Source: Octopus sinensis
Taxonomy: Eukaryota
Length of the DNA: 64,000 bases
Direction of reading: 5' to 3'
Assembly: GCF_006345805.1 (NCBI RefSeq)
Contig: NC_042997.1
Span: 59,272,001-59,336,000 of the forward strand
Within the stretch, counting starts at the first letter, position 1, and every line of letters begins with the position of its first letter. The notes under the pieces were generated by a model. That model was not told the DNA's origin and searched no databases. It worked only from the letters and a program-made list of their open reading frames with translations. This document shows, piece after piece, positions 1-64,000 of this stretch. The position numbers and the translations under genes were made by a program.

Positions 1-2202
1 AGGCAAGGTAAAACATGTCAAAATGATGATAAATTTTATCATATATTTTCACTGTTGATAAATGTATCTGATGCTGAAAAAGAAATACAACTTGTGCATC
101 TTACATGTAGTTAGGCATAGTCCTTGAAAAGTAAAGTTATAATTCAAAATAGACTTTCTACCTTGTCACAGAAAGTTTGTGTGATTTTGTAACAGGAGCA
201 TTTAAGCCTTTTACATGATTTCAAAACAAAATATATCCGAGGAAAATCTTTCATTTGGAATAAATTTAGGTATGTATGTAAGCATAAATATGAGTATATT
301 TACACACACTTCATATAAACTGTCTTGGATTGAAGGCCTTGAGACTACAAAGAGAACTTAGTGACCACAATAATATAATATTGTTAGAGGATGGCTTGTA
401 ATTCTAAAATTCCAAGTTACAAATACTACTATATACCTTTAGCCTAAACTAGCCAAATCAGGCCCAAATATTCAACCTGTTTTAAGTTCAAAATGGCCAG
501 ATCCAGCCTCTCACACCTACAGTGTAATGTCATTCTAAAAATAAACAATCTCATCATTAAAATCTTGAAGCTGAGATAATGTATGATCAATTCAAAACAA
601 TGTCAATAAATATTACGTTTGACAGAATAATCTAAACGATAAAGGAATATACATAAATAAATGCTAAACATTGTGCATGTATTCATTGAAGACTGCTGCA
701 GTGCAAACCTATAACTGAGTGCACATTAGACTAAGCATATATTGTGTGCAGTATATCATGTACAATCAAATATATCAAATAATATAACTAAAGAAGTATG
801 TTCAAAACTAAAATAGTGAAATTTGGGAAAAGCAGGCTGAGAAAATTATATAAGGAAACAACTCAAACAAGTACATATTTACAAAAGTATACTCACACAC
901 ACATACCACTCCCACAATATAACCCTAGATAATGTATTTATGTAGTTGGTACAAAATCCTAAACATGTCACAGAATGTAAGGCAAACAGGGTTGTATTTC
1001 CTGATGAAAATATTTTACAAGAAAGGCCAGTGATTCTGAAACAAACTCTCTTCTACTTATATGTTAGCATATTTATGTTGTCCTCCCACAGAATATATTG
1101 GTCTCAAATTTTGACACAAGCCAGCAAATTTGGGGGAGGGGGTAAGTTTATTATATCGACTTCAGTGCTCAACTGGTATTTATTTTATCAACTCCAAAAG
1201 GATGAGAGGCAATGTTGACCTGGGTGGAATTTGAACCTAGAATGTTAAGATGGATGAAATACCACTAAGCATTTTGCCCAGCATGCTAAGATTCTGCCAG
1301 CCCACTGCATAACTTACCCACAGAAAATAGTGATCACAATAACACATAGAGATGTCAAAGTAGGGCTATATATAAATATATATGTACTTGAATACAAACC
1401 CTAGCTGCTCTTTTATATACACACACACACACGAACGTGTTGACAAATGGAAGGAAGTGGCACTCAACACATTTTGTAGAAGTTACATTTTTAATAGCAG
1501 CTTGTCTCAGCTTCATATGAGTTAAAAATCTATGAGCATGTCCATCTTATCAGTAAAATGGAAGATGAGATAAATTCAAGATAGCTTCTAGATGTTAGGC
1601 TTCGATTGGTCAGCTCAGGTCACACGGTATTAATGCCGGTGTTACTTCCACATCATTAATGCTGTGACCTGGGATGACCAAAATAGAGGCCTGATATTTA
1701 GAAGCTATCTTCAATATGTCTTAATCTGTAACTCTTCTGATATGTTGAGATGGATGCATCCTATATGCCCACAAAACATTCAAGCCATATGGACATTCGT
1801 CAAACTGTTATTAATATATATATAAATACTCACAATATATACCAGTGTTGTAGTGCTCTAACACAAATTACCAAGCTAATGATAATAATAATCATATGAA
1901 TAACAACAACAACAACAATAATAATAAGTCAGTTATTATTGTAAAAAGATTATATAAAAAAAAAATTCTGTACAGTTACTGTACAATTTGCACAATATTT
2001 ACAAAGTTATATTTAACCACATGGAAATTTAGAATTTTAGAAAGAAAAAAACAAAACAAAACAAAAATAAAAACTAAAGGATTCACTGAAAAAAAAAATA
2101 CTCAGTAAAACTGCCTGACAACCATATATACGAAATGTCACTTACTGTATTTGGTCTGGTAACATGAAGCTTGCAAGGTTTACTTATGATATACACATAT
2201 AA

Positions 2203-2337
2203 TGATGTATATATATATATATACATACACATATATACATACATATATATATACATACATATATATATACACATACATATATATATATATATACACACAC
2301 ATGCATATATATATACACACATATATATATAATATAA

Positions 2338-2373
<36 letters not shown>
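2203..2373. repeat. (TA)n/(CA)n compound microsatellite (similar tracts at 3080..3375, 22272..22311, 49088..49240, 49415..49593, 62263..62371, 63240..63362)
   Basis: Read directly. Confidence 0.95.
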
Positions 2374-2379
<6 letters not shown>

Positions 2380-2933
2380 AAAAATTAACAGAATGAGATA
2401 AAAATCCAAGGCTGAGAAAGATTTCAGAACATTTGTAAAGGGAAGGTCTTATAGCTGTTTCTGGGATATTTTTATTTATCCTTTCATTGGTGACGGTGCA
2501 AGAAAATGGTTAAGTAATAGCTATTCTAGGGAAGATATGAAATAGAGAGTGAAGTGAAGGAATGAAAACAGACGTGAGATATGCAGGGATATTGTATCTG
2601 CAGATCCATTATTTCAGCAGAATGGTATACATGTAAGTTTTTTCCTGTACCTTGTTTGTAAGTTCCAATAGTATCTAAATTTGGTCATTCCAAGCATAGA
2701 GTTTGTAAACGGTGTTACTGAATCGAGGTTTATTTTTTGAAGTGACTAAAAAGTTGGGAATGTGTTTCATTCTCAACCTTAAGAATAACTATTGCTTAAC
2801 TATTTTCTTGCACCGCTGCCGATGAAGGGATATATAAAATATCCCAAAACAGCTATAAGACCTTCTCTTTATAAATGTTCTGAAATCTTTCACAGCCTTG
2901 GATATTTATCACATTCCGTTAATTTTTTATATA
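2374..2933. mobile_element. MITE with about 150-bp TIRs in TA-rich context
   Basis: About 2374..2526 is the reverse complement of about 2783..2933 (aaaaattaacagaatgagataaaaatccaaggctg... / ...cagccttggatatttatcacattccgttaatttttt). Confidence 0.8.
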
Positions 2934-5900
2934 TATGCATGCTGATATATGACTGACGTTGGACTCCTCATTCGTATAATCACTGAACCTGGAGCTAAAC
3001 TATAGTCTATCCATAGCACTTATTCAGCATTAACTGACACCTTTGGGTCTTTTTGACACCATTTACCTCTCATAATCTCTCTCTCTCTATATATATATAT
3101 ACATATATGGACAATATATATACACACACATACACATATAATCATGATGATGATGTATATATATACATACATATATGGATATATATACATACATATATGG
3201 ATATATATACATACATATATGGATATATATACATACATATATGAATATATATACATATATACACACACATATACATATATGGATATATATATACATACAC
3301 ACACACATACATATATGTATAGATATATATAAATATGCATAGATACACATCTATATACACACACACACATATACAGCATACAATTGACAGAAAGTACAAC
3401 TTTTGTCTTTTCTAATATTTTTTTACACACATTTTTCAAAATTTATTTTTTCAAAACCTTATATAAATATCATTGAAGAAAGATGTTTTGTATCAGGAAG
3501 CACAGTTTTTTTTTTAATTAACTTTATTATTGTGGAAATATTTTTTGTTTGTTTTTACAAGAGTCGAGGCAGTATGGAGGTGGAGTAGAGAAGAAAAAAA
3601 TATATAATTGGTTCCTGGGGGTTAAAAATTAGTTGGGAAATGATAATGTATTAATGGAAAATGGGAGATATTAATAATAAAATAAAAATATAAATTTGCA
3701 AAGTCAATAGCGACTCCACATTGAATTTGAAATGAAATGGAGTCCTTAGATTCAATTAAAGCTGAGTTTATTAGATTTCAATTTTCAAATTTTTTTTTTA
3801 TTAAAACTGATGTTGACCAACTCTGGCAAAAGATATAGTTTTAGGTTCATAGAGAAGCCCACCTACAATTTAAGTCCAGCACATGTTGAAGGCTAATTAC
3901 CAATGAGGATGATGAGAATGATGATGACGATGATTATGATGATGATAATGAAAATGACAATGATAGTGGTTGTGATGTTGAAGATATCGAACCCATGTAT
4001 CATAAATTCATTCATTCTCCCACCCAAGCCATAAAGATAGAAAAAAAAATTGTTTTTATAGTGGACTGTTAGAGTTAGTATGCCTGCCCATAAAAAAAAA
4101 AGTCACCTCCATGCTTGTTTGCTATTTATCTGGTAGGCACTGTGTCTCCATTTGGTAAGAATGAGAAATCTCTGGTTCCAAACAGACTGTACAACTCGTG
4201 AGCTATCAATAACAACAAACAAAAATAAAAAAGACAAAATACCATTCCTAAACAAGTTAGGATTATTGCAACAGCTGGCCAGAGCTGTTTTTGTCTAGAG
4301 CTTTTTTGCAACCTGGTGACACCCATCCTTTTTTGCCAGACCAAGACAAACAAGCACGAAGCACTTTTCCTAAGGACAGTACAAAGCTTATGATGAAATC
4401 CGAACTCATTATTCATGAGGTGAGAGGCACACCAGATCCACTAAGGTGTTACAACCTCTAAAGACTACAGAAATAATAACTACTAATAGTAAATAATGGA
4501 AGAATATAAGATTTCTCTCATTTCTGCTCCTTTCAAAAAGTCTTTCTTATCAAACAATGCTGTTTAGGATAGAAGCAGCCAAACTGACTAAAAATATGTA
4601 TTAGGAATGAAGAGGAAAAATCTTTTATTCAATCATTGCACTGTCAGAAGAAAATATAAAAATTTTTCTAAATGGATAACTGATATTAAAAAAAAAATGA
4701 ATAAAATAGTCACACACACACATTTATATGCAAACATACATGGTAACTCTTTGGAGAAAGGAAAAGCATTAAAAAAATTTAAATTTAAAAATACATTTAA
4801 AAATCTCAACCCATATTCTTCTGTTTCAATAATCAGGGGAAAAAGATCTTTCAAATATATAAATACTCACATACATTCTTTACCCACCCATGCTTAAATG
4901 CAAATAAGCTTAAAAGTTTCAAATATTAAAAAAGAAAAATAAATAAAAATTAGAAAAAAAAAAGCTTTTAAATACTATAAATACTTTCACACTTAACTCA
5001 CTCCCCTTTTAAATGCAAATAAACATAACAATTCCAAATAAAGGAAGGAAAAGAAAAAGCACTTTATGTATGACCATAAAAAAGTTTTGAGCTGATATTA
5101 AAGATAATTATACAAGGCAACTGTGATGTTAATTGGTGATTATGAGAAGTTTTTTGTAATGTTTCTTTTGTGTTTATGTTTTGCATGTGGACGTGACTTG
5201 GTTAGGGTAAAATGGAATTACACAAAAAAAAGGGAATGGGGAGAAAACCTGTACAGTTTGCACTGACAGTGTTACGCACAACTGAAATGCGTATATACAC
5301 ACATACCCATAATGCTGGTGATCACAAGTACTTCAAAACCTTTGCATTAGATTTCAGAGTCACTTTGTTTTGTTTTGTATTTCCTAGCAACATCATCACA
5401 AATGATCATAGAAAGAGAAATATATAAAAATACCTGAATGGGTCAAATCTGAGAATGTAGCACAATTAGCAAGCCATCTGAGCATAGTGCTTCAGTCCAG
5501 ATCCCAACTAGGGTGTTAGTTCAGCCCCTCCTCCTCATACCACCATACAAGTTCAACAGCTTTCCACTTTCCCCACCTTTCTAGGTAAAAGTTTTTAAAT
5601 GTTTAATTCATACAGTCGTAGTAATACTACAAATAATAATGGTTTATTTTCTCTTGGCACAAGGCCAAATTTGTAGGAAGGAAGGGTATAGTTGACTGAA
5701 TAACCCACAATGTGTCATTTGGTCCTGATGAGATGAAAGGCAAAGCTGATCCTAGTTAGATTTGAGCTTAGAACAAGGCATTGAAGTGATACCAAAAGCA
5801 GCCTATCCAGCTCTCTCAAGCAACTGCACATTACTATTTTCAGTAACAGCAGTGATATAACAATAATGATTTCTGAAAGCCTTGAATTTATTGAAAGAGA

Positions 5901-6526
5901 GGAAAATGAATGTGGAAAGAGAAATGCCTTTTCCTTGATCCTTTATGATGGAAATGAAACCAGGATGCACATGTAGTTCTTTGAGAACCAAATTCTGCAG
6001 CTATGGCACTCATGACATTACATAATAATGATAATAGTAATTCTTTGAATAGGCATTAGCCCAAATTTTATTCATTCCTAATATTGTAAGTAATTATTTC
6101 ATCAACACTTACAGGATTTGAACTTTGAAAAGAGAGATACCAAATCCAACATTTAAAGCATCTCTTCCAGTGCTTTACCGTCTTTAATAATAATAATAAT
6201 TTTTCTCAAGATACATCTCCAGTACTTTGTAGGAAAAGTATAGGGTTGAGCTGAGATTTAACTGACACCAGTAAAATTACATGTAGTTCATATTTTACAC
6301 CCCATCCCACCCCACTAGGGATGAAAGGCAAAGCCAACTTTGGTGGGATTTGACCCCAGAGCCAAGACAGCTTTTAGCCAAGTGATACTACCACTGTCCT
6401 GGCCATTGCCTTTAATTGTCCTTTATGAGAGCCATGGAAGGGAAGGTAAAAAAAAATTAAATGTGGTGAACAAGGTCAAGTGGAGGGAGAGTAGGGCATT
6501 GTATCAAACACAATGAGGTTGCTATA

Positions 6527-7803
6527 TTAATACTGGTTTTGGTTGTAAGAGTAACCTGTCTGACCTTGACTAGACATCTGGCTATTAGGCATGTGTGACT
6601 GACCACTGTTGCTACTTCCACCACCACTGCTATTACTGTTGCTGCCAACACCACCGCTGCCACCACCACCACCACCACCTCCACCACCTGCCCCGCTAAC
6701 ACTGTTGCTCATACTATTTGACTGTTGCATTGAATTACTTCCTGACACTGGCATTTGGTTTTGTCCACCCATTTGATTGCTGTTGGGATTCATTTGTCCA
6801 CCACCACTAGGCCCCATCGGACCAGACATAGAAACTGGAGTAACAGACATAGAACCAGGAGGACCAGACATGGAAACAGGAGGACCAGACATAGAAACTG
6901 GTGGACCAGACATGGAAACAGGTGGACCAGACATTGGACCTGCTGGACCAGACATGGGTCCTGGTGGACCAGACATAGGACCTGGTGGTCCAGACATGGG
7001 GCCTGGTGGCCCAGACATAGAACCTGGTGGGCCAGACATTGAACCAGGAGGACCAGACATAGATCCTGGTGGGCCTTGCATGGATCCTGGTGGACCTTGC
7101 ATGGGACCAGGTGGGCCTTGCATGGACCCTGGGGGACCTTGCATAGAACCAGGTGGGCCTTGCATGGATCCTGGTGGACCTTGCATAGATCCTGGTGGGC
7201 CTTGCATGGAACTTGGTGGGCCCTGCATAGAGCCAGGTGGGCCCTGCATGCCTCCAGGAGGACCTTGCATGCCTCCAGGAGGACCTTGCATACCTCCAGG
7301 AGGACCTTGCATACCTCCAGGTGGACCTTGCATACCTCCAGGTGGACCCTGCATACCTCCAGGTGGACCTTGCATACCTCCAGGTGGACCTTGCATGCCA
7401 CCAGGTGGACCTTGCATGCCACCAGGTGGACCTTGCATACCACCAGGTGGACCTTGCATGCCACCGGGTGGACCCTGCATGCCTCCGGGTGGACCCTGCA
7501 TAGAACCAGGTGGACCTTGCATGGAACCAGGTGGAAGAGGTCCAGAAGGTGGCATACCTGGTGGACCCTGAGGAGGTCTATTATAGGGGTTATAGCGTGT
7601 TTGAGATTGACCACCGCCAGGATAGTTTGTGTACTGTGACTGTGGAGACATGTTGGGTCCAGGTGCTGGACCTCCACCAGGTCCTGGAGCTTGACTGTAA
7701 CCTGGTTGTTGAGTGTAAGACTGCTGTCCTTGACCCTGAGTGTATGGTGGCTGTGAATTATACTGCTGCTGGGCATAAGCTTGCTGCTGACCATACTGCT
7801 GGC
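6527..7803 (-). CDS. SS18: SS18 terminal coding exon 7, including the heptad repeat and poly-Gly; ends YSYNQNQY*
   Basis: Polypyrimidine tract plus gacag acceptor at 7804; open to TAA at 6529..6527 (ORF 6527..7810). Confidence 0.9.
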
Positions 7804-10800
7804 CTGTCAAGAGAAAAAAAGTATTGCATTAAGATAAATTTGATCAGCAAAAGTTCATTCTCAATGGGTTGACACATCATCTACATAAAATTTTGCATTT
7901 TTACAACATACTCCAAATAAATATTGATATCTTGGAACAAGTTTGTTATTTCTAAAATAATTATGTCACAGTTACTCAATGAATCAGAGACACTCTTAAG
8001 AATTAGAATTTACTTTTTCTAACAGCTAGGGCATAAAAGTTCACCAGAGTGAGGTACAACTGTCTTGTTTGATGAGATCCAGTGGAAGCAGGTTTTCAAC
8101 TTATGATTCATGCAGGTACTTGTTTAAACAAAGTGACAGTGCATTTAATGTTGAAATGAACAACTCGTGCAAAACTTTGCTTTTCTTTCTTTTTAAAACA
8201 ATTTCTAATCTAATCATCAGTTCAAAATTCACTGCCACCTCCATCAACTTTTAAACAATATAATGTTGTCTATTAAGAAATCTTCAAATTCCTGCATCCT
8301 TTTTAATTAAGGATATAAATACTAGTCAAGAGAAATCAAATTTGGTAATATGAAATTATAGCATAAACATATTTCTTTTAACTCAAACTAAGTTTAATTC
8401 AGGATACTAGAATTAAGCAAAAGATTTTACCACCTCAATATTTTCTGTAAACAAACAATAATACTTAAGTTTCTAAGAATGAAGGAGAAGAACTAGCAGT
8501 TTTTCCACTATAGTTAAATATACTTGACTCTATATAGCTATACAGTTTTTAATCATTTCTTCAGGAGGAAAGGGCATTGACCATGACCTTTTACAGGATC
8601 CCCAAGACAGTAAAAGGAATGGCTACAACAGAGTGGATTGTGCAAAAAGCATACAAAGACCAGGAGATATTGTGAAAGTAGGCAATAGATTCAATCTACC
8701 ACTCATGTAGACCACAACAGGATTTGAATTCTGAATGCAAGAAACCAGAACGCATAACACAAGGCATCCCATTTGACATTCCAATGATTCTGCCAGTCCA
8801 CTGCCCAAGACTGGGAGTTTTTTGTTAACTCCAGAAGATGAGTGGCAAAGTTGACCGTTGCAAAATTTGAATTCAGAGCAAAAAAAGCTGGAATAAGTAC
8901 TGCAAAGCATTTTGTCTGGTGCTAACAGCCAATTTATTGCCTATAAAACATTAGATTTAATCTGTGAAATGATTGCATTACTGCCAATCTCTAGGGTATA
9001 TTTCCATACCCAAAACATACAGAGTAGAAGACTGTAATAGAGACTTAAATAGAGTAATACACTTGATATGCGAATATCTGTGCTACAGAAAATTTAGGGG
9101 CAAAATTATGGGGACAAAGTAAATTTAAAGGAGGATGGTTTGTTTATTATTAACTTTATATGACTGCTTACTCTTTCTTTCCCACAAGTTACAAGGATAT
9201 ATAACTCAGCAATAAGAGAAAAGACATAGTGACAAGAGAGAATGAAAATAGACCAAAGACTTGTCTCTGAACTTATTTTTAATTTGATTCCAGTTGAATA
9301 ATTGCAAGTAACTAGCTAAATACTAACAGAAAATAAAAATATTCCAAAATTTCTCAATAAAATCACTTAGGGTTAGTGGGTTTTGATGGAAAGGGAAAAA
9401 TAAAAAGACAGTTAAATAACACACTTCCGAAAATGTGTAAAAAAAAAAGTTTCTGAAAGTGTCTTTCACCTTGCATATTGAGCCTACCCTGAGATGGTGA
9501 TCTCCTATAGGCATTGGGTGGTGGCATTGCTCGTGATCCCATTGGTTGATTTGAAGGTGGCGGTCCTGGAGAAGGCCCACTCATCATAGGATTGTTGCCA
9601 GCTTGACTCTGTTGCATCATTGACTGCTGTGGTGGCATAGCCTGACCCTGAGACATTCCTGGAGGAGCTGAAGAAGATTGTGACATCATAGGTTGTTGAG
9701 GACCTGGATAACCCTGTGGACTTTGGGGAGGAGGCCCTTGTTGCTGTTGAGACATAGGTGGACCGTAGCCAGGTTGATTGTTCATAGCATTTGGAGTATT
9801 CATTGGAGGACCTACAAAAAACATTTAAAAATACCAATAATGCATAGTTTACTAATATATATGTACACAGACAGACAACTAATTTGTTAGATCAAAACAA
9901 TAATTTTTTCTTTGTTTACATTGACTCTATTTATTAACAACCTGTAATAGTTGATCTTTAAGCTACCATAATCTATTCTTAGGTTAATGATGAGTATATC
10001 AATAATTACATTCTTCCACCAAAATGCCAAAACTATATATACAATCAAAGAATCAGACACATGGATTGGATGATTTGTGTTTGGAAAAATGCTCGAAGGA
10101 GCTAGTAGTGGCAAGGGAAGAGAATCTAGAGTATTTAGGTGAAGATGTTGAATTCAAAAGAATTAACATATAGTATGTACAAATTGTAGAAAAAAAGAAA
10201 TAAAAAAAACAACCAAATTCTAAAACAATCACAACAAAGAAAATTATTTAAAATTTGACAAGATGATATTGTTTATATTTTCCCTGAGATATTCAACAAC
10301 TCACAAAATCAGAAACACCAAATTTAGAATTACCTGCACGTGATTTTCCTTGTGTCATCATAGCTTGCTGTTGTTGATTCATTTGTGGCCGAGAATAGCC
10401 TGACATAGACTGCTGAGGTCCATTGTAACCAGGTTGGCCACCAGCAGATGTCATTGGCATACCAGTACTACCTGTTATGTAAGAGTTTAGAGGTCATTTA
10501 CAGTTTTACCACAAACAAATTTATTGGGCTAGAGTCAGAATAAACAAAAATATAACAAGTACAGAGTATACTTTCTATGACTTTTTATTCTTTCTTCTTG
10601 ATTTATATCCATTCTTCCATAGTACCGTGGCTGGATTTAATTTCGTATATTTATTCTCGAACAACTAATCCTTAAAGCTAGAATGTTTTCCAATAAATCG
10701 CTCATTAACTGTATGTATTAGTTGACACAAGAGTTAATGACTTTGATTGGGTTGGTGCATAATTAATGACCAGTTTTTTTTTATCAATTGTAAATTAAGT

Positions 10801-13800
10801 TATAAAACAGTCATTAATTATGCACCAATCCAATAGATAACAGCTAACTTCACTGCTACTGGTTACATAAATACAGTATCTTAGATCAAGCTGATCGTTT
10901 CTGATGAACAGCATACATAAAAGATTAAACACTGTATCCAACAAAATCAAGAATTTATTCCTTAAAGCAAAAACATGAAGAAACTTTTAGATTGGACTTC
11001 TTAAAGTCTTCTGTACTTAAGTTACTTCCATCAATAAACATTTTACAAAATGGATACAAAGCACCCTATTTTAAAAGAGATAAGAACTTAAATGATATCT
11101 AACAAGTACACAGCCATACATTTTGAAACAGGAACAGCTGAATATAGCTAGTAGGTACCTGCTACTTATTTTATTTACAACAGAAAGACGGAAGGTAAAA
11201 TTAGCAGTGATGGATTTTGAACTCAGAAATATAAAGAGATGTAAATAAAAGCCACCAAAGACAACACTGTATGGTTCCTAACAACTCAAATGCTATTCAA
11301 CAGATTAAATAAGGTAAATATCATGGAACAGCTGCTGCAAGTATATATCATACCACCTATCAAGCTCATGGTAGCTGACAGCAACTATAATACTTAAATC
11401 TTCAGGTTCTGTAACATATGCATTCAAAATTGCCAATGCAAATTGACAGGATGCTTAGTAATAATGGCAAAATAACTTATATATAAAATAATAATAATAA
11501 TAATAATAAATTCTAGTTTATTGGCCACAAGGGCTAATATAAAATCAAAAACATGAAAGGGCAAACACAGGACGATAAAAACAAAGGATTTTGTGAAAAA
11601 GAAAGGTCCGTGTAAACAAGTAAAAAAAACTTTCAATAGAGGGAGGCACATTGAAAGGTTACTCATGGAAAAATCCATAAAAGCCATGAGAGCCTGGTCA
11701 AATGGCGAGAGAGCCCCGTCTTTTATATTTCTTTTTTTTACAGGTGTAATCTCAGAATTGGTCCATTCATACTGGCCATGTTACCAGCATTCACCCACTT
11801 TTCAACAAATTTGCTGTGAGACAGCACTTTCCTCTCTACTCTCACCTTCCTTTTCAAGTGAAACTTGAAAAAGTTGATGAGGCCTTGGCCAAAGAGGAAA
11901 GTCTGACTTTAGTCCTTTCAAATGTGTCAACTGTACCACCTCTTTTGCTACAGCCACCAGACAAATGAAAATTGCCATGCCATCCCGGTTAAAGGCGGTC
12001 GGCGGGGCAATCTTCACTACAGATTCAGCTGATAGCCAGATCCATCCTACACACAACAGTAGCTGTTCGACATAAATCCACAGGTATTGGACACTGGACG
12101 AGTGCGTGAAGAATGGTTTGGTCATTCTGAGCTCACCTCGGGCAGGCCTGGCTGACAGCACTTCTGTGCTGGTAGAGTTTATCCCGAACATGCAGCGCCC
12201 CTCGGTAGCACTGCCAGACAAGGGACTTTTGGAAGTTATCCATGGGCCCCGGCCCAAAAGTTCTGCCAAAAAGACTGCTCAGTTGGTCATTGTTGATGCC
12301 TAGAGTTTCCCTGAGAATGTCATCGCACTTTTCCTGCACTAACCCTCTATAGAATGCTAGAGTGGAACTACTACTGATCGCATTGCCCACCTGGCGGAGG
12401 GTGGTGACAGCTTGACAGCACTCAAGGTGCCAAGCGCCCTTTCTTGGTCTACGTTTGATCCAAGATTGCAGCTTCGTCAAGGACATGAGCCGTGGAAAGG
12501 AGAGCCTGACAAACGGCAACTACACCTACTCACCATCTAGGAAACGCTTGAGATGCCGTAGCCTGAGCGCATGTCTGCGCATCAGCAACCATGGCATGCC
12601 CAGGCCTCTGTTCAGTGGCTGTTGACAGCAGATGGAGTGCCTGACCAGTGGTACCTGACCTTTTCACATAAAGTCAAAGAGCAAGCGCACCAGCTTGGTT
12701 AACCAGCGGTCGGAACAAGGGATGACAGCCAAGCAGTAATAGATAACAGATATGTTGAACGCATTCGCCACCTCCGCTTGATCTTCCAGAGACAGCTTCC
12801 TCTCGGCTCATTTCTGGGTGAGATTAGCCACTCTGCTCATCACCTAATCCCAGTTTTTCTGCACCTGGAGGTCTGGACCAAATCAGACCCCAAGCAATTT
12901 AACAGGACCGTCTGTCCAGCACCCCACAACACTGTTGGACAGCATGGACTTGCTCCTCCAGGTCCCAAATTGCAAGCCCACAGACTTTCTGCATTAATTT
13001 TCGCACCTGTCTCCACTTCGTATTTGCTTAGCATCTCGCCAATCAGGTCGATGTGCCTGTGGCATGACACCATTACGGCGACATTGTTGGCATAGGCAGA
13101 CATGCTCCTTCCACATCCCAGATCACACAGGAAACCCTTCAAAGCCTCCAACTTCTACAGTAATGGCTTGAGAGTCATTATGTAGAGGAGGGAGGAGAGA
13201 TGGCATCCTTGGCGGACTGAACGCAAGATATTGAACAGTTCCGAAAGGTGACCACTCTCCCGTATGACTGAGCTGATGCCACTGTACAAAGCAGCAATAC
13301 ACTCACAGAAGACCAGACCAAAACTGGCTGCCAAGTGTCGATGGTCAACCCTACAGAAGGCTTTAGACTGATCTAAATTGACCAAAGCCCCACCTGTACC
13401 AGCTTCGTGATGTAGCACAAGAGATGGAGGTTATCGAGGAAAGACCTGGTCAGCATGGCGCATGTCTGCGCCTTGCCAATCAGCTTGTCCTCTTCAAAGA
13501 CATTTTGGCAAAATATATAAGTTTCAATACAAAACTTCAAATTTTAAAACGAAAATTTCACCCCTAAAAGGAGAAAATTCCACCTAACCGACTAGCTCAG
13601 CAAGATCCCAGTCGGCTTGGCTACACAAATATTCAAAAATATAAAAGTGTTAAGCAAAATTGCCAATAAAAATTGGCCCAAAACTCAGCCTCTGGAGACC
13701 CGTCAGTCATCTTTGAAAAAAATAATAATAATAAAACAACAGCAGCAATTACTAGTACTGTATAAAAATTACAATTCTCAATAGTTATACAACTGTTTGC

Positions 13801-16800
13801 CTACTTGGGGCCAAGTTATATTTTTCGATATAGGTCATAAACAAATGATTGTTGGAAAAGGGTCTTGTACTTTTTGGGGGTGGGGGAAGAAGAGGGGCAG
13901 GTAGATTAAGGCAAACAGTTTTACCTTGAAATAAAAGCACAATGGCTGTAACATTGCTTGAGCTGAGTTATAGCCTCACAATAACTGAGCAACATTACTT
14001 AAAGCAAAAAACAAAAACTGACCTGGTGGCGGGGCATTCATTTGGTTTGGAGGCATATTTCCTGGCCTTGGCATCTGATTCATGGGAGCTGAGTTATTAG
14101 GAGGAGGTCCACCAGGGTTTTGCCCTCCAGGCATACCTTGGTTGGGATTTACCTGACCAGGAGCCTAAATATATAAAAGTTTAGTCATAATCATAGACTC
14201 AATGCATTCATTAATGAACAAAATTAAACAACATAAACAAGTACTCGCTGTTTGGTTTGTTTTACTGCTTTACATTGCCATAAAAGTTCAGTGATAAAAC
14301 AGTTATGTCCCTTACATCTTCTAGGGGAACCATGTTACTTTAAAGAAAAAAAAACCTGGAACTTTATCATAACAGTTTAATCAATTTAAAGTTATCTATT
14401 ACTGAAACAAACTGAACGAAATTCTAAGACCAGACAAATCTGATATTTCAATAATCTGTTAAGAAATACAAGTATATCCTGACTACTATCAATTCTGAAC
14501 TTAATCCTAGTAACCTAGAGATTTTGTCCCTATATACTGGTCTTAATGAAGAATATTTAAGGGGCAAACTTTAATAATTTGCTGCAGTAAAAACTTAAAA
14601 CTTGGAGTACATATATTTTCTGTGGCAATTTGGTTTCTCATCCTTGTACTCCATGCCAGGCTAAAACTACTGTTCGTCAAAAGTGTAAAAGAATAGGATA
14701 TTGGTTTATTGAATACCAGTCTATTGGTCACACCTCTTTTGACTCACAAATCTTAAATCTATTTCTCTAGCAAATAAATGTTCTAAACCTTCTATGATAA
14801 CAGTGATAAATTAATGAGAAACCAGTTGAAATGTAAATATATATACATAGAATGTGTATTAATATACATACATAATAACAAGTTATTTAATGGGGGGAAA
14901 TGTTGCAAGTGCTTAATTACAAAATAGTTATATCCCTTACAATTCCCATTACCACCAAGCCAGCAATAGTAGGTAAAATTATGTCACTTTTATATTACAT
15001 AAGGCAGTGGCTCTCAAAAGAAGTTATTAATGGAAACAAAACAGAGTTTGCATCCACATAATTCTTCTTTCTTCATCATGGCATTGAATAAATTTAAGAA
15101 GAAACTATCTTAATGTTATTAGACATTTGTTCACCCCTTTTCAATCCTTACAGTTCCTCTACTATGCGAAACACTGGTCTAAGGATATCTGGAACTATCT
15201 TTATCACAGCAACACACAATTTGCCATATTATCATGGATGGAATGATGTTGGTCTTTTTTCATACATCCAAACGCTCACAACTTGGTGAAATCCTTCTTA
15301 TATCTCCCTTTTAAAGACTCAACTGTAAAATATTTGTACCTATTATTAAGAAAAACATCTGAAGCAAGTAGAGATCATGAGCCTTGCCTTCAGTGGGGAG
15401 TATAACACAATACCCATCAGTATTATACTATATACCATCATAATCTTTATACCTCTTTTAACAAAGCTACAAGAAAGTTTTGTTATTCACAAACATACTG
15501 CCACTAAAATGAATCTGATAATGTAAGTTCTGTAGATCATTAATAGAATTACTCACTATGAAATAATTTATAGCCAATACTGGAAATTATACAAGTGGTT
15601 GTTTCTGTATTTTGTGTATAACACAAACTCTCCCATGTGTAATTTAAGAGATAAATTCTCACGCACAAAGACTCACAAAGCAATTCTTTAATTTAGACTC
15701 TGTATCACTGGATAGAGGCATTGTAGTATTGTTTCCTTTAGCACTAGACTGCCAGTCTGGTGGTAGTTGCAACTAACCTCCACTTAGACATACACACACA
15801 GATTAATAACAATCATTGTTTTTAGTGGACCTAGACTAATATTGTTAGCCTAACTACCTCCTTATATGGTGAGAACATGTGTCTAGATGAGCAGAAATTC
15901 AGAGTAAACATTAAACAGAGTAAGAGGGACTCTAGATTTTTCAACAGATGATCTTTTTAGTTTTGGAGGTACTGAAAAAATGCACCCAGTCTATGCTGTA
16001 AAATGGTAATAGAAAGGGCATCCAATCGCTAAAAACCATACCAGAAAAAAAAAGAAAAGAAACAACAAATGAAGGAGATGCAGTATAGAAAGAACTCTTC
16101 ATTCTTGGTAGATATGGCACAATACACCAGTTGGTACTGTGAAATAGTTGAAGATATCCAGCTGGATACCTTTGCTAAAATCATGGCATAAAGAAAAAGA
16201 TGGTTGGTTTTTAATAGTGTGTGTACCACATGATGAAAAAGCATGACAAGTAGCAAGAGACTCTGAGACCCATTCAACTCCATGTTAGCATTGAAAAGTA
16301 AACTTAAATGATATATATATATAATATATATATATATATATTATTATGTTGGGTTCCTTGAGTGCTACTGGTAACATTTAATCCAGTACAACCTGTCGTA
16401 AGGTCAGGTTGTTGGCGACTAAACAGGCAACCCCACCAGGCTTGCTTGGTGAGGAGGGTGTTGTTGGACACCTTGCGGGATGAAAAATAAGACCTGTGAA
16501 AGGGTGGAGGAACTCCTGAGCAGTCAATGGCCATCCAACAAAATATCTGTAAATATTTATATATCTTTTCCCCCCATTATATGTATATATATTATTTATA
16601 TTTAAATCTTACTTTATTTATATTTTTCAATTGCATCTTTTCTTATTCACATACCGTACTTTTCTTTTTTTTCTTATATGTATATTTTTACTTTTATATA
16701 CATATTTATATTTTTAAACTGCATATCTTTTACTTTTTTATATTCATATATATTATTTATATTTGCAAATCACATCGTACTTTTCTTCTTTTCTTATGTA

Positions 16801-19800
16801 TGAATGAGCTACTCCGTGCCGGTCACTGGAGTGATATTTGAGTGTTGGTTTGGTGTCTGGAATGACACCAAATGACTACCTCATGGGCAGGTAGAATCTC
16901 TTTAACCGAGGCTGGTAATCTACCTAGAAGGAAAGCTCTGAAATAAAACCTGAGGCCTCGGAAGCTCCTGGTTTTGTCAATTTTCATGTCACACCGGCAA
17001 AAGTCTTCTTAGGCTAACAGGTGGGAGTAGTGCAGTGCAAGCTACACCCACTGAAAATTAGTCATCTGCACAGGTACTTCCTGTACACCAGATCTTAGTA
17101 AAGTCATTGAATTGGTTGGTTGGCAGAAACCTAACAATGCACTTGTAACTTATTCTAAAATGTCTCTCAGAGATTCAGTAAATGGCAAAAAAGTCTTGGG
17201 AACATCAGAGGAACAGGTTTGGCTTGGCAGGTGTCCCAGTGTATTACAGGCTGGGCCAGGTCGTCATCCTGCCACTGTGGTCAAATAATCTTCAAGAAAA
17301 CGTAAAAATAAATGTCCTTTGAATTTTGGCTGTTGGAATGTGCACACATCAGATGCCATGATGGTTGTAAAGTGTAGGTACAGGAGGTGGTCAATCTCTG
17401 CATAAGGAGTAGACAACCACCATATATACATATATATATAGGCCTGCCTAGCCAGCAGGGTGGCATATTCAAAAGCTAAAACAAGGCAAAGTGTATTGTG
17501 ACCAGCAGTGTATAACAACATCTGATAGTCTGGTGATATACATATATATATTATTAGAAATTACAAAGTGACTCAAAGGTCAAGAGTTTCATTTACAGCA
17601 CTTTCCTGTCACCAACCCTCACCTGTTTCTCTTTGGCCAGACATGTTTCAGCAGGATTCTGGAAATTATAATATTCATTTATAACAATCATGCAATGTCA
17701 AGACAAGGAGACATAAACACACACACACAATGGGTTTCTTTCAATTTCTAAGACCCAAACCCACTCACAAGGCTTTGACTGACTTGGCGCTTAGGTAGTA
17801 AAAGACATGTGCCCAAAGTCCAAGGTACCATGCAGTGGAACTGAATCTGAAACAAAATGGTTGGCATGCAAACTTTTTAACCACACAGCCACACCTGCAC
17901 AAATGTGTGTGTGTGTGTGTGTGTGTGTTTGATAATGAACAGAATAGGATAAAGACAAAGCCTAGACTTACAGGTAGTACTGCCTGAACATTTACATTGG
18001 AATCAGCAACAGTTGCCAAATAGACAAGGTTCCGGTGCAGCATCACTTGGTATCTAAAATAAACAGTTGCAAAGTAAGTCTGCATCAAATATTACTAAAG
18101 CCTTTCTTAATCAAAGAAACATACCAGCTGTTCAACATCATGCCAACAGTTTTACCACCAAAAACAAATGTTCTGTTTTGTTTATTATTTAAGTTAATGT
18201 GTGATTTAACCCTTTAACAATCAGATTACTGTCGAATGTAATGCTTATGTATTCACAAAATTTTACAAATTAAACATGTATTATTTTGTAGCTTCAGAAT
18301 AATGTAATAATTATTTTTAGGATAACATTGTAGGATAGGTGTGAGAGGCTGGATCTGGCTGGCTTGAACACAGAACAGGTGTACGATTTGTGCAGGATAT
18401 GGCAGTAAAGGTGCTAAAGGGCTAAACCATCTTTCAGAAGGTTTGCAATACTAAAATACACTGCATCATTTAACTGAGTAAATAATAAAAGAAAAGAGTA
18501 AAATTGTCAACCAACTATAAAATCATGGATATCTAAATGATGTAAAAGTGGTACATTTCTAAAATTAACATTTTTAAAACCAAACCAGAATCTATTAGTT
18601 GCAATCTAAATTGTATTTCAAGTGAAAATAACAAAAATTTATGTAATTTATATATTTGCTAATGATCTGTTTTGTACACACACACCTCATTTAAAAAACA
18701 ATAAGCAAGATTCAAGTTAGAAAGGGCTCAAACTGCAAAGAAATCATCATCATCAAGATTATCATATAATGTCCATTTTTTCATGCTTGTATAGGTTGGA
18801 CAGAATTTGTTGAGGCTGATTTTCTTCAACCTGATACCTTTCCTGTTGCCAGCCTTTGCTTGCTTCCCATGACGAGACATGTTTTCATAGAAAATTTGAA
18901 CTGAAGGACACTGCTTGTAAGATGTAGACATCAAAGCAAAGAGGGAATAACACACACACATACATGATGGGCTTGTTTCAGTTTTCATATACTAAATCCA
19001 CTCACATATTGTTGCTGGATCTGCTACAGGTAGAGATGAAACCATACTTTCGTGAATGACAGCAGAACATATTCAACAATGTATTTGCTTGTACCAGAAG
19101 TAAATTACCATTAGGTGGTCATGGCTGTGTTAATAATGGAATGTATTCATAACAGAAGAGACCAAAAGAAACTTAGAACTAATTCAGACTCATGAGCAGT
19201 AGGCTTAAAAAAACAAAAAAGCATCCAGCTGTAGAAACCAAGCCAAATCAGACTGGAGCCTGGTGCAGCTCTCTGGATTACCAGCATGGGAAACAGAGGC
19301 TAAATGATGATGATGATTTCATTTTAAATTTATGCAGTTAAAAATGGAAGAAAAAAAGAAAAAAAAAGAAGCTTACTGTGCACATTCTGAAGCTCGACCC
19401 TTGTTTTGGTAATCAAGAATAGCCTGTATCAACTGTATGTTTTCATCAAGCATCTACAAAAGGAAAAATTTGATGAGTAAAAACAAAAAGATATTTTATA
19501 GAGGAATTATCCCAGACTGGCATAGACACTCTTGATCTCTTTCTCACCTATTACCAGTGCCACATTGCAACTACCCAACACGCAGTCACATACTAGACAG
19601 AATCCTATGGCATTACAAAGCAGATGACTGGCCAAAACTCTTATCAGTTTTATGCCAAATATTCCTAGCAGCACATGTGCTTCACTTCTGAGCCATCAAA
19701 AGTAAAGCTAGACTGGTAACTGAAACTATTGTTTTTAGGCATGTCCCACATACAAGAAGAATCCAGTGCCTGAATTTTCCTTCATAGCTGCAGAATAGCT

Positions 19801-22270
19801 GTTCAGGCAAAAAAAAAAAAAAAGCCTACAATGCCTTAAAAAATTTATCAACATGCCAAAATTGGATGGCATTCATCTGGCAATGGAACTTTGGCAAGAT
19901 CATTATCCAAACTGCAAAAGATGCCTTCATGCATTGCAGGACCCTCAAGCTGTGGTTCCTCACAAAAGAATCTTTCTCCACTTTGTATCATGACAAGGAC
20001 ACACAAAACATACACATATATAAGACAGGCTTCTTCCAGTTTCTGTTCTGCAAAGCCACTCACAAGGCTTTGATCAACAGGATCCAATGATTCAGAAGAC
20101 TGCACTGAGCCCCAATGTTTGCTTTGGCATGCTTTCTACAGCTGGATGTCCTTCCTAACACCAACCACTTTACAAAGTGCAATGGGTGCGTTCTTTTGTG
20201 GAACCAGCACTACTGAAGTAACAAAGTAACTGGCAAGACAAAACTTCTTGACAGAGCTGAGGTGAAGCATTGAGGAAAGTGCTAGGTGTTGAGAGACTAA
20301 AGTACAATAGAGGGAAAGGAACAACTGACTTGGTGTAGAGGAAATATATGATTATCCCAACACAAAAGGAAGAAAGGATGCTGGAGATGAGTGTTGGGGC
20401 ATACCCTCAAGATACTAGAATATATAATACAAATATGATACTTTTTAAACTTCCCTACACATCCCTCCACATTCTCATATCACACACAATATTGGAACAG
20501 TCAACTCATAGTTTCACATATGCATGCCATAGAATATATGCTAAATTCTTGGTCGATGTAATTCATTTTATTTACATCTCTAACATTCACTCAAAAATGT
20601 TGAGAACATTATTCTATGGAAGCAAGCTTCTCAACATACTGAATTGAAGCTTTTCTAGGTTCCACCACATCAAGCAGCAAGTGAAATGCAACTTGGCAGA
20701 TTAGAAAGCTAATTTATCTCAAGTTTGTTATCAAAACAGTTCCATCCCAAAATTATGAAGCAATTCATTATTCTATTAAACCTCTTATTCCTTTACCCTG
20801 GAGAGTAATAATAGATAAGTAGGAAGTTCAGGAAGAGGTAAGTAGTTTGTATTAAATTTTCACAATGGGGCTGAGTCTGTGGTCAAGTTACATAACTGAT
20901 TTGATTCAATACTACTTGCTGTACATAGGCACTGCAAGGTAAGAACAGCTCAATGCATCAAGCATGTTGATTTGACAAGTAAGTGATTTATTAAGCTCAC
21001 CACACCAGAGGGAGTTTAACTCTCATTTGCTAAATGATACGAAAACTGTAACAAAGTAGCAGACTTATGGGTAACTTATTTAAGAATTTAGCTCCATGTG
21101 CTGCCTTTTGTAGTCAGCTGGGCATATATTTAATAATCCTTATGAACCTTAAAGTATAGTGATCTAGGCAGAATCTGCACTGGAAAGCAAAAAGCCTAGA
21201 AGCTGTGATTTGCAAGTACTGTTACCAAAAATTGTAGTAACTAAAAACTCTATAGTTTTATTACATTATCGTTAGACAGTCATATTAGCTGGTTTCAAAT
21301 TTTGGCACAAGGCCAACAATTTCTGGGGGATGGGAGGATTACATCGACTGGTACTTATTTTATTGACTCCGAAAGGACAAAAGCCAAAGTTGATCTCTGC
21401 AGAATTTGACCTCAGAATGTAAAGACAAATGAAATGCCACTAAGCATTTTGCCCAGTGTGCTAACAATTCTGCCAGTTCAATGCTTTAAGTTGGACAGTC
21501 ATAATCAAGTGACAAACAACTACAATAAATAATTTATACTCCTAATCAGAACAGGTGAAAGTAAAGACTCCCTTCTGTCATGAATGACCATGGGATTGCA
21601 ACTAGAAAGTTATCCTCTGAAGCACAAGTCTGGGCAAGGTTGTTTATGGAAGACCAGCAGTGCCCATGCATACCAGCCTCCCCTCTCCATGCCACAGTTT
21701 GGCATTAGTGATGTCACAACTCATTTTTACACTTGCATGAACTGGAGCATCATGAAATAAAGGGTCTTGCCTAAGAACACAACATACAGCTCAATCCTGG
21801 AATCGAACTTACTATCTCATGATCGGGAGCCTGATGTTCAAACTAATGAGCCATATGCCTTCACACTAGTTAGAACAATACAATATATAAAGTAATAACA
21901 GAAATTTTCATATAAATATTAATTAGTTTTTATTTGCAAATATCATTTGAAAGAAAGAAAGAAAAAAGCTACAATTTCTTTGACAAGTATCATAGTACTC
22001 AATAGACACATGATAAAAATTAAGAAGCATGCCCCAACAGCAACATGTGTCGTTAAATTCATCTGATTAAACAAACACTTCAATAAATCCATAACAATTA
22101 ACATTCACAAAATAACTTGAGCTGATGCCACATTAAAAGCACCCAGCACACACTGCAAAGTGGTTGGCATTTGGAAGGGCATCCGGCCGTAGAAACCAAG
22201 GCAGATTAGACTGGAAACTGGTACAGATCTCTGGCTTGCCAGCTCTAGTCAAACTGCCAGACCCATGGCA

Positions 22271-22314
<44 letters not shown>

Positions 22315-25300
22315 AGAGAGAGACACACACAACACATATTGCAACAGGAAGGCTACAGATAATGACTAAAGAAATTCCGTCTGATCCAGGCAAGCATGGA
22401 AAAGTGGAAGTTAAATGATGATAAAGATGATGACATAAGTGTATTTAAGACTATTATCCAAAATGTCTTGTTAAATTTCTTATAACCACTTCAAGTATTT
22501 CAAATTTCCACCAAAATTTCATCGTTAATTTCTAGGGAAAAAAATAAATGATTTTTTTGTCATCAGCAAAACTATATATATATTTTTGAAAATAATCTGG
22601 TGAGAATTTGAAATTAATCAAGCGGTTGAGAGAAATTTAACAGGATTCAAGTCTTTTCCAGATAAAATAAGTTTTAGTTAAGATACCTGAAGATCGATTC
22701 AGTTAATCATACCCACCCCCACAACACCGAAAGAAAAACATTACTTTGTGCCCAGTCAAAAATAAATGCCTTAATAGAAAAAGATTAAGAATGTCTAACA
22801 CAAACAATATATATATAATGGTTAATTTATAAACTTTCATGTCCTAGATCTAACGAACATATGAAGTAATAATTGTGGTTTCTATGTCTATTTTGAACAG
22901 TAAACAACCACTAGATTGTTTTATGTTTGTTTACAACGGTTACTTGTACAAACAGGTTGCAATTAAAGGCAATCAATTTTCCAGCCAATGACGTGTACTC
23001 GTTCGTTTCTAGCTTAACACATTATGTTATAGTTTTCGTATATATATTTTTTATTATTCAGTTGAGAGGTTCTCAACAACGTGTCACAAACACTGACTAG
23101 GGTTACAGCGAGTACAGTTTCTACTCTCAGTAAAAAAACAAAACCCGTACTTAGTAACAAGAAAAGGAAACAGTGAAAGCGAAAATTCACAAGCCTATTT
23201 TTTTAAAATAATTATTTCGACTCTTGCTTAAAGGAATTCAAAGAATAAAGTTAGTTCCCCTGAACTACAATTTCTGTGCAATTTAGTTATTTTGAAGTAG
23301 TCGATTTATTTAACACTTTGTAGACATGCTCTTGGCTTTTCAGAGTAAATTCCAATCAAAATGGATACATTTGTGAAGAAAGTACAATTCTTAAATGATG
23401 ACAGAGAGAACAGTGGAAGCAGCCCCTACACACGGGTAACTGAGCCTTCGATCAGGCTTATCATTAACGAGGTTGAAAAAGGCTTACGAGGGCCAGAAAA
23501 GTAGATTGTTTTACAAATTCTGTCATTCGGTTTCACTTGACGCATGCAATAAGAAAACTAGTTTGCCGAGAGTCTAGCTTGTGGGAAAATATTGATCAAT
23601 GAGACAATTATGCCAAGCAAACTGCATCGCCGTTTAACAAGTAAACATTCATTTGGCGGGAAAACGTTTGATTAAAAAAAGCTTCTCACAGAACATCAGA
23701 GTTCGTTGTTTTAGAGCGTACTGCCAAGGAAATAAAGGCTCACAATCGAAAAAAGCGAAACTTGCACACAACTTGTAAAGGAGTGCAAATTATGTTTTGA
23801 GAACGAGGCGGCCAATGAAGTTAAAAAGTCACATCTCTAATACCTAAACTTAAGATATCAGTAGATATAAATGAAAATATTTAGAGAGGCTGAAGGTACC
23901 TTTATATGCTTTTCATACTAATAAAAACAGCAGGTACAATTGGCAAAATGTTAAGTAATGGAATTAGATTTATTCAGAAAGACGATACTACCAAGCAATT
24001 TTTGTTCCAAAAAGAGCTTAAACCAACTGCTACAGATAGTTACTTTTGAAACTGTAGACTTATCTTTTAGATCCTACAAACATCTTGGTGAAAATTCTTT
24101 TGGAATTTACATACACAGTAGTGTTCCATATTCAGTTGGTATTCTCAAAAGATTTACAGTGTTGGTGAGAAACACAAACAAAGACATAGATATGTCACTA
24201 TTTCAAACCTTGTAAAGTTCTAATGACAAAGGCTTGAATAATGAATTGTAAGCAGTTGATGACATTCAAGATGGTTCACAAAATCAAAGGTAAATCCCCG
24301 GGAAGTCATATCTTTACACAGACACGTGAATCTACAGATGCTTACTTCAGATACCTCTTATACTCTTCTAAAGTAGAAGTAAAGTTCTGATATGTACCTC
24401 AATTAATGAAATTAAAGGTTCTTTTCCATAAGCAGGAATGAAACAAAATATTGTGACCTATTCATCAATGATTATTGGTGTGCAAAGCTGGTTTAAGCTT
24501 GTTGATATATTTGAGCATATAAACAAAGCAAATACTAACATGAAATGGACCAATGGAGAACATGTGGTCTTCAACTGACAAAATTGCTACTTACTGGAAT
24601 AAAATTACCAAGTTGTATCATCATACAGGAAAGAGTACGACAGGCATATTTCCCCCTACAGGTGAAGAAATCTTATATAGGCATGTAGGAAAAGTCACCT
24701 GCAAAGTCTCCAGTCTGCCTTGAAATTGTACTCTGTGAAGCTTGGACTCTAAGAAGTACAACTAGATTACAGATCCTGTCTCAGAAACTGGAAATGAAAG
24801 ATTTCAAATTTCAAGAACAGGAACTTCTGGATGTTCATAAGAAATGAATACTTGCATTTGTCAAGGAAAGTAGTCATTGTTTTGCTCCAGTTCTCAACTT
24901 TCAGGTTCTCTGAATATAGATCTTTCTTAATACACATAAAAAAAACCATAAAGACAGCAAAATCTAGTATCCAGCAATGCAGAGGATGTCTAAGAGTGTG
25001 TTTGTCAAGTGTCAGAATGCTGAAATATGGCAAAAACACCACTAACAGTGTCAGAGATATAATTTTTTTAATCTTGTAAGTCTTTCAATTTATTATGAAT
25101 TTATCAGTAATAATGTAATATAAGGGTATTTTATCATCTTAAATATGAGTTATTCACAAATACAAGACCTGAGAAACTTTTACCCTCTTTTATGCTTAGC
25201 ACCAACTATGTGATAGAAGTAAGGTACTATGAAATTTGTTGCATTAGAAGATACTATAAAATTTGGCAAGGATAGGAAAGAGTGAGATAGAAATGGATTG

Positions 25301-28300
25301 CCTTGGTGCATCCATCATCATCATCATTTAACGTCTGTTTTCCGCGCTAGCAGTGCTGCAGAACGAGAAAGGTGAAGAACCTCTGATTTAGTAGGAAGGT
25401 TAAAAAGAGCACCATGTCCTTTACTAGCTTAGACTAAATAGACCAATGCAATTGATATTTAGTTTGAGAACTTTAAGAAAATCATGGACAAAGAGGAAAT
25501 CCAAACTGAGATGGGATTTAATGTAGATTTTTGTCTGAATGACAAGAGAAACAAATAAGAAAATATATTGAGTGGGTTTGAAAAGGGGTGGTATGCAGTT
25601 TGCTTGTTAGAAGCCATTATTGAAGAGATAGAGAAAAGGATCATTGTGCTTGTGGATTTGTATGTTAGTGAATGAAAGTTTGTTGAATGACTCTATCTTA
25701 TTTAATGTATATGTTTGTGTGTACAGCAGTAGCATTTTTCCATTTATGTAACTAATCAAGCTGGTTGCACTCAAAGTTGCACATAACAGTTAATAAGAGT
25801 TGCAATATTTTCTAACCTTGAAGAGAAAGTCCAGTCATTGGGGAGCAGTTATGGTAATGTTATAAATGTATGGTTACCATGAAAAATCCTCTGAGAAGCT
25901 AAGCATTTATAACAATTCAGTGGATTTTAGGTGAATTGAGAAGATAAAAAAGCCCAATGAATGAGATCATGGACTACTAGTTAGAACTTTTTGATTTCAA
26001 AACCCACAATTTAATTTCATGAAGCAGTTGAGAAACGACACTAGAACTTCTGTAAAAGTTGTATGAGATTATCACAATAATCAGGATTAAGTAGAAGTCC
26101 AGTGATCCACTGAAGTTCAAAATATAATTATTATTCATAAATTGAGATACACCAATAGTTTCTTTTTTTCTTAGATTTAAAACAAATGTGTATATATTCA
26201 GAAAAAGCAAGCAATAAGAAATATCACAAATGAACTAATGATATGGATTTTGATAATTCAAATGATAGGCAAATGAGACAAGCCTCAACGTTTTCTAGAT
26301 CAGACCTATGTCTGTCTGTTCTTCTAAATAACACGATGTTGATGATACAGAAATGATAGTGTACCACTCCAGCTGTATGAATTGCAAATGGGATAACGGA
26401 TACATTTATGAACTACCATAATCTCTTTAATTCAATAGCTAGGTTAGTGTATTCCATAGTTTTCAGCTCATTAACTACCATAATATGATTAAGGTGGCAA
26501 TCTGGCAGAAACGTTAGCATGCCGGGCGATATGCGTAGCCGTATTTCGTCTGCCGTTATGTTCTGAGTTCAAATTCCGCCGAGGTCGACTTTGCCTTTCA
26601 TCCTTTCGAGGTCGATAAATTAAGTACCAGTTACGCACTGGGGTCGATGTAATCGACTTAATCCGTTTGTCTGTCCCCTCTGTGTTTAGCCCCTTGTGGG
26701 TAGTAAAGAAATAGGTATTTCGTCTGTCCTTACATTCTGAGTTCAAATTCCGCCAAGGTCGACTTTGCCTGTCACTCTTTCGGGATCAATAAATGAAGTA
26801 CCAGTTGCGTACCGGGGTCGATCTAATCGACTGCCCCCTCCCCCAAAATTTCGGGCATTGTGCTTAGAGTAGAAAAGAATATTATAAACATTTTATATTA
26901 CCATGTTAATATATTTCTTTAATTGCAAATGGGGTTTGTAGGACAAAAACAATGTTATCTTTCGTCTGAATATAAAAACATTTCAGAGATTGATAGAAAT
27001 AGAGGTTAGGAGCCAGAGATGCCATAAGGTTCCTGGTGCTAACGATGAATAGAATGTTTAGACTCCGTAATTCTGCCTCATTAACTGAAAAGAAGGGACA
27101 TGCCATTTCCATGTACACCTTTACTAACTTATAATAACAGAAATAATCTTTGTTTATTAATTTACACCCCAAGTTTGACGACAATTATTTGTTCGAATAT
27201 CGTAAGAAACTATGTATTTCAGTATGAAGTTGACCTTGTGATGCAGCGCTAAATTCTAGGCAGTCAATTAAAACCGTATCGCTTCTTTTAATTCGATAAT
27301 GTACCCGAGAAAAAGAAACATGAAAGTCGCAGTTTGCTTTTTTAACAAATCTGATGTCTCGAGCAAAAAACTGTTGAGAACAAGAGAGAGAAGGATGGGG
27401 GAAGGAAGAATGACTGACTAGTACGGACTGGTTGACCCTCTTACCCAACACTTAAGGTTGAATCTAATATGTAAGTGCAATCTTAGTACAGGGGCGTGTA
27501 CGCTTTCATATACATTTTTTTTTTGTTTTGGTCTAAAGGAAGGGGGGGGGGGCCAAGGAGTTCGCGGACCCTATGAAACAGATCAACACACATGTTTGTG
27601 AAAGGACGCATTATCGAGAAGAAACTCCAGGGAGAGCTGACATGTAAAACAGTTAAGAAAATTATACATCCCAACATCAAATATAAAGTTGCAAAGAGTG
27701 AGGGGATTTAATGTTCATACCTTTCCCCTTAGAAAATAATGTGACACAAGATACAACTGTAATGCAGCAGTTATTGTCGGATTAAACATTGAAAGATAAA
27801 TTTAAAAAAAAGCGAAATAATTAAATAATTGTAAATGGCAGTAAAGGTCTTAGTAGTAGAAACGATGAAACAAATGCAAGTCCACAGATCAAATCCCGCT
27901 GAGGTCGACCTTGTGTTTCATCTTTTCGGGGTCGATGAAATAAGTACCATTTGGGCACTGGGGCCGATGTAATCGACTAGCTCTGTTCCCACTAATTTCA
28001 ATCTATGTGCCCATTGTAGAAAGGATTATATTACATACACACAGAAAGATAGATGACAATATTGACTATGTAGTTGTTTGCTAGGCATCGTAGACACTAT
28101 TATTTATTGGAGAAGAAACAGTTCGTGTCGCGGACAAATATCTCTAGATTCGTGTATTTCAGCTTCCTTTTTTCCGTACAAAGAATATATGAGTGCCTGA
28201 TTGATACCAGGTGTGCGAAATTGTAAATAAGTGATCGATACCCAAGTTCCATGTAGATGTTAGAAATAAAGAAGTACACGGACGAGAGAGGATAGATATA

Positions 28301-31300
28301 GAGGAAGAAAAAGGAAATGAGGTTAGAATGAGAAATTTGGGAAAATAGAGAGAATGGATAACAATGAGAAACAGAAAATGGATGAAGAATAACGGAAGGT
28401 AACTAACAGACATACGGTAGTGATGTGGAGAAGTGCACGAATATGAACCTATAAGAGTTTTAATATTAAGAGTAGGAAGAAATGTTGCTAAGCATTTTGT
28501 CCGAGGCGTAAACGATTCTGTCAACACACCGCCTTAAAGTGAGTAAATATAACCCTTTCTGATTTAGATACAAGACCTGCAATTTTTAAGAAAGAGGTAT
28601 GTCGATTACATCGATTCCAGTGATCAACTGGTACTAATTCGAGCACCGAGATCGATGTAATCGACATACCCCTCCCTTCAAAATTGCAGGTCTTGTGCCT
28701 AAATAAGAAAAAAATATTTACTAAGGCGGTGGGCTGACAGAATCTTCAGCGCTTTGGACAAAATGCTCAGCCTTTCATTCTTTCGGGGTCGATAAAATAA
28801 GTACTGGTTGAGCAATGGGGTCAATGTAATCGACTAGTCCTCCCCCTCAAAATTTCGGGCCTTGTGTAAAAAGGTCAATAGCAGAAATATTAATGCTATA
28901 TATTTGGACATAGTTTCCTATGCCTTTGACAACGTATCCCATTAAAAATTTTTCCCTCCCCACCCTAAAAGCTTAAATTGTTGAAAATCAAGGGTAAATG
29001 TTTGGTGTGGTTCAAAAACTATTTGGTAAATAGTAAACATGTTTGTCTTGATTGTTCTCTTAGTTTGGTATCGGTTGCAATGGAGTTCCGCAATGCAGCC
29101 CTATCCAGTCAATACGTTTCCTTGCTCAATGAAATTTTAATATTTTGCGTAGGCTAATATAAATTTAAATTTTGTTCTGTAGCTGTTTCCGGATATCCAA
29201 AAATGTATAGTCTTACATCTTGGTTTGGAAAATTTTAATATTTAAAATTTCTTGAATGAAACTAAAATTCCATAACATTGTGCTAGAATCGCTCCTGAAG
29301 GTTTTCAAATGACGGACTAGACTGAAACTTTGTTGGAAATGTTAAAAGCTTATGTCCATTCTCAACATAAGTATGCCACATTGATCTCGAATCCTCACAT
29401 GTTAGATATCGTCTATGTTGAATGAGTGCAACGTGCTTTTTCCAACAAGTTAGCCTCAGTGAACTTTGTAATCCCGCTCATCCAAATATTTTAACATTTG
29501 AGTCCCTTGAAGAATCAAGAATAAGAAGAAACCTATGGTTTTAAAAATAATTTTATGACTGAAGTAAACTTAATATTACAATATGAGTTAAATAATTTGA
29601 TGGATATTTTCCGTAAATGATTTCTTTTTCAAAACTTAAAAATTCTAATAGAAGAGATCATTCTAAAAAGAGTTCCAGAAACAAAGTAGTCAACTGGTAA
29701 GAGACGTTAGGACGTTGGATAAATAGCTTTGCAGCAATTGTTCCAGTTGTCTGCGGTAAGGGTTCAAATCCCATCGAGGCCAATTTTGCCTTTCGTTGCT
29801 GAAAATAAAGTAAATTTGCTAGAGTCGATTCTTCTCTTTCCTTCACCCCCTCCTTCCTTTCTGGAAGGAAATCAACTACGGCCAGATTTGACCACAACAG
29901 GAGAGATGTTGTATGTCAGAGTGCCGTCCCTAAAACTCCATCAAATGAGTTGAGGGCCCAAGACAAGTCCCAATACGCAATAAACCTCCAGCACATCTGG
30001 TAAGGTTATTTTCCTTGTTGTCACTCGCAAATATACCTTAATGTAACTGCTTAAGGTGCAAGGCACTCTCTCGACCTCAACAGGATTTGAACTTGGAGCG
30101 CAAGAACCAGAACAAATACAGCAAAGTATTGTAACGTCTCTGCCAATCGACCGCTTCAGATTTTGTTCTAATTATGGCAGAATCGTTAGCACGGCAGAGT
30201 CGACTTAACCTTTCAACAATTCGACGTCGATGAAATAAGCACCAGTTGAGGACTGGAGTCAATGTAATCGACTTACACCCCCGAAATTTCTGGCCTTGTG
30301 CCAAAATTTGAAACCAATCATGGTAATTTTTAATGCAGTATAAAAGCTACTTTATTCTCGCATTTCTTGTGTTATTTATTGTTTTATTTCATAATGAACA
30401 TATTTATTTCGGTGATAAGAAAGCGAAAGAAGAGTAGAAGAAAAAAAAGATGCAACTATATTATTTATCTCTCGATAAGTTTATCTGAAATACGAGAAAT
30501 AAGTGAAGAGCGATAAAGAGATGTAGTGAAAGAAGAGGATAGGAGCCCCCAAGCGAAGTAAGGAGCAGACAACACACAAGTAAACAGCAAGCATGTGCAG
30601 CAGACAGCATGAATAGCAAATTTAAGAGATCAACAAGAAAAAAACACACTGTCACGTTTCTCGGTGCACATGTGAGTCAGGAAATATAGCAAAACAGCAA
30701 TTCCCTAGCTAGTCAGATCAAATGCGCAAAACACACACACATGTAATAGCACCAGATCTTTTTGTTTTCAGCATATTTTATATCATACTGAGACCAGAGA
30801 CATCAAAAGCTTGGTATAATAGAAAACAAATATAAACATTCTCTAGTAGCTTTATGAACTGATTTTTTTTTATTTGCCCAAGTAATACATTTTTTCGTTG
30901 GACGCTTACATGCATATTGGAGAAAGTGGGTTCGATCCCATCTGACATATTGTGTATTTCCTATTTAGAGATGTCCTCCCTCTCTCTTTCTCTCATATAT
31001 TTGAGCCAGCATGACGCTTAGGAGTTGAGGGGGAAATGTGCAGCAATAGCGTAGGTGCCAGTTTATAAGTGCAATAAAAGAGGATGCCATACGAACCAAG
31101 AATTGAAACTGAATCGAAGCAGAGCATTTACTAGAACTAAAATACAGTTACGATATTCCCCACACAATAAATATAACGAGACAAGCCATTTCTACAAATA
31201 CTGTTTAGCTATATCGTCTATTTAGATATTATATATACATGCCCATCGAAGGTTATATACTGTAATCTTTATTCATACAAGAGTCATAAGATCTAAGCAT

Positions 31301-32809
31301 ATATATATATGGCTTGAGATATGTGCGCCTGTACACATACATCAAAGAACACACGTATGCCTTTATATATAAATGAACAGATTTTTCTAAAGATCATGCT
31401 TCTAAGTCCTCATTTAATAGGAATGTTCTCAAGATTTATGCTTATGTATATATGATAATCACAACATTAACAACAAAGTCGATACCTTCGTGCAATATGG
31501 AAGCAAATTCATAGAAACTGCGAGACTTTATTTCATTCCTTCTTTCGTTATCATTCGTGTTTACGATAACCTCAAGCAAGTCGGTTTTAGGCCTAATTAC
31601 AATCTGCTCTCCGTTTTGTTGACAACCAGAATTAGGGAGAAAGGATTTTACTTATTATATAATACACAGTATGACATTCATGAGCATATTTCATTCATGA
31701 TACTAGATTAAGTAACCCCGACTATGTGCAAAACACTAAACGGATCTTAGGCCTGTTACCATGAATAGAGAGCAAGCCATAGCTATTTTGCATAAGGGTT
31801 GGTTGATGTGACATGCATTACATACATACACACACTACAAGGATTCAATATAACAGCCGCCTATCTACCACATGACGTAGGATGTGAACAAAATGTTAAG
31901 CGTATAATGGAGACAAAATGAAGGACGAGAAAGAAAGCTCCTTGTCGAGGTAGCCGAAGTTCAGCAGAAATCTTAAGGGTCAAAATGCTTACTGTTTGAA
32001 TATACAATGTAGGTGGGCAAGTTAAGAGACATAATGCGGAAGATATAGATTATTTCCATGGGAACTCATTAATCTAACTTAACATAGGTGGCAAATGATG
32101 ATGATGAGAAATGAAATATTCTTTTGCTTTTAATTTGAAAAATAAAACAGTTGGGGTGTAACTGGGACTGAAATGACCATTGAGAATGGGACATTTTTGT
32201 TTGTTTTCAGACAGCAATCTTTCAGGCAAAACAAATCATAGATACATAAATCGCAAGCTTTTTTGTTATGTTTTTATCGATAATATATCTATTGCGAAGA
32301 GCCAATTATGTGTGTTTAGAAGGTTACAGATCCGAAAATAACGAACAAGCCTTCCTTTTATGAGCAACACCACTCCAATTTTAAAACCAGTATGTATCGT
32401 AATATTTATAGGGATAACAGGAAACGAGATAATGAGATATTCATGTATTTTTGAAGATCAATAATAACGACGATAATGCAGTTGATAAAACACGATAGAT
32501 TTTTTCACAAATATAACTCAATATAAAAGAGGTCTATGAAAAAGAGACAACATTTAAATATAAACATGAAACCAGATGATATATTTCCATCGAGGATATA
32601 AAACTGAAATAAACCCAAAATATAAATACAAATATACATAACACAATATATATATATCTTACACAATTGCCTTAGTAAATAACGGGTGAAAAACACCGTG
32701 ATCACAAAAAGAAAAAAGAAATACTTACCTTTTGTATTGTGTTTGAATTTGGCGGTGGAGGTGGCTGAGCCTTTCCTTTCGGCTGTGATTGTACGAAAGT
32801 CAGCGACAT
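6527..32809 (-). CDS. SS18: SS18/SS18L1 (SYT/CREST) family BAF subunit, complete gene: join(32729..32809,19377..19453,17972..18053,14023..14164,10334..10471,9470..9811,6527..7803), 2139 nt = 712 aa + stop (706 aa with the alternative donor at 9488)
   Basis: Exons 1-3 give the SNH/SSXT domain (TIQK|MLDENIQLIQAILDYQNKGRASECAQ|YQVMLHRNLVYLATVADSN), which matches human SS18 (IQKMLDDNNHLIQCIMDSQNKGKTSECSQYQQMLHTNLVYLATIADSN). A long Q/P/G/Y/M-rich tail follows. Junction phases are consistent and the total length is divisible by 3. Invertebrates are expected to have one pro-ortholog of SS18 and SS18L1. Confidence 0.93.
6815..7528 (-). repeat. Coding 21-bp minisatellite: 34 heptads of consensus [GSV][GSP]M[QS]GPP
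   Basis: 714 nt = 34 x 21, read from the translation and the nucleotide period. Confidence 0.95.
9470..9811 (-). CDS. SS18: SS18 exon 6 (GPPMNTPNAMNNQPGYGPP...), with two in-frame donors (exon end 9488 or 9470)
   Basis: ttttgtag acceptor; open QPGY-type frame (ORF 9363..9824). Confidence 0.88.
10334..10471 (-). CDS. SS18: SS18 exon 5 (GSTGMPMTSAGG...TQGKSRA)
   Basis: aacag acceptor, 138 nt, GTAATT donor; phase 1/1, Q/P/G/M/Y composition. Confidence 0.85.
10747..10833. mobile_element. Mariner-derived mini-MITE (MADE1-like)
   Basis: 24-bp TIRs ttgggttggtgcataattaatgac / gtcattaattatgcaccaatccaa with one mismatch; TA on the right. Confidence 0.75.
11488..13505 (-). mobile_element. Decayed, 5'-truncated L1/Tx1-clade LINE (RT, C-terminal zinc knuckle, 3' UTR)
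   Basis: Frame fragments LDQSKAFCRVDH, RQGCHLSSLLYIMTLKPLL, YANN, GAKIN, CPR*AQNDQTILHALVQC; 3' end AATAAA followed by (TTA)n. Confidence 0.85.
14023..14164 (-). CDS. SS18: SS18 exon 4 (APGQVNPNQGMPGG...QMNAPPP)
   Basis: tatttag acceptor, 142 nt, GTCAGT donor; phase 0 in, phase 1 out. Confidence 0.88.
16330..17370 (+). mobile_element. Probable LINE (RTE-like) 5' UTR plus start of APE, interrupted by an AT-rich patch (16520..16800)
   Basis: KRKNKCPLNFGCWNVHT at about 17298..17348 matches the APE N-terminal WNVxT motif; hairpin-rich upstream region. Confidence 0.5.
17972..18053 (-). CDS. SS18: SS18 exon 3 (YQVMLHRNLVYLATVADSNVNVQAVLP)
   Basis: ttttag acceptor, 82 nt, GTAAGT donor; diagnostic LHxNLVYLA motif. 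Confidence 0.95.
18210..18421. mobile_element. piggyBac-type MITE (related copies at about 436..646 and, partial, 61423..61560)
   Basis: TTAA|CCCTTTAACA...TGCTAAAGGG|CTAA termini. Confidence 0.7.
19208..19318 (+). repeat. RTE family A 3'-tail repeat (other copies at about 20105..20260, 22125..22430, 40575..40760, 44613..44830, 54594..54900, 59419..59583)
   Basis: gcatccagc.gtagaaacc...ctggagcctggtgcagc...gttaaatgatgatgat shared with 60400..60531. Confidence 0.75.
19377..19453 (-). CDS. SS18: SS18 exon 2 (MLDENIQLIQAILDYQNKGRASECA-Q)
   Basis: tttgtag acceptor, 77 nt, GTAAGC donor; SNH domain. Confidence 0.95.
21555..21870 (-). mobile_element. SINE with tRNA-like head, CORE-like middle and LINE-like tail
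   Basis: Minus strand gaaggcatatggctc...gttcgattcc...tgtgttcttaggcaagacccttta. Confidence 0.6.
23065..25080 (+). mobile_element. Decayed hAT (Buster/Charlie-type) transposon
   Basis: ATG 23361 MDTFVKK; LSFGFT; BED-finger remnant CGKILINETIMPSKLHRRLTSKH; dimerisation motif NEYLHLSRKVVIVLLQFST...LRVCLSS; TIR-like agaggttctcaac at 23065. Confidence 0.78.
26491..26880 (+). mobile_element. tRNA-derived SINE family 1, dimeric copy (full unit plus headless second unit with a different tail)
   Basis: A box TGGCAGAAACG, B box GAGTTCAAATTCC; B box and core repeated at 26716..26830. Confidence 0.85.
28562..28704. repeat. Foldback of two SINE 3' tails (54-bp arms, 35-nt spacer)
   Basis: 48/54 identity by hand alignment. 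Confidence 0.85.
28890..29470 (+). mobile_element. Decayed CR1-clade RT fragment
   Basis: AIYLD..AFDNVSH, NGVPQCSP (29079..29102), YVHS..YATLISNPHMLDI..VE*VQRAF. Confidence 0.65.
32729..32809 (-). CDS. SS18: SS18 exon 1 (MSLTFVQSQPKGKAQPPPPPNSNTIQK)
   Basis: ATG at 32809, 81 nt, donor GTAAGT; ends in IQK like vertebrate exon 1. Confidence 0.9.
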
Positions 32810-56231
<23,422 letters not shown>

Positions 56232-56530
56232 TTCAACTCACATCACCACATCAAGATTTTCATCTCCTTTGATCCTTCTTAGTTTCTCTATCATTGCTGA
56301 ATTACATTTTTTTTCTTGTTTATAAAATTATACAGTTTAACATATGACTTACATCTTGTCTTTTTAAATGTGTGAGGTTTTTGTAACATTTAGACTATGG
56401 GCAGATGTTTAGCTAGCTTGGCTACTGACTACAAATTTATGCAATAATCATTGTTTACTCTAGGCAAAGTCATTAACCTACCTGTGTATTTTTTCATTTG
56501 GTTGGGTAGAGGCATAGCATGGCCCTGGTT

Positions 56531-56842
56531 TTGTTTGTTTGTTCCTTCTCGAGCCATGCTTGGCTCATAAGAGCCGGTTTCCTGGTTTTTTGACGTATAG
56601 GCTCCCCACCTGGACGGGATGCCGGTCCGTCGCAGGTGAGCTGCAAGATGCAGGAGGAAAGAGTGAGAGAAAGTTGTGGCGAAAGAGTCAACAGAAGTTT
56701 CGCCATTACATTCTGCCGGAGCCATGTGGAGCGTAGGTGTTATGCTCATAAACATACACATCGTCCGGTCTGAGATTCGAACCCGCGATCCCTTGACCGC
56801 GAGTCCGCTACTCTAACCACTAGGCCATGTGCCTCCACATTA
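56531..56842 (-). mobile_element. Young tRNA-derived SINE (third family) with 9-bp TSD, in the inferred PSMA7 3' UTR
   Basis: Head GGAGGCACATGGCCTAGTGGTTAGAG...GGTTCGAATC; CpGs intact; GCCCTGGTT at 56522..56530 and 56843..56851. Confidence 0.85.
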
Positions 56843-57502
56843 GCCCTGGTTAGGTAAATTAAATTCATACAAACATGCTATAGGAACTTATTTGTCATTC
56901 TTAATATTAATGATTTAGTGACTAAAATTTATAAAATGTATCTTTTTTTTTTAAGGTTCACAGTAGTTATATTTAGCTGGACTTCTGTACTTTGACATAT
57001 TTTTATTTCTAAATAATCCCCAAAATTTTATCTTTGTGATTGAGGTCTTATTTGTTCCATGATTTTCTTTTTTTCTTTTTGTTTTTGTTTCTCTTCATTC
57101 AAGAGTTGTTGATAGTTTGTGTATAAATTATCATTACCATTCATGAAATATTTTTTCATAGGCCATGATCTCTGAGTCCTATATATCTGAAGTCCTGCTT
57201 ATAAATAAGTGCTTTTTAAAAATTTATTTACTGCTAATATTAAGGACTTAAGATAATTTTCTAGCCATTCTTTTATTTTTTCATTGACTCTGTATGAATT
57301 TAATTCTCTAAACTCTAACTATTTCCAATATTCTTCTCCATCTATTCCTCATTTACAACTAGGTGCACAGCTCCATTAAATATTAGGTGTTTTTATGGGG
57401 AAATTAACCATGTCCTAACACTGGTATAACTCTATTAATAGTTGACACTCTGGATGCTATAACTCTCAAGATGTTTACTTTTCTCTGTTATTGTATATAA
57501 AC

Positions 57503-57508
57503 AATAAA
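57503..57508 (+). terminator. Candidate PSMA7 polyadenylation signal AATAAA
   Basis: Canonical hexamer about 1.27 kb after the stop, at the end of a U-rich tract. Confidence 0.4.
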
Positions 57509-57579
57509 TGTTATTCATGCAATGATCCAGATATGCAAACTCTTCCATTCTAGAAGAAATATTTTATCTTTGACAAATA

Positions 57580-58190
57580 TCATAAGATTAGGCTATTAAG
57601 CATATGAAAGCAGGGAAAGCAACAGGGTTATCAGAGATAGATACTGAGATTATGAAAACATCTGGCAAAGTAGAACATGTGCTAGTTACTTGCATAGTCA
57701 ATCACATAGTGCAAGAAATAACAAAAATGTATTGGGAAGAAGAAAGTAAATTAGAAAGACAATAAACTGATGGAGGTTACAGGGAGAGAACTTGCTTGGA
57801 TGAACTGGAGCTACTGATACCATCTTCTCCTCAACCACAGAAGCCTTTAATTAAGAAAAAAACATTATATATTGCTTTTGTTGAAGTAAAGAAGGTCTTT
57901 GGGATGGTACTATACTTTGTAGTCTGAGTTAAATGAATAAATGGCTTCTGAGAGCCATGCAAGCAATGTAAAGGTTTATTGTCGATTAAAAAATGAGCTC
58001 AGTGAGAAATTTAACATGCAATTAGGTGTCCATCAGGGCTTAGTTCTCATTCCTTTCACACTTACAGTTCTTCACACCATGACAGTAAAGTTCAGAACTC
58101 TGTGAGAGCTGTATGTTGACAGTTAATTTGTAACAATATCAGTCCAAACATGGAAACATTGCCTAAAATTTAATTTAGCAAAAGCAAAAG
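57580..58190 (+). mobile_element. Old RTE family A RT fragment
   Basis: MKAGKATGLSEI and GVHQG-like motifs with many stops. Confidence 0.6.
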
Positions 58191-58215
58191 TCTAATCAGA
58201 AATGAAAACGATACT

Positions 58216-58350
58216 AGGCACAGGTGTGGCTGTGTGATTAAGAAGCTTACTTCCCAACCATGTGGTCTTGGATTCAGTCCCACTGCACAACACCTTGTGA
58301 AAGCATTTGGTAGATGGAAACTGAAAGCCCGTCACACACACACACACACA
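58216..58350 (+). mobile_element. tRNA-derived SINE family 2 (ggtgtggctgtgtg..aagaagcttacttcccaacca..)
   Basis: Homologous copies at about 17740..17900(-), 39103..39275(+), 41490..41700(-), each ending in microsatellite. Confidence 0.8.
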
Positions 58351-58352
58351 TA

Positions 58353-59148
58353 TGAGTGGGTACCCAAAAGTAACCAGGAACGTTCTCTGTGGGACAAGCC
58401 TATTGTAGTTCATGCTTTTGTCACTAGAAGCCACTTGATGTAACCCTCAGGCATCAGTCTGCTGACCGGTGGTGTCGGGTATAGTTGTACTGCCACATGG
58501 TGTGTCTTTGTTTTGCAGTGCTTCTCCCCTGTTTGTCGAATTTTGGCTGAGGTAAAGGAACAGCATGCTTCCATGAAATTTTTTCTTTTGGGGAAAACAG
58601 TTATCATGCTTCAGACAGCTTACAAGGACACTGCCACAAGCAAAACAAGTCTATGAGTGGTTTTCACGCTTTAGGAATAGTCCCTTGTTGCTAGAAGGCT
58701 AACCTCGTTCAGGGAAACTGTTGACCTCCTGAATGAATGAAAACATCATAGAAATTCATGAAGTGATCTCGGAGGACCATCGCCGAGCAATTGACAAACT
58801 TGTTGATATGACTGGTGTGTCCTGGAGCTCCTGTCAATGAATTTTGAGCAAGGAATAGCAAATGAAGAGTTGCAGCAAAATTTATGCTTTGCTTGCTCAC
58901 GGAAGATCAAAAGCAGTCACAACTGAATGCATGTCATGAACTGAAAGAACATTGGAAGTTGATCTGGACCTTTTTTGAAGGTCATCACTCATGACGAAAG
59001 TTGCTGCTATGGCTACGACCTGGAAACAAAGCAGCAATCAAGTCAATGGAAGCATTCAATATCACCATGCCCCCAAAAGCACATCAAGTGAAGTCCAATG
59101 TCAAGATGATGCTGATTTGTTTCATTGATATGAAAGGAATGTAAAAGT
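58353..59148 (+). mobile_element. Mariner transposon 5' part (TIR plus decayed transposase to just past the first D)
   Basis: TA + TGAGTGGGTACCCAAAAGTAACCAGGAA TIR; ITHDESCCYGYDLETKQQSSQWK...VKSNVKMMLICF. Confidence 0.8.
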
Positions 59149-59171
59149 GCCCAAGTCAGTGCCACATAAAT

Positions 59172-59403
59172 ATTTCTTTATTGCCCACAAGGGGCTAAAC
59201 ATAGAGGGGACTAACAAGGACAGACAAAGAGATTAAGTTGATTATATTGACCCAGTGTGTAACTGGTACTTATTTAATCAACCCCGAAAGGATAAAAGGC
59301 AAAGTCGACCTCGGCGGAATTTGAATTCAGAACGTAACAGCAGACGAAATACTGCTAAGCATTTTGCCTGGCGTGCTAACGATTCTGCCAGCTCGCTGCC
59401 TTC
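59172..59403 (-). mobile_element. SINE family 1 monomer with 15-bp TSD
   Basis: CAGTGCCACATAAAT at 59157..59171 and 59404..59418. Other family-1 copies or fragments at about 1099..1308(-), 5648..5800, 6270..6410, 8690..8930, 21290..21487(-), 27880..28025, 28722..28866, 30166..30318, 46417..46596. Confidence 0.88.
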
Positions 59404-59821
59404 CAGTGCCACATAAATGCATCCAGTACATTCTGCAAAGTAGTTGGCATTAAGAAGGGCATCCAGCCATAGAAAGCTTGCCAAAACAGACAAGTGGAGC
59501 CTGTGCAGGTCTCCATCTGGCTAACACCTGTCAAACTATCTAACCCATGCCAGCATGGAGAACGGATGTTAAATGATGATGATGTCTGTGTGTGTGTTTC
59601 TGTTTACTTTTGTCGTGACATTATTTAATGATTGTAAATGAGCATCATTGTCATACAAGTAATGTTCATTTCTTGTCTTTCATAATGAAATATTAGCTTG
59701 CTTGGAAACAGGTGAGGGTTGGTGAAAGGGAGGCTCCTATGACCATAAGAAAAACCTGCCACAACAAATTCTGTCTGATCCATGCAAGGCTCAGTAAATC
59801 TAGTCAATAGTTTATTTTACC

Positions 59822-60531
59822 TAGATGGCCTGTGTGAAAAAGTGCCACACCCTAGCGGTTGAGGGAACCTGTGGAAGAGGTAGACCCAGGAAAACCTGGG
59901 ACGAGGTGGTGAAGCACGACCTTCGAACTTTAGGTCTCACCGAGGAAATTACTAGAGACCGAGACCTTTGGAAGTATGCTGTGCGGGAGAAGACCCGGCA
60001 GGACAAGTGAGGCCATAATCCCGTGGCCTATACCTGGGATGTAGCCAGCCCACTTGTGCATTCCTTTCCTTCTTGGGACACAAAACTCCACTTGTGAAGA
60101 CCTGTTGAGGCAAGTGAATAATCAAAATCGTAATCTGTCAACATCAATGGAATTTGTAGCTGTGATACCAGTGCCGGTGATACGTAGGAGAACCATCCGA
60201 ACGTGGCCGTAGCCAGCGCCGCCCGGCTGGCATCCGTGCCGGTGGAACGTAAAAAGCACCATCCGACTGTGGCTGTTGCCAGCTTCGTCTGGTCCCCGTG
60301 CCGGTGGCACGTAAAAAGTACCATCCGATCATGGCCGTTTGCCAGCCTCGTCTGGCACCTGTGTCGGTGGCACATAAAAAGCACCCACTACACTCATGGA
60401 GTGGTTGGCGTTAGGAAGGGCATCCAGATCAGACTGGGCCTGGTGCAGCCTTCTGGCTTCCCAGACCCCAGTTGAACCGTCCAACCCATGCCAGCATGGA
60501 AAGTGGACGTTAAACAATGATGATGATGATG
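59822..60531 (+). mobile_element. RTE family A 3' end (ORF end, 3' UTR with ~63-bp tandem units, (GAT)n tail)
   Basis: VEGTCGRGRPRKTWDEVVKHDLRTLGL...*; ends gttaaacaatgatgatgatgat. Confidence 0.85.
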
Positions 60532-61573
60532 GCCTAATCAGCAATGGAGTGTATTGCAAAAACAGTAGCCAGAGTAAGGACTGGGGGAAAGAAGTTCATG
60601 AAATGATTCTCTATGTTGGCAACATAAGAGTTTCTCTCTCCAAGTGAATTCTAAACTAACTGATGTTTGAACACAAAATGTGATATTGCATAGTAGAAAG
60701 ATATGGGCAATAAATGTGGAGAATATATGACAACTGAAAAGAAATGAAATAATTATATTCCACTGGATGTGTCACACCAGAGTGCATGAGTGACAAAATA
60801 GAAGGCTGCTGAAAGAAAATCTTCAGCATTTGTGTGTTAAAGAGGAAACTGATGACATCGACATGTGAGGTCTGTGATGAATAAGAGTTCGATGAAAATG
60901 AGTCAAATGATATAAGTAGAAGGAGCTTGTAGATGTGAAGAGTCATGAAATAGTGCAAAAATGGGAAGATACTGTGCTTTGATCAGGTTGACTCATGCCA
61001 ATATAGAAAAGCAGATATAAAAACAATGGTGATATTCATATGTAATTCATCTTGCTGAGAAATTACACACAAGTACTTATTCAGCAGCTTTGGGATGAGG
61101 ATCCACTTGCTGGATTTTGCTATCTTTACTGCTCATCAGGGTTCACTCACCTCTTCTGCTAAGGTGTTGAGGTAAAGTAGTGGAAGGTTATTTATTAAGC
61201 TGGAGTTAAAACTACTAGGAATATCAGCCAACTCCCAGCCTATTATCATGAAAAGGAAAGGACACATAAGATGATGTAGTCCTAGATATATTGTGTCCGA
61301 ATAAATGATGGGATGATCAATCAACTACTACTAGTAGTATACCATATTTACTTTCTGTACATATGGTGACAGTGGGATCAGACCCTTAAGAATTTTCCTG
61401 GTATTTCACTGGCTACCCCTGTTTAACTCTTTAGCATTTAAACTGACCATATCTGGCAAGAATATTTCATCAATTTTATGTACAAACTGGCCAGATCCAG
61501 CCTATCACACTTACCTTATAATATTATTCTAAATATAATGTCATTGAAATCTCAGTTACAAGATTGTAGGCGC

Positions 61574-61726
61574 TGTTACCTCCTCTGATAGCAGCTGCCT
61601 AATTAGCTGGCCAATATTGAGGTTCAGACACTCACCTCCTCTTTTGGCATCAGGACGTCAGAGAGCAAAGATGCGATCTAGTTGGCTCTCTCACACCACA
61701 CGCCAGCCAGCAGACAGGAGGTAACA
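61574..61726. mobile_element. 153-bp element with TG...CA termini (solo LTR or MITE)
   Basis: Perfect 11-bp terminal inverted repeat TGTTACCTCCT / AGGAGGTAACA; no clear TSD. Confidence 0.45.
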
Positions 61727-62263
61727 CGCAGGAGAAGATCATGGCCTCCATGCATCAAACCATTTCTATTTATCATTCAGCTTGTATATATATGTGAGGT
61801 CGGCATTAAAGGTATTTAAGGTTACAGCCTTGTTCAAAAGTATTTCTCTATTGTGTTCCTATCAAATGATATTATAGCCTTCTGAGTAGAGTCATATTTA
61901 GATGGCTCCACAACCATGATACAAACAATCTAAAATGGTGACTTGACGTGGAATACAGACTATCTAACATGGCACTACAATGCAGCACACACCACAATTC
62001 CTTCTAAAATGTGAACTCTGGACGGATTCTGACCAGTGGATACTTATTGCTTTTTCTTCTTTGCGACTTCATTTATATGACTAGACCGCCATTCATCGTA
62101 TAGGAACATACCACTAATCTCTCTTGTCGCAATATTGTCTTCTTCACCAGAAAAATTTGGCGCCATTTTCAAGTTGGAAATTGCACATAATTATTCCTTG
62201 TGTTGTCGCCAAATTTACAACTTTGACCTTCGAACACACAGCTTTCCAGGGGAATTTTCTTAT

Positions 62264-62318
<55 letters not shown>

Positions 62319-62371
62319 TACATACTGACATACATACATATGTATGCATGTGTGTATATATATATATATAT

Positions 62372-62560
62372 AGTTAATCCAAACATGAAAACACAAAGAG
62401 AAAACACAACAACGCGAGGACGTGGAACAAGTATAGTGCTATTGGACGCTCAGGAAAGGAAAGAAAGATGGAGGATTTAACGTTTCGAGTGGAGCTCTTC
62501 GTCAGAAATATAGAAGAAAAGGAAAAGTCCAAAGAAGGGAAGACAGAGAAAGAAAATCGA
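62372..62560 (-). mobile_element. Penelope-like terminal-repeat mini-element next to a (TA)n/(CA)n tract
   Basis: About 180 bp homologous to 49243..49414; contains the hammerhead motif. Confidence 0.65.
62475..62509 (-). ncRNA. Minimal type-I hammerhead ribozyme motif (Penelope-type), core intact
   Basis: Minus strand AUUU-CUGACGA-A-GAG(CUCCA)CUC-GAAA-CGU-U/AAAU: core boxes, stem II, palindromic ACGU helix-III remnant, 4-bp stem I. Confidence 0.7.
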
Positions 62561-62689
62561 TGGAATGAAATTCATATGACATTTTGAGATATTTTGTAAA
62601 ATAAATTATTTCAAATTTCTGCATTTTTCTTTTTGCATACAAGTTAAATGTGAACGCAGCAAATATGTCGTTTAAACTAGAGGATTTTC

Positions 62690-62996
62690 TTAAGTCCCCT
62701 ACTGTGAGACAGTCGGTGCCTTGCGCTAATCAGGTTTATAGAAAGCTTTTGCACATCTCAAACTTGAGGCCAAACCTGCTATGAGGAAATTTCAGATTTT
62801 GAAAATTGTTTTAAATCACTTCGTTGAGGAAGGAGTTTTCGGACATGATGCTTTAGAGATAGTAAAAGGACCTTCTGACCATTTGGAAAGGAAAAAGCTT
62901 GAAGTTCAATTAGAATTGAAAATATTTGAAAATGAAGCTGAGCTTAAAAAGCTTGAAATTAAAAAAGAAATTGAGCTTAAAAACCTACTATTTTGA
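62690..62996 (+). mobile_element. Probable Gypsy gag N-terminal remnant
   Basis: AHLKLEAKPAMRKFQILKIVLNHFVEEGVF followed by an E/K/L coiled coil; family assignment from my recollection only. Confidence 0.45.
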
Positions 62997-63325
62997 AAAG
63001 TAATAACCTCTTATCCAATCAATTTTAAATGCTATTTGATGAGTTATTAAATAAATACCACGCCACTTTATAGACATTTAAAAATCGTCATATTGTCCAA
63101 AACATTCATAGCTCTCCGATAGCCGGTTACGTGAGTAACAGCTTATGGAGTTTTTTCAGCTTTAATAAAACATATTTTACTCTAGGATTTGAGTGGTATT
63201 TTCGTCACCATGTTTTGGACCTATACACTGGCATGTGTGAGCACACATGCATGCATACATACATGTTTCTGTGTGCGCACGCGCGCGTATACATATATAT
63301 ACACATACATGCAGACCCATACACG

Positions 63326-63363
<38 letters not shown>

Positions 63364-64000
63364 GGAATTTTAGACTGACGGCGATGTGAAAACCTGCCAT
63401 GAAGCAAATATGTAAGAAAGGTAACTCATACAAAACAAGTAATGCAAGGGAGATCATTACTCCTAAGTATTCATTAAAATTGAAAGATTTTGGGCTGCTT
63501 ACTGTCAGTAAGAATCGCTTGGGCAAAATGTATATGATGTTAACAAATGAAAAGCTTTGTTCGGCATATTAACTCGCATCAACTTTTTGTTGACTTTCTA
63601 CCAGTTTGTAATATCCCGTAATTTATTGATTCCTTAGAGTACCAAAGAAAGTTTAATCTGAATGTAGGCATAGTACAATTCCCTGGAGAAATTTTCTGTA
63701 GCCTTCTACCCTGAGACGGTCTAAAATCAGAATTAAGGAAGCACTCTTCAATTCTGTTTTCACTTGGAGGGAGGTAAACTTTTATCTGGTATTTTTTAAG
63801 AGCTAAATGGACTGAATTTCTACGTGGTGTCTTTAGATAATACATTTTCCAGGCATATTGAAATACGGCCTCCATTGGACGTGCACTGGGAGTGTGTATG
63901 AATAACAAAGTACAAATGGGTTGAAAGAAAAACTGAGCATATGAGGAATTGGATCTAGTGTGCAAGAAAGGAGACTGTGTTAGTATGGCTATATAATGCA

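What the first reader, a model, noticed from the sequence alone, without database searches (positions are those of the whole stretch)
6815..7528. 34x Met-periodic heptad array inserted in the low-complexity domain of a BAF subunit
Seen: 34 in-frame heptads with a polar gradient: 2 GSMQGPP, 12 identical GGMQGPP, 8 further xxMQGPP, then 12 xxMS(G/V)xx units. Met is at position 3 of every unit and there is no aromatic residue, whereas the flanks are Tyr-rich QPGY. Known: vertebrate SS18 has a QPGY domain whose tyrosines drive condensation, and it has no such ordered array to my knowledge; yeast Pbp1/ataxin-2 uses a Met-rich low-complexity domain for redox-switched phase separation. Inference: a lineage-specific, possibly length-polymorphic module giving octopus BAF a Met-based, oxidation-tunable condensate or multivalent docking surface.
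Basis: partly seen in the sequence, partly recalled or inferred. Interest (0 to 1): 0.72.

Follow-up and report, generated by a model that had tools for sequence, protein, structure and literature searches.

The report
Methionine heptad array in cephalopod SS18
The last exon of a cephalopod SS18 (BAF chromatin-remodeller subunit) gene carries a real, translated-looking run of 34 seven-residue repeats with a methionine in each; two cuttlefish-type relatives lack it, so it is a lineage-specific stretching of a methionine-rich tail that molluscs already had, and its function is untested.

Summary
On the minus strand, 6815-7528 encodes 34 in-frame heptads (2 GSMQGPP, 12 GGMQGPP, 8 xxMQGPP, 12 xxMSxxx) with Met at position 3 and no aromatic or charged residue.

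The gene is an SS18 orthologue: 7 exons, 712 aa, Pfam SSXT E=9.6e-25, head-to-head with a proteasome alpha gene as in cuttlefish.

Two decapodiform loci (Acanthosepion pharaonis and an ENA contig) have only 'PPG[G/S]MGPGGPP' at the same spot. With the array removed, the exons align collinearly at about 80% identity. The array is therefore a lineage-specific expansion.

It is neither young nor an artefact. There are 30 DNA versions among 34 units, and the longest exact repeat is 41 bp. Variation sits at synonymous sites (pN/pS 0-0.35), which indicates selection on the peptide.

It did not land in naive sequence. Mollusc SS18 tails after RYNPYNR are already Met-rich (7-13%), uncharged and almost aromatic-free. 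Other molluscs carry (QQPMMSQ)x7 in the central Met-rich region.

Nearly the same heptad (G[GN]MQGP[PQ]) recurs in teleost WDR33.

The proposed function (redox-tunable condensate) is untested. 'Octopus' is unproven, and hypervariable length looks unlikely.

Verdict: a new variant of a known kind, of moderate interest.

The parts
6815..7528 (-). 34 x 21-bp in-frame heptad array, residues 380-617 of the 712-aa protein
7067..7528 (-). Sub-array 1: 22 units xxMQGPP (2 GS, 12 GG, 8 mostly GS)
   Evidence: pN/pS 0.15, and 0 among the 12 GG units
6815..7066 (-). Sub-array 2: 12 units xxMSGPP (GS, GP, VS blocks; the last two units are degenerate). Ser codon 4 is always TCT, three nucleotide changes away from CAA (Gln)
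7529..7803 (-). N-terminal part of the last exon: Tyr-rich QPGY segment ending ...RYNPYNRPPQGPPGMPPSGPLPP. Conserved with the decapodiforms
6530..6814 (-). C-terminal tail GGQMNPNSNQM...GYSYNQNQY, with a second window-specific Gly/Ser/Asn expansion. The terminal motif is conserved in the two decapodiform loci and Tubulanus, and is similar in Pecten, Patella and Lineus
6527..6529 (-). Stop codon of the SS18 orthologue
9470..9811 (-). Exon 6 of 7 (labelled E in the model): central Met-rich region, with a single QQPMMSQ copy. An alternative donor would remove RLNMQG
10334..10471 (-). Exon 5 (D)
14023..14164 (-). Exon 4 (C), start of the Met/Pro/Asn-rich region
17972..18053 (-). Exon 3 (B), second half of the SNH/SSXT domain
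19377..19453 (-). Exon 2 (A), first half of the SNH/SSXT domain
32729..32809 (-). Exon 1 coding part: MSLTFVQSQPKGKAQPPPPPNSNTIQK, followed by a GT donor
   Evidence: matches the cuttlefish N-terminus

Best explanation
The array is a translated, lineage-specific minisatellite expansion of 34 x 21 bp (238 aa, one third of the protein). It grew from a one-to-two-unit Pro-Gly-Met seed inside the ancestral C-terminal tail of a cephalopod SS18 orthologue, a tail that was already methionine-rich, uncharged and aromatic-poor.

Shown here:
- The exact anatomy of the array.
- The identity of the gene.
- Absence of the array at the homologous spot in two decapodiform cephalopods.
- Old age of the units (near-saturated synonymous divergence).
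- Purifying selection on the heptad peptide.

Inferred: the array forms no fold. It cannot be collagen, because Gly is not at every third residue. It cannot be a coiled coil, because it is 60% Gly and Pro. It most likely acts as a disordered extension of the SS18 low-complexity region. That extension would add 34 evenly spaced weak hydrophobic 'sticker' methionines on a Gly/Pro/Gln spacer. This would raise the valency and reach of SS18 self-association or co-condensation. It would also push the conserved terminal GYSYNQNQY motif further from the Tyr-rich QPGY core.
For: Anatomy and reading frame.

Gene identity: Pfam SSXT E=9.6e-25. Homologues are SS18/CREST across animals, the best being Acanthosepion SS18 at 75% identity. 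A conserved head-to-head proteasome-alpha neighbour is present.

Lineage specificity: cuttlefish locus L001 and ENA locus L002 read straight through '...SGPPPG[G/S]MGPGGPPGGQMNPGNNQM...GYSYNQNQY*' with no array. The window minus its array aligns collinearly with them at 80-82% identity.

Age and selection:
- 30 distinct DNA versions among 34 units.
- The 12 identical GGMQGPP peptides are encoded by 8 DNA versions that differ only at the six synonymous third positions (P=2.7e-4 if changes were random).
- pS is 0.41-0.54 and pN/pS is 0-0.35.
- Adjacent units show 69 synonymous versus 19 replacement codon differences.
- Entropy at the third codon position is 1.10 against 0.45 and 0.40 at the first two.

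Not an assembly artefact: there are no Ns and the longest exact repeat is 41 bp.

Ancestral context: mollusc tails after RYNPYNR have 7-13% Met and no charged residue, and their 3 aromatic residues lie in the terminal motif.

Disorder: AF2 mean pLDDT is 43.5 with no secondary structure. There is no Pfam match and no PDB match.

Family precedent: SS18 self-association and phase separation through its low-complexity domain is shown in PMC9117659. A Met-rich interaction domain is described for SS18L1 in PMC9420995.
Against: - No transcript, protein or population data were available, so translation of the array is inferred from codon-level selection and flank conservation only.
- No other octopod-type sequence could be retrieved. 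The time and breadth of the expansion are therefore unknown.
- The constraint seen could be generic (keep the tail uncharged, non-aromatic and soluble) rather than a requirement for periodic Met.
- In vertebrate SS18, tyrosines, not methionines, were shown to drive condensation.
- The AF2 run used a single sequence, which is weak evidence.
Confidence: 0.55

Rival explanations
1. A tolerated, essentially neutral repeat expansion in a disordered tail. Replication slippage or unequal exchange stretched the seed. Selection only removes variants that introduce charge, aromatics, stops or frameshifts. The periodic Met has no role of its own.
For: - Low-complexity tails of SS18 orthologues vary widely in length among molluscs: 54, 88, 140 and 349 aa.
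- A second expansion (Gly/Ser/Asn) lies next to the array in the same tail.
- The exhaustive search found many unrelated proteins with Met-periodic heptad arrays, so such arrays arise easily.
Against: - Met is invariant in 34 of 34 units, and positions 5-7 (GPP) are nearly invariant, although synonymous sites are close to saturation.
- pN/pS is 0 in 12 units and 0.15 over 22 units, which is tighter than a merely compositional constraint would predict.
Confidence: 0.25
2. A multivalent docking platform. The 34 Pro-Gly-Met units would be short linear motifs read by a proline-recognition module (WW, GYF, SH3 or similar) of a nuclear partner, in the way Pro/Gly/Met-rich repeats of spliceosomal SmB/B' are read.
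For: - Regular spacing and near-identical units, as in known heptad platforms.
- Tandem WW domains of FBP21 gain affinity from multivalent proline-rich ligands (PMC4464085).
- Nearly the same heptad, G[GN]MQGP[PQ], occurs 9-17 times in the C-terminal half of teleost WDR33, another nuclear factor.
- A PPGM/PPGI element just upstream of the array is conserved in all three cephalopods.
Against: - FBP21-type ligands are proline-arginine-rich, and the array has no Arg or any charge.
- Array units read PPG-x-M, not PPG followed directly by a hydrophobic residue (the GYF consensus as I recall it, not tested).
- No partner is known, and the function of the WDR33 C-terminal half is itself unknown (PMC11331416).
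Confidence: 0.12
3. One reading: a redox switch. Reversible oxidation of the periodic methionines to the sulfoxide would dissolve or retune SS18/BAF condensates, as reported for the Met-rich low-complexity domain of yeast Pbp1/ataxin-2.
For: - 35 Met in 238 aa (14.7%) with no competing aromatic stickers.
- The Pbp1 precedent exists in the literature (Kato et al. 2019, seen only as a reference inside PMC10929184; the paper itself was not held).
Against: - Nothing in the sequence reports on redox behaviour.
- There is no homology to Pbp1.
- The Met-rich tail is ancestral in molluscs without periodicity, so Met richness alone does not single out this lineage.
- The Pbp1 domain is described, from my own knowledge, as forming labile cross-beta or helical contacts, which a tract with 60% Gly and Pro is unlikely to form.
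Confidence: 0.08
4. Not part of the protein: either an assembly artefact, or a segment removed from the mRNA (an exitron), so that the protein resembles the short decapodiform tail.
For: - The annotated cuttlefish models leave the last exon at exactly this position for a downstream exon.
- All six frames are open across the repeat.
Against: - There are no Ns, 30 distinct unit versions, and a longest exact repeat of 41 bp.
- Length is 714 = 34 x 21 bp, so the frame is kept between two conserved flanks.
- Variation is concentrated at third positions of this frame only.
- There is no GTRAGT donor and no polypyrimidine-AG acceptor inside the exon.
- The cuttlefish alternative terminal exon has no counterpart in the window.
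Confidence: 0.05

Closest known systems
SS18 / SS18L1 (CREST) family: SNH domain, central Met-rich region, C-terminal QPGY domain
   Same: - N-terminal SNH/SSXT domain.
- Met/Pro/Gln-rich middle region.
- Tyr-rich QPGY segment, with 21 Tyr in the whole protein.
- Conserved neighbour gene.
- The family's low-complexity region is known to self-associate (PMC9117659), and a Met-rich interaction domain is described for SS18L1 (PMC9420995).
   Different: - Vertebrate proteins are about 400 aa and end soon after the QPGY segment.
- Here a further 349 uncharged residues follow, 238 of them a regular heptad array.
- No vertebrate homologue retrieved shows an ordered array.
Decapodiform cephalopod SS18 (Acanthosepion pharaonis locus L001; ENA contig L002)
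   Same: - Same exon structure and same flanks (about 80% identity).
- Same terminal GYSYNQNQY motif.
- Same neighbour gene.
   Different: They have only 'G[G/S]MGPGGPP' where the window has 34 heptads. Their tail is 88 aa against 349 aa in the window.
(QQPMMSQ)n heptads in the central region of bivalve and gastropod SS18 (Tegillarca P0296, Haliotis P0009, Pecten P0037)
   Same: Ordered Met-containing 7-residue tandem repeats (7 copies) in the low-complexity part of the same protein family.
   Different: The unit is different, the position is different (central rather than C-terminal tail), and the array is five times shorter. The window has a single copy of that unit.
Teleost WDR33 C-terminal 'collagen-like' half
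   Same: Almost the same heptad: GGMQGPQ x17 (P0121) and GNMQGPP x9-12 (P0122), in a nuclear protein's disordered region.
   Different: The protein is unrelated (a WD40 CPSF subunit), so this is convergence, not homology. Its function is also unknown (PMC11331416).
Yeast Pbp1/ataxin-2 Met-rich low-complexity domain (redox-sensitive phase separation)
   Same: A Met-enriched low-complexity region in a protein that forms assemblies.
   Different: There is no sequence relationship. The Pbp1 domain is not a Pro/Gly heptad array. Redox behaviour was not testable here.

Membership tests
SS18/SSXT family (BAF subunit) | N-terminal SNH (SSXT) domain | tested here: met
   Pfam PF05030 at E=9.6e-25, 86.4 bits against a cut-off of 26.2, on residues 1-50 of the spliced model
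SS18/SSXT family (BAF subunit) | C-terminal Gln/Pro/Gly/Tyr-rich low-complexity domain | tested here: met
   The 94 residues before the array have Q21 P20 G16 Y10. The protein has 21 Tyr in all
SS18/SSXT family (BAF subunit) | Orthology to animal SS18 (best hits, synteny) | tested here: met
   Hits are SS18/CREST across metazoa. The proteasome-alpha neighbour is head-to-head, as at the cuttlefish locus
SS18/SSXT family (BAF subunit) | Physical incorporation into BAF via BRG1/BRM | not testable with these tools
   Inferred from SNH conservation only. Human SS18 residues 14-101 bind BRG1 (PMC9117659)
Collagen-like triple helix | Gly at every third residue (Gly-X-Y)n | tested here: not met
   The unit is 7 residues with Gly at positions 1, (2) and 5, so the spacing alternates 4 and 3. 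No Pfam collagen hit
Coiled-coil heptad repeat | Helical heptads with hydrophobic a/d positions | tested here: not met
   60% Gly and Pro, and one hydrophobic residue per unit. AF2 finds no helix, pLDDT 43.5
Coding minisatellite (in-frame VNTR) | Head-to-tail DNA units of a length divisible by 3 | tested here: met
   21-bp period, 34 copies, 0% indels
Coding minisatellite (in-frame VNTR) | Copy-number polymorphism among individuals | not testable with these tools
   No population data. The diverged units (longest exact repeat 41 bp) argue against hypervariability
Redox-switched Met-rich low-complexity domain (Pbp1 type) | Met enrichment in a low-complexity domain | tested here: met
   14.7% Met in the array and 12.3% in the tail
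Redox-switched Met-rich low-complexity domain (Pbp1 type) | Self-assembly that is reversed by Met oxidation | not testable with these tools
   Needs biochemistry
Proline-rich ligand of WW/GYF modules (Pro-Gly-Met type) | Consensus core with flanking Arg (FBP21 WW), or PPG followed directly by a hydrophobic residue (GYF) | tested here: inconclusive
   No Arg is present in the array, and units read PPG-x-M. FBP21 ligands are Pro-Arg-rich. The GYF consensus is recalled from memory. One PPGM just upstream of the array fits it

The most novel reading that the evidence does not exclude
G-x-M-Q-G-P-P heptads may be a functional module of nuclear low-complexity regions that evolved independently in a cephalopod BAF subunit (34 copies, under purifying selection) and in teleost WDR33 (9-17 copies). 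Periodic methionines on a polyproline-like spacer would then provide a tyrosine-independent, possibly oxidation-sensitive way of tuning condensate valency or recruiting a common reader.
Probability: 0.12. Interest if true: 0.65.

Novelty: new variant of a known kind. Interest (0 to 1): 0.36.

Why it matters
SS18 is the subunit whose low-complexity domain drives BAF and SS18-SSX condensation in vertebrates through tyrosines.

This cephalopod version keeps a short Tyr-rich core but adds a long, selected, Tyr-free array with periodic methionines. It is a natural experiment on which residues can serve as 'stickers' in a chromatin-remodeller tail.

It also gives a clean, datable example of a coding minisatellite that was retained under peptide-level selection. 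Independent appearance of nearly the same heptad in teleost WDR33 hints at a shared property.

In itself, though, a lineage-specific repeat expansion in a disordered tail is a common kind of event, and no function is shown.

Tried and rejected
1. Orthologues carrying the array. Three word-indexed searches and one exhaustive HMMER search of 1.84 billion representatives returned no protein with SS18 flanks plus an array. All strong hits to the array were unrelated heptad-repeat proteins (mucin-like, AHNAK-like, WDR33).

2. Exact look-ups. I tried the spliced 712- and 706-aa proteins, the ATG-started last-exon ORF, the exon E ORF and several transposon ORFs. None is in the collection. Neither the species nor transcript contigs could be identified.

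3. A JGI metagenome scan with the flank plus array start gave 445 pattern matches, none confirmed.

4. Collagen and coiled-coil readings were rejected from the Gly spacing and the Pro/Gly content.

5. A Pfam scan of the last exon gave nothing. A PDB sequence search with the array gave nothing.

6. The cuttlefish models' odd C-terminus (ATHGTTGTALLCYPPRDL) was checked as a possible conserved alternative exon. It has no counterpart in the window, so I treat it as cuttlefish-specific or an annotation quirk.

7. MAFFT misaligned the low-complexity tails. A global alignment after removing the array was used instead.

8. Literature searches for MQGPP and for SS18 plus cephalopod found nothing relevant. 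The Pbp1 paper was not held.

Full report
**1. What is in the sequence**

The feature is on the minus strand. Translating 6400-7810 in reverse complement gives one long open frame ending in a stop at 6527-6529.
- 2 GSMQGPP
- 12 GGMQGPP
- 8 more xxMQGPP (six GS, one SS, one GP)
- 12 xxMSxxx (three GS, four GP, three VS, then the degenerate GSMSVTP and VSMSGPM)

ATG is at codon 3 of every unit. The composition is G74 P70 M35 S30 Q22 V5 A1 T1, with no aromatic and no charged residue. Tandem Repeats Finder sees a 21-bp period with no indels and scores up to 489.

One detail is wrong. Only the N-terminal flank is Tyr-rich QPGY (10 Tyr in 94 aa). The C-terminal flank is Gly/Ser/Asn/Gln/Met-rich and has Tyr only in the final GYSYNQNQY.

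**2. The gene**

Reading the junctions gave a model with canonical AG/GT at every boundary:
- exon 1 coding part: 32729-32809
- then 19377-19453, 17972-18053, 14023-14164, 10334-10471, 9470-9811
- last exon: 6527-7803

The product is 712 aa, and the array is residues 380-617, one third of the protein.
- Pfam finds the SSXT/SNH domain at E=9.6e-25, and nothing in the last exon.
- Database homologues are SS18 and SS18L1/CREST from across animals. The best is SS18 of the cuttlefish Acanthosepion pharaonis, at 75% identity.
- Upstream and divergently oriented are exons of a proteasome alpha subunit: 35231-35347 and 37718-37885, matching Pfam Proteasome_A_N and Proteasome. The cuttlefish locus has the same arrangement.

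So the locus is the cephalopod SS18 orthologue. That it is a BAF subunit follows from homology only.

The species could not be fixed. No window-encoded protein is in the 15-billion-protein collection. The two decapodiform sequences are much closer to each other (146 of 162 aligned residues) than to the window (about 80%). An octopod is plausible but not shown.

**3. Is the array lineage-specific?**

I fetched the cuttlefish genomic locus (L001, GCA_903632075.3). I also fetched a second decapodiform-type contig from an ENA assembly (L002). In both, the last exon is one open frame that reads as follows, with no array:

...RYNPYNRPAP.GPPG[M/I]PPSGPPPG[G/S]MGPGGPPGGQMNPGNNQM...GQ.QPGYSYNQNQY*

After the 238 residues are deleted from the window's peptide, it aligns end to end with both at 80-82% identity. 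The array sits exactly where they have 'G[G/S]MGPGGPP'. The array therefore expanded from a seed of one to two units already present in the cephalopod ancestor. The alternative, loss in decapodiforms, is unlikely: scallop and limpet tails show no period-7 regularity, and the two nemertean tails show no such array on reading.

The annotated cuttlefish proteins leave the exon at this very point for an exon 4 kb downstream. That exon has no counterpart in the window. The read-through C-terminus, by contrast, is conserved or closely similar in scallop, limpet and nemertean orthologues. I take the read-through as the real end.

**4. Real, old and selected**

The window has no Ns. The 34 units occur in 30 different DNA versions, and the longest exact repeat in the region is 41 bp. 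A collapsed or inflated assembly is therefore unlikely.

Evidence for selection on the peptide:
- The 12 identical GGMQGPP peptides are written in 8 DNA versions that differ only at the six synonymous third positions. If changes fell at random, the chance that all six are synonymous is 2.7e-4.
- Pairwise synonymous difference among units is 0.41-0.54, close to saturation.
- pN/pS is 0 for the 12 GG units, 0.15 for the 22 MQ units, 0.27 for the 12 MS units and 0.35 overall.
- Neighbouring units differ by 69 synonymous and 19 replacement codons.
- Column entropy is 1.10 at third positions against 0.45 and 0.40 at the first two.

This pattern exists only in the GGMQGPP frame. It is good evidence that the array is translated in that frame and that the peptide, above all Met3 and G5-P6-P7, is under purifying selection.

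DNA identity falls from 0.85 between neighbours to 0.58 at a distance of 30 units.

The array is composite. The Gln codon (CAA/CAG) and the Ser codon (always TCT) at position 4 differ at all three bases, with no intermediate units. The MQ and MS blocks probably expanded separately.

Because the units are so diverged, strong copy-number instability is not expected. This remains untested.

**5. Context in the family**

Mollusc SS18 tails after the RYNPYNR anchor are already Met-rich and uncharged, and their 3 aromatic residues lie in the terminal motif:

| Taxon | Tail length (aa) | Met content |
|---|---|---|
| Limpet | 54 | 13% |
| Decapodiforms | 88 | 7-10% |
| Scallop | 140 | 12% |
| This window | 349 | 12% |

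What is new here is the length and the strict period of 7. Thirty-four Met-Met spacings equal exactly 7 here, against scattered spacings elsewhere.

The family is also known to have a central Met-rich domain (SS18L1; PMC9420995). In ark clam, abalone and scallop that central region contains seven tandem QQPMMSQ heptads, while the window has one copy. Ordered Met-containing heptads are thus a recurrent theme in lophotrochozoan SS18, at different positions.

Outside the family, the array's best named matches are teleost WDR33 proteins. Their C-terminal halves carry GGMQGPQ x17 or GNMQGPP x9-12. This is a striking convergence on almost the same heptad in another nuclear protein. The role of that half of WDR33 is unknown (PMC11331416).

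The exhaustive search also showed that Met-periodic heptad arrays occur in many unrelated proteins.

**6. How it probably works**

The array cannot be collagen-like, because Gly is not at every third residue. It cannot be a coiled coil, because it is 60% Gly and Pro. AlphaFold2 gives pLDDT 43.5 with no secondary structure (a single-sequence run, so weak evidence). No solved structure or Pfam family matches. Residues 364-712 contain no charged residue at all.

The best-supported reading is a disordered, uncharged extension of the SS18 low-complexity region in which evenly spaced methionines act as weak hydrophobic contacts on a Gly/Pro/Gln spacer. It would raise valency and reach for self-association or co-condensation.

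The precedent is that the SS18 low-complexity domain self-associates and phase-separates. In the human protein, however, the tyrosines do this (PMC9117659). This functional step is inference.

Rivals are:
- a tolerated neutral expansion under merely compositional constraint;
- a multivalent docking array for a proline-recognition module, weakened by the absence of Arg and by the PPG-x-M spacing;
- exclusion from the mRNA, made unlikely by the codon-level evidence and by the lack of strong splice signals in the exon.

**7. Verdict**

Gene identity and lineage specificity are supported.

Three points need amending. 'Inserted into the Tyr-rich domain' should become 'expanded from a seed within an ancestral Met-rich tail'. 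'Octopus' is unproven. The functional claims are untested.

No paper found mentions the array.

This is a new variant of a known kind: a repeat expansion in the low-complexity tail of a known protein family. What makes it more than routine is its size, its clear peptide-level selection and the convergence with teleost WDR33.

Noticed in passing
P0296 (Tegillarca), P0009 (Haliotis), P0037 (Pecten); the single copy in the window lies in exon 9470-9811: Other molluscs carry seven tandem QQPMMSQ heptads in the central Met-rich region of SS18. The window and the cuttlefish have only about one copy. Met-containing heptad arrays therefore arose more than once in this family.
   Followed up: partly
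P0121, P0122, P0124, P0131 (teleost WDR33): The C-terminal 'collagen-like' half of teleost WDR33 contains 9-17 tandem heptads G[GN]MQGP[PQH]. This is almost the same unit as here, in an unrelated nuclear protein whose C-terminal half has no known function.
   Followed up: partly
window 6590-6700 (minus strand): A second window-specific low-complexity expansion lies in the same tail: a run of ten Gly plus Ser/Asn-rich sequence (SGAGGGGGGGGGGSGGVGSNSNSSGGGSSNS), where decapodiforms have GSAGGGGSGSG. TRF sees a 3-bp CCA periodicity at 6645-6688.
   Followed up: partly
window 35231-35347 and 37718-37885 (+): Exons of a proteasome alpha subunit (Pfam Proteasome_A_N and Proteasome) lie head-to-head with SS18, as at the cuttlefish locus. 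From memory, human PSMA7-SS18L1 and PSMA8-SS18 are also neighbours, so the gene pair may be very old. Not checked here.
   Followed up: partly
window 14153-14164 and 9470-9487 (minus strand): Two small alternative splice choices annotated in cuttlefish isoforms (with or without APVQ at an acceptor, with or without RLNMQG at a donor) have matching alternative AG and GT sites in the window...GGTCAG|GTAAAT and ...CAGG|GTAGGC.
   Followed up: no
L001 25400-25450 and 29380-29433: All three annotated Acanthosepion SS18 isoforms leave the last exon inside the PPGGQM seed and end in ATHGTTGTALLCYPPRDL from an exon 4 kb downstream. They thereby drop the deeply conserved GYSYNQNQY end. This is probably a mis-annotation or a cuttlefish-specific isoform.
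   Followed up: partly
window 6815-7066 (minus strand): The position-4 Ser of all 12 MS units uses the same codon, TCT, although other fourfold sites vary freely. TCT differs from the Gln codon CAA at all three bases, and there are no intermediate units. Unexplained.
   Followed up: no
window 6530-7576 (protein residues 364-712): The last 349 residues contain no Lys, Arg, Asp or Glu. Standard tryptic proteomics would therefore never report this third of the protein.
   Followed up: no
window 39403-39897, 50405-50959, 53633-53986 (all minus strand): Transposon remnants lie upstream of the gene. One ORF has a weak DDE_3 transposase match, below the Pfam cut-off. Two ORFs match reverse transcriptase RVT_1, one of them followed by a PHD-like zinc finger.
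   Followed up: partly
window 2189-2379, 3088-3336, 49421-49605, 60167-60385: Long AT/TA dinucleotide microsatellites and a 62-bp tandem repeat of 2.5-3.5 copies.
   Followed up: no
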